41,871 nt of DNA from a virus (taxonomy: Duplodnaviria; Caudoviricetes). Below the pieces are notes generated by a model. The model ran no database searches, had not been told where the DNA came from, and saw only the letters and a list, made by a program, of their open reading frames with translations. This document shows, piece by piece, positions 1 to 41,871 of the stretch. Each line of letters begins with the position of its first letter. Position 1 is the stretch's first letter. Made by a program: the position numbers and the translations under genes. The stretch lies in the IMG/VR virus record IMGVR_UViG_3300042923_001789, positions 1 through 41,871 of that record; one strand, 5' to 3'.

Positions 1-243
1 GATAAAGACCTCCATTATAAGAATGATTCACACAGTTTAAAATGTTCTTATTCCTTCACTGTGAAATCCTATGGTTACAGTATACTTACCATTGATGACT
101 ATCTCGTGACTCCAAAATGACAGTTTTGTCACTTTTGTTTTTTATATGTTTTCAAATGTTGTTAAGTGTATTTAGTTGTTGCATTTTATTAGCTTATACT
201 AATTCTTTATAAATCATTGGTCAACATTTAAAATTATATTTCA

Positions 244-272
244 ACAGTCATAAGACAGTCAAAAAACAGTCA
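244..272 (+). repeat. Three ACAGTCA direct repeats, 11-bp period; probable integrase arm-type sites
   Basis: ACAGTCA at 244, 255, 266; the same motif and period recur at 41823 and 41834 in the integrase 3' end. Confidence 0.7.
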
Positions 273-275
273 TGA

Positions 276-317
276 CTAAAATATACCCCGAGTTTTTAAG
301 CTCGGGGTATATTTTAG
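276..317. terminator. Intrinsic terminator-like hairpin
   Basis: Perfect 17-bp inverted repeat CTAAAATATACCCCGAG / CTCGGGGTATATTTTAG at the stop of ORF 314..526. Confidence 0.85.
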
Positions 318-526
318 ATTGATATCCAATCAGACATTGCTGTCTTATAACTGATCTTTGCAATTAATGGTTGCAGTTTCATCGTGAGTTCATAGAAACT
401 TTCTAAATCTTGATTATTATAAGCAATTGTCATCTCGTCTTGAATTTTCATGTACTGAACATTCTTGTTTAATTCGTCATCACATCTTCTTGCTATAAAT
501 TCCTCACATTCGTTCCCCAAACACAA
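314..526 (-). CDS. Small acidic hypothetical protein, probably SOS-regulated (antirepressor candidate)
   Basis: 70 aa, TTG start with AAAGGGAGG RBS, own promoter with LexA-like box and terminator. Confidence 0.75.
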   Translation of the reverse strand: MCLGNECEEFIARRCDDELNKNVQYMKIQDEMTIAYNNQDLESFYELTMKLQPLIAKISYKTAMSDWISI

Positions 527-579
527 TGCGCCTCCCTTTGGTAGTTTATTCTCCGTGGTTTTAAAGTGGTATTAGAGCC

Positions 580-608
580 ATTATATCAGAACATGTGTTT
601 GTATTCAA
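580..608 (-). promoter_or_regulatory. SigA promoter with LexA (Cheo) box in the spacer
   Basis: Minus strand TTGAAT-N17-TATAAT; spacer contains CAAACACATGTTCT (588-601), one mismatch from GAAC-N4-GTTC. Confidence 0.8.
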
Positions 609-689
609 TAACATTATAACATTGTTATACATTTCACATATTCGTATATACATATTTTATTCCTATGTACATAAAACTGTCAAGCAATG

Positions 690-718
690 TTGTCTATTCT
701 ACATATTTATGCTATTAT
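690..718 (+). promoter_or_regulatory. Putative SigA promoter for XRE gene
   Basis: TTGTCT-N17-TATTAT with TG extension. Confidence 0.5.
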
Positions 719-734
719 TTGGCAGGGTGATAAT

Positions 735-1022
735 ATGGAATATAATGGTGAAACCATTGGTTATAAAGCAAGAATGGCCAGGATAAATAAAAATATAAAA
801 CAAAGTGAAATAGCCGATCACTTGGGTATGCACCAAACAACATATTCCAGGTTCGAAAACGGCACACATGATATCGATTTATTCAAAGCAATAAAATTAT
901 GTAACTACTTTGATATAAAATTGTCATGGTTAGTTGACGAAGAGGAAAACGATTTTACCTTATCAGAACAAGCCGATATTGAACGTTATAAACGGTACAT
1001 TAGATCTATTCGTAAAAACTAA
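735..1022 (+). CDS. XRE-family HTH transcriptional regulator
   Basis: IKQSEIADHLGMHQTTYSRFENG HTH_3 pattern; start moved to ATG 735 after AGGGTGA RBS. Confidence 0.9.
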   Translation: MEYNGETIGYKARMARINKNIKQSEIADHLGMHQTTYSRFENGTHDIDLFKAIKLCNYFDIKLSWLVDEEENDFTLSEQADIERYKRYIRSIRKN

Positions 1023-1227
1023 AACAATTTCGGGGTAGTAGGTAATATATACTATAACATAATAGATTGTCATTCTATGTCCGAGTGGTTTAAAATATAT
1101 TTTATTTTCAATCTGCATTGTCATGAATTTATAATAATATATATAAGCCTCTAATGTCTAATTTTAAAATCTCTATATAACTATTTCGAGATTTAATGTA
1201 TATTTATTTAATAAAGCTTACCAGTAT

Positions 1228-1258
1228 ACCTCCGCCTTAATTGGTGGGGGTTATTTTT
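1228..1258 (+). terminator. Intrinsic terminator upstream of the par operon
   Basis: ACCTCCGCC-TTAATT-GGTGGGGGT followed by TATTTTT. Confidence 0.65.
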
Positions 1259-1264
1259 ATATAT

Positions 1265-1358
1265 AGAAACTATATAAATATATTTAAAAATATTAAATTC
1301 TATGGTATCAATTTCATTTTGTGTTCATAGAATATATTAGAAAATATAAAAAACTATA
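1265..1358 (+). repeat. Candidate parC centromere: 4+3 degenerate 10-bp direct repeats around a promoter-like gap
   Basis: AGAAACTATA/TAAATATATT/TAAAAATATT/AAATTCTATG (1265-1304) and AGAATATATT/AGAAAATATA/AAAAACTATA (1329-1358); AT-rich so specificity is limited. Confidence 0.5.
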
Positions 1359-1373
1359 AGGAGCTAATAGAAA

Positions 1374-2273
1374 ATGATATTAGGAGTGGATGTTGGATAC
1401 GACAATACTAAAGATAGTCAACGTCATATCTTCAAAACAGCCTATACTAGAAAAGATCCTCTTGTTTCTGACTCAAATAAGATTACGATTGATGGAATTG
1501 ATCACTGGTTTGGTATCGGCAACCCAAATACTGATATAGACAAAATAGAACATCCTATTAACGAGATATGTTTCTTGTCGTGTATTGCAATGTGTGGAAC
1601 AAATGAATATAGCATAATCACCGGATTACCTATTATTCAATGCAAAGAGAAGAAAGAAAAGTTTAGAGATACTATTATGAGTTATAACGGACGTGAAATT
1701 ATTTATAAAGGAAGGCAAATTAATTACAGAATAAAACAAGTGGAAATATGTCCTCAGGGTGCTATCGTTGCTTGCTCTACAAATGGCTCTACGGAAGATA
1801 GAAACCTAATCGATATAGGCAGCTATACAATCAATGTTGCTTCACTTAAATATGTAAATGGAACACCAAGGATTGTTAAAACCGATACTTGGTACAGTGG
1901 GATATTAACGCTATACAAAAATGTTATTGATGAAGTCAATAGAAGATTTGACACTACTTTAGAACATAGAGATGCAGAGAAGATTTTAAGCAAAGGCTTA
2001 TGTGTTGATGGGGAAAAGCAAGATATAGAATTTTTAAAGCCTATTATCAGAGAGTATTTAGAACCAATATTATCTCAGTATAAAGCAAATTATGATTACA
2101 GAACCGTTCCCACTTTGTTATTTGGCGGTGGTGCCAATTTGCTATATAATGCTTTTGTTAAATCAATTAAAGGAACGCTACTTCTTCCGGATCCACAATT
2201 TGCAAATGCAAACAGCTATTTTCAATATGGTGTACAAAAGTTTGATAAATACATTGTACAAAATTCAAGGTAA
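1374..2273 (+). CDS. parM: ParM/StbA-family actin-like ATPase
   Basis: GVDVGYDNTK (phosphate 1), PQG, IDIGSYT (phosphate 2), FGGGA (adenosine), PQFANA. Confidence 0.9.
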   Translation: MILGVDVGYDNTKDSQRHIFKTAYTRKDPLVSDSNKITIDGIDHWFGIGNPNTDIDKIEHPINEICFLSCIAMCGTNEYSIITGLPIIQCKEKKEKFRDTIMSYNGREIIYKGRQINYRIKQVEICPQGAIVACSTNGSTEDRNLIDIGSYTINVASLKYVNGTPRIVKTDTWYSGILTLYKNVIDEVNRRFDTTLEHRDAEKILSKGLCVDGEKQDIEFLKPIIREYLEPILSQYKANYDYRTVPTLLFGGGANLLYNAFVKSIKGTLLLPDPQFANANSYFQYGVQKFDKYIVQNSR

Positions 2274-2285
2274 GGAGGTGAGTAT

Positions 2286-2492
2286 TTGAGTAAGTTAGTG
2301 CCGGTCTATTTTGGTGATGAGGCAGACGATCAAGAATTACTAAAGAAAGTTAACAGACACTGTAAGCACATATCGAAGAGTGGTTTTTTCAAACAATTAG
2401 CAGCTGATTATTTCGAAAGAGAAGAAAACAAAAGCACAAATGGATTAAATCAGAATGTAACCAATGTACCGCCAGATTTATTCGACTTATAA
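2286..2492 (+). CDS. ParR-like small DNA-binding adaptor (ribbon-helix-helix-like)
   Basis: 68 aa directly after parM, AAGGAGGTG RBS; strand (LVPVYF) then two helices and a low-complexity tail ending in hydrophobic/acidic residues. Confidence 0.65.
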   Translation: MSKLVPVYFGDEADDQELLKKVNRHCKHISKSGFFKQLAADYFEREENKSTNGLNQNVTNVPPDLFDL

Positions 2493-2602
2493 AAATAACC
2501 CCGCGCCACTTTACCAGAGGGGAACACGGAGTTATTAATCGGTTACTCGTAAAAATAACCATTTCTATATTATCATATAGAATTTTCGAAAGGAAGTGTT
2601 TT

Positions 2603-3907
2603 ATGAAAAAAGATTTCCAGAAAACTGTATTAGATACCAGTACAGGGTTAGTTCTTACTGGTGGAATGATATCTCTTTTATATAAGGCTTCTGCACCTAT
2701 TATTAACTTACTTGATAGATTATCTCCTGGATCACTTAATATACAATCAGATATAAATAATGTAGCTGTGTCGTTTGCTCTTGCGGGAGCTGCAGGACTG
2801 TATTATTTCTGGACCACAAAGAGTAAATTTGATTTGGTTTTTCGTGAATTAGGATTAGGAACAGATACCAGATACCCAATCATGAAAAGCAAGAAAAAAT
2901 ATAGCCATTCTATTACCTATAAATTTACTCTTCCACCCGGTTTAACCACCGATGATTTTATTAAAAAGCAAATAGCCATAGAACAACATATAGGAAAGAA
3001 AATTAACATTGAATACATCAATAAAGGCCTGTTTATTATCGAGGAATATACCATGAATGCTATTCCGTTTTATGATTATGAACCTATTGAATTAAAAGGA
3101 AATGTGCCAATTGTTACTGGGAAAGATCGAAAAGGTAATTATATTTGTTTTGATCTTGCTGAAGGAACAGAGCCACATTTACTATTAGCAGGTTCTACCG
3201 GTTGTGGCAAAACTACTGCCATACACTCAATTATCACAAACATAATTTTATTTACTAATGTTAATCTTCATTTGATTGATTTAAAACACGGAGCCAGTTT
3301 CAATGTCTATAAGAAATCGTCTCATGTAAAATCATTTGCTGACACTCTAGAAAAGGCAGAAAAGGTATTGAAATCTATTAACGAAGAAATAGAGACTAGA
3401 TACCAAAAAATGGCTAGAAACGGGTTTAGCGACATTCAAAGCTATAACAAACGTCATAAAAGCAATCCAATGACTTATGAATTATTAGTATTAGATGAAA
3501 TGATTGATTTAACCCATAGAAACGATTTACTAGAGCAATTAGAGATTATATCAGCCAAGGCAAGAGGATGCGGTATTCATGCCATTTACAGCACTCAGAG
3601 ACCAGATAAAGATGTATTAAACGGTAGAATAAAATCTAATGTCACAAATGTACTAGGAATGAGAACAAAGGACTCGATCAATTCAAGAATTATTATCGAT
3701 ACGGATGGTTTAGAAAAATTAAATGGCAAAGGCCACGGATTATTTAGTAGACTCGGAGATATCACAGAAATTCAAACACCCTATATTGATACTGCCAAAG
3801 TTAAAACATTAATCAGTCATACTTATATATCCAAGATAGAGCCAAAGGCTATTCCATCTGAAAAGATCGATATTGATGTAACTGATTTGGAGGTGCTGCA
3901 AAAATGA
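2603..3907 (+). CDS. FtsK/SpoIIIE-family ATPase with N-terminal membrane anchor (coupling-protein-like)
   Basis: HLLLAGSTGCGKT Walker A, IDLK, LLVLDE Walker B, ARGCGIH, TQRP; two N-terminal hydrophobic segments; no room for a gamma domain. Confidence 0.92.
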   Translation: MKKDFQKTVLDTSTGLVLTGGMISLLYKASAPIINLLDRLSPGSLNIQSDINNVAVSFALAGAAGLYYFWTTKSKFDLVFRELGLGTDTRYPIMKSKKKYSHSITYKFTLPPGLTTDDFIKKQIAIEQHIGKKINIEYINKGLFIIEEYTMNAIPFYDYEPIELKGNVPIVTGKDRKGNYICFDLAEGTEPHLLLAGSTGCGKTTAIHSIITNIILFTNVNLHLIDLKHGASFNVYKKSSHVKSFADTLEKAEKVLKSINEEIETRYQKMARNGFSDIQSYNKRHKSNPMTYELLVLDEMIDLTHRNDLLEQLEIISAKARGCGIHAIYSTQRPDKDVLNGRIKSNVTNVLGMRTKDSINSRIIIDTDGLEKLNGKGHGLFSRLGDITEIQTPYIDTAKVKTLISHTYISKIEPKAIPSEKIDIDVTDLEVLQK

Positions 3908-4452
3908 TGTTTACCCATCGTGATATTGAAATAATAAACTTTCTTGAAGAATACCGGATTGCTTCAACAACTACTTTAAAAGAATTTTTCTTCCCTAGTA
4001 TAAGATCATGCCAGGCAAGGCTAAAAGCATTATATGAAAATAAAAAGCTTCAACGTGCCAGACTCACTATGAACCATGATTATATTTACTACATCAAAAA
4101 ACCATATGGAGTTATGCATGATTTGTTATGCACGGAGTTTTATCGCGAATTAAAGCGTCATACTAACGTTTTGGCTTATGTAAAAGAAAAACCTTTAGGC
4201 AAAATACGTCCAGATGCTGTATTTGGCTATAAAGAGAATGATAGACAATTTCTAGGATTATTAGAAGTTGAGCTTTCTCATAAAGGATTTGATTTTGATA
4301 AATATGAAACATTTTTTAAAACGGCAGCGTACAAAGAATTTTTTCCTATAATGCCAACGATTTATATTGTTGCAAAAAATGTAAAAATTCCCAAGGGTAG
4401 TCTAATTAAATATGTAACCATTAAACCTGATATGAGTGATTTTAGATTATAG
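3904..4452 (+). CDS. Replication-relaxation (Replic_Relax / MOBC-like) protein
   Basis: N-terminal wHTH-like (THRDIEIINFL...RLKALYE), HDL, RPDA...LEVELSHK...KY PD-(D/E)xK-type motif; ATGA-coupled to ftsK. Confidence 0.8.
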   Translation: MMFTHRDIEIINFLEEYRIASTTTLKEFFFPSIRSCQARLKALYENKKLQRARLTMNHDYIYYIKKPYGVMHDLLCTEFYRELKRHTNVLAYVKEKPLGKIRPDAVFGYKENDRQFLGLLEVELSHKGFDFDKYETFFKTAAYKEFFPIMPTIYIVAKNVKIPKGSLIKYVTIKPDMSDFRL

Positions 4453-4462
4453 GAGGATAATT

Positions 4463-4969
4463 ATGATAATAGGAGCAATTGTTGTAATATTATTAAGTGC
4501 TGCAGTTATTTCCAGTGATATGGTATATGCTCATAACACAAACAATCCGCAACCGGAACCACAAAGGCAGTCAACTGTTCAAGAAGTTTATCAATCTAAT
4601 AAAGTAAAAATTTTTGACAGTCAATCCATTATGACTATAGATGCCGATGATTGGCTCGAAAAATATTCTAGTGATATATGGGATACAAAAACGCAAACTA
4701 AAATGAAAAATAATTGGAAGGGAAACTATATAAAGATTACAGGAACAATCAACAAAATTCATACTGACTTTATCGATGGAACTTATTTTTCCATTAAGCA
4801 ATCCCATGATGGAGATGTTACAAAAGGTTGGGTTACTATAGTATGCCATATATTTAATGATACTGATAAAGAAAAAATATTTGAATATAAATCAGGAGAC
4901 GAAATAACCGTAATAGGTTATTCAAAATGGATCACTGGACCAGAATTAATTGACTGCTATATTCGTTAA
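4463..4969 (+). CDS. Membrane-anchored OB-fold protein (tRNA_anti-like family)
   Basis: N-terminal hydrophobic helix; WKGNYIKITGTI...VC...GDEITVIG...LIDC pattern; AGGAGG RBS before ATG 4463. Confidence 0.7.
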   Translation: MIIGAIVVILLSAAVISSDMVYAHNTNNPQPEPQRQSTVQEVYQSNKVKIFDSQSIMTIDADDWLEKYSSDIWDTKTQTKMKNNWKGNYIKITGTINKIHTDFIDGTYFSIKQSHDGDVTKGWVTIVCHIFNDTDKEKIFEYKSGDEITVIGYSKWITGPELIDCYIR

Positions 4970-4996
4970 CTCATTCGTTTACTATTTCGTTATCTA
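4961..4996 (+). repeat. Three 12-bp direct repeats
   Basis: ATTCGTTAACTC / ATTCGTTTACTA / TTTCGTTATCTA; TTCGTT at 4962, 4974, 4986. Confidence 0.7.
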
Positions 4997-5188
4997 TACA
5001 TACCGATAGATTGTCTATAAGCACTAAAGCTTTATAATACTTATAAAATTTAATTTACTAGGAAAAGATATATATTTTTTGTTGTTGGAGGGAGAGAAGG
5101 AAGAGATAAAAAATAAAAAAATGGTTAAAATTGTATTTACACTAAAATAAGGTTATGTTAGGATTAAACAAAAAGAGAGGTTGTTTAT

Positions 5189-5599
5189 ATGGATAATAAA
5201 AAACGTAATAAACTTATCATTGCAATTTCTATTTTAATTTGTTTACCAATTCTAATAGTTGCATTGTCGGTTATATATACCAGTATAACGCGTCCAAAAG
5301 CTGATTATGACGGCTTTAGAGCTGCAATGACTTCGTACTTAGATCAAAATTCAGATGTTGTCCAGGTAAATATAATTGAGAATGATATGTTTAAAGTAAC
5401 CGTTAGTAATGAATGGTATAATTCATCAAATGTCGATAAACTTAAGTTTTGTCAAAATGTTCACGGTGCTATTTATTCATACGCTAGTCGATACAAATTA
5501 ATTTATAAGAAATCAGATATTGTATTTTTAAATTTTTATGATGCTTCAAATATAAAAGTAGCAGAACAAGATAAGTTTGAATTTAAAATATTACAATAA
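5189..5599 (+). CDS. Single-pass membrane hypothetical protein (moron)
   Basis: Basic N-terminus plus long hydrophobic helix; AGAGG RBS; TTTACA-N17-TAGGAT promoter candidate at 5136-5164. Confidence 0.8.
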   Translation: MDNKKRNKLIIAISILICLPILIVALSVIYTSITRPKADYDGFRAAMTSYLDQNSDVVQVNIIENDMFKVTVSNEWYNSSNVDKLKFCQNVHGAIYSYASRYKLIYKKSDIVFLNFYDASNIKVAEQDKFEFKILQ

Positions 5600-5638
5600 A
5601 AAATGCCCCTCAATGCCATACGCAAAGAGGGGTTGTCT

Positions 5639-6256
5639 TTATTTAAAATACTTTTCTATTCCGTTTGCGATTTCTACTGCTGTTTCTAACCAGAACTTAG
5701 GGTTAACCATTAATTCTGCTTCTCTTTCGTTCGTCATAAAAGCTGCCTCAATAAGGATAGAAGCTTTTGTTCCCATGGTCCTACAATTACATAATGCTAG
5801 TGCTTGTCTAACTATACCTCGGTTCTTTTGTTTCGTTCCCTTTGTGAGCTCGTTTAAGACGCATTTAGCCAACTTCTCGGATTGATTAGCGTATTTATCA
5901 TGAATATGTACAGACACACCCTCAGCTGAATTAAACGTGTTTCCATCACCATAAGCATTGAAGTGAATAGATACCGATACATCACACTTAGCTGCTTTTA
6001 TTTTCTTTTGTCTACTTGATAGACTTTCGTCTGGATCATCTTTAGCGTTCGCATCGTTCCAACCGGTTCTTATTACATCATAACCACGTAAAGCAAGTTC
6101 GGTATATAAAATCTTTGCTATTTCTGTATTGGCATAATGCTCTCGGTATTGTTCGCCTTTTTTAACACCGAATAACTTCCTAAGGAATGGCGGTGTTCTT
6201 TTGCCGGCCGTGTTGCTGCCATGGCCTGAGTCTATTGCTATCTTGTATTTTCCCAT
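5639..6256 (-). CDS. Endolysin, N-acetylmuramoyl-L-alanine amidase (Amidase_3)
   Basis: IAIDSGHG, REH, SIHFNA, ILIEAAFMTN zinc-amidase motifs; start moved to MGKYK after GGAGG. Confidence 0.92.
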   Translation of the reverse strand: MGKYKIAIDSGHGSNTAGKRTPPFLRKLFGVKKGEQYREHYANTEIAKILYTELALRGYDVIRTGWNDANAKDDPDESLSSRQKKIKAAKCDVSVSIHFNAYGDGNTFNSAEGVSVHIHDKYANQSEKLAKCVLNELTKGTKQKNRGIVRQALALCNCRTMGTKASILIEAAFMTNEREAELMVNPKFWLETAVEIANGIEKYFK

Positions 6257-6258
6257 AC

Positions 6259-6450
6259 TCAGCCCTCCAATTCCGGTAATCCTGCAATCGATGTTAACAT
6301 AGATAGGAAACCTGCAAGTACGGATGCTGATGCAACCATTACCCAATTTACCTCATTAACAAATGCAGTTGTCCCAATTGTAGCAATTGCTGTCTGTGCT
6401 ACTGTTTTTAATGCTCTGATACCCGCTGCTTTTAACCACTTTTTATTCAT
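6259..6450 (-). CDS. Holin (r1t-like family)
   Basis: WLKAAGIRALKTVAQT signature, hydrophobic segments, upstream of the amidase. Confidence 0.88.
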   Translation of the reverse strand: MNKKWLKAAGIRALKTVAQTAIATIGTTAFVNEVNWVMVASASVLAGFLSMLTSIAGLPELEG

Positions 6451-6464
6451 AATCTCATCCTTTC

Positions 6465-6698
6465 TTATTGAAAAATCCCTTGTTGAACTGCATAAAAGAA
6501 AAATCCTATTAATGCCGTTACGAGAGTACCAATAAGAGCGTTTATGCTCTTTGTTTGCTTATCTAACTTCTCACACAGATTATCAATCTTTACATTTGTT
6601 ACAGCGTCGCTTTTTTCAAGTGCGTCAAGTCTGTCCCCGTGGTTGTCTAGTCTTTTGTCGTGTGTTTCCAATTGCTTAATTATCAATTGTTCATTCAT
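6465..6698 (-). CDS. XhlA-like hemolysin/lysis membrane protein
   Basis: Coiled-coil N-terminus (RLDNHGDRLDALEK) and C-terminal TM, in the lysis cassette. Confidence 0.85.
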   Translation of the reverse strand: MNEQLIIKQLETHDKRLDNHGDRLDALEKSDAVTNVKIDNLCEKLDKQTKSINALIGTLVTALIGFFFYAVQQGIFQ

Positions 6699-6729
6699 AG
6701 CATGGTATCCCTTCTTTCTTATAATTTAA

Positions 6730-6751
6730 AAGGCACCCCGAAGGATGCCTT
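6730..6751 (-). terminator. Terminator between tail and lysis genes
   Basis: Minus strand AAGGCATCC-TTCG-GGGTGCCTT then TT; C(UUCG)G tetraloop. Confidence 0.7.
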
Positions 6752-6790
6752 GAATTTAATATTTACTTCCGTTTTTTAACCGATTGTGAA

Positions 6791-6973
6791 TTATTCTACC
6801 TCTACGGCAACCTCTGTTACTACTTCACTTGTTGGATTTTGCGGTGTAGCAATTATCTTATCATATTCTGGTTGTGTAATTCTTCCTTTTGCCTTAGCTG
6901 CATCTAACTGCTCAATTGTCATTTGTCCACTGATCCATAGCGGTAAATAAATATTAACCCATACTTGTGACAT
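6791..6973 (-). CDS. XkdX-like small tail-associated protein
   Basis: KGRITQPEYDKI motif, position after the fibre genes. Confidence 0.7.
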   Translation of the reverse strand: MSQVWVNIYLPLWISGQMTIEQLDAAKAKGRITQPEYDKIIATPQNPTSEVVTEVAVEVE

Positions 6974-6983
6974 AATAATTCTC

Positions 6984-7400
6984 CTATTCGATAGATAACA
7001 TCATGATAGCATATAAGGCATCATTGACATTGGTTGCTAGTTCCTCTAGTTTCTCATCTGTAGTCTGCGTAGGTGTCACATTTCTGATAGCTTCAATCTC
7101 TTCTTGTGATAATCCTTCAATCCACTTTTCACCATCCCATTTCGGACGATAGAAGCCTTCTGGACATGGTTCAGATATGTAAAAAGGAGAAATAACCGGC
7201 TCTTGACCAATTACTTCTCCTTCTTCATCTATGATGTCTTGCATAACTACTTTTTCAATATCGATTGTATCAGTAGTACCATCTTCTTTTGTAATCGCTT
7301 CTTGAATTATCTCTGTAAGATATGGGTAATTAGAGATGTTGATTGGGAATTCTTCTCGTATGAACAATCCATTATCATCCACTATTTTAATTAGGCTCAT
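6984..7400 (-). CDS. Tail-fibre-associated/assembly protein
   Basis: PEGFYRPKWDGEKWIEG motif plus C-terminal coiled coil, follows the fibre gene. Confidence 0.6.
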   Translation of the reverse strand: MSLIKIVDDNGLFIREEFPINISNYPYLTEIIQEAITKEDGTTDTIDIEKVVMQDIIDEEGEVIGQEPVISPFYISEPCPEGFYRPKWDGEKWIEGLSQEEIEAIRNVTPTQTTDEKLEELATNVNDALYAIMMLSIE

Positions 7401-7409
7401 ATTTCCTCC

Positions 7410-9641
7410 TTATTGTTCTGCCTTGAATGAAATTCCATCAAGCGAAATCCATGTATATCCTGTGAATGCAAGCACTGTAATGGTTCCGGCTGATGCAACA
7501 TTTATACGCATGTTATTATTTGCTGCATCTGTTGCACAAATAAAATCTAATCTGCTCAATGGTCTATAACCTGAAGGAAGGGTAAATAATATAGTAGCAG
7601 CACCTGGTTTTAAACTGCCTGTTAAATGTACAACACCTGTGGAGTCTTTGTAATATCCTGCTCTAGCCAACCAAGGAGTTCCATATGTAGTCCATCCATT
7701 AATCAAAGTCGGTGTGATCCAATCCTCTTGTTTAACATTAGCCTTATTGGAATTTAACACATCAAAAACATTCTTTAGTTTAGATTTGAAATTAACCGTT
7801 AACCCAACCTGTGGATTGGCTGTAGTATATACATTGGTTATACCTTTGTATGAGATAAGGATTTGATCTGGTAGGATGGTTTCTATTGGTGTGGCAAGTT
7901 CGTAATAAATAGTTACTGGATTAGATGCTAACCAAGATTTAATTCCACCGATATCCTGAGTTGCTAGTCTGGATGTTCCTATTCTTACTCTTAAGTAGTT
8001 TGAGGATTTGGTATAACCCATAGCTTCCGCCCCTAATGTGTAGATATCACTACTAGCAAGTTTAAGTCTATTAGTGATCATTGAAGCATTCCTATCTCGA
8101 TTGGACGCATTAGTTAAAAATTGAAGCGTATTAAACATAATAGTGCCATTGATAATATCGCCTTCAATTTTGCAATCCTCGCTACCATTCAGTATAAATT
8201 TCTCAATTCTCTTGATGTATCTCCATTTACCATCCGTACCTAATTCAATTGTATCAGCTACACCATTTGGTAGTTTTCTTAGTTCATGTGTAACTGTGGT
8301 TTTATTAGAGCCCTTATACGCTGTATATGGTAACGCAGTACCCCCTATATTTAATTGCACTAGCACCTCAGATGGTGATATATTAGCGCCGTCTGTTCGT
8401 CTTATGACAGCTCTAACTTTAGAATACCCAGAAAACGTAATAGAGGAAGCCCATGTCTTAAACTCCTCGATCAATGTTCCATTACTAAGTACTAAGCATA
8501 TTTGATACCCTGCGTTAACAGCTATAGTATGTGTTATTAGTTTGCTGATATTTAAGATATTAGTGGAACGAACCCTAGTTAAGTCTACTGATACATTACT
8601 CATTGGCTGTCCTATTGCACCATTGGTAGACCCTTGCTCTAGCTGACCATCAAACATATTGCTTCCAGAGGCAACAACATCAAAATTACTCGGAAATGTA
8701 ATTGAAGCCACATTATCAGGACTAATATCTGCTGCTTCGTTTGGTTTAGTTACTGTGACAGCTCCTTCAATTTTGGTTAGCTCTACACCGCCTACAAGAT
8801 CATCAGCTACCGTGGATTGAACTGAGGTTCCTGTTTTGCTGTCTACTATGGCAAGGTCTACTTTGTTAGCAATATTCGTTGCATTCGCTAATACATCAGC
8901 TTCGGCTTCTTCAAGTCTAGCATCTAAGGTGCCGAATACTTTAGATTTAACTGCGGAATTTCTTGCAAGCACCAACTCAGCATTAAGAATATTACTTGCC
9001 TTAGTCACGTAATCCCCAGCCACCGGTGTATATGTAGACATTCTAGGAGATACCGCTGATAGATTAATCTGACCTGCAGTTGCTCCACTTGCTACCACCA
9101 ATAAGGCTCCGGTGTCGGTGCTAAGACACTTTACATAGTAGTTATCTAATCCAGTTACGATGGTGTCAATTCGGTTACCTGTTGCTGCCAATTGTGACTT
9201 AATTTCTGGTATCTCTTGTACACGATCTGCCGTATCTGATATCTCTGAATACATACGTTGAAAATCCGCGTACTCATTTACAATTCCACTAGGTAGTGGA
9301 ATACTTTCGATTGGTACACCACTTTCATATATTGTAATTTCAACCTTATTGGTAGGTATGTATTGCGCAGTGGGCGAACTAGAAATGGATACATACAGTT
9401 TGCCTTTTATTATCACATCATCTGGCACGGAACAAATGTTATTTGCATCAAGTTCCACCGGAGTTCCGACTAAAACACCGTTTTGCATTCTTTGAAAAAA
9501 AGCTGATACCGTTCCGGTATAATCACTCGGCATATCAAAATGTGCTTTCAAAAATCCTCTTGAATGTTCTATCACGATATCCTGGTCGACTCGTCTTAAT
9601 GTTTGACCGTTAATTTTAAATTCTAATTGCATAAGGTTCAC
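7410..9641 (-). CDS. Tail fibre / receptor-binding protein
   Basis: 743 aa; baseplate-anchor-like N-terminus; C-terminal WITPTLINGW...GVVHLTG...FTLPSGYRP fibre-tip pattern. Confidence 0.75.
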   Translation of the reverse strand: MNLMQLEFKINGQTLRRVDQDIVIEHSRGFLKAHFDMPSDYTGTVSAFFQRMQNGVLVGTPVELDANNICSVPDDVIIKGKLYVSISSSPTAQYIPTNKVEITIYESGVPIESIPLPSGIVNEYADFQRMYSEISDTADRVQEIPEIKSQLAATGNRIDTIVTGLDNYYVKCLSTDTGALLVVASGATAGQINLSAVSPRMSTYTPVAGDYVTKASNILNAELVLARNSAVKSKVFGTLDARLEEAEADVLANATNIANKVDLAIVDSKTGTSVQSTVADDLVGGVELTKIEGAVTVTKPNEAADISPDNVASITFPSNFDVVASGSNMFDGQLEQGSTNGAIGQPMSNVSVDLTRVRSTNILNISKLITHTIAVNAGYQICLVLSNGTLIEEFKTWASSITFSGYSKVRAVIRRTDGANISPSEVLVQLNIGGTALPYTAYKGSNKTTVTHELRKLPNGVADTIELGTDGKWRYIKRIEKFILNGSEDCKIEGDIINGTIMFNTLQFLTNASNRDRNASMITNRLKLASSDIYTLGAEAMGYTKSSNYLRVRIGTSRLATQDIGGIKSWLASNPVTIYYELATPIETILPDQILISYKGITNVYTTANPQVGLTVNFKSKLKNVFDVLNSNKANVKQEDWITPTLINGWTTYGTPWLARAGYYKDSTGVVHLTGSLKPGAATILFTLPSGYRPLSRLDFICATDAANNNMRINVASAGTITVLAFTGYTWISLDGISFKAEQ

Positions 9642-9663
9642 CCCTTTTTTATAGACTACTTAA

Positions 9664-9996
9664 CTACTTATTATTGAAAAGATCTGGTTTTCTGGTGGTA
9701 TTGATAATTAAATCATCTTTAATTAATGTTACTGTTACGCTTGAAGTTCCATCTTCGTTTTCCTTTATAACAATAGGATAATCCAATTTATCAAAGCACC
9801 CATAATTACCTATTAAGGTTTCACCGGTATATGCTCTTACATCCGAGAATGCATCTATAGTTAATTTTAATTTAAATTCTTCATAACTTTTCACACCATT
9901 TACCGTGAATACTAACTCTTTGTCATTTGGCACTAGAATGCTTTCTATTTCAAATTCTTGCCCACCATTTAATATGATTTTTTGCATTTGCATCAC
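9664..9996 (-). CDS. Hypothetical tail-module protein
   Basis: 110 aa ORF in the tail operon. Confidence 0.65.
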   Translation of the reverse strand: MMQMQKIILNGGQEFEIESILVPNDKELVFTVNGVKSYEEFKLKLTIDAFSDVRAYTGETLIGNYGCFDKLDYPIVIKENEDGTSSVTVTLIKDDLIINTTRKPDLFNNK

Positions 9997-10005
9997 TCCG
10001 ATCTG

Positions 10006-10800
10006 CTATTTCTTTGCGATTAATATTTTAACTGTAGCTCCTATATTTGCGGTGGTTTTAAACATAATGGTAATATTTGTTGTTCCAAGCGAAAACGATA
10101 TATCGCTAGGCAATAGCTCTAACCATGAACCAGATACTAACACATATGCGCTAATGGGATAACAATTATCTTTGTTATACCCGATGGGATATGAAGCCGT
10201 AACACTGCTAGGTGCGGCAGGTGTTGTCGCATTTATTACAGCGGAGCTATTGTTAAAATCATCTCTAATTGCTTTACCTCGAACCGCATCCCATGCTGTA
10301 CCCGAGACATTAGCAGCATCATTATTTGTAATAAGATTGGCTTGCACATAATTTCTTATCATTTGATTGACTACTGACAGATCGGGTGTATATTCTGCAA
10401 TGCCTGTCTCAATGATTGCATTGAGTTTGTTCATTAATTGTTGAACGACATTTTGCTCATCTGCCGGTGCATAATCGTCTGGTTTTTCTCTTTCCCTGGT
10501 ATAGAAAGTTATTGTCTTGTATGTTCTCCCTTTGTTTTCGTCAGCAACAAAAATATATACATTGAATTCACCTGCATATTGCAATGTTGAAGCCGGCACT
10601 CTAACAGTTGTCACCTTATCCAAAGTTGTTCCTATGACTATTTCAGCGGGAGCATTCTTTCTTGCGAAATGTACTTGCACACTCTCTGGCAGATCTAAAC
10701 CTTTAATAATAAGTGTTCTTCCATAATCATATTGATAAAATGCATTAGGATCGTATATTACACCTGAATTTGTGAATATAACATTAACCACTGTGATCAC
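10006..10800 (-). CDS. Baseplate upper (BppU-like) / short fibre protein
   Basis: YQYDYGRTLII...VHF...VP...AG N-terminal pattern; beta-rich C-terminus. Confidence 0.6.
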   Translation of the reverse strand: MITVVNVIFTNSGVIYDPNAFYQYDYGRTLIIKGLDLPESVQVHFARKNAPAEIVIGTTLDKVTTVRVPASTLQYAGEFNVYIFVADENKGRTYKTITFYTREREKPDDYAPADEQNVVQQLMNKLNAIIETGIAEYTPDLSVVNQMIRNYVQANLITNNDAANVSGTAWDAVRGKAIRDDFNNSSAVINATTPAAPSSVTASYPIGYNKDNCYPISAYVLVSGSWLELLPSDISFSLGTTNITIMFKTTANIGATVKILIAKK

Positions 10801-11686
10801 CTCCGCTGATTTTATTTTCTAAATATTCTACCTTCTGTAGTAAGAGTTGAATAACATAGGTGTTTAGTGCTTCGAATTCTGCATATCTGAGACCGTAATC
10901 ATAATCATTGACATTTCCATCCTTGTCCTCTAAAGGAGTCTTAATGAAGCCTGCAAAGTCCTTAGAATTCATGTTAGTTTCTTCAATTGCTTTCTCTACA
11001 TCTTGCGAAATAAAACCTATGTGTAATCTGTCGTTAGTACCATCGTTAAATTTATATGTAACAGGTTTCAATCTTTTAAATAGTTCTAAATACTTTGAGT
11101 CAATTGGATTAATAGTGTTTTTCTGTCTCTCGTCTGAAGTATTAATCACAGCCGTCTGTGCATATATTTCTTTCCACCGACCAGAATTGCCACTCCCGGA
11201 TCCACCTAAATTCATTGTGCCACTAGGTATAAAACATGGAGTACCATTCATATAAAGCAATAATCCGGCAGTTGCCCCATTTGAATTTTGCAGTGTTGAA
11301 TGTGAATGACTAGATAGTGCAAATCCGTTTAGTTGTGATTGCGTTGCATATCCCTGCAACATTGTAGCTAGTGATTGATCTGTTACGTAATCCTGCAGTA
11401 CTTGGTTTAAATTTTCTAATGTAATATATCCGGGAGGGGTTACGGCACTATCCTGAATTTTACCAGCTATGATATAAGTTCCCGCGAATGGCATCATTAA
11501 AACCACATCATTGTCAGATGGATTATAACTTGATAAATAACAATAGCCTTTTTCACTGGCTACCTCTTCGCCATAAAACTTAACCTTAGCTGTGCCATCC
11601 TGAAATAAATTTGTTACAGCAGCTAATTTAAATAATTCTTCTTTTGGTTGGGACCGTAATTGTACAACTTCTCTTGCATCTACCAT
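10784..11686 (-). CDS. Tail spike/fibre with C-terminal S74 intramolecular chaperone
   Basis: TSDERQKNTI...PVTYKF...HIGFISQDVE...LRYAEF; OB-like N-terminus. Confidence 0.85.
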   Translation of the reverse strand: MVDAREVVQLRSQPKEELFKLAAVTNLFQDGTAKVKFYGEEVASEKGYCYLSSYNPSDNDVVLMMPFAGTYIIAGKIQDSAVTPPGYITLENLNQVLQDYVTDQSLATMLQGYATQSQLNGFALSSHSHSTLQNSNGATAGLLLYMNGTPCFIPSGTMNLGGSGSGNSGRWKEIYAQTAVINTSDERQKNTINPIDSKYLELFKRLKPVTYKFNDGTNDRLHIGFISQDVEKAIEETNMNSKDFAGFIKTPLEDKDGNVNDYDYGLRYAEFEALNTYVIQLLLQKVEYLENKISGGDHSG

Positions 11687-12780
11687 AATTCCACCACTTT
11701 TCTACACGTATGTTTCATTAATCCATCCGTATCAATCTCCCATGAAGTTTCAATAAATTTTTCTGACACTCCCAATGTGGTATTTCTGACATACAAACAA
11801 TCAAGAATTGAATGATGTGGCATTATCATAGATGGAAACTGTATGCCTCCAAATACCTGGCTTTTTTCCGTGGCTACTCTTCTAACATAATCATCTAATG
11901 TTGCTTGATCTGCTATGTCGGTTACTGCTTGTATATCTGTTATAACTCGACCTCGACTTACTGTTGATAATTTATTACTAGCTTTGTCATTAGTAAATAC
12001 TGATCTCATGTAGTCTGCTTCGGGGTTTTGCACATATCTTATGAATTTATTAGGAATTGAGAACGCATCCATGGTTTCACTTGAACCAAACGGAACAATA
12101 GATTTATCGTTGGTTTCATATTCAAATTCATATACTCTATCTTTTGGATTAATATATCGCTTTACCATACAAAACCCATTTTCATTAAAATACACAGAAT
12201 TATAATTAATTGAATTTAACAAATCGTTTATGATTGTTAATTTGCTCGTGCCGATTTCATATTCTTTGTCGACACTTAAAGTCAAATCACTTTCTTGTAT
12301 GCTTATCTTTGTTATTCCAGTGGATAAAATTAATACTCTTATCGCGTCAGTGTATAATGTACCTTTGGGTATAAAATATCGGTTATCTGTTATATCCTCT
12401 TTCAAAATAAGGCCTTTATCATAGGCTTCAATATCTCTGTATACTCCACCATTTTGTTCTGTCCTGTTCGGAGAGCTTAAAAGATATATTCCTTGTTGCC
12501 ATTTTAACCATTCGCCTCTAACAAATAAGCAAAACACCGGTCTGATTTGTTCGCTTAGAAAATTAATATCCTTGTATCGTTTTTCATTCATGTTAAATCT
12601 AGCTGATCCTTTAATCTCAGCAAACGAATTAAAAGAATAGGAACCACTGCACTCGTCAATGGTCCCTATTTTCTTATCGTTTTTATCAAGTAATTCATAC
12701 TCGAATTTTATAACTCGATTGGATTTTAAAGCATCTTTTACTTGCGTAGCGGTGAATGATCCTTTTGCTAGACTCTGCAT
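11680..12780 (-). CDS. Baseplate hub / Tal-like tail protein
   Basis: 366 aa between the distal tail and spike genes; hub-like pattern (INDLLNSINY...PNKFI). Confidence 0.65.
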   Translation of the reverse strand: MQSLAKGSFTATQVKDALKSNRVIKFEYELLDKNDKKIGTIDECSGSYSFNSFAEIKGSARFNMNEKRYKDINFLSEQIRPVFCLFVRGEWLKWQQGIYLLSSPNRTEQNGGVYRDIEAYDKGLILKEDITDNRYFIPKGTLYTDAIRVLILSTGITKISIQESDLTLSVDKEYEIGTSKLTIINDLLNSINYNSVYFNENGFCMVKRYINPKDRVYEFEYETNDKSIVPFGSSETMDAFSIPNKFIRYVQNPEADYMRSVFTNDKASNKLSTVSRGRVITDIQAVTDIADQATLDDYVRRVATEKSQVFGGIQFPSMIMPHHSILDCLYVRNTTLGVSEKFIETSWEIDTDGLMKHTCRKVVELW

Positions 12781-12782
12781 CT

Positions 12783-14867
12783 TTATTCCTCCAATCTTGT
12801 TAATGTAAAGCTTAGTATATATCCGAAAACATCTTCCCGTATCACTACGTTTGATATTTCTACTACGTAGCTATACCCTTTATCATTTCTGTACAAAAGT
12901 GTGTTATAACTCGATATACGGTAAAAATCATCAAATTGATTGCTTGATATAAAATATTCGTGTTGCTCTGCGTGATTTTTATTTGTTGTACTTTGAGATA
13001 TTGGATATTCCCTGCCATTACAATAAGTTTTGTGTTGATCCTTTGACAAAGATATTGTTTTTCTTTTATCGTTATCTTTAGTTTTCCATAGTTGAATAAA
13101 ATCAGATTGATTTTGAAGATCAGATATTATAATGCCATCGAAATTTAATTCTAACATTAATATATCACTGTCGTTAAATCCGCTATCACTCAATGCTCTA
13201 ACAAAATATTGATTTTGTCCGGCCGATGCTGAGTAATCTAATAATGTATTACTTGTAATAGACGCTATTTGAATATAATCATGATCTTTGCTGCCTTTAC
13301 GATATATTAAGTTTTTAGCAGTATTTGACGTAATCAATATCGAGTTATACAGTTCTTTTTCGGTACCAGTAATAATTGGTTTATCTGGCTTTATTGTGCT
13401 GATAGTAAATAAATAAATCGTTTCTGCACTCCAAAATCCATAAATATTACTCGTTTTTACACCAACTGAATAACTTCCATCATGCAAATATTTATCTATT
13501 TTATAACTATTGATCGTTGCCCCCGGTACTTCTTGGCTATCATAAATAATTAGACCGTTTTCGTATATCTTTATAACGAACAAATCTTGTTCTGTTGAAT
13601 GCCAATTGATTGTAGGTTGAGCTTTATTAGTAACGCTTGTTATTTCGGGACTGTTTGGTCTGCCTATCGAATAAAATGTATACCAATCAGAATAAGGACC
13701 AACTTCGTTGAATGCATTGTAACATCTTACTCTCCATTTATAATTACCCCCACTTAAAACATTTATAGGTAAAGAGTATTGGTTGAGCACATTCGTAATA
13801 CTTACAGTTGTTGCAGCATCTGTTCCCTTTTGGTATTGTAAGTCAAACTTGGCTTGACTATATCCATATTGATCTGTAAACTTCCATCTAAAAACAACAA
13901 TATCGGAAGAATTGACAATTGTATTTACAGGATTTATTACTTCCGGTACCGATGGGAGAGTCGCCCCAATTGTAAAGCTTGCAATATCAGAAAACTCCGA
14001 AACATCTCCGTTGCTATCTGTTACTTTAACTTTCCATTTGACTGTTGCACCATTAGTAAATGTATTAGCCGGTATCACGTGATAATTATTTGTTGTTCCA
14101 GACACCGTTGTTGATGTAGCAAAATTATCAATTGAATACACTAATTGATATGCTGCCTGTGTCGTCCCCATATTTTCGTCTTGAAAATTCCATGATAACT
14201 TAATTTCTCCGGCTCTGTTTCTGGCTGAATTAGATGGTATTAAGTTAGTAGGCTTGGGCGGTACATAATCAATGTAAGTAACTTCGAGTTTTGGTGCATA
14301 AGTAGACCCGGCTTCTAGTGATATGAAATTAATAGCATTTACCCCAGACATGAGGGAGTAATTTTCGTCAAAGAACATTGCCACAATGCATTCGGAATTT
14401 GAATAACTCTTGACATTGTAGGATAAATAACCACCGGTTGTATATGAAATGCTTGCGGATGCGTCATTAACATCATCCTTGACTCCGTAAGGATTATTTA
14501 AACCCATTTTACTTTGAACATCATTATACGTAAGTGCATCTATTTCATTTAATGTATAGCCGTTTAATGCTCTTGCTTTAACTGCTGTTTGCGGTGGATT
14601 GGTATAATATTCTACTAAGTGCCAAGATAATCCCTGAGACTCGTTATATAAGTTATTATAATAAGCTTTAAATACAAGGTTGGTTATGATCTTATTATTT
14701 GGGATAGATGATAAATCAAATCCGATAATACTTGCATAATTTCCCTTGCCTGACTCTACGCGTGATACCTTTAATTGACTAGATCCAGAGAAGTTGCCTA
14801 ATGGACTTTTGCCAGATATATAAGTATCTTTTACTGCGGATAATATTATATTAGCCAATAGGTACAA
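12783..14867 (-). CDS. Distal tail protein with DNRLRE-like and FN3-like domains
   Basis: KDTYIS...IGFDLSSIP...PKLEVTY N-terminal domain; repeated P..P...P / W / WKVKV, WRVRC FN3-like units; follows the tape measure gene. Confidence 0.65.
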   Translation of the reverse strand: MYLLANIILSAVKDTYISGKSPLGNFSGSSQLKVSRVESGKGNYASIIGFDLSSIPNNKIITNLVFKAYYNNLYNESQGLSWHLVEYYTNPPQTAVKARALNGYTLNEIDALTYNDVQSKMGLNNPYGVKDDVNDASASISYTTGGYLSYNVKSYSNSECIVAMFFDENYSLMSGVNAINFISLEAGSTYAPKLEVTYIDYVPPKPTNLIPSNSARNRAGEIKLSWNFQDENMGTTQAAYQLVYSIDNFATSTTVSGTTNNYHVIPANTFTNGATVKWKVKVTDSNGDVSEFSDIASFTIGATLPSVPEVINPVNTIVNSSDIVVFRWKFTDQYGYSQAKFDLQYQKGTDAATTVSITNVLNQYSLPINVLSGGNYKWRVRCYNAFNEVGPYSDWYTFYSIGRPNSPEITSVTNKAQPTINWHSTEQDLFVIKIYENGLIIYDSQEVPGATINSYKIDKYLHDGSYSVGVKTSNIYGFWSAETIYLFTISTIKPDKPIITGTEKELYNSILITSNTAKNLIYRKGSKDHDYIQIASITSNTLLDYSASAGQNQYFVRALSDSGFNDSDILMLELNFDGIIISDLQNQSDFIQLWKTKDNDKRKTISLSKDQHKTYCNGREYPISQSTTNKNHAEQHEYFISSNQFDDFYRISSYNTLLYRNDKGYSYVVEISNVVIREDVFGYILSFTLTRLEE

Positions 14868-16521
14868 CCCCCTGTCTGTATTGTTGTTTTAGACCATTCG
14901 CCCATTTAACAATATTATTTATCTGCACTAAATCATCTGCCGGTACAGTAATGCTTATATATGTGTCTCCTGTCATTCCTTGACTTTCAGCATTAGTATA
15001 AACTTTACTTCCTCTTGGCAATTCAACTATTTCTGGACCAGCTTCACCTACCCATGCACGTCCACCATCTGAATTCCTTGTACCGTTTGCATATCCTATG
15101 GCTCTTGATGTGTTTTGTGGAACCTGAGAGACTGTACTTGTCATTGTACTGACCGAATTACCAATAGCATTCATGGACCCTTGTAATTCATTGCTTTTAC
15201 CGGATATAACTGCTATGATGGCAGCTAACGCAATTAAAGCAGCTACTACCGCCATAATAATTCCAACCGTCTTTAATGTCTTTGTGTCAACTGTATCTAG
15301 AAATGATTTTATTGTACCTGCTGTTTCAGTAACAGATTTAATAGCTTTGACCACCAATACTACAGTAGTTATTACACTGGCTAGTACAACTAATGTTTGA
15401 AGGACCGGAACTGGTATATTAGCAATAGCTGTAAATAAAGCTGTTAAAACCGGAAGTAAAGCTAATCCAAGGCTATTTTTAAGTGCTCCGGTTGTATTCT
15501 CTAGCTTATCCATTGCATCTTTCATTTTTCCTAATTTGTCAAGGCTGTCCTCACTCATGACCGTTCCCATGTTCTCGGCTTCAATTCCTAATTCCTTAAG
15601 CCTTTTACTTCCGGCTTCAATTAATGGATTTAGTTCCTTTGCAGACTTTCCGAGAACAGTCATTGCTAATGCATCTCGTTCGGTTTCGTTCTTAATCTTC
15701 CCTAACGCATCGATAGTCTGATAAAACACTTCTTGTGAGTCTAATAAAACACCGTTGCCGTCTTTATATCTTACGTGAAGTTGTTTGAATGCATCATCCA
15801 GTTCCTTGGAGCCTTTTCTGGCATCATCCATGTTCCTGGTAAGCTTTGTCATGGATCCTGTCATAGCGCTTACTTCAACATCTAAAAAGTCTGAGGCATA
15901 CTGCATCTTTTGAAGTTCATCTGTCGCAATTCCAGTAGTCGCACTAAGAGTCAGCAAATCGTCTGCCATATTAGCTGCTGAGATTGTAAAACTAGCAAAT
16001 GTTCCAATTATGGCGCCTATACCAAGTACCGCATTGCCTACATTTTTATCTAGCCCATCAAACTTAGTAGCAACACTTTCCAGTGCCGGACTAACATTCA
16101 ATCCCATTGAAGTTGCCATTCCTCTAATCGAGTCACCGAATGATGCTGTGCTTTTTGTTGCTGCATCTATTTTGGTTTTATTCTCAGACAGTTCATTGTT
16201 TAATTTTTGTAAGGTTGTTTGGTTGTTTATGTAGGCTTTTTGCAGATTATCAAGTTGCTTATCAGATGCTTTTCCACTTGCCACTGCTTTATCGTATGCA
16301 TCTTTCGATTGCTCTACTTTTTTAGATTGAAGATTAATCTGCTGTGATAATTTTTCTTGTTTCAGTGTGAGTTGGTCAGTTTCACTTCCGTAGGCTTTGA
16401 CCTCTTCTTTGGTTAGCTTGAATTGAGCTTCTAATAATCCCATTTTACGGTTTATTTCTGCTGTACTTCCATCTAACTGTGAATAGTCCATTCCTAATGT
16501 AATTACTTTTTTATTACTCAT
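14851..16521 (-). CDS. Tape measure protein (short, 556 aa)
   Basis: Coiled-coil N-terminus, hydrophobic segments, YANGT...WVGEAGPE C-terminal motif. Confidence 0.88.
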   Translation of the reverse strand: MSNKKVITLGMDYSQLDGSTAEINRKMGLLEAQFKLTKEEVKAYGSETDQLTLKQEKLSQQINLQSKKVEQSKDAYDKAVASGKASDKQLDNLQKAYINNQTTLQKLNNELSENKTKIDAATKSTASFGDSIRGMATSMGLNVSPALESVATKFDGLDKNVGNAVLGIGAIIGTFASFTISAANMADDLLTLSATTGIATDELQKMQYASDFLDVEVSAMTGSMTKLTRNMDDARKGSKELDDAFKQLHVRYKDGNGVLLDSQEVFYQTIDALGKIKNETERDALAMTVLGKSAKELNPLIEAGSKRLKELGIEAENMGTVMSEDSLDKLGKMKDAMDKLENTTGALKNSLGLALLPVLTALFTAIANIPVPVLQTLVVLASVITTVVLVVKAIKSVTETAGTIKSFLDTVDTKTLKTVGIIMAVVAALIALAAIIAVISGKSNELQGSMNAIGNSVSTMTSTVSQVPQNTSRAIGYANGTRNSDGGRAWVGEAGPEIVELPRGSKVYTNAESQGMTGDTYISITVPADDLVQINNIVKWANGLKQQYRQGVVPIG

Positions 16522-16525
16522 TTCA

Positions 16526-16789
16526 TCACCAACCTTCGGTTTCCTTCATGCTATTTACATATCTGACCTCTTCTTTTTGTCCGAAATACTTTGATTGATA
16601 TTTTTCGTTCTTCATGGCTGCAGCTTGCAATTGCATTTCATCTGCGTACATATCGATCATGGATACCACTTTAGCAAAACTACTATTCCAAAATTCATCC
16701 TCAGTACGTTTCATTTTGATGCAATAAACATAATATAGGTAATCAAAATCTATTTCTTCGATAGAAGAAACATCTCCATCAACTTTTTT
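16526..16789 (-). CDS. Tail assembly chaperone -1 frameshift extension (gpGT-like)
   Basis: The -1 frame is open from slippery A AAA AAG (16789-16783): VDGDVSSIEEIDFDYLYYVYCIKMKRTEDEFW... Confidence 0.82.
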   Translation of the reverse strand, partial: KKVDGDVSSIEEIDFDYLYYVYCIKMKRTEDEFWNSSFAKVVSMIDMYADEMQLQAAAMKNEKYQSKYFGQKEEVRYVNSMKETEGW

Positions 16790-17109
16790 TGCAGGTCTTT
16801 TTGAACCTCATTCTTTCCTGCTCCCATAGTCTCATTAAAAGCGTTTATTATGATTGTTATGGTTTCAGGGTCCAGACAAGCAACAACTTTTCTTGCTTCT
16901 TCTAAATCAAAGCTTTCGTTTCTGTCCGCTCCACCAATATATACAATCTTTGCACATATCTCAGGTATTGTTGGATCTTTTAAGAACTCATTGGCTAATT
17001 CATTGAAATGCAAAAGAGCCTTGACGTCATAAACAAGTTCAAGGTTCTTACCATCTTCAAATACTAATTCTAATTCTGTTAAAGGTTTTACGTTTATTCT
17101 TTTCTTCAT
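16750..17109 (-). CDS. Tail assembly chaperone (gpG-like)
   Basis: Between major tail and tape measure genes; slippery site near the 3' end. Confidence 0.8.
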   Translation of the reverse strand: MKKRINVKPLTELELVFEDGKNLELVYDVKALLHFNELANEFLKDPTIPEICAKIVYIGGADRNESFDLEEARKVVACLDPETITIIINAFNETMGAGKNEVQKDLQKKLMEMFLLSKK

Positions 17110-17112
17110 AGG

Positions 17113-17703
17113 TTACGCCCCTGTCACTAATATTCCACCAGGTATGGTATTAAGAAATGCTGCTGCAGATGCCTTGGAAAAACTTGAATTTGCGGTATCA
17201 CCAAAGGCTCTGATATCACCATCAAACTCTCTCGGCATAGCACCAAATGTAATTGTATCAGTGGAAAAAGTCATATTGTTGGTTGTCTGCTGTGCGTTCT
17301 GTCCAAATGGTCTCGCCTTACATTTGTACAACCATACCACCTCGGAGTTATCTCCAGTTTCCTCTAATTCATAGCCAACAGCAATTTCCTTGGCTTGATC
17401 ATTTTTATTTTCTGTAAGCACACCGTTTTCGTACTGGTTTCCTAAGATTTCTGCTCTCGCTTCAACATAAACTTTATTAACGTCAACTTGTAAAGCTCCA
17501 CCTGTAAGTTTAGCTACGTCTTCCGTCTTGACACCGCCTCCGTACAGTTCACCTGTTGCTAATGTTGGAGCCCACTGTACTGTCATTGGCTCTCCAAGAG
17601 CCTTAATAGGTCCGTAATTATACGCAGTCTTATCATCTTTTGATATAATAGAATAAACAATTCTTTTTACGTTAAATCTATTTGCTTTAACACTGTTTGG
17701 CAT
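17113..17703 (-). CDS. Major tail protein (phi13-like family)
   Basis: ELYGGG, AVGYE, VWLYKCK motifs; position. Confidence 0.88.
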   Translation of the reverse strand: MPNSVKANRFNVKRIVYSIISKDDKTAYNYGPIKALGEPMTVQWAPTLATGELYGGGVKTEDVAKLTGGALQVDVNKVYVEARAEILGNQYENGVLTENKNDQAKEIAVGYELEETGDNSEVVWLYKCKARPFGQNAQQTTNNMTFSTDTITFGAMPREFDGDIRAFGDTANSSFSKASAAAFLNTIPGGILVTGA

Positions 17704-17706
17704 TGT

Positions 17707-18048
17707 TTAATCCTCGCTTTCTTTTAATAATTCAAATGTGTAATATGTGTGATGCATTTTGGTGCTATTTTCATAACTGTAATCCATTACTGGATACGAA
17801 AATGAATTTTGGTTTTTTATCATTTCGCTTATGTTCTTAATTTCTGTTTTAATATCCTGAGACTTTTTTTGATACCATATATCAACTTGACAAGAACCAA
17901 TTTCTTCAGTAGATTTACCTCCTCCGAATAAGGCTCCATCTAGACCGAATAAATGAAATGTAACACACGGGAATACTCCCGGTTTCGGTTCGTCCAATAC
18001 CGTAACAGATGTTGCAGATTTTAATAAAGCTTTAATTCTTTCTTCCAT
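17707..18048 (-). CDS. Tail completion/terminator protein
   Basis: FPCVTF...QVDIW pattern; position. Confidence 0.7.
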   Translation of the reverse strand: MEERIKALLKSATSVTVLDEPKPGVFPCVTFHLFGLDGALFGGGKSTEEIGSCQVDIWYQKKSQDIKTEIKNISEMIKNQNSFSYPVMDYSYENSTKMHHTYYTFELLKESED

Positions 18049-18482
18049 TACTGAACCGCCTTTCTAATCATTTCATCTATAATCTGGTTAACTTCATTCT
18101 CTGATTTATTCATGGCTATGTCTATAAAGTGTGTGGCTCTTGATTTAACCGTTCCATTGTTTACAAGGTGCCATTTATACCCTGTATACTTACCACCTCT
18201 TATAATGGCAAATACGGAGCCTTCTTGGTCATCTTTAACCGATACTTTAATATCATCTTTCATGTGGATATAAGGCCCTGTACCATCGTAATTAGTCAAT
18301 GCCTCACTGTCTGGTAGTTTGTTCAGTTCCTTCAATACATTGTTTTGAACAATCTTGGATATCTTCCGTATAACAGTTCTGGTTTGACCTTTTAATTCTT
18401 TTGGGATCCTTGCAATTTCTTGCTCAATAGAGAAAAGAGCAATTTCATAATCAAATGTTATGTTCATAGGCTCTACCCACAA
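18048..18482 (-). CDS. HK97 gp10-family protein
   Basis: HMKDDI...WHLVNNGT...HFI motif. Confidence 0.8.
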   Translation of the reverse strand: MWVEPMNITFDYEIALFSIEQEIARIPKELKGQTRTVIRKISKIVQNNVLKELNKLPDSEALTNYDGTGPYIHMKDDIKVSVKDDQEGSVFAIIRGGKYTGYKWHLVNNGTVKSRATHFIDIAMNKSENEVNQIIDEMIRKAVQ

Positions 18483-18799
18483 ATTAATTCTACAAAATCA
18501 TCTGTCTCATATGTGCGGATAATGTTGTATTCGGCAGCTCCTATTTTAACCATAGAAGCGTAATGTTTTATACCATCTGCATCTATATAAGCCGATAATT
18601 CATAGGCACTCTGACGTATTGTGAGTGTTGTTTGTGGTGATAAACCTACTTGATAAGAGGCGTAAAACTCACTGCGCTTTACAGATGATTTATTTGCCCA
18701 TACAATGACTTGTTGAGGTATAACTTCACCGTTAACAATCTTATTGGTTACGAGAGTTATACGCTTGTTTAATTCGCCTGGATTGAATATCTTTTCCAT
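18473..18799 (-). CDS. Head closure / head-tail adaptor
   Basis: NPGELNKRI, VWANKSSVKRSEFY, YNIIRTY. Confidence 0.8.
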   Translation of the reverse strand: MEKIFNPGELNKRITLVTNKIVNGEVIPQQVIVWANKSSVKRSEFYASYQVGLSPQTTLTIRQSAYELSAYIDADGIKHYASMVKIGAAEYNIIRTYETDDFVELICG

Positions 18800-18809
18800 A
18801 ATCCACCAC

Positions 18810-19097
18810 CTACAAGAGATTTATACGGTGCATCCCTAATATGGTTTCAACAACCTTATTAAGATTAGACTTATCCACATTTAAACTTCGGTTGTCGTGC
18901 ATGTCTTGACATAGCACATAAACTACAATTACAAAGTCAGGGTGTTCATCTATTGCAAGCTCATCTAAGTGCGTATATGACTTAATAAAGGCCTTAGATA
19001 CATCAATGAGAGTTTGTATCTCATCTGGTGTATATTCACCTTCTTCTAGCTTTGAATAATTTACTATATTGCTTACTTGGATTTCACTTACCTTCAT
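18810..19097 (-). CDS. Head-tail connector (gp6-like)
   Basis: FIKSYT...LCQDMHDNR...ILGMHRINLL. Confidence 0.85.
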   Translation of the reverse strand: MKVSEIQVSNIVNYSKLEEGEYTPDEIQTLIDVSKAFIKSYTHLDELAIDEHPDFVIVVYVLCQDMHDNRSLNVDKSNLNKVVETILGMHRINLL

Positions 19098-19155
19098 GCT
19101 TTCACCGCCTTAATAACAGGACTGACGCTAAGTCAGCCCCGTATGTATGATCTAA

Positions 19156-20328
19156 TTATACCGACATTACAAGAGTAGCGACTTTCTGGTTGTCTGTTAC
19201 TTTGGAGTCAAATTCAAACCATGCAACAACACCAATAGCATGTTGAGTCGCATACTTTTCAGTTAATACTTGAATTTCGATCCCTTCACGCATATTTACA
19301 GATAATCCACTGTAATCACCGTAAAGCACTGCTTTAGCTGCTGATGCAATCTTAGGCATATTATCGGAAATATATACAGATTTTCCTAAGAGTCTGTAAG
19401 GGAACTCACCTGTTACATCATCTTGTAGTAAGTATCTACCGGTTGTATCTTTCAACTTCCTAATTGCTGTGAATGTATCTGGATGCATCGTCCAACATGC
19501 ATTCCCCTGATATGCTTGTTTAACCTTGGACTGTAAATCAATAAGGTTATCAGCGGTAATTGCAGAGACGGAACCTGCATTCATTGTGTTGGTAGTGTTC
19601 AAGATACCGGTTGCAGCACTTGTGCCTGTTCCGCTTAGTAATTGACCTTCTAAGAATATTGCAATCTGTTCAGCCATGTAGTTAACTACAAAAGACACAA
19701 CATCAACAGCAGCATTGTTTACTACACTCTTGCCTATAAGCGCAAGTGCGCCCGCTAAATAGCCACCAAGATCGATTGATGTGAATTTTCCGGAATCGGC
19801 TGTTAGCTCTGTGAACTCAGCTTGATATCCTACTGTAACATCATGAGTGGTATTGGCTAATCCCCAAACAGGTACTTTAAGTGTGCCTTTTACAGCATAC
19901 ATAGTAGCTTTTGCAAAGATAGGGCAAATATCTTTTACTGCTTTGATAATTCTGTTGGCTATTGTTGTAGGGATAACGGCACCATTGTTGCCCATGGTTA
20001 CGTTTTGCTCTCCGGCTCTTTCTTCTACAAATATGCCGGCTTCTTTCTTGATGTAGTTAGCAAATGCTCTTTCTTCTACAGCAGCTACTTCTTCTGCTCT
20101 TAACTCTGTTTTCTTATCGTCTGTTATAACGTTGAACTGTAGATCTCTTGCTCTCTCTGCTCTCGCGATAGTCTCTTCCAATGCTCTAACCTCGGTTTCA
20201 GCCTTATCAAATGCAGCTGTTTCCTCTGATGTCATTTCTGCTCTTTCTTCGGTTTCCATCTTTGATAAAATGGCTTTCATTGCTGCTACTTTTGCATTTC
20301 TTTCTTCGTAAAGCTTCTTTAATTTCAT
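19156..20328 (-). CDS. Major capsid protein, HK97 family
   Basis: Coiled-coil delta domain, GAVIPTTI, LKDTTGRYL, LLGKSV, YGDYS. Confidence 0.95.
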   Translation of the reverse strand: MKLKKLYEERNAKVAAMKAILSKMETEERAEMTSEETAAFDKAETEVRALEETIARAERARDLQFNVITDDKKTELRAEEVAAVEERAFANYIKKEAGIFVEERAGEQNVTMGNNGAVIPTTIANRIIKAVKDICPIFAKATMYAVKGTLKVPVWGLANTTHDVTVGYQAEFTELTADSGKFTSIDLGGYLAGALALIGKSVVNNAAVDVVSFVVNYMAEQIAIFLEGQLLSGTGTSAATGILNTTNTMNAGSVSAITADNLIDLQSKVKQAYQGNACWTMHPDTFTAIRKLKDTTGRYLLQDDVTGEFPYRLLGKSVYISDNMPKIASAAKAVLYGDYSGLSVNMREGIEIQVLTEKYATQHAIGVVAWFEFDSKVTDNQKVATLVMSV

Positions 20329-20364
20329 ATGCTTTCTCCCTTTCTGCGCATAAAAATAAGTCGA

Positions 20365-20967
20365 CTATTTGCCGACTCTTAGTTTATTTATTCTTTTTTG
20401 ATACTCGGTTAAATTGATTTGTTTCTTAGGTGTTTCAACCATATCCGTAACAGTGATATCCTCATATGTTCTTGTTTCAATCTCTGTCGCTTCTTCATCC
20501 TCTGCTCTTAATTCAATTGAAGTAGCCGAATAAGCTGGGTTCTTTCTCATTACAAGTGTTATGTGATCCAAAACAAAATCTTTTACTCGCCTAATTGGTA
20601 ATTCCCCGGCTCTCTCTTCGATTTTATCAATTACCTTGGTCATCCCAAATGACCACCCTTTGAGTTTGCCGTGTTTCGCTGCTTCAATTACTTCTGGATC
20701 AGTAATTATTGTTTTTGCCTTTGGTCCTATGTTATCTTCTCGTAATTCGAGTGAATTATCTTGTGTTTGAGCCAAAACTCTTGATTTATCATGGTCAAGA
20801 GTCATTGGTATGTTGGCGGAGTTTATTAATGACCTTTCAAATGCTCTTGGCTCGATTACTTCAATTACTTTTTGTCCCTTGGATGTAATTACCGGCCGGC
20901 TTTCTCTTCCCGGTACATTGACGTACCCCTCGATATGTAACCCATCGGCTCTAATTTCTATATTCAA
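20365..20967 (-). CDS. Prohead protease, HK97 family
   Basis: IEGYVN, LDHD, LREDNIG, GWSFG, PAYSATSI. Confidence 0.92.
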   Translation of the reverse strand: MNIEIRADGLHIEGYVNVPGRESRPVITSKGQKVIEVIEPRAFERSLINSANIPMTLDHDKSRVLAQTQDNSLELREDNIGPKAKTIITDPEVIEAAKHGKLKGWSFGMTKVIDKIEERAGELPIRRVKDFVLDHITLVMRKNPAYSATSIELRAEDEEATEIETRTYEDITVTDMVETPKKQINLTEYQKRINKLRVGK

Positions 20968-22202
20968 CTCGTTTCACCACCTTTCAATTTTGTAGTATCT
21001 TGCACTTTATCGGTGTTTGGAGTATATACCTCGCCTGTTTTCGTGTTATAAAGTACAGAATTAAGCCCTACATTTATCCAATCAATGCCGAATGGTTCAT
21101 CATTTTCCATATACCTAATCTCGTCAATCTTTTTAAATCCTTTGTCGATTGCTACTGCATAAGCATCATATCTTTCTTTTAGGCTGCCTTTTAGCATTTC
21201 TTTGGTATCAAATGCCCAATAATATGTTGATTTTTCATTCTCAAGAAGAAAATCTCGGTTTAAAGCACATTCTATTACCCTTAAAAGTGGCATAATTCCC
21301 ATTTTAAAAGCATTGTTGTATTCTTTTTCTGATGCATTTCCAGTGATAACATTGACCGGGAATAGGAATAACTTGCATAATTCAGATGAGTTAGTTTCCT
21401 TATTCTCGTTTAACTGCATTTCTACGGATGAATTAGATGCTTCTTGGAACTCTATGCCCTTATTAAGCACAACAACATTCTCTGAATTATTGCTATATAA
21501 TCTTGCGTAAGCTTCTCTGAGTGCGGTCATTGCCACATCCGATATCTCTCTCTCAGATTTTAAAAATCCTTTTCGATTACCGCCTTTTTTTACAAGATTT
21601 TCTTCAAATATAAGAGAATTATACGCCACGCTTAACATTAGCGCATTTTCTTCAACTATGCTTACACCGCGACAGCCATCTTTTGTATTTCTAAGTAACT
21701 TTATAAATTCAAATGGCTTATACGGTTTTCCCTGCACCATAATATCGTAATCTTTGAATATAGGATCAGTATTTTTTATCTGTGATATATTGATTTCTTC
21801 AACATAATGCAGACTTTCATACCCGCCATATCCACGATTTATGTAAGCATATCCGCCTTTTCCAAGATAATAATCTGTAATTAGTGCTCTCCAAAATTGT
21901 GCTGCATCTAATGTATCTCCGGTATCATCATTAAGTAATCTAACGCGCCTATCATCTTTTATTTCCTCTACTTTCCCATTATTATCACGGTAAAGTTTGA
22001 TTGGCAGCATCGAAACTGTATCAGACGCGAATTTTATACACGCTTGAATAGATGGAATACTAAGAGCTTCAACCTTGGTTATTGTAGTTTTTCCAATTAA
22101 CGCTTGTAAAAGCGTACTTTCAAACTCAATCATGCCTTCCGCCCTTTCTTCCGGCTCGGCCCTTGCTTTTAAAACATTAGCATTATCTGTTATAAAGCCC
22201 AA
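20964..22202 (-). CDS. Portal protein, HK97 family
   Basis: SMLPIKLY, GGYAYI, GVSIV, IDEIRYMEN. Confidence 0.93.
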   Translation of the reverse strand: MGFITDNANVLKARAEPEERAEGMIEFESTLLQALIGKTTITKVEALSIPSIQACIKFASDTVSMLPIKLYRDNNGKVEEIKDDRRVRLLNDDTGDTLDAAQFWRALITDYYLGKGGYAYINRGYGGYESLHYVEEINISQIKNTDPIFKDYDIMVQGKPYKPFEFIKLLRNTKDGCRGVSIVEENALMLSVAYNSLIFEENLVKKGGNRKGFLKSEREISDVAMTALREAYARLYSNNSENVVVLNKGIEFQEASNSSVEMQLNENKETNSSELCKLFLFPVNVITGNASEKEYNNAFKMGIMPLLRVIECALNRDFLLENEKSTYYWAFDTKEMLKGSLKERYDAYAVAIDKGFKKIDEIRYMENDEPFGIDWINVGLNSVLYNTKTGEVYTPNTDKVQDTTKLKGGETS

Positions 22203-22216
22203 TTTATCACCTCTTT

Positions 22217-23926
22217 CTAATATTGTGCTATAAAGTTTGAACCATATAATAATTCTTGCTCTATGAGATAGGTCGAATTTATATTTCCTACAACCTGGTC
22301 TACTTTACCTACTGATTTTTTCTTATTAACGTACTTGTTTTTGTTCGTGTCTTCGGTACATCTAGCATTTTGGAAGTTGATTTCAAGCATTAAATTATCA
22401 TCATAATGATATTTTTTGCTTAAAATCTTTTCTTTGAGTAGTTTTGTAGGAGAATGAAGCACGCTCGAATGTTGTTTTATCTCTACGCATTCAATTCCTT
22501 TATTTTCAAGCTTTTGCACTGTGCTTAAAGCATTCCATTTGTCATATCCTAGTTGTACTATTACTACACCATATTTACTCTCTAGCCCTAATATAAAGCT
22601 CTCTACAAATGTGTAGTCTATAACTTCATCACCACACGCGAAACAATCTTCATTCTTGATTAACCTTTGATAGTCAACTCCTTCGCGCTTTGTTTTATAA
22701 TCAACCCTATCTTTTGGTATAAAACCGAACGTTTTGCTATAGAGATCACAATCCTCTACGCAAGTTCCTTCATAGGTTTCCATATTAACGCTGACATTAT
22801 CATCCGACATCGACAAATCAAGTCCCAACCATACCCTTCGACCTCTCCACCATTTATCAACAGCTTCGCGCTTGCACTCTCTAACCTTGGTGATTTCAAC
22901 ATATCCTTCAACTCCCAAGCCTTTGTATTTAATGTTATTGTGCTTACAAAGGTAGTTCTCGCGCTTATTTTCATAAACAATGGCATCCTCACGTTTTTCA
23001 ATAAGCTTTTTAAATATTCTCTTTATGTCAATCGCAACCGGATTGCTTTGATATATACACAGATCATCCGTTTGCCATTTATCATCACGCAGCAAATAAT
23101 CGTCTGGCTCATATAATAGTGAAAATATCCTCTTGCTGTCTCTTAGTCCATCAAGTGCCTTTTTGCACTTGTCAACTTCATCAATCATTACATTGTTGTC
23201 ATTCGGGTATTCCGTGCTAATTATAATTCCGAGTCCATTTATCAATGCAATCTGTCCTGATCGCATGGCTTCGACTGGATAACTGTCCATTGCTCCGGCT
23301 TCATCTGCCAAATATGCATTTGGTTGCTTACCATCACAAGTATCCTCCGAATAAGCAAGTGGGGTATATTCGCTTTCTGTTAGTAAACATCTTATTTCAG
23401 ACCTGAGTGTTTTAAAGACTGGTTCTAATTCATCACTTAATAACGGACTTGACTTAATTATTTTTCTTAAAGCAAGCTGTAACTCCTTAGACAGTTTTAA
23501 ATCTGGTGCTACAGAAAAGAACCTAGAAAATTTAGGTTCTGTGAGCATTAATATTAAAAATATCACCGCTGAATTAAATGTCTTAAAATTTTTTCTAGCT
23601 ATTTTTAACACGGCTGTTTCGTAATAGCGAATAATTATATCATCGTCTTCATCATACATTTTCGTGCAAAATACGGCTGTTATAAAAAACATAGCGTATG
23701 TTTCAAGTGCTTCGTCTAGTGGCTTATGTAGATCGGGATGGTTCATGAGTTTCAAGAGCTTTATAACCGTTTTATATGTAGTTTCATCAACAAATACTTT
23801 GTCACTCTTATTATCAACTATTTCCTTCCATGCTTGACATTGCTTTTTAACATACATCGGAACTTTGTTATTTCCTTCTTGTAATGCCCATAAGCAATAT
23901 TGATATGCCCTACTTTCTTCTATCAC
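22217..23926 (-). CDS. terL: Terminase large subunit
   Basis: IARKNFKT Walker A, YLADEAG Walker B, GLDLS nuclease, YDKWNA, KVD. Confidence 0.95.
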   Translation of the reverse strand: MIEESRAYQYCLWALQEGNNKVPMYVKKQCQAWKEIVDNKSDKVFVDETTYKTVIKLLKLMNHPDLHKPLDEALETYAMFFITAVFCTKMYDEDDDIIIRYYETAVLKIARKNFKTFNSAVIFLILMLTEPKFSRFFSVAPDLKLSKELQLALRKIIKSSPLLSDELEPVFKTLRSEIRCLLTESEYTPLAYSEDTCDGKQPNAYLADEAGAMDSYPVEAMRSGQIALINGLGIIISTEYPNDNNVMIDEVDKCKKALDGLRDSKRIFSLLYEPDDYLLRDDKWQTDDLCIYQSNPVAIDIKRIFKKLIEKREDAIVYENKRENYLCKHNNIKYKGLGVEGYVEITKVRECKREAVDKWWRGRRVWLGLDLSMSDDNVSVNMETYEGTCVEDCDLYSKTFGFIPKDRVDYKTKREGVDYQRLIKNEDCFACGDEVIDYTFVESFILGLESKYGVVIVQLGYDKWNALSTVQKLENKGIECVEIKQHSSVLHSPTKLLKEKILSKKYHYDDNLMLEINFQNARCTEDTNKNKYVNKKKSVGKVDQVVGNINSTYLIEQELLYGSNFIAQY

Positions 23927-24484
23927 TTAATCACCGCCCAGGGCTTCGAGTAAAGCGTTCTTTTTACTATCTGTTTTCTTTGGTATGCTCCTAAGTGCTG
24001 CAGCTATTGTCATTAAGTTTTCCTTCTCAATGTCAAAAAGCATTTTCCGCTTAGCTTGTATTTGTTTATCAATTGATATTTGTTTTGTGATAAGACGATC
24101 TTTATAATCAATGTATTGTTCATATTCAATTTGCTTGTCCGAGAATTGCTCGTTTAGCTCTTCTAGATCCATATCAATCTGTCTCGTTTTAATTTCAAAA
24201 GATTTGCACTCCGCTACAATGGTACAATATCTATTTATTACACCTTCATGAATTGCATCGTTTTTCTCTATGTTTTCTAGTAGTTCATTAATTCTTTTGA
24301 ACTCTTTATGTGCATATGGATTATTCTTTACCTCTTTCCACTCTTTCATTTTTACACCAGTTGCAAGAGAAGCTTCTCCTTGCTTTCTCTGATTTAATTC
24401 GGAATTTGTCCGGTGTGATTTCTTTTCACTTTTAAGAAGTTGGTACGGTTTAGGTGGTGTAGGAATAGCAATCACTCCTTTCAA
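23927..24484 (-). CDS. terS: Terminase small subunit (P27-like); start uncertain, possibly ATT at 24466
   Basis: PTPPKP, RYC, ENLMTIAAALR motifs; upstream of terL. Confidence 0.88.
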   Translation of the reverse strand: MKGVIAIPTPPKPYQLLKSEKKSHRTNSELNQRKQGEASLATGVKMKEWKEVKNNPYAHKEFKRINELLENIEKNDAIHEGVINRYCTIVAECKSFEIKTRQIDMDLEELNEQFSDKQIEYEQYIDYKDRLITKQISIDKQIQAKRKMLFDIEKENLMTIAAALRSIPKKTDSKKNALLEALGGD

Positions 24485-24514
24485 AAGTTGATGTGGGAAT
24501 AAATTATACGTAAA

Positions 24515-24528
24515 GGTGCAACGTCGGT
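24515..24528. other. Candidate cos site
   Basis: GC-rich ACCGACGTTGCACC island (minus strand) in the AT-rich gap between HNH and terS, the usual cos position in HNH/HK97-type phages. Confidence 0.5.
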
Positions 24529-24554
24529 GTTTTAAAATTTATAAAATTTAATTT

Positions 24555-24947
24555 TCAATGGCCGGGGGGATTGTTTTGCTCGTCAATAATATTTTTTATT
24601 GTTTTGTAATCTATAATTCCTTTCTCTGCCATCTCATGATGATAATCACAAACTGTTATCAGATTGTCATTATCTAGTCTTTTATCATAATTTACACTTA
24701 GAGGAATTGCATGATGAACTGAAATGTTGTCATATGTATATTGGTTTGTTGTGTTGTAAAGTTTTCTAATACACACTTGGCAAAGGTAATTGTCTCTTTC
24801 TTTAATCTCTGTTCGTTTGTCTTGCCATTCTTTTGTCCATCTGAATTTATCTGCCTGAGTATTCCCTTTTATTCTTTTCGGTTTCTTCCCACAATCATAT
24901 TTACTGTCGTGTATTCTTCCACAATACTTGCATGACTTAAGCATCAT
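24555..24947 (-). CDS. HNH endonuclease, packaging-associated
   Basis: RDNYLCQVC, VHHAIP, NLITVCDYHH. Confidence 0.92.
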   Translation of the reverse strand: MMLKSCKYCGRIHDSKYDCGKKPKRIKGNTQADKFRWTKEWQDKRTEIKERDNYLCQVCIRKLYNTTNQYTYDNISVHHAIPLSVNYDKRLDNDNLITVCDYHHEMAEKGIIDYKTIKNIIDEQNNPPGH

Positions 24948-25240
24948 GTTCTCCTTGTAATTATATAATCCAATAGGTTCTCGTCTGTAACACCGAATAA
25001 TTTATATAGCAATAGTAATGCAAATCCTATTAGCAATGTTATAAATGCAAGTCTTATAATGTATATCACTTTGGTTTTTATATCTATTGCATCCTCTATC
25101 ATTTCACATTCATGCATTATCTCTATTCCAAATAGACATAGAATTAAAATGTTTATTATCCAACACATATAATCACCATCCTTTATATCCTCGCTCCCAC
25201 CTCTGCGTCTTATTGGATATATATCCCTACACATCACCAT
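24944..25240 (-). CDS. Hypothetical membrane protein (start probably internal, MCWIIN)
   Basis: Two hydrophobic segments; AAGGATGG RBS before the internal ATG. Confidence 0.6.
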   Translation of the reverse strand: MVMCRDIYPIRRRGGSEDIKDGDYMCWIINILILCLFGIEIMHECEMIEDAIDIKTKVIYIIRLAFITLLIGFALLLLYKLFGVTDENLLDYIITRRT

Positions 25241-25443
25241 ATGTTATTCGAACGCTCGGTGCCAAATGGATTGTTGCTACTTGCTTTATATTTCATCGGT
25301 TGATAACCACCACTAAATAATTCTATTGCTTTTCTCTTTCCACACTTACAACAAGTCAGATATATGTATTTTGGTTGTTCATCTGTTTTAATCCATTTAT
25401 GTATATGTAACATATATCCTCCTTTATTTACTCTGCCACCCAC
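25234..25443 (-). CDS. Small Cys/His hypothetical protein
   Basis: HIHKW...CCKCGK; AAGGAGG before MLHIH. Confidence 0.6.
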   Translation of the reverse strand: MGGRVNKGGYMLHIHKWIKTDEQPKYIYLTCCKCGKRKAIELFSGGYQPMKYKASSNNPFGTERSNNIW

Positions 25444-25547
25444 CTGGCTTCATTTGAGTAATCACCCCTACACATCATTACAATGTGCTACACCTAATAT
25501 ACTTATATTTATTTACCTTATACATGCTTTAATTACACGCACTAAAA

Positions 25548-25579
25548 AAGGCACTAGAGATTATTACTCGGGTGCCTTT
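25548..25579 (-). terminator. Terminator-like hairpin downstream of the late activator
   Basis: AAAGGCAC...GTGCCTTT inverted repeat with T-run on the minus strand. Confidence 0.65.
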
Positions 25580-25639
25580 CTTTGTGGATATGTAATGACT
25601 CACAATAAATAAGGAGGTTTATTTATCTTTGGTATCTTG

Positions 25640-25675
25640 ATAATATCATACTTCGCGTGTGTCATTCTATGGACA
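25640..25675 (-). promoter_or_regulatory. Putative activator-dependent late promoter
   Basis: TGTC-N8-GACA inverted repeat at the activator stop, followed by TG-A-TATTAT extended -10. Confidence 0.5.
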
Positions 25676-26089
25676 TGTAAAATTATTTAATGCTTTCCCA
25701 TGTAGTCTGTGAATATGCTTCCAACAGTAATCCATATCTACACATATTTGCTCCCAGGTCTTAAACTCTATGTACCTCTTATGAAGAATACTACTTTCAA
25801 TACCATCTGATATATCTGCTATAATGTTCTCAATCTCAATCTTTCTATTAATACAATCAGCTCTAGCCAGAATGATCTTTGTGAATACTGCATCCACCTT
25901 TACTATGTAGTCAGATAAATCATTCTGTTTACTTCCCCTAGGCATATCTGTAATGGATTGTACTTTTGCTGATTGTTCTACCTCTCTGAGAGATTGAAGT
26001 TGTTCTTCTAAGCATTGGAGCTTTTTACATAAATTCTTATAACTATTTAGATATTCTTTTTTCTGTTCGTTATTTGCCAGTTTAATCAC
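25667..26089 (-). CDS. RinA/ArpU-like late transcriptional activator
   Basis: KKEYLNSY...ILHKRYI...WEQI...RLHGKAL sigma-region-4-like C-terminus; upstream of the packaging genes. Confidence 0.82.
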   Translation of the reverse strand: MIKLANNEQKKEYLNSYKNLCKKLQCLEEQLQSLREVEQSAKVQSITDMPRGSKQNDLSDYIVKVDAVFTKIILARADCINRKIEIENIIADISDGIESSILHKRYIEFKTWEQICVDMDYCWKHIHRLHGKALNNFTCP

Positions 26090-26257
26090 CCCTTATCCTC
26101 TTCTCTTCGGCTTCAAGTATATTCTTCAATTTATCTTCCATATCCTGTTTAACCAGTGTGCAATCTTCACATACATCGGTATCCTCATCTGGACATCGCT
26201 CACATCTTTTTGTTCTCATGCTGCCTCCTATAATCCTCATATAGAGGTTTTTATATA

Positions 26258-26554
26258 TTATTGGTGTAAATCATTGGTTGCGGTTTCTTGACTCCAATCC
26301 TGTGCCTGTCCGCACGCTTCACAATACAAATATCTATTATTTAATTCATTCCTACATACGCTACAGTATCCATCTTTCATGATTACATTTCCTTTGAAGT
26401 CGTGAATTTCTCTTATCTCAAGCGGTTTTCTTTGTACCTGTTTCTCCAATACCTCAATAGCCATCCCATAAGCCATCTTTTGTTCTTCACTTTGTACCCT
26501 TTGGGATTTTAATTTACTTTGTATGTATTGTATGGAACGTTGGGTGTTATTCAT
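26258..26554 (-). CDS. Hypothetical Zn-ribbon protein
   Basis: CSVC...YCEACGQ..DW. Confidence 0.7.
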   Translation of the reverse strand: MNNTQRSIQYIQSKLKSQRVQSEEQKMAYGMAIEVLEKQVQRKPLEIREIHDFKGNVIMKDGYCSVCRNELNNRYLYCEACGQAQDWSQETATNDLHQ

Positions 26555-26718
26555 TTTGCTCCTTTTTCAAAAAGTTTCTTTATATCAATTAACAAACAGA
26601 TTATAAATACAAGTCCAACGCATACCATGCTGAAGATTGAGGCGCAATAATTTTCTGTTCTCCATATGAGTAATATGTTAACTATCCATGCAATCACAAA
26701 TAATATCCAGTATTTCAT
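26551..26718 (-). CDS. Small membrane protein (55 aa, not in ORF track)
   Basis: MKYWILFVIAWIVNILLIW...; ATGA overlaps at both ends. Confidence 0.65.
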   Translation of the reverse strand: MKYWILFVIAWIVNILLIWRTENYCASIFSMVCVGLVFIICLLIDIKKLFEKGAK

Positions 26719-27251
26719 TCAGTCCCACCGCCTTTCAAGGCTTCTTCGGCTGCTTCTCTGGTAAGAAATACGGTTTTACCAATATCACTTACAAAAAATT
26801 CGTATCCACTCCCTTTACCATGACCTTCTATTACTTTGACATAGAAGCTTAATTCATTCTTGTAGTGGAAACCAAACACTTCACATGTGATAATGCCGTG
26901 TTCCTTAAACCATACATCAATTTCATAAACCGTATCCCCAACCTTACAAGGCAACTTAATCAACAACCCTTGTTCCTCAGCTTTGCGGTATTTCGCAAGT
27001 TCAAGCAAGTCGTGTATCAACCCCATACTTATTCCATCTTCGTCAACATCATCCTGGTTCTCACTCAATACGGATAAAATATCTTTGATCTCTTCTAGTG
27101 TTAACCCTAATTCTTGATACTCTGCAACCTTTTTACTTAATCCTTGTACCTCTGTTCTTGATATGTCTAAGGCTTCTTTGAGCGAAGTAATCTCTTTATC
27201 TTTATTTTTAATTACCGCTATGTGACAATTGTATGGATTATATGTACTCAT
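26715..27251 (-). CDS. Hypothetical phage protein
   Basis: LPCKVGDTVY...IGKTVFLTREAAE pattern common in clostridial phages. Confidence 0.8.
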   Translation of the reverse strand: MSTYNPYNCHIAVIKNKDKEITSLKEALDISRTEVQGLSKKVAEYQELGLTLEEIKDILSVLSENQDDVDEDGISMGLIHDLLELAKYRKAEEQGLLIKLPCKVGDTVYEIDVWFKEHGIITCEVFGFHYKNELSFYVKVIEGHGKGSGYEFFVSDIGKTVFLTREAAEEALKGGGTE

Positions 27252-27448
27252 AAATTTTTTACCCCTCTAGATATATCAACGATTGCCTTATTTAATTTAA
27301 TGGCTAAGTTTTCAGCATTTTTTGCCTTACAATATCCGGCATTGTATACACCGCATATTTTATCTCTATCGCAATCTTCACATGGTTCTACCGATTCGCA
27401 TAATCCTAACAATGTGTTTATTTCTTTTTCAGTAAATTCAATTTTCAT
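27248..27448 (-). CDS. Hypothetical Cys-rich protein
   Basis: 66 aa, RBS, ATGA coupling to the next gene. Confidence 0.65.
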   Translation of the reverse strand: MKIEFTEKEINTLLGLCESVEPCEDCDRDKICGVYNAGYCKAKNAENLAIKLNKAIVDISRGVKNL

Positions 27449-27475
27449 ATCTTCCTTCCCGATGCAGGAGCCGGC

Positions 27476-27673
27476 TCAGCCTGTCGCTCCTGCATCTATA
27501 TCAAATTGTTTATCTGCTCCAATCTCTTTAACGCTTATGTAAAATGCTCTGCCGTCAATGTGATATTGAATTCCTTGGCAGTCTTCTAAATCTATATATC
27601 CAACGCCTTCTTTTGACAGCTTTTCCGCAACTTCTCTAATTCGGTTCATTAATAATCTTTGCATATCACTCAT
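27476..27673 (-). CDS. Hypothetical protein
   Basis: 65 aa, GAAAGGA RBS. Confidence 0.65.
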   Translation of the reverse strand: MSDMQRLLMNRIREVAEKLSKEGVGYIDLEDCQGIQYHIDGRAFYISVKEIGADKQFDIDAGATG

Positions 27674-27703
27674 ACTATTTTCCTTTCCGCTGTTATCAGC
27701 TAA

Positions 27704-27943
27704 TCAGTTGTTCTCGTTCATTTCTCTTATAAATGATGATGTATCTTCGCCACGGCTATATGTTCCGGTGCCACTTATAAACAATTTCATAACTTTTGGT
27801 GCTGTTTCATCTGAATGTATGTCAAGTTGTCTAGCATGTTTACTGCATGCCACTTCATCATATGTCTTGCCATTATCCTTACTGCTTACAATCCTTGAAT
27901 GGCATCTTCTACTGCCACAAAATAGGCACTGATCTTTTCTCAT
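27704..27943 (-). CDS. Hypothetical protein (CxxC)
   Basis: Start moved to MRKDQC, using the AAGGAGG in the 46-bp repeat. Confidence 0.7.
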   Translation of the reverse strand: MRKDQCLFCGSRRCHSRIVSSKDNGKTYDEVACSKHARQLDIHSDETAPKVMKLFISGTGTYSRGEDTSSFIREMNENN

Positions 27944-27946
27944 CTT

Positions 27947-27992
27947 TTCCTCCTTATCAGCTATACCGGACTTGCCGGATGGATTGATTAAT
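27947..27992. repeat. 46-bp perfect direct repeat, copy 1
   Basis: TTCCTCCTTATCAGCTATACCGGACTTGCCGGATGGATTGATTAAT, identical to 28805-28850. Confidence 0.97.
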
Positions 27993-27993
27993 A

Positions 27994-28800
27994 TCATTCG
28001 ATGAACTCAGATAATTTCATTTGCTTTGACGGATTATAATTCATCCATAGAACTTCTTCTTTCTTAGAGCATACTTGAGAATATGCCGTTGCTCTCTCCT
28101 GGTGCCATCCCGAAAGCTTTCTTTGATAAAGTTCTGTGTCATATCCACTTAATAGAACTTTTCCTTTATGTTCGAGAAGAGTATCTAATAATTCCTCATG
28201 TTCTTCATCATCCATTTCACATCTGTACTGCTTCCCATGTCTGGTACCTAAAACATAAGGTGGATCGCAATATATAAGTACATTAGGAAAATTAAATCTC
28301 TTTATTAAATCTACTGCAGGTTTATTTTCAATCTGAACCCCTCTCAATCGTTCAGCTGCTAATATTACTTTTTCCGGTAGTCTGCACCAATCTTCTGATG
28401 CATAAGCCTTTTCTCTTCCTTGAACATCGTTTTTCCATCCTACCTTTTCACCGGTTGTCCTAAAACCATGCCCCATATTAAGCCGGATATAAAAATTAAC
28501 TGCTCTTTCAAAATCATCTTTCGGTACCAGACGGAAAGCTTCTTCGTATGTTTGTCTTGCATATGGTGTTAAATAAATTTCTCTGGCCAGACGTTCAGGA
28601 TCTTTCCGTATCCAATAAAACAAATTAACTACATTTCCATCTAAATCATTTACCGTTTCTATATTTGAACGGTCTTTATTGAACAATACAGCTCCACTCC
28701 CAAAGAACGCTTCTAAATAACTGTGATGTTCAGGGAAGAAATTTATAATCCAGTTTGCTAAGGACCACTTACTTCCTGGATATTTAATTACAGCTTTCAC
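27994..28800 (-). CDS. DNA adenine methyltransferase (Dam/D12 class)
   Basis: KYPGSK, YLEAFFGSGAV, ETVND, YCDPPY. Confidence 0.93.
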   Translation of the reverse strand: MKAVIKYPGSKWSLANWIINFFPEHHSYLEAFFGSGAVLFNKDRSNIETVNDLDGNVVNLFYWIRKDPERLAREIYLTPYARQTYEEAFRLVPKDDFERAVNFYIRLNMGHGFRTTGEKVGWKNDVQGREKAYASEDWCRLPEKVILAAERLRGVQIENKPAVDLIKRFNFPNVLIYCDPPYVLGTRHGKQYRCEMDDEEHEELLDTLLEHKGKVLLSGYDTELYQRKLSGWHQERATAYSQVCSKKEEVLWMNYNPSKQMKLSEFIE

Positions 28801-28804
28801 TATC

Positions 28805-28850
28805 TTCCTCCTTATCAGCTATACCGGACTTGCCGGATGGATTGATTAAT
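28805..28850. repeat. 46-bp perfect direct repeat, copy 2
   Basis: Identical to 27947-27992. Confidence 0.97.
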
Positions 28851-29639
28851 TCAGCCGTCATAACAACCGCATGGAATATCACTTTCTGGATCATACATAA
28901 GACACATGCCAACTTGGGCATCCTCATACTCCATAAAGTTCTTCCATGAGTAATTACGACCTAATCCTTGAACTGTTATTAAATTTTCTTTTGCATTATC
29001 TTCTATTGCTACAGCTCGATTAAACAGATCAGGATAATTCTGCTTTAATTCCCTTATCTCTGGCTTTTTCATTGACGGACAAAAGAAGCAACTTGATTTC
29101 CCTGGTAATGTTAATCCCTCTGATTCAATAGCCTTAACGCAATCGTCTCTGTACCATTCCCAATCAATCAACGGATAATGAGTTAAATATTTTTTGTCTT
29201 GCAAGTTACTGGCAAATGCATTGGTTTTTCGATTTTCTTCACCTGCATCAAATCCAATAAACTTATTAACTTTTTGACCGCTCTTCCAAATTTTGTTGCA
29301 TTGTTCAAGGCTATTACAATACTTTTCTTGAACTGACTTCTTATGCTTTAGAGAGCATGTCTTAAATCCATATGCTATTGAAGGTAATGACTTATTATTT
29401 ATACAATCATCTTCTAGTGTCGTTCTTGATCCGTCCTTGTTTGCGTATTCTACAATAGTTATATTTGGCAGTTTATGATCAATAAGCCACTTGTTCATTT
29501 CCGTTATGTGTTGATACGTATGAGGCATTTCTACTCCTGTATCAGAAAAAACTATTAGATCTATTGGTATCTTTCTTCGATACATACCAATTATCATTGC
29601 TGTGCTATTCGTACCGCCTCCGAAACTTACTATGTTCAA
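28851..29639 (-). CDS. PAPS-reductase-like (PP-loop) protein with Cys clusters
   Basis: VSFGGGTNS PP-loop, DTGVE, CSLKHK, SSCFFCP, terminal CGC; TTG start at 29639 after AAAGGAAG. Confidence 0.82.
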   Translation of the reverse strand: MNIVSFGGGTNSTAMIIGMYRRKIPIDLIVFSDTGVEMPHTYQHITEMNKWLIDHKLPNITIVEYANKDGSRTTLEDDCINNKSLPSIAYGFKTCSLKHKKSVQEKYCNSLEQCNKIWKSGQKVNKFIGFDAGEENRKTNAFASNLQDKKYLTHYPLIDWEWYRDDCVKAIESEGLTLPGKSSCFFCPSMKKPEIRELKQNYPDLFNRAVAIEDNAKENLITVQGLGRNYSWKNFMEYEDAQVGMCLMYDPESDIPCGCYDG

Positions 29640-29677
29640 TCTATCGCTTCCTTTCTTTAACTTACATTTACTTCCTA

Positions 29678-29706
29678 TTGATAAATACAAACAAATGTTC
29701 TATAAT
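29678..29706 (+). promoter_or_regulatory. SigA promoter with LexA box
   Basis: TTGATA-N17-TATAAT; CAAACAAATGTTCT (29688-29701) abuts the -10. Confidence 0.8.
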
Positions 29707-29734
29707 AATTTTACTAAATAATCGAGGTACCCAT

Positions 29735-30016
29735 ATGCCATTTTTAAAACCAGACCACAGTCCAATCATTCGCCATCCCCAAGGTCATCCTATTTCCGTG
29801 ATAGCTGCCTTTAATACTATAGGTGATTTACGTCCTAGATATTTCTGTATAGAGGATGATAATCAAGAGATATTCAAATTTCAGATATCAGCCGTTCATT
29901 CTACTAAGGATAAGCCAGGTGTAAAGGAATTCTATTGTTCTTATGAGGCATATGGTAAACTCAATTATATTAATTTGTGTTTTGATGTGTATCTTCATAA
30001 GTGGTCGGTTGGTTAA
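29735..30016 (+). CDS. SOS-regulated hypothetical protein (93 aa), antisense to the early operon
   Basis: GAGGT RBS, ATG 29735, own LexA-box promoter. Confidence 0.75.
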   Translation: MPFLKPDHSPIIRHPQGHPISVIAAFNTIGDLRPRYFCIEDDNQEIFKFQISAVHSTKDKPGVKEFYCSYEAYGKLNYINLCFDVYLHKWSVG

Positions 30017-30482
30017 GGTAATCCTCAATGTCAAAATCTTTTCCTTGAATAAATACCCTATCATCTCCGAATTGTCTTTTGATGAAGGCAGCTAAGCTAT
30101 CATTACTTTCTCGTATTTTTTCTCCAATAGTGTTAATATTTTTAGTTGTAGTTGCTTCCATGTTCCCACATTGACGGCATATCATCTTTTTAAAATAACT
30201 GTCATAAGACATTATGCGATTACAAACAGGACATATCTTGCTGTCAGTACATGGTTCTTTCTGAATCAATATCCATCCATTGGTTAATTGCTGTTGAAGT
30301 GCGGATATTATGGTTTCAAACATTTTTATGTCTCTATCCATTGAGTCGTAAACTTGTTTTCTCTCTTCCTCTGTCAAATCACCTGTTCCGACTACATCCT
30401 CATATGTAGCTCTTTGGTCTTTCATGTATGTCAATAAATCTTCATTCCATGCTATGGCTTGTTCAATCTCTTGCTTATTCAT
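29970..30482 (-). CDS. Hypothetical protein with Zn ribbon
   Basis: CPVC...CRQCG. Confidence 0.7.
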   Translation of the reverse strand: MNKQEIEQAIAWNEDLLTYMKDQRATYEDVVGTGDLTEEERKQVYDSMDRDIKMFETIISALQQQLTNGWILIQKEPCTDSKICPVCNRIMSYDSYFKKMICRQCGNMEATTTKNINTIGEKIRESNDSLAAFIKRQFGDDRVFIQGKDFDIEDYLNQPTTYEDTHQNTN

Positions 30483-30834
30483 CTTTGACAGCTCCTTTCA
30501 TGATTTCTTTGCAATTATCTACACATGTATTCCAGTGACGAACCAACATTTTGCCAGTCGGATTCATATAGTCAGCTTCTTCGCCTTTTTCTTTCTCTAA
30601 CCGATCCACAACCTTATCTACATCATAGGCGGTTGGATAAGCTTTTAATATTTTAATTTCTCGCTTAGCCTCTGATATATTTCTTTCTACTTGATTAATC
30701 TCATTATTCCAGTTGTGATACGTGTTGTGTGGTTCCTGCGAACGTCTTGTCTTTAATCGTTCTAACTTTGCCTCGTATCTTTCAATCTCTGCACTGATCT
30801 TATTTATTTCTACATCCGCATCAATTAACCTCAT
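30475..30834 (-). CDS. Hypothetical phage protein
   Basis: MRLIDAD...PTAYDVDKVV pattern common in clostridial phages. Confidence 0.8.
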   Translation of the reverse strand: MRLIDADVEINKISAEIERYEAKLERLKTRRSQEPHNTYHNWNNEINQVERNISEAKREIKILKAYPTAYDVDKVVDRLEKEKGEEADYMNPTGKMLVRHWNTCVDNCKEIMKGAVKDE

Positions 30835-30980
30835 TTCCCACTCTCCTTAATCCCATAATTATCCCGAAGGAATACCGGGTTTATCTTACTTGGCTTATCT
30901 ACTAATTTCCCATATTGTCTTTGGCTGTCTCTTTTCTGTTCTGATTTATTTCTTAGGTATGGACTTGATCGTTTTGGCAT
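30831..30980 (-). CDS. Small basic protein (49 aa, not in ORF track)
   Basis: GAAAGGAG RBS, MPKRSSPYLRNK..., ATGA overlap with the next gene. Confidence 0.65.
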   Translation of the reverse strand: MPKRSSPYLRNKSEQKRDSQRQYGKLVDKPSKINPVFLRDNYGIKESGK

Positions 30981-30992
30981 TGTGGCTCCTTT

Positions 30993-32396
30993 CTAAATAC
31001 TCACTGGCGATAAACTACTGTACCACTCATCAACTGTTATCTGTCCTAAGCATCCATTATGATATTCGTATGTTTTACCGTCTTTAGATGTTAGGATAAA
31101 ATCATCATTTCGCACCTGATATGCGTCACCTAAATGTATGGTATCTGGATAATTATAATGAGTTGTCCGAATAGCGTACTTATCAATCTCTGTGGCATAA
31201 TACCGGATTACGTTAGCCCTAAGTACATCCAGCGCTATATGTCCGCAGCTCATACCGTCATACATTGACATACATTCAATTTCTTCGGTGAATATTCCGG
31301 GAATAAAGGATAATTGGTGTGCAATTACATCCACGGTCCATCCGTTACCTAACATCTTATAAGCTTGACTATCAGATACAGGGAAGATATACCACTCCGG
31401 TACGGTCTGCAATCTCATACATTCTAGCACTGTAAGCTTACGGATTATGTAATACCCATCTTGGAGTTTTATCGGATATAGCTTATCTTTAATTATTATA
31501 TAACCGTCTTTAACTTCATATATTGGTTTGTTGACCGTTCCTAGGTATTGATAAAAGTCAGGTGAAGTGGTAAGGCAATTAGCTTTATCTTTCATATTCC
31601 TTCCTCTGCGTGTCTTGCTGCCTTGCATTCCTAAATCGACACAGTCCATAGGTTCTATTTCTATAAATCCGATTTTAGTAGCTTCTGGCACTTTCATAGA
31701 TTCAACCACCATAGTTGCACCGTATGATGCAGAATATGTTAAATTCGCTATAGAAGTCTTTGCATACTGCGATTTAATTGTCCTTGCTTTACCATCTTGA
31801 TCATTAATCGGAACCGGTTCTATTATCTTTGGACCTTCACCCTTATTTGTAGTCAGTGTTCGTGATTTACCATTAATCTGCATTACTTCGCCGTTCATAC
31901 CTTTCCCGCTCGGATTTACGTTTAGAACGGAAATTGGCTCAGCGGCCATATGTCTTGAATAAGAATGTTGCTTAGTTGGGTTGTATTCGCCTGCTGTTTT
32001 ATAGTAATGTGCATCAAGTGTATAACTCTTCTCTCTCCAGCAAACACCTGTCTCTAAAATGTCTTTAAGTAGTATTTCTTTATCCTTTGGTTGTTTCACT
32101 CCCGGTATGTTAGTCCAATACAGCCTATTGCGGTTCTGAGCTGATACCAAAGCCGAATTAATCAGTATTGGTTCTACTCCTAACTCTCTTGTTATCTGTT
32201 CTCTAATTGCCGGTGCCATCGATTTGTTATTCTCATAAAGGAAATAGTCTGGTTTGTACTTCTTAAGACCTATTACATAATTCTCGAATAACTCCCACCC
32301 TAACCCGGATGGCTCTGTTTCTCTATTCTTGGTCTGTGCTATTGACCAATGCGTGCAAGGGCTTCCACCTATGTACAATTTAATCATTAATTTCAT
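30993..32396 (-). CDS. DNA cytosine-5 methyltransferase, circularly permuted
   Basis: GGSPC (IV), YENN (VI), QNRNRLYW (VIII), RLQ (IX), LGNGW (X), then SMYDGMSCG (I), EID (II), GD (III). Confidence 0.9.
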   Translation of the reverse strand: MKLMIKLYIGGSPCTHWSIAQTKNRETEPSGLGWELFENYVIGLKKYKPDYFLYENNKSMAPAIREQITRELGVEPILINSALVSAQNRNRLYWTNIPGVKQPKDKEILLKDILETGVCWREKSYTLDAHYYKTAGEYNPTKQHSYSRHMAAEPISVLNVNPSGKGMNGEVMQINGKSRTLTTNKGEGPKIIEPVPINDQDGKARTIKSQYAKTSIANLTYSASYGATMVVESMKVPEATKIGFIEIEPMDCVDLGMQGSKTRRGRNMKDKANCLTTSPDFYQYLGTVNKPIYEVKDGYIIIKDKLYPIKLQDGYYIIRKLTVLECMRLQTVPEWYIFPVSDSQAYKMLGNGWTVDVIAHQLSFIPGIFTEEIECMSMYDGMSCGHIALDVLRANVIRYYATEIDKYAIRTTHYNYPDTIHLGDAYQVRNDDFILTSKDGKTYEYHNGCLGQITVDEWYSSLSPVSI

Positions 32397-32543
32397 GGAG
32401 TAAAGAGCTCTTTATTCCGGCCGGAAACCTCTTACTCCTTTCTGTTAATTTTATTTGCCTCGTTTTCGTCCCATTTTTAATTTTCGTGAACTGCACCACC
32501 TAAATGTCATACTGTAGGCATCAATTAAAAGGAGAGAAAATCA

Positions 32544-32636
32544 ATGGACTTAGAAAAAATTTGTATGCAATTAATTTTTTGTTCACTGGCCAGTATTGTT
32601 ATCTATATTATTTCTGACATTTTAGGAGATAGATAA
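32544..32636 (+). CDS. 30-aa hydrophobic peptide (moron; type I toxin-like)
   Basis: AAGGAGAG RBS; MDLEKICMQLIFCSLASIVIYIISDILGDR; hairpin at 32650-32680. Confidence 0.6.
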   Translation: MDLEKICMQLIFCSLASIVIYIISDILGDR

Positions 32637-32680
32637 CAAATTGGTTCACTGGCGGGGCAGAGTTTGACTATGCTCCGCCA

Positions 32681-33004
32681 TTACACCGCCTGCCTTTCTC
32701 TCTTCTTCGCATAATTCTCGCGTCTCTTTGCATTGGCATACTCTTTATTGCGTTGATACCAATCAGCATTTCTTTTCAGTTCACTTTCTCTATGGTTTTG
32801 ATAATATTTTTTATTAAATTCCGGATCCGCAGCACGTAATTTTCTCATTCTTTCTCTGTTTTTAATGCGGGCCTTTTCTGCTCTAGTAGTTGGATTATCT
32901 TTAATAAATTTATCTACCTCATTAGACCTGTAATCCTGAGAAGATAGTTTGTCATTGATGCAATCTGGAAATTCACAATTAAAACAATCCATATTACATT
33001 TCAT
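32681..33004 (-). CDS. Hypothetical basic protein with N-terminal Cys cluster
   Basis: CNMDCFNCEFPDC; GGAGG RBS. Confidence 0.75.
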   Translation of the reverse strand: MKCNMDCFNCEFPDCINDKLSSQDYRSNEVDKFIKDNPTTRAEKARIKNRERMRKLRAADPEFNKKYYQNHRESELKRNADWYQRNKEYANAKRRENYAKKRERQAV

Positions 33005-33014
33005 GTATAACCTC

Positions 33015-33581
33015 CTAATCTTTACCTAAACTAACAGGTAGAACATATCTCATATTCCTTCTGTCTTTTTCTTCCCTTATGATTACCGGATCCTTCTTCC
33101 CTCGAGTTTCAATGACCACTAACTTACGACATCCATAGGAATTAATGCCCTTGAGTGCTTCGATTAAATAATCAGGATTAATACCAATCTTCACACTCGG
33201 TTCCATGGCTTCCGTTTCCTCTATCATTTTCTTTGTGGCAAACCATTCCCCCTCTGGTTGAACGAATTTAAGGCTATAAAATCCCATGTCCACTATTGCT
33301 ACCTGATTATCAAGTTCAATTTCTGCATATACTGTATCTGTCTTCCAAGGTGTAAAAGGTTTTATGTAAGCGATAAAACTTTCATCTGTTTGGCATTTTA
33401 CATATTCTACTGCAACTCTGTATCCATCCAATGCTTCAAATCTAGCCTCTTTGGTTTCTTGATTAAATTCGATATAGATATGCTCCATCTTTTTATCTGT
33501 ATATTGACTATCTTTTCTTGTGAAAGGCTTTAAGGCCTTAATAACTCTAATTAATTCCTCTGTTTTAATTAATGCTTTCAT
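33015..33581 (-). CDS. Beta sliding-clamp-like protein (short)
   Basis: ALDGYRVA, IGINPDYLIEALK, PVII, YVLPV resemble DnaN motifs. Confidence 0.7.
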   Translation of the reverse strand: MKALIKTEELIRVIKALKPFTRKDSQYTDKKMEHIYIEFNQETKEARFEALDGYRVAVEYVKCQTDESFIAYIKPFTPWKTDTVYAEIELDNQVAIVDMGFYSLKFVQPEGEWFATKKMIEETEAMEPSVKIGINPDYLIEALKGINSYGCRKLVVIETRGKKDPVIIREEKDRRNMRYVLPVSLGKD

Positions 33582-33589
33582 ACTGCCTC

Positions 33590-34462
33590 CTAATCATCCA
33601 TAGATACTCCTACTTCATAATGTTCTGTTGCCTGGTTATTTCTTTTAGCTCTTTCTATTGCTTCGTAATCTTGTGCTGTATATGTACGCTGAGGATGACT
33701 ATTGAATTTGTTTTGCTTTGGCTGAGTTGGTTGCAGCGGCTTATTGATGTAATTCCCTTCAAGAACTTTAATCATGTTAGTTTCATTAATGAACCAGTCA
33801 AAATTAGCTTTCCAACTTCTATTGCTTTCTGTTTCACCTTTTAAGAATTTGCTTTCCTCTGCCATAATGAACAGCTTTTTAAAATCGTCTACTGTATAAG
33901 TCTTTAATCTAGCCTTAATTAATCTCTTTCTGTTTTCTGATAGCTTTATAACCTTAGAGTATGAAACACATATCATATGAAACAGATCAATTATTTGTTG
34001 ATAATCACATATATCTTGTTTTATATTTTGTTTTAATATTTGTTTATCTTGGGGAGCTAATCCGCTCCCTGTAGAGGTAGCTAATTCGCTCCCTGTTCCG
34101 TCCTCTTTTTCGATGGGTGGTAACTTATTAGTTACCTGTCTATCATTTAGTTGCCAGTTAACGTAATTTTTATTAATGCTTATTACTCTCGGTGTAGTAA
34201 AGGTAGCTTCTCGATCTACTCGAATAATTCCTTTGGTTATTAATTCATTAAGTTCTCTAGACACCTGTTTTTTATGTACATTGAGTGCTTTAGAAATAAA
34301 CGACTCTGATAACTCATGATTCTTTCTTGAAAATCCATATGTGTACCGGAAGACTACCAATATAATTCTAAATTGAGTACCATTTAGGCTTTGTTGAAAT
34401 ACCTGTTCTAGTAACTCATTGGCTATAGGAGTATATCCCTCTTCTTTTTGAGGACTAGCCAT
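33590..34462 (-). CDS. Replication initiator (lambda O-like N-terminus)
   Basis: GYTPIANELLE, RYTYGF, C-terminal WKANFDW...KVLEGNY; internal iterons. Confidence 0.88.
   Translation of the reverse strand: MASPQKEEGYTPIANELLEQVFQQSLNGTQFRIILVVFRYTYGFSRKNHELSESFISKALNVHKKQVSRELNELITKGIIRVDREATFTTPRVISINKNYVNWQLNDRQVTNKLPPIEKEDGTGSELATSTGSGLAPQDKQILKQNIKQDICDYQQIIDLFHMICVSYSKVIKLSENRKRLIKARLKTYTVDDFKKLFIMAEESKFLKGETESNRSWKANFDWFINETNMIKVLEGNYINKPLQPTQPKQNKFNSHPQRTYTAQDYEAIERAKRNNQATEHYEVGVSMDD
34012..34136. repeat. Putative replication origin: three 18-bp quasi-palindromic iterons plus AT-rich tract
   Basis: GGGAGCTAATCCGCTCCC (34052), GGTAGCTAATTCGCTCCC (34076), GGTAACTTATTAGTTACC (34119); T-rich 34012-34050. 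Confidence 0.75.
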
Positions 34463-34466
34463 CTAA

Positions 34467-34805
34467 TCACCCCTTTATCAGCCTTAATTCGTGGGTATTT
34501 CCGTAATTGTAAAGGAACATTTTACGTTTGATAGCAAAATCTTTAGTAACAAATCCTTTTACATCCTCAACAATAATGCTACTACCTACCATGTATTCAA
34601 AATCTGCTATATACTTGATAGCTCTCTCTGTTTTCTTACCGAGTTTAAATTTTGGCTGTAGTTCGCATACCGGTTGCAATTTTAAATTAGTGATTATCCC
34701 TTCTTTTTCGGATAACTTTAATTCTAAATATCTATTTGCTTCGTCTTTGGAGTCAAATTTAATTCCATTAACGATTGTTTTTTTATTGCCATATTTACTG
34801 CGCAT
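34467..34805 (-). CDS. DUF1064-family putative endonuclease/resolvase
   Basis: SKYGNKK..FDSKDEA..Y, YIADF.Y, VEDVKG; start MRSKY after AAAGGAG. Confidence 0.85.
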   Translation of the reverse strand: MRSKYGNKKTIVNGIKFDSKDEANRYLELKLSEKEGIITNLKLQPVCELQPKFKLGKKTERAIKYIADFEYMVGSSIIVEDVKGFVTKDFAIKRKMFLYNYGNTHELRLIKG

Positions 34806-34968
34806 ATTTCTCCTTTCTCCATGGCAGCCGTTGAAACTGCCATGGGTTGAAGTTGGGATAAGGAAATCGTTCAAGAGTCGATTGTGATATGTCATACTTG
34901 AAGGATTAATTTACATACCCCGGCAAGTTATTGGTTTTTATTTAGTAGCCGTTCGGCTAACTATCGGT

Positions 34969-35325
34969 TTAATGTTGTGTCTTGTACACAATCAGATCTT
35001 TATATTTGTTATATGTAACGCTTTCTCTGGTCCATCCTGGATAGAGAGATTTTATATAATCCTCTGCGATATTTCGCATTTCTTCTGAGTGTAATCCGTT
35101 GTCAAGCATCCTGTGATGATAGATACAGCCCTCTATGCCATTTTCAAGCACTCCTAATCCACCTTGACTACGATTTATTACATGCATACATTCGCTGCCG
35201 GTATGGTCATATAAATGAGTACTCATGCGGTAATGCATACGGCAGAATAAACACCCCTTGTCCCGAACTTTAATTTCAGCTTTGATTTTAGGAGTGAAGT
35301 CACAGGCCTTGGCACGCTTGTTCAT
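34969..35325 (-). CDS. HNH-like Zn-binding protein
   Basis: RDKGCLFC, HVINRSQGGLG, CIYHH. Confidence 0.7.
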   Translation of the reverse strand: MNKRAKACDFTPKIKAEIKVRDKGCLFCRMHYRMSTHLYDHTGSECMHVINRSQGGLGVLENGIEGCIYHHRMLDNGLHSEEMRNIAEDYIKSLYPGWTRESVTYNKYKDLIVYKTQH

Positions 35326-35861
35326 ACTCCCCACCTCTCTTTCATCTTTCGGATTTCATCTGGCGTAGCTGTTTCAATGCCTAATTCCTTGGCATCTGCT
35401 ACGGTACCATCAATCAATAAAGACATTTCCTTTGTGTCGTATGTATGGGATCCACGGTAAACCTTATAGAATGTTGCCTTGTCCTCAAATTTAACCGGAA
35501 TACAGTGGATTGCTTCTTGCTCCCACATAAATTCTTGTGGTGCATTGGTTTTATACACCATTGGACTTCCATCTGGTAATAATTGAGGTTGTCCATATTT
35601 GCAGATTAGAATATTCTTGGACTTCGCTTTTGATATCGGAAGAGTCTCTGAAATCTTACCGGAGATTACATGGAAGTAAGCATTTGCGTCTAGGCTTCTC
35701 TTGGGTCGATATTTCTTTACCTCAATGTTTAACTTCTCACATTCTCTTAATTTCTCATATTCTGAAAATACGGCCTCACGTTCATTAGCAGAAAACGATA
35801 TTACTAGATCATTGGTGCCATATTCGTTACTGATTGATTTAATTCTTCCGGTGAAATTCAT
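35322..35861 (-). CDS. NinB/Orf-like recombination accessory protein
   Basis: RSLDANAYFH, GSHTYDTKEMS.LID...ELGI. Confidence 0.7.
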   Translation of the reverse strand: MNFTGRIKSISNEYGTNDLVISFSANEREAVFSEYEKLRECEKLNIEVKKYRPKRSLDANAYFHVISGKISETLPISKAKSKNILICKYGQPQLLPDGSPMVYKTNAPQEFMWEQEAIHCIPVKFEDKATFYKVYRGSHTYDTKEMSLLIDGTVADAKELGIETATPDEIRKMKERWGV

Positions 35862-36484
35862 TAACTCACCTTCTTGTCGCGCATTTTATTAATGTTTTCA
35901 AGTGCTTTGACATATTGTTCCGGAGATAGCTTTTCGATAGGAATATTAAAAAGTTTATCTGGATCAAGTCCTTTTTTTGCAACCAGTGACCTTAATACAT
36001 TGGCCTCATTAGTGGTTATTGCATTCTTTGGCTCGTCCTGTTCTGGAACATTATCGTATTTGGATTTGTCTTTTTCCCAATAAACATCTGCTCCAATTCC
36101 TAATTGTTTGCAAGCAACTGAAATAGCGTCGGTTGTAGCCATCTTATAACATTCATCAGAGACATAAGGCCCTCTACTCTCCTTGGCAACAAACATACTT
36201 CCACCAGTACCACAAATTGGCATAGACCATTTATCTTCATGTTTAACAAATAATTCGATATCAACAAATGCTGCCACTTCATCCCCATAAACCTCAGTCC
36301 ATTTTTTACTTACAGTGTAATACCATCCAATCCCACAAGGTCCAAATAACTCGGTCAGAGCTTTAATTCTCCACATGGGATTAATATCTGTCTTACCCTT
36401 CATTCTCCCGGCTACAATCTCTTTTTTTGCAGTTTCCGGTACTGCTCTGTGTTGATTGTATATTTTTAAATTTTCCATGGGCAC
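35861..36484 (-). CDS. Rad52/Sak-like single-strand annealing protein
   Basis: INPMWRIKALTELFGPCGIGW, KMATTDA, LGIGADVY. Confidence 0.75.
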   Translation of the reverse strand: MPMENLKIYNQHRAVPETAKKEIVAGRMKGKTDINPMWRIKALTELFGPCGIGWYYTVSKKWTEVYGDEVAAFVDIELFVKHEDKWSMPICGTGGSMFVAKESRGPYVSDECYKMATTDAISVACKQLGIGADVYWEKDKSKYDNVPEQDEPKNAITTNEANVLRSLVAKKGLDPDKLFNIPIEKLSPEQYVKALENINKMRDKKVS

Positions 36485-36487
36485 CTC

Positions 36488-37453
36488 CTATAACTGGAAG
36501 AACATAACACCTATACTATTTAAATACATTTGAATTTGCTCATGCTCCTCAGATGTAGCAATAACGCTATATTGTTTAGTTTCAAGTTCAGACTCAGTGT
36601 TTTGTTGTTTGACAATCATAGCTTCACGTTCTGCCTTATCCTTGGCTTCTTGATCTGCTCTAGCTTTTGCCTCTGCATCTGCTTTGATACGTTCTTCTCT
36701 GGCTATAGCCTCGCGTTCTTCTCTGCGGATGCGTTCACGTTCTCTTTCAATCTCTTGCTCACGTTCTCGTTCCTGCTGTTCTTTCATTCTGAGTTCAATT
36801 TCTCTCTTTTGCTGTTCATAACGATTTATGAAATTGATGGAACTAGCTAAATCGAGACTATCGTAATATCTGTTTAGTGCTTCCTCGGCTTTCTCTGATT
36901 GCAAAGCCTTGATTGCAACTACTGAATTTCTAATATCATTTAATTTCTTTTCAATATCTTCTTTGATTGATTTTTTACTAGTAGTGGCATTTTCCCACTT
37001 GTTATCGTAAATCTTCTCGATTGAAATAAATTCGTAAAGATCACCAATAAGTTCAGCGAATATCTGATGTATCTCATTTACTCTTACAAGTCTTTGCTGA
37101 TCTTCAAACTCCTTAATCTGGTTATCAATTAATTTAACAGGCTCATTGATAATGTCGACCAGTTCACTTGCTTGCTTTTCGAATGCATCGTAAGGCTTAA
37201 TACATTCCTTTTTAACCTCTATTCGCTTGTCATTTACTGCCTTAATCATCTTTCTAAGAGTGGCAACATCTCTCTTACGCTCAGTCTTATTTTCCTCTGT
37301 AACTTCCAATTCTTTATATACTTCCATCTGTGCAGACAAGGCACATTTAACATCATCAAAATTTGTTGTAATTACCCCGGGTTGTTGATTAACAACGATC
37401 TGCAAATCATTCATTTTCTGTATCCTCCTATTCTCTATTTTCTTCTCGCTCAA
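36488..37453 (-). CDS. DUF1351-like coiled-coil protein
   Basis: RIEVKK...PY..FE...IDNQIKEFE, KWENAT; adjacent to the SSAP gene. Confidence 0.75.
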   Translation of the reverse strand: MSEKKIENRRIQKMNDLQIVVNQQPGVITTNFDDVKCALSAQMEVYKELEVTEENKTERKRDVATLRKMIKAVNDKRIEVKKECIKPYDAFEKQASELVDIINEPVKLIDNQIKEFEDQQRLVRVNEIHQIFAELIGDLYEFISIEKIYDNKWENATTSKKSIKEDIEKKLNDIRNSVVAIKALQSEKAEEALNRYYDSLDLASSINFINRYEQQKREIELRMKEQQEREREQEIERERERIRREEREAIAREERIKADAEAKARADQEAKDKAEREAMIVKQQNTESELETKQYSVIATSEEHEQIQMYLNSIGVMFFQL

Positions 37454-37515
37454 ACCGTTCTCTCAATCGCTCAAGCCTGTCCTGTTCATTGATTATGTAT
37501 TGACTTATGCTTTCG

Positions 37516-37710
37516 TTATCCCACATGGGCAGCCTCTAATAACTTAAGATACTTGTCCTCTCTACAAAGGACTTCTCCGTTGTCCCAAGCCACCCAAGGA
37601 CAATCACTATACTCAGCTACTGTTCCGGACATTCCTTTAGGGATACCTACAGTGGATTTTATATTAGTTACTCGGTCACCAATTTTGTATATCATTGTAT
37701 AGACCTCCAA
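37516..37710 (-). CDS. Small SH3/KOW-like hypothetical protein
   Basis: YKIGDRV...GTV...V.WDNG. Confidence 0.6.
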   Translation of the reverse strand: MEVYTMIYKIGDRVTNIKSTVGIPKGMSGTVAEYSDCPWVAWDNGEVLCREDKYLKLLEAAHVG

Positions 37711-37849
37711 ATTCTATTTGACCGTCACTTTCAACGGCTGTTAATTGTTCATACTTCTTTCTGAGCTGTTCCGATTTCTTAAAACAATCACATTGTTCTC
37801 CTGGATCCAGTGATGCACCACATGAGTAACAAGTACGGTAATAACTCAT
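37676..37849 (-). CDS. Small Zn-ribbon protein (57 aa, not in ORF track)
   Basis: MSYYRTCYSCGASLDPGEQCDC; GGAGG upstream. Confidence 0.7.
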   Translation of the reverse strand: MSYYRTCYSCGASLDPGEQCDCFKKSEQLRKKYEQLTAVESDGQIEFGGLYNDIQNW

Positions 37850-37852
37850 TTC

Positions 37853-38275
37853 CTAATCCTCCATGAATTTATCGATTACCTCCATGAATTTATCGATTAC
37901 CTTCATGCCACAACTCCGGCAAATCAAAACTCCATCCACATCCATTAGGCAGCTTTCATCATCCGTATTGCATATAGCACAATGCAAACTCACTCTCTTG
38001 ATACATACCTCTTCATTCTCAATATAGATATCAACTTTCTCATTCATTTCAAATCTAAGCGATCTGCGAACTTCCACAGGTATTGTGTATCTACCTAATG
38101 CGTCAAGCTTTCTTCCTCTTCCTACCTTAAGATGAATAACTTTATCAACAACAGTAAGATCAAGTGCTGTATCTTCGTGGATATCTAATGATTTTCTGTA
38201 ATCAATAGGGATGCAAACTCTACCCAAGATATCTAATTCTCTAACAATTCCTCTAATATTGCCTAAACTACTCAT
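37853..38275 (-). CDS. AbrB-family regulator with two AbrB domains and a C-terminal Zn finger
   Basis: GIVRELDILGRVCIP and RKLDALGRYTIPVEVRR; CAIC...CRSC. Confidence 0.85.
   Translation of the reverse strand: MSSLGNIRGIVRELDILGRVCIPIDYRKSLDIHEDTALDLTVVDKVIHLKVGRGRKLDALGRYTIPVEVRRSLRFEMNEKVDIYIENEEVCIKRVSLHCAICNTDDESCLMDVDGVLICRSCGMKVIDKFMEVIDKFMED
37858..37902. repeat. 21-bp perfect tandem duplication
   Basis: CCTCCATGAATTTATCGATTA twice; encodes VIDKFME-VIDKFME. Confidence 0.95.
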
Positions 38276-38476
38276 TGCACACTCTCCATTTCCGTGCTAT
38301 TATGCACTTAAGATATTTTTGTTGTGAGCTCTTTTGGAACGGCCATTCCTGGGAGCTCTTTTTCTTTTTGATGCACATTTAGGACATTCATAGCCTGTCC
38401 ATGGTATCTTTTGAAATCTGCTTATGCCCCATGGTTTATCACAACCCAAACATAAAACCATTCTCATAAATACCTC

Positions 38477-38644
38477 CTATCTATCTCCTCTGGAGAAGAA
38501 ATTCAACATGCGCTCCAAAATTGATGATCTGATACGTGAGCCACTTGTCTTGCTATAAGCTCTTACTGTATGTCTGCGGAATGCATTGTAATTCTTATTA
38601 GATGTCTTGTGACTTCTCTGTGCGTGTTTAACTCTGCCTGCCAT
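38477..38644 (-). CDS. Small basic protein (55 aa, not in ORF track)
   Basis: AGGAGG RBS; MAGRVKHAQRSHK... Confidence 0.65.
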   Translation of the reverse strand: MAGRVKHAQRSHKTSNKNYNAFRRHTVRAYSKTSGSRIRSSILERMLNFFSRGDR

Positions 38645-38657
38645 GTGGTTATTCCTC

Positions 38658-38930
38658 CTATTTTCTTATAATTCTTTTATAGATTTCGCTGTCTGGTTCG
38701 TTCGTTTCGTAAACTAATATGGCATCATCCCAATTGCTTTTACTATCTGGTCTACTGCACCATTCTGAGTATTTAACGAGTTCACCATTATCCAAAGTTA
38801 TGTAGGTTGATTTTCCATCATTATCTTCGTCAAATATCCTAATGTCTTCTATAAGGCTATCCTGTGCAAGCGAATAATAAAAACGGTTCTTACTTAACTG
38901 CTCTGCCATTATGCTTGTCCTCCTTCCCAA
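38658..38930 (-). CDS. Hypothetical protein
   Basis: Likely start MAEQL after AAGGAGG. Confidence 0.7.
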   Translation of the reverse strand: MGRRTSIMAEQLSKNRFYYSLAQDSLIEDIRIFDEDNDGKSTYITLDNGELVKYSEWCSRPDSKSNWDDAILVYETNEPDSEIYKRIIRK

Positions 38931-39109
38931 TAACGGTTAATTAGAATTACTGATACTGCTAAACCAATAAACCCAGGTATCCATCTTAAGATGGTATGTA
39001 AGATTGATATCTTGTTTAATTCAAGGCTCCCTCCGGTCCCTATTATGTATAAAAGTGATAATAGGAATAATAAGAATACTGAGAACTCAATGAGCTGCTG
39101 CTTCACCAA
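38909..39109 (-). CDS. Small two-TM membrane protein
   Basis: Two hydrophobic helices; TAAGGAGG RBS. Confidence 0.7.
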   Translation of the reverse strand: MVKQQLIEFSVFLLFLLSLLYIIGTGGSLELNKISILHTILRWIPGFIGLAVSVILINRYWEGGQA

Positions 39110-39825
39110 CTTGTCCTCCTTATAAATTCATCTGAGCATTGCAATTCATAATCTCTAATTTCGTATTCATGCATGGCTCCCAATGTGCTAGATAAAAAAA
39201 CTGCATCTTCAAACTTTAACTTTGGTGTATTGTTCCGGCTGTTGACATTGAAGTATTTCTGGAAGTCTTTATTACATTCGCTGAATACTTTCTTTGCCAT
39301 TTCGTGATAAGCATTACTTTCTTTACCGCCTAGCCAATGGATTACAATTGAATTGGTTCTTTCTTTAAGGACCAACTGCTGACCGTAGTCTATAGTCATG
39401 TTGTTTTCGAGTTTTATTACTCGGCTGTCGGTCTCATTAACGTGCTGCATGATGATCTGTATCTTTTTATCGTGCATTAGTAAAGCTTTCATTTCATCGG
39501 AAAGACCCTCGAGTATTCCGGATTGAATTGTTTCTTCCATGTCATGGAATTTTTCTATGTATTTAGCTGTGAAAACTGCTCCCTTTGTGCCCGTGAGCTT
39601 ATTGCCTATGAACTCGCATCCCTTCTTTGTAACTAGATAGCAAGGCTGTTCTTTATTCTGCGAATTTATATATGTACTTTCTGTAAAGAAATCGGACTGG
39701 GCGATTTTCCCCTCTCCTAATTGCTCGGTATATCTGCGAATGTCTTTCAATAACTCGTTGTGTGGCTTGTCCACCATTTCTGCCACCTCTAATGATGTGA
39801 TGGTCTTTTGTTGTAGTTCGTTCAA
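39103..39825 (-). CDS. Rha-family regulator with ORF6C-like C-terminus; apparent frameshift near the 3' end
   Basis: ITSLEVAEMV.K.H..LLKDIR, YLVTKKGCE; T7 run at 39194-39200. Confidence 0.85.
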   Translation of the reverse strand: MNELQQKTITSLEVAEMVDKPHNELLKDIRRYTEQLGEGKIAQSDFFTESTYINSQNKEQPCYLVTKKGCEFIGNKLTGTKGAVFTAKYIEKFHDMEETIQSGILEGLSDEMKALLMHDKKIQIIMQHVNETDSRVIKLENNMTIDYGQQLVLKERTNSIVIHWLGGKESNAYHEMAKKVFSECNKDFQKYFNVNSRNNTPKLKFEDAVFLSSTLGAMHEYEIRDYELQCSDEFIRRTSW

Positions 39826-39838
39826 TTACTTTCTCCTT

Positions 39839-40018
39839 TCATTCTTTGTATTCTTTACTGCGATCTAATAGAAATTGCTTAAAATCATCTTCATCCACCA
39901 TCCAACTCTTACCTGCTTTAAATGCTGGTGAATTTTTCGTTTTGAACAATTGAAGTACAGTGGTAGGTGACTTTATACCAAATCTAACCATTACTTCTTG
40001 GGTAGATAATGCTGCCAT
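39839..40018 (-). CDS. xis: Excisionase-like HTH protein (59 aa, not in ORF track)
   Basis: LSTQEVMVRFGI...PAFKAGKSWMV; GAGGTGA RBS; follows cro. Confidence 0.7.
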   Translation of the reverse strand: MAALSTQEVMVRFGIKSPTTVLQLFKTKNSPAFKAGKSWMVDEDDFKQFLLDRSKEYKE

Positions 40019-40038
40019 TTATTTCACCTCTTTCATTG

Positions 40039-40055
40039 GTAACTTGTTAAGTTAC
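40039..40055. promoter_or_regulatory. Operator palindrome downstream of cro
   Basis: GTAACTTGTTAAGTTAC, identical to 40278-40294. Confidence 0.85.
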
Positions 40056-40058
40056 TTG

Positions 40059-40253
40059 TTATGCAAAAAAAATATCAATTGGGTTTTCAATATGTAATTC
40101 TTCAATCATAATTTTAATTTCATCACTGCCAAATACACCGGCTTTCATTTTTAAGTAAAACGTCTTAGGTGTCATATTCATTTTCTTGGCTAGCTTTGAT
40201 TGAGACAACCCGTTCTTTGCGATTAATCCTCGAAGCTCGTCCGTTTTAACCAT
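40059..40253 (-). CDS. cro: Cro-like HTH protein
   Basis: 64 aa XRE-like, divergent from the repressor, AAGGAGG RBS. Confidence 0.85.
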   Translation of the reverse strand: MVKTDELRGLIAKNGLSQSKLAKKMNMTPKTFYLKMKAGVFGSDEIKIMIEELHIENPIDIFFA

Positions 40254-40277
40254 CCATATTTTCCTCCTTTCGTTTTG

Positions 40278-40366
40278 GTAACTTGTTAAGTTACTTTCAT
40301 TATATCACAATAAAGTAACTTGTCAAGTCATTTTTTCATTGACTTGAAACTTTTTTGTGTTATAAT
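40278..40366. promoter_or_regulatory. Genetic switch: divergent promoters and operators
   Basis: Operators at 40278-40294 and 40315-40331 (GTAACTTGTCAAGTCAT); leftward TTGACA-N16-TATAAT (40326-40299); rightward TTGACT-N16-TATAAT (40339-40366); both with TG extension. Confidence 0.85.
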
Positions 40367-40397
40367 GAAAATACTTATAAAAGGAGGTTATTTACCA

Positions 40398-40736
40398 ATG
40401 ACCATAGGTGATAGAATAAAATTTTTAAGAGAGAAGCGTGGTATAACACAAGATGAATTAAGTAAAAGCATTTCATCTTCCAAGCAAACAATTTACAAAT
40501 ATGAGAATAATATCATAACTAATATTCCGTCAGATAATATATCTAAATTAGCTAATGCGTTATTAACAACACCAGGTTACTTGATGGGATGGACAGACGA
40601 AATACTGAATGAACCCATAGATAATAATGAATTACAAGGAATATTCGATTTATTAAATGTGCTAAACGAGACCGGGATTTCAAAAGTAAAAGATTACATT
40701 ACTGATCTATCAATTAACCCAACTTACAAAAAATAA
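40398..40736 (+). CDS. CI-like XRE repressor, 112 aa, no S24 autopeptidase domain
   Basis: IGDRIKFLREKRGITQDEL...KQTIYKYE...TPGYLMGW; AAGGAGG before ATG 40398. Confidence 0.9.
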   Translation: MTIGDRIKFLREKRGITQDELSKSISSSKQTIYKYENNIITNIPSDNISKLANALLTTPGYLMGWTDEILNEPIDNNELQGIFDLLNVLNETGISKVKDYITDLSINPTYKK

Positions 40737-40749
40737 AAAGGATGATAAT

Positions 40750-41871
40750 ATGCCAAAAAAGAGAGCGGACGGCAGATATGCCAGACAAATAACCATCGGG
40801 AAAGATAACAGTACTGGTAAACCAATAAAGAAAACCATTTATGGGAAAACCATAAAGGAGCTAGACCAAAACGAAAGAGAATTCAGAAACTTATTAGAAA
40901 AAGGGTTATCTACCGCAACGGATAATATTACTGTAGATACTCTTATTGATATTTGGTTAAAATCTAAAAAGACATCAGTTTCAAAAAGTTCTATGCAGCA
41001 AATATCTACCCAAACAAGAAAACTATCGTCTTATATTGGAAAAATGAAAGTAAAAGATGTAAAATTGTTTCATATTGAAAACATAATCAATGAATTAAGT
41101 GAAAATGTTAGCAATGTAACTATAAATTTATTCTTGATAAGAGTTAAAGAAATTTTTAAATATGCATGCGAAAAAGATATGATCTATAAATCCCCTGCTC
41201 AGTTCGTTAAACTATTAAAGACCGGTGAAAGTAAAAAAAGAGCAATGACGGAACATGAAAAGTCACTATTTGATATAGCCGATTTTACAGATATGCAATA
41301 TTGTTTCTTAAATATTTTACGTTATACCGGCATGAGAAAAGGCGAAGTTTTGGCACTCACAAGGCAAGATATAGACTTATCAAATAAAAAGATATCAGTA
41401 TGTAAAACTGTTATTGATAATAGCGGCAAGCCTTATATTAAACAGTCAACTAAAACAGATAGTCAAAGGACTATACCAATATTAGAACCTTTATATCCTA
41501 TAATCAAAGAATATTGTGATAATAGAATCGGTTTATTATTCCCAAATGGCAAAGGCAAGCCTATAAGTAATCAATCGTTTAATTATATTTGGGAAGATAT
41601 AATCAAACGATTAACTATTGCAAACGAGAACAAAACTATTCCGGATGGCATTACACCTCATTTATTCAGACACACATTTGCATCCGATTTGTATGATGCA
41701 GGTATAGATATTAAGAGAGCTCAATATATGTTGGGACATAAGAATATTAAAACTACACTTGATGTTTATACCCATTTTGATAAAAATAAAGTTAAAGCAG
41801 ATGAAATGAATAGTTATTACAGACAGTCAAAAGACAGTCAGCTTGTCAACTTTGGTAAGCAAAACGCCTAA
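40750..41871 (+). CDS. int: Tyrosine integrase
   Basis: N-terminal arm-binding domain (KRADGRY...IYGKT); TGMRKGE, HLFRHT, LGH, VYTH catalytic motifs. Confidence 0.96.
   Translation: MPKKRADGRYARQITIGKDNSTGKPIKKTIYGKTIKELDQNEREFRNLLEKGLSTATDNITVDTLIDIWLKSKKTSVSKSSMQQISTQTRKLSSYIGKMKVKDVKLFHIENIINELSENVSNVTINLFLIRVKEIFKYACEKDMIYKSPAQFVKLLKTGESKKRAMTEHEKSLFDIADFTDMQYCFLNILRYTGMRKGEVLALTRQDIDLSNKKISVCKTVIDNSGKPYIKQSTKTDSQRTIPILEPLYPIIKEYCDNRIGLLFPNGKGKPISNQSFNYIWEDIIKRLTIANENKTIPDGITPHLFRHTFASDLYDAGIDIKRAQYMLGHKNIKTTLDVYTHFDKNKVKADEMNSYYRQSKDSQLVNFGKQNA
41821..41840 (+). repeat. Two ACAGTCA repeats in the int 3' end; 19/20 match to 253-272
   Basis: AGACAGTCAAAAGACAGTCA vs AGACAGTCAAAAAACAGTCA. 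Confidence 0.8.

Follow-up and report, generated by a model that had tools for sequence, protein, structure and literature searches.

An operon encoding an actin, an ATPase and a MobC-like protein has been described in phage 0305phi8-36, and its function was proposed to be virion-free spread (Pathria 2012, PMC3357382). Virion-independent DNA delivery is thus not a new idea. Deletion of this related operon gave no plaque phenotype (PMC3357382). For more than a decade, FtsK and Replic_Relax genes have been annotated as a pair in Bacillus phage genomes with no function assigned, and no effect is seen in plaque assays. Homologs of spoIIIE are enriched in phages of spore-formers (PMC10294663), and phi29 depends on the host Spo0J/parS for its entrapment in spores (PMC2731898). 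We found no literature linking the genes considered here to SpoIIID, sigE/sigK or forespore delivery in a search that covered mainly open-access papers; sporulation transcriptome tables may list them. What we add is a regulatory pattern, predicted from sequence, that points to mother-cell expression of the module and indicates when and where to look for its function, namely in the sporulating mother cell.

The window, the whole 41,871-nucleotide stretch of viral DNA that was analysed (IMGVR_UViG_3300042923_001789), carries the open reading frames 1374-2273, 2286-2492, 2603-3907, 3904-4452 and 4436-4969. All are intact and lie on the plus strand, opposite the lysis and structural genes, in a moron position 3′ of the lysis genes. 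An XRE-type HTH regulator (687-1022, plus strand, PF01381 2.1e-13), followed by a terminator-like hairpin (1228-1251), lies 5′ of the module. A sequence-only reading of the locus had described co-oriented parM, ftsK-like and nuclease genes opposite the lytic genes of a phage with int, xis and an O-type replicon, and no type IV secretion system (T4SS) genes. All of this was borne out: the gene order is conserved in relatives, and we identified a tyrosine integrase (40750-41871, plus strand, PF00589 3.3e-33), an excisionase candidate (39839-40018, minus strand, PF12728 (HTH_17) 2.4e-6, above the cut-off) and repO (33590-34462), while no T4SS family was found among the 62 open reading frames scanned. 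ACAGTCA repeats with 11-nt spacing at 244-272, which recur at 41823 and 41834, probably mark the two ends of the prophage as arm-type sites for the integrase.

The first gene of the block (1374-2273) encodes a 299-residue ParM-family actin ATPase (PF17989 5.8e-11, phrog_691 9e-39), whose profile matches clostridial ParMs in the PDB, 7x54 being the best (1.3e-17). The following gene (2286-2492) encodes a 68-residue protein, predicted to be a ribbon-helix-helix (RHH) protein acting as a ParR-like adaptor or relaxosome accessory. Its model displays an extended N-terminus followed by two helices, and its position 3′ of parM is conserved among relatives, both of which fit an RHH adaptor. Foldseek matches to RHH proteins were weak (E 1.9-9.1), with RHH neighbours in the Atlas at 0.82-0.83; the earlier parR-like designation stands as a lead and falls short of a match. 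Two 27-nt direct-repeat blocks (1277-1303 and 1331-1357, plus strand) bracket the promoter described below and constitute a candidate parC or operator. Such two-block repeats, AT-rich and counted without a shuffle control, surround the promoter in all six ParM loci (the window and 5/5 others). A conserved hairpin (2494-2536) occupies the spacer between parR and ftsK. In 6/6 clostridial-type spacers it folds better on the minus strand, where a U-run is also present. We predict a candidate antisense small RNA here (2490-2576, minus strand), with a -10-like element at 2565-2576 and stem arms at 2494-2503 and 2527-2536, followed by the minus-strand U-run.

The gene at 2603-3907 encodes a 434-residue FtsK/TcpA-type DNA motor (PF01580 5.7e-23, phrog_1358 3.9e-79). 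Walker A (G197-K203), D298/E299 and the TQRP motif are invariant in 11 relatives. There was no Pfam match to FtsK_gamma, and the tail beyond the motor domain is short, about 40 residues; the earlier description of an FtsK-like protein with intact Walker motifs and no gamma domain is thus upheld. The membrane anchor described with it is modest: the N-terminus is hydrophobic, with one segment exceeding 1.4 in a 19-residue hydropathy scan and a second seen by eye. In the PDB, the motor profile has its top sequence match in a 'DNA translocase coupling protein' (6o1w-z, 1.4e-62), which we take to be TcpA of pCW3. A scan of viral contigs with the window FtsK as a single protein gave no matches, and a GTDB scan was dominated by chromosomal FtsK, with modules at 3/80 loci.

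The nuclease gene (3904-4452, 182 residues) is translationally coupled to ftsK, its start codon overlapping the ftsK stop codon in an ATGA sequence (3904-3907). MOBC relaxases carry a D..ExE..K..Y motif. The RPD...EVELSHK...KY motif noted previously proved well conserved in an alignment of 25 sequences, with D104, E121, E123 and K133 invariant and Y134 at least 90% conserved. The structural model (pLDDT 94) consists of an N-terminal winged helix-turn-helix (wHTH) and a PD-(D/E)XK fold with the conserved acidic residues, as in MOBC; Foldseek was the sole source of PDB fold evidence, and its neighbours were PD-(D/E)XK and wHTH proteins, all with E>1e-3. In the HMM check for Replic_Relax suggested earlier, the window protein itself fell below the PF13814 cut-off (6.3e-4, 20.3 bits against 25.3), and 15/15 aligned relatives matched (best 1.8e-37). 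We regard it as a nuclease of the Replic_Relax/MOBC-like kind. FtsK and nuclease form the fixed core of the module and are fused in frame in one relative (L092). A complex of the two was predicted with a score of 0.41 (best control, 0.00); across runs at least 59% of contacts were shared and partner pLDDT was at least 85. This mark was reached by 116/157 solved pairs and 2/215 mismatched pairs, and at scores up to 0.60 only by 18 solved pairs and both mismatches. The modelling thus lends weak support to a motor-nuclease complex. The last gene (4436-4969, plus strand, start probably at ATG 4463) encodes the membrane-anchored OB-fold protein recognised earlier (PF12869 1.6e-8, N-terminal hydrophobic helix). 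Although its identity holds, it is accessory, being found 3′ of the nuclease in few relatives (L005, L319, L322/L323).

The identities and order of the genes hold across relatives, confirming the proposed co-conservation, with ParM accompanying the core in 16/55 clusters that hold FtsK and the nuclease. The core occurs in integrating phages and also in the phi29-like DLc1. Modules of this kind are nearly confined to phages of spore-formers. The survey of spore-formers and non-spore-formers called for earlier agrees with this in part: among phage matches to two Bacillus-type nucleases, 126/131 bear Bacillaceae names, and plasmid matches are clostridial in 5/5 cases, these tallies being raw counts from Bacillus-derived queries, with duplicate records included and no denominator. 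By contrast, 206/266 matches to the window integrase were Streptococcus phages. With the window nuclease as the query, no cultured phage was matched. Among the small proteins of 16 relatives, one resembled SpoIIIAC (L086, E 0.0047, below the cut-off); no such small membrane partner was found in the window.

We then compared the region upstream of parM, by eye, with mapped promoters (PMC3789822 Table S7, PMC517825 Table S2). A sigE/sigK-type promoter is predicted on the plus strand at 1305-1333, with a -35 element GTATCAA (1305-1311), a 14-nt spacer and a -10 element CATAGAAT (1326-1333) of the CATAnnnT form. The -35 element and the 14-nt spacer recur in an independent locus, L322. In this promoter type the -35 heptamer lies 14-15 nt upstream of the -10 element. 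CATA was enriched in a simple test: in ParM-led operons, it was present 25-100 nt before the start in 13/14 held-out loci (shuffle mean 6.48, maximum 11; other genes 39/104). When the six closest promoters were used to make a matrix, it did not discriminate: p<=0.05 was reached in only 2/14 held-out loci but in 4/5 control ParM promoters. Loose patterns over 400 nt were near the shuffle level (sigK-like, 12/39 against 12.0; -10 only, 28/39 against 21.3). As judged by sequence pattern, sigA promoters were seen in 0/20 ParM-led pump operons, in contrast to 4/5 ParM genes with their own operon.

Across the module family, SpoIIID-like boxes precede the sigE/sigK-type -10 element at a distance of 10 or 22 nt. 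The pattern RGACA-Nx-MATA was found in 11/56 dereplicated clusters with x=10 (shuffle mean 0.93, maximum 3; antisense 1) and in 9/56 with x=22 (shuffle mean 0.67, maximum 4; antisense 1). The 21-23-nt pattern was derived from the discovery set and the 10-nt spacing was spotted later; in 16 held-out clusters the former was present in 5, whereas shuffles averaged 1.10 and at least one of them also gave 5. In a reverse search with the promoter pattern, an FtsK gene lay downstream on the same strand in 10/80 flanked viral matches and in none elsewhere, 7 of the 10 falling into a cluster with phage Gamma, which was among the sequences used to design the pattern. Published SpoIIID sites, for example ATGGACAAGC and TTGGACAGGT (PMC517825 Table S2), match the box, and SpoIIID is encoded in 3/3 host genomes tested. 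At the conserved spacing, a GGACA-type box is present in many relatives and was not found in the window. SpoIIID may be a repressor or an activator of the module.

The resemblance to mother-cell-type promoters raised the possibility that the unit moves phage DNA into the developing spore. Our favoured reading, held with slightly less than even confidence, is that the block is a phage FtsK-motor and relaxase-like-nuclease unit, led by a ParM/ParR-like pair and expressed in the mother cell, that delivers phage DNA to the forespore. Somewhat more tentatively, we propose that lytic and temperate phages of spore-formers, in both Bacilli and Clostridia, encode a spore-boarding machine wired to the mother-cell programme (sigE/sigK, SpoIIID), which pumps DNA into the forespore after septum closure, with ParM as a positioning aid and the antisense RNA as a vegetative lock. 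In such a scheme, sigE/sigK, with SpoIIID in many relatives, would transcribe the unit once the sporulation septum has formed, the antisense RNA having held motor and nuclease off during growth. The small RHH protein would attach to the repeats on either side of the promoter, with ParM filaments driving the phage DNA towards the forespore pole. The wHTH of the nuclease, in place of the missing gamma domain, would select phage DNA, and the enzyme would cut it and pass it to the membrane-bound motor. As the phage encodes no channel, the motor would pump through a host opening between the compartments (the septal pore or the SpoIIIA-SpoIIQ channel). The benefit would arise on infection of a cell in which sporulation is under way, its mother cell being a dead end; a prophage in residence is carried along with the chromosome anyway. 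The absence of channel genes from the window counts against forespore delivery, as does its lack of a SpoIIID box; one or two hydrophobic segments alone cannot span two membranes.

Mother-cell timing would suit DNA export out of the cell, or an effect on the host's DNA, equally well. One rival is escape from the doomed mother cell, in which the MOBC-like nuclease and TcpA-like motor would serve as a minimal mobilisation set sending phage DNA to a neighbour, either by transfer of the Streptomyces TraB type or by way of a conjugation channel borrowed from another element. Spread of this kind was already proposed in PMC3357382. Escape is in line with the coupling protein as the top PDB match of the motor, a VirB2-pilin-like gene adjoining the core in one relative (L081, E 0.0014), and repeat arrays 3′ of the promoter, as in DLc1, that recall the direct-repeat binding site of TraX (PMC12857230). 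The unit, however, contains no VirB4, channel or wall hydrolase genes, MobC of streptococcal IMEs pairs with VirD4 and never with TcpA (PMC5357655), and the core is nearly absent from phages of non-sporulating Firmicutes despite ample conjugation systems there; we consider escape unlikely. Slightly more doubtful is that, in the mother cell, the pair moves along host or competitor DNA as it cuts, and so changes sporulation or keeps out superinfecting phages in the manner of ATPase-nuclease defence. Restriction-type PD-(D/E)XK enzymes are the nearest fold neighbours of the nuclease, at the E-values given above, the moron position would suit such a role, and the candidate antisense RNA suggests toxic products. 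On the other hand, the PADLOC matches were limited to the generic FtsK domain (SspH, Mad8), with none to the nuclease, lytic phages carry the unit too, and its coupling to ParM/ParR in the 16 clusters points to moving the phage's own DNA.

The usual annotation, presumed in PMC11526630, PMC9658697 and PMC3335513, would be maintenance of an extrachromosomal prophage in growing cells, with ParMRC for partition, FtsK for dimer resolution or division clearance and Replic_Relax as initiator. ParM, the RHH protein and the promoter-flanking repeats do resemble ParMRC, but we judge this improbable given the sigA result, the int, xis and repO genes of the window phage, and the core in the phi29-like DLc1, a finding that speaks against simple partition of a prophage. 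The same findings bear on the sequence-only reading that the module translocates excised phage circles: host range and predicted mother-cell-type promoters lend its forespore branch indirect support, whereas delivery to a daughter cell is disfavoured by the lack of sigA patterns, and excised circles as a requirement by DLc1. Least probable of all, in our estimation, is that a forespore sigma factor drives the window copy, or that this copy is in decay, and that the hairpin ends the message so that ParM-ParR is not co-transcribed with ftsK. A CATA -10 is also a feature of sigG promoters, and the window lacks the SpoIIID box; the recurrence of its -35 element and spacer in L322, the minus-strand preference of the hairpin and U-run, and the intact reading frames speak against this. 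If forespore delivery by the module is real, phages would encode an active route of their own to spore entrapment, and DNA would for the first time be seen to pass from one compartment to the other after septation, with a bearing on phage persistence in soil and gut spore banks.

Among known systems, the 'DNA translocation operon' of 0305phi8-36 (orf200-207) shares with the window the layout regulator, actin, small protein, ATPase and MobC-like nuclease, the actin and nuclease lying in one operon. Its gp207 matches the window ParM profile (4.4e-15) and gp200 the starting nuclease profile (9.6e-4), with a poor hhalign result for the nuclease against gp200 (probability 3.7). Its ATPase, however, is VirD4-like, with no FtsK profile match (E 3.9), and it has a VirB6-like membrane protein gene; neither was found in the window, and 0305phi8-36 is a lytic phage. 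The TcpA/TcpM core of Clostridium perfringens pCW3 likewise places an FtsK-like motor with an N-terminal membrane anchor beside a non-HUH relaxase, but with a full T4SS and a relaxase of the tyrosine-recombinase type; the VirB4 and channel genes linked to TcpA-type coupling proteins were not found in the window. Chromosomal FtsK/SpoIIIE shares the intact motor and differs in its C-terminal gamma domain. Type II ParMRC of clostridial plasmids and prophages resembles the window in its actin, downstream RHH-sized adaptor and promoter-flanking repeats, whereas the window has a predicted sporulation-type, not a sigA, promoter and a linked pump. The carriage of a phage genome in the spore, as in phi29 entrapment, is the outcome proposed for the window unit, which would be phage-encoded and act after septation, in contrast to the host proteins that act before it in phi29. 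The FtsK/SpoIIIE and Replic_Relax pairs of Bacillus and Geobacillus phages (Gamma/Wbeta, BtCS33, GBSV1, Pony, DLc1 and 268TH007) have the same core pair, gene overlap and predicted promoter class, and usually the same place 3′ of the lysis genes. Unlike the window, they mostly lack ParM, have a separate small membrane protein and in many cases carry the SpoIIID-like box; the window is one more member of this module family.

All five co-oriented genes proposed in the sequence-only reading are present in the window on the plus strand, and the families it gave them agree with our searches. A ParM-like gene (1374-2273) and a 68-aa ParR-like protein (2286-2492), probably a ribbon-helix-helix protein, precede the FtsK motor (2603-3907), the nuclease (3904-4452) and an accessory OB-fold gene (4436-4969). 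Among solved structures, clostridial ParMs match the actin profile. In 11 of 11 aligned relatives the motor retains Walker A, Walker B and TQRP, and the protein ends ~40 residues past the motor, leaving no space for a gamma domain, as had been claimed. The predicted nuclease structure (pLDDT 94) retrieved Bacillus phage proteins as structural neighbours (E 8e-11 to 5e-9), one of which we infer to be gp200 of phage 0305phi8-36 from their common length of 283 aa; matches in the PDB were weaker, to proteins with PD-(D/E)XK and wHTH folds. MOBC relaxases use the motif D..ExE..K..Y, and PDB entries 6o1w-z are presumably TcpA. PMC12857230, PMC5357655 and PMC3424549 give background on MOBC and TcpA. 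A membrane-anchored 136-aa ORF without a family match (5189-5599, plus strand) lies between the module and the lysin.

Int, xis and repO, present as proposed, identify the window as an integrating phage, together with ACAGTCA sites repeated at both ends and an identical nuclease sequence on a 249-kb contig. The window's minus strand also carries a 70-aa ORF (314-526) ahead of an HTH gene, with a similar-looking ORF at the same place in the relative L005 (no match by tblastn at 1e-4); two DNA methyltransferases (D12 adenine and C5 cytosine) with a PAPS-reductase-domain gene (27994-32396); and a likely tape-measure gene of just 556 aa (14851-16521), for which, as for the next gene but one, no family match was found.

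Co-conservation, a check put forward with the original claim, held among all loci fetched: FtsK adjoins the nuclease in 159 loci, representing 62 clusters at 70% identity. The five nuclease loci without an FtsK call were three short or cut contigs, L389 with its split nuclease frame, and 0305phi8-36. Members of the Gamma-type clade have a ~60-nt overlap between FtsK and nuclease genes, and in L092 (4833-6674) they form one fused frame, a single case and possibly an error. ParM was found in 16 of the 55 clusters having 1.5 kb upstream, a sample biased to the window's kin; in one of the 16, L182, ParM has a separate, sigA-type promoter. Since the small ParR-like protein persists without ParM in L010, L015 and L016, it may additionally act as a relaxosome accessory factor. 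The core is carried by temperate phages and by the phi29-like DLc1, and almost all of its hosts form spores (126 of 131 phage matches, with Bacillus-derived nuclease queries and duplicates included, and 5/5 plasmid matches). For comparison, 206 of 266 matches to the window integrase were Streptococcus.

On reading the upstream regions, we found a GGACA box at a constant distance from a CATA element. RGACA-N21-23-MATA, a pattern fitted to the 39 discovery regions, occurred in them 17 times in sense and 0 times in antisense (shuffle mean 1.28, maximum 4 in 300 shuffles), and in 4/104 other upstream regions. Among 80 new loci (77 usable), it occurred in 5 of 16 clusters against 1.10 in shuffles, the best of which also gave 5; the largest new cluster mostly lacked it (3/54). 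Across spacings of 4-30 in 56 dereplicated regions, 11 boxes lay at 10 nt, a spacing noticed after the first pattern had been tried on the new loci, 9 at 22 and 5 at 23, with shuffle means below 1 at these peaks. The 10- and 22-nt positions differ by about one helical turn. The box is identical to SpoIIID sites among rows of Table S2 of PMC517825, and the -10 to the common sigE/sigK element in Tables S7 and S8 of PMC3789822. A reverse scan of viral contigs by the promoter pattern alone gave 113 loci from 14 of 64 parts, with FtsK downstream on the same strand in 10/80 flanked loci; of these ten, seven group with Gamma, another has an almost identical promoter and two are independent. SpoIIID is encoded in 3/3 named host genomes. 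At the family level, the evidence for sporulation control of the module is strong.

In the window's promoter region no SpoIIID box was found. A -10-type element, CATAGAAT, lies 48 nt before parM with GTATCAA 14 nt upstream of it, and the pair recurs in the relative L322. In ParM-led loci, CATA occurred 25-100 nt before the start in 6/6 discovery and 13/14 held-out cases, the latter including the nuclease-free pump L181 and 0305phi8-36 (held-out shuffle mean 6.48, antisense 7; other genes 39/104). A sigA pattern was found in 0/20 ParM-led pump operons versus 4/5 ParM genes with their own operon. These tests support the class, but a promoter matrix did not discriminate (2/14 held-out versus 4/5 control ParM promoters), so that a sigE/sigK promoter is likely for the window's copy, and the evidence for its sporulation control is moderate. 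Promoters of sigG also have a CATA -10. Repeat blocks flank the promoter on both sides in 6/6 ParM loci examined. The large-phage locus L181 (4998-9440) encodes ParM, RHH, small membrane proteins and a 775-aa protein, has no nuclease call and shares the CATAGAAT -10. Related GGTAGTTAC-type arrays directly follow the promoter in L002 (3658-3732), L001, L100 and L200, are common to a phi29-like phage and temperate siphophages, and are a candidate cis site.

The parR-ftsK spacer (2490-2576, minus strand) holds an AT-rich -10-like element, a stem and then a U-run, a candidate antisense RNA. In 6/6 clostridial-type spacers the minus strand gives the better fold of this stem, which covaries: 6 of 13 pairs carry double changes in five sequences chosen from ten aligned. 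L010 and L015 have another stem at this position, and none was clear in L317, L319 or L322. An oriT-like hairpin is the alternative.

The predicted timing in the mother cell and the presence of the module in lytic as well as temperate phages both fit a system that would rescue phage DNA entering a sporangium after septation, and we tentatively favour this function. The predicted motor-nuclease complex scored 0.41 versus 0.00 for the best control, weakly supporting such an assembly. The weak point of this reading is the channel, for which the window has no gene. Among 16 small proteins of relatives, one, a small membrane protein between ParR and FtsK (L086, 4616-4837), weakly resembles a SpoIIIAC-like partner (E 0.0047). 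Export of phage DNA to another cell seems unlikely, and action on host or competitor DNA quite unlikely. Vegetative maintenance is improbable; that the window holds a deviating copy is very improbable.

Pathria 2012 (PMC3357382) describes genes for a nuclease, an ATPase, a VirB6-like protein and actin in 0305phi8-36 and SPO1, points out partial versions in Gamma and GBSV1, reports a deletion without plaque defect and puts forward particle-free propagation. Plasmid or lysogeny roles are presumed in PMC11526630, PMC9658697 and PMC3335513. Among genes enriched in spore-former phages, PMC10294663 includes spoIIIE, and it mentions entrapment. Background on entrapment of phi29 is given in PMC2731898. 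We regard the window's module as real and intact, a variant of a phage module that is already known but lacks an explanation; the present analysis adds evidence of sporulation control.
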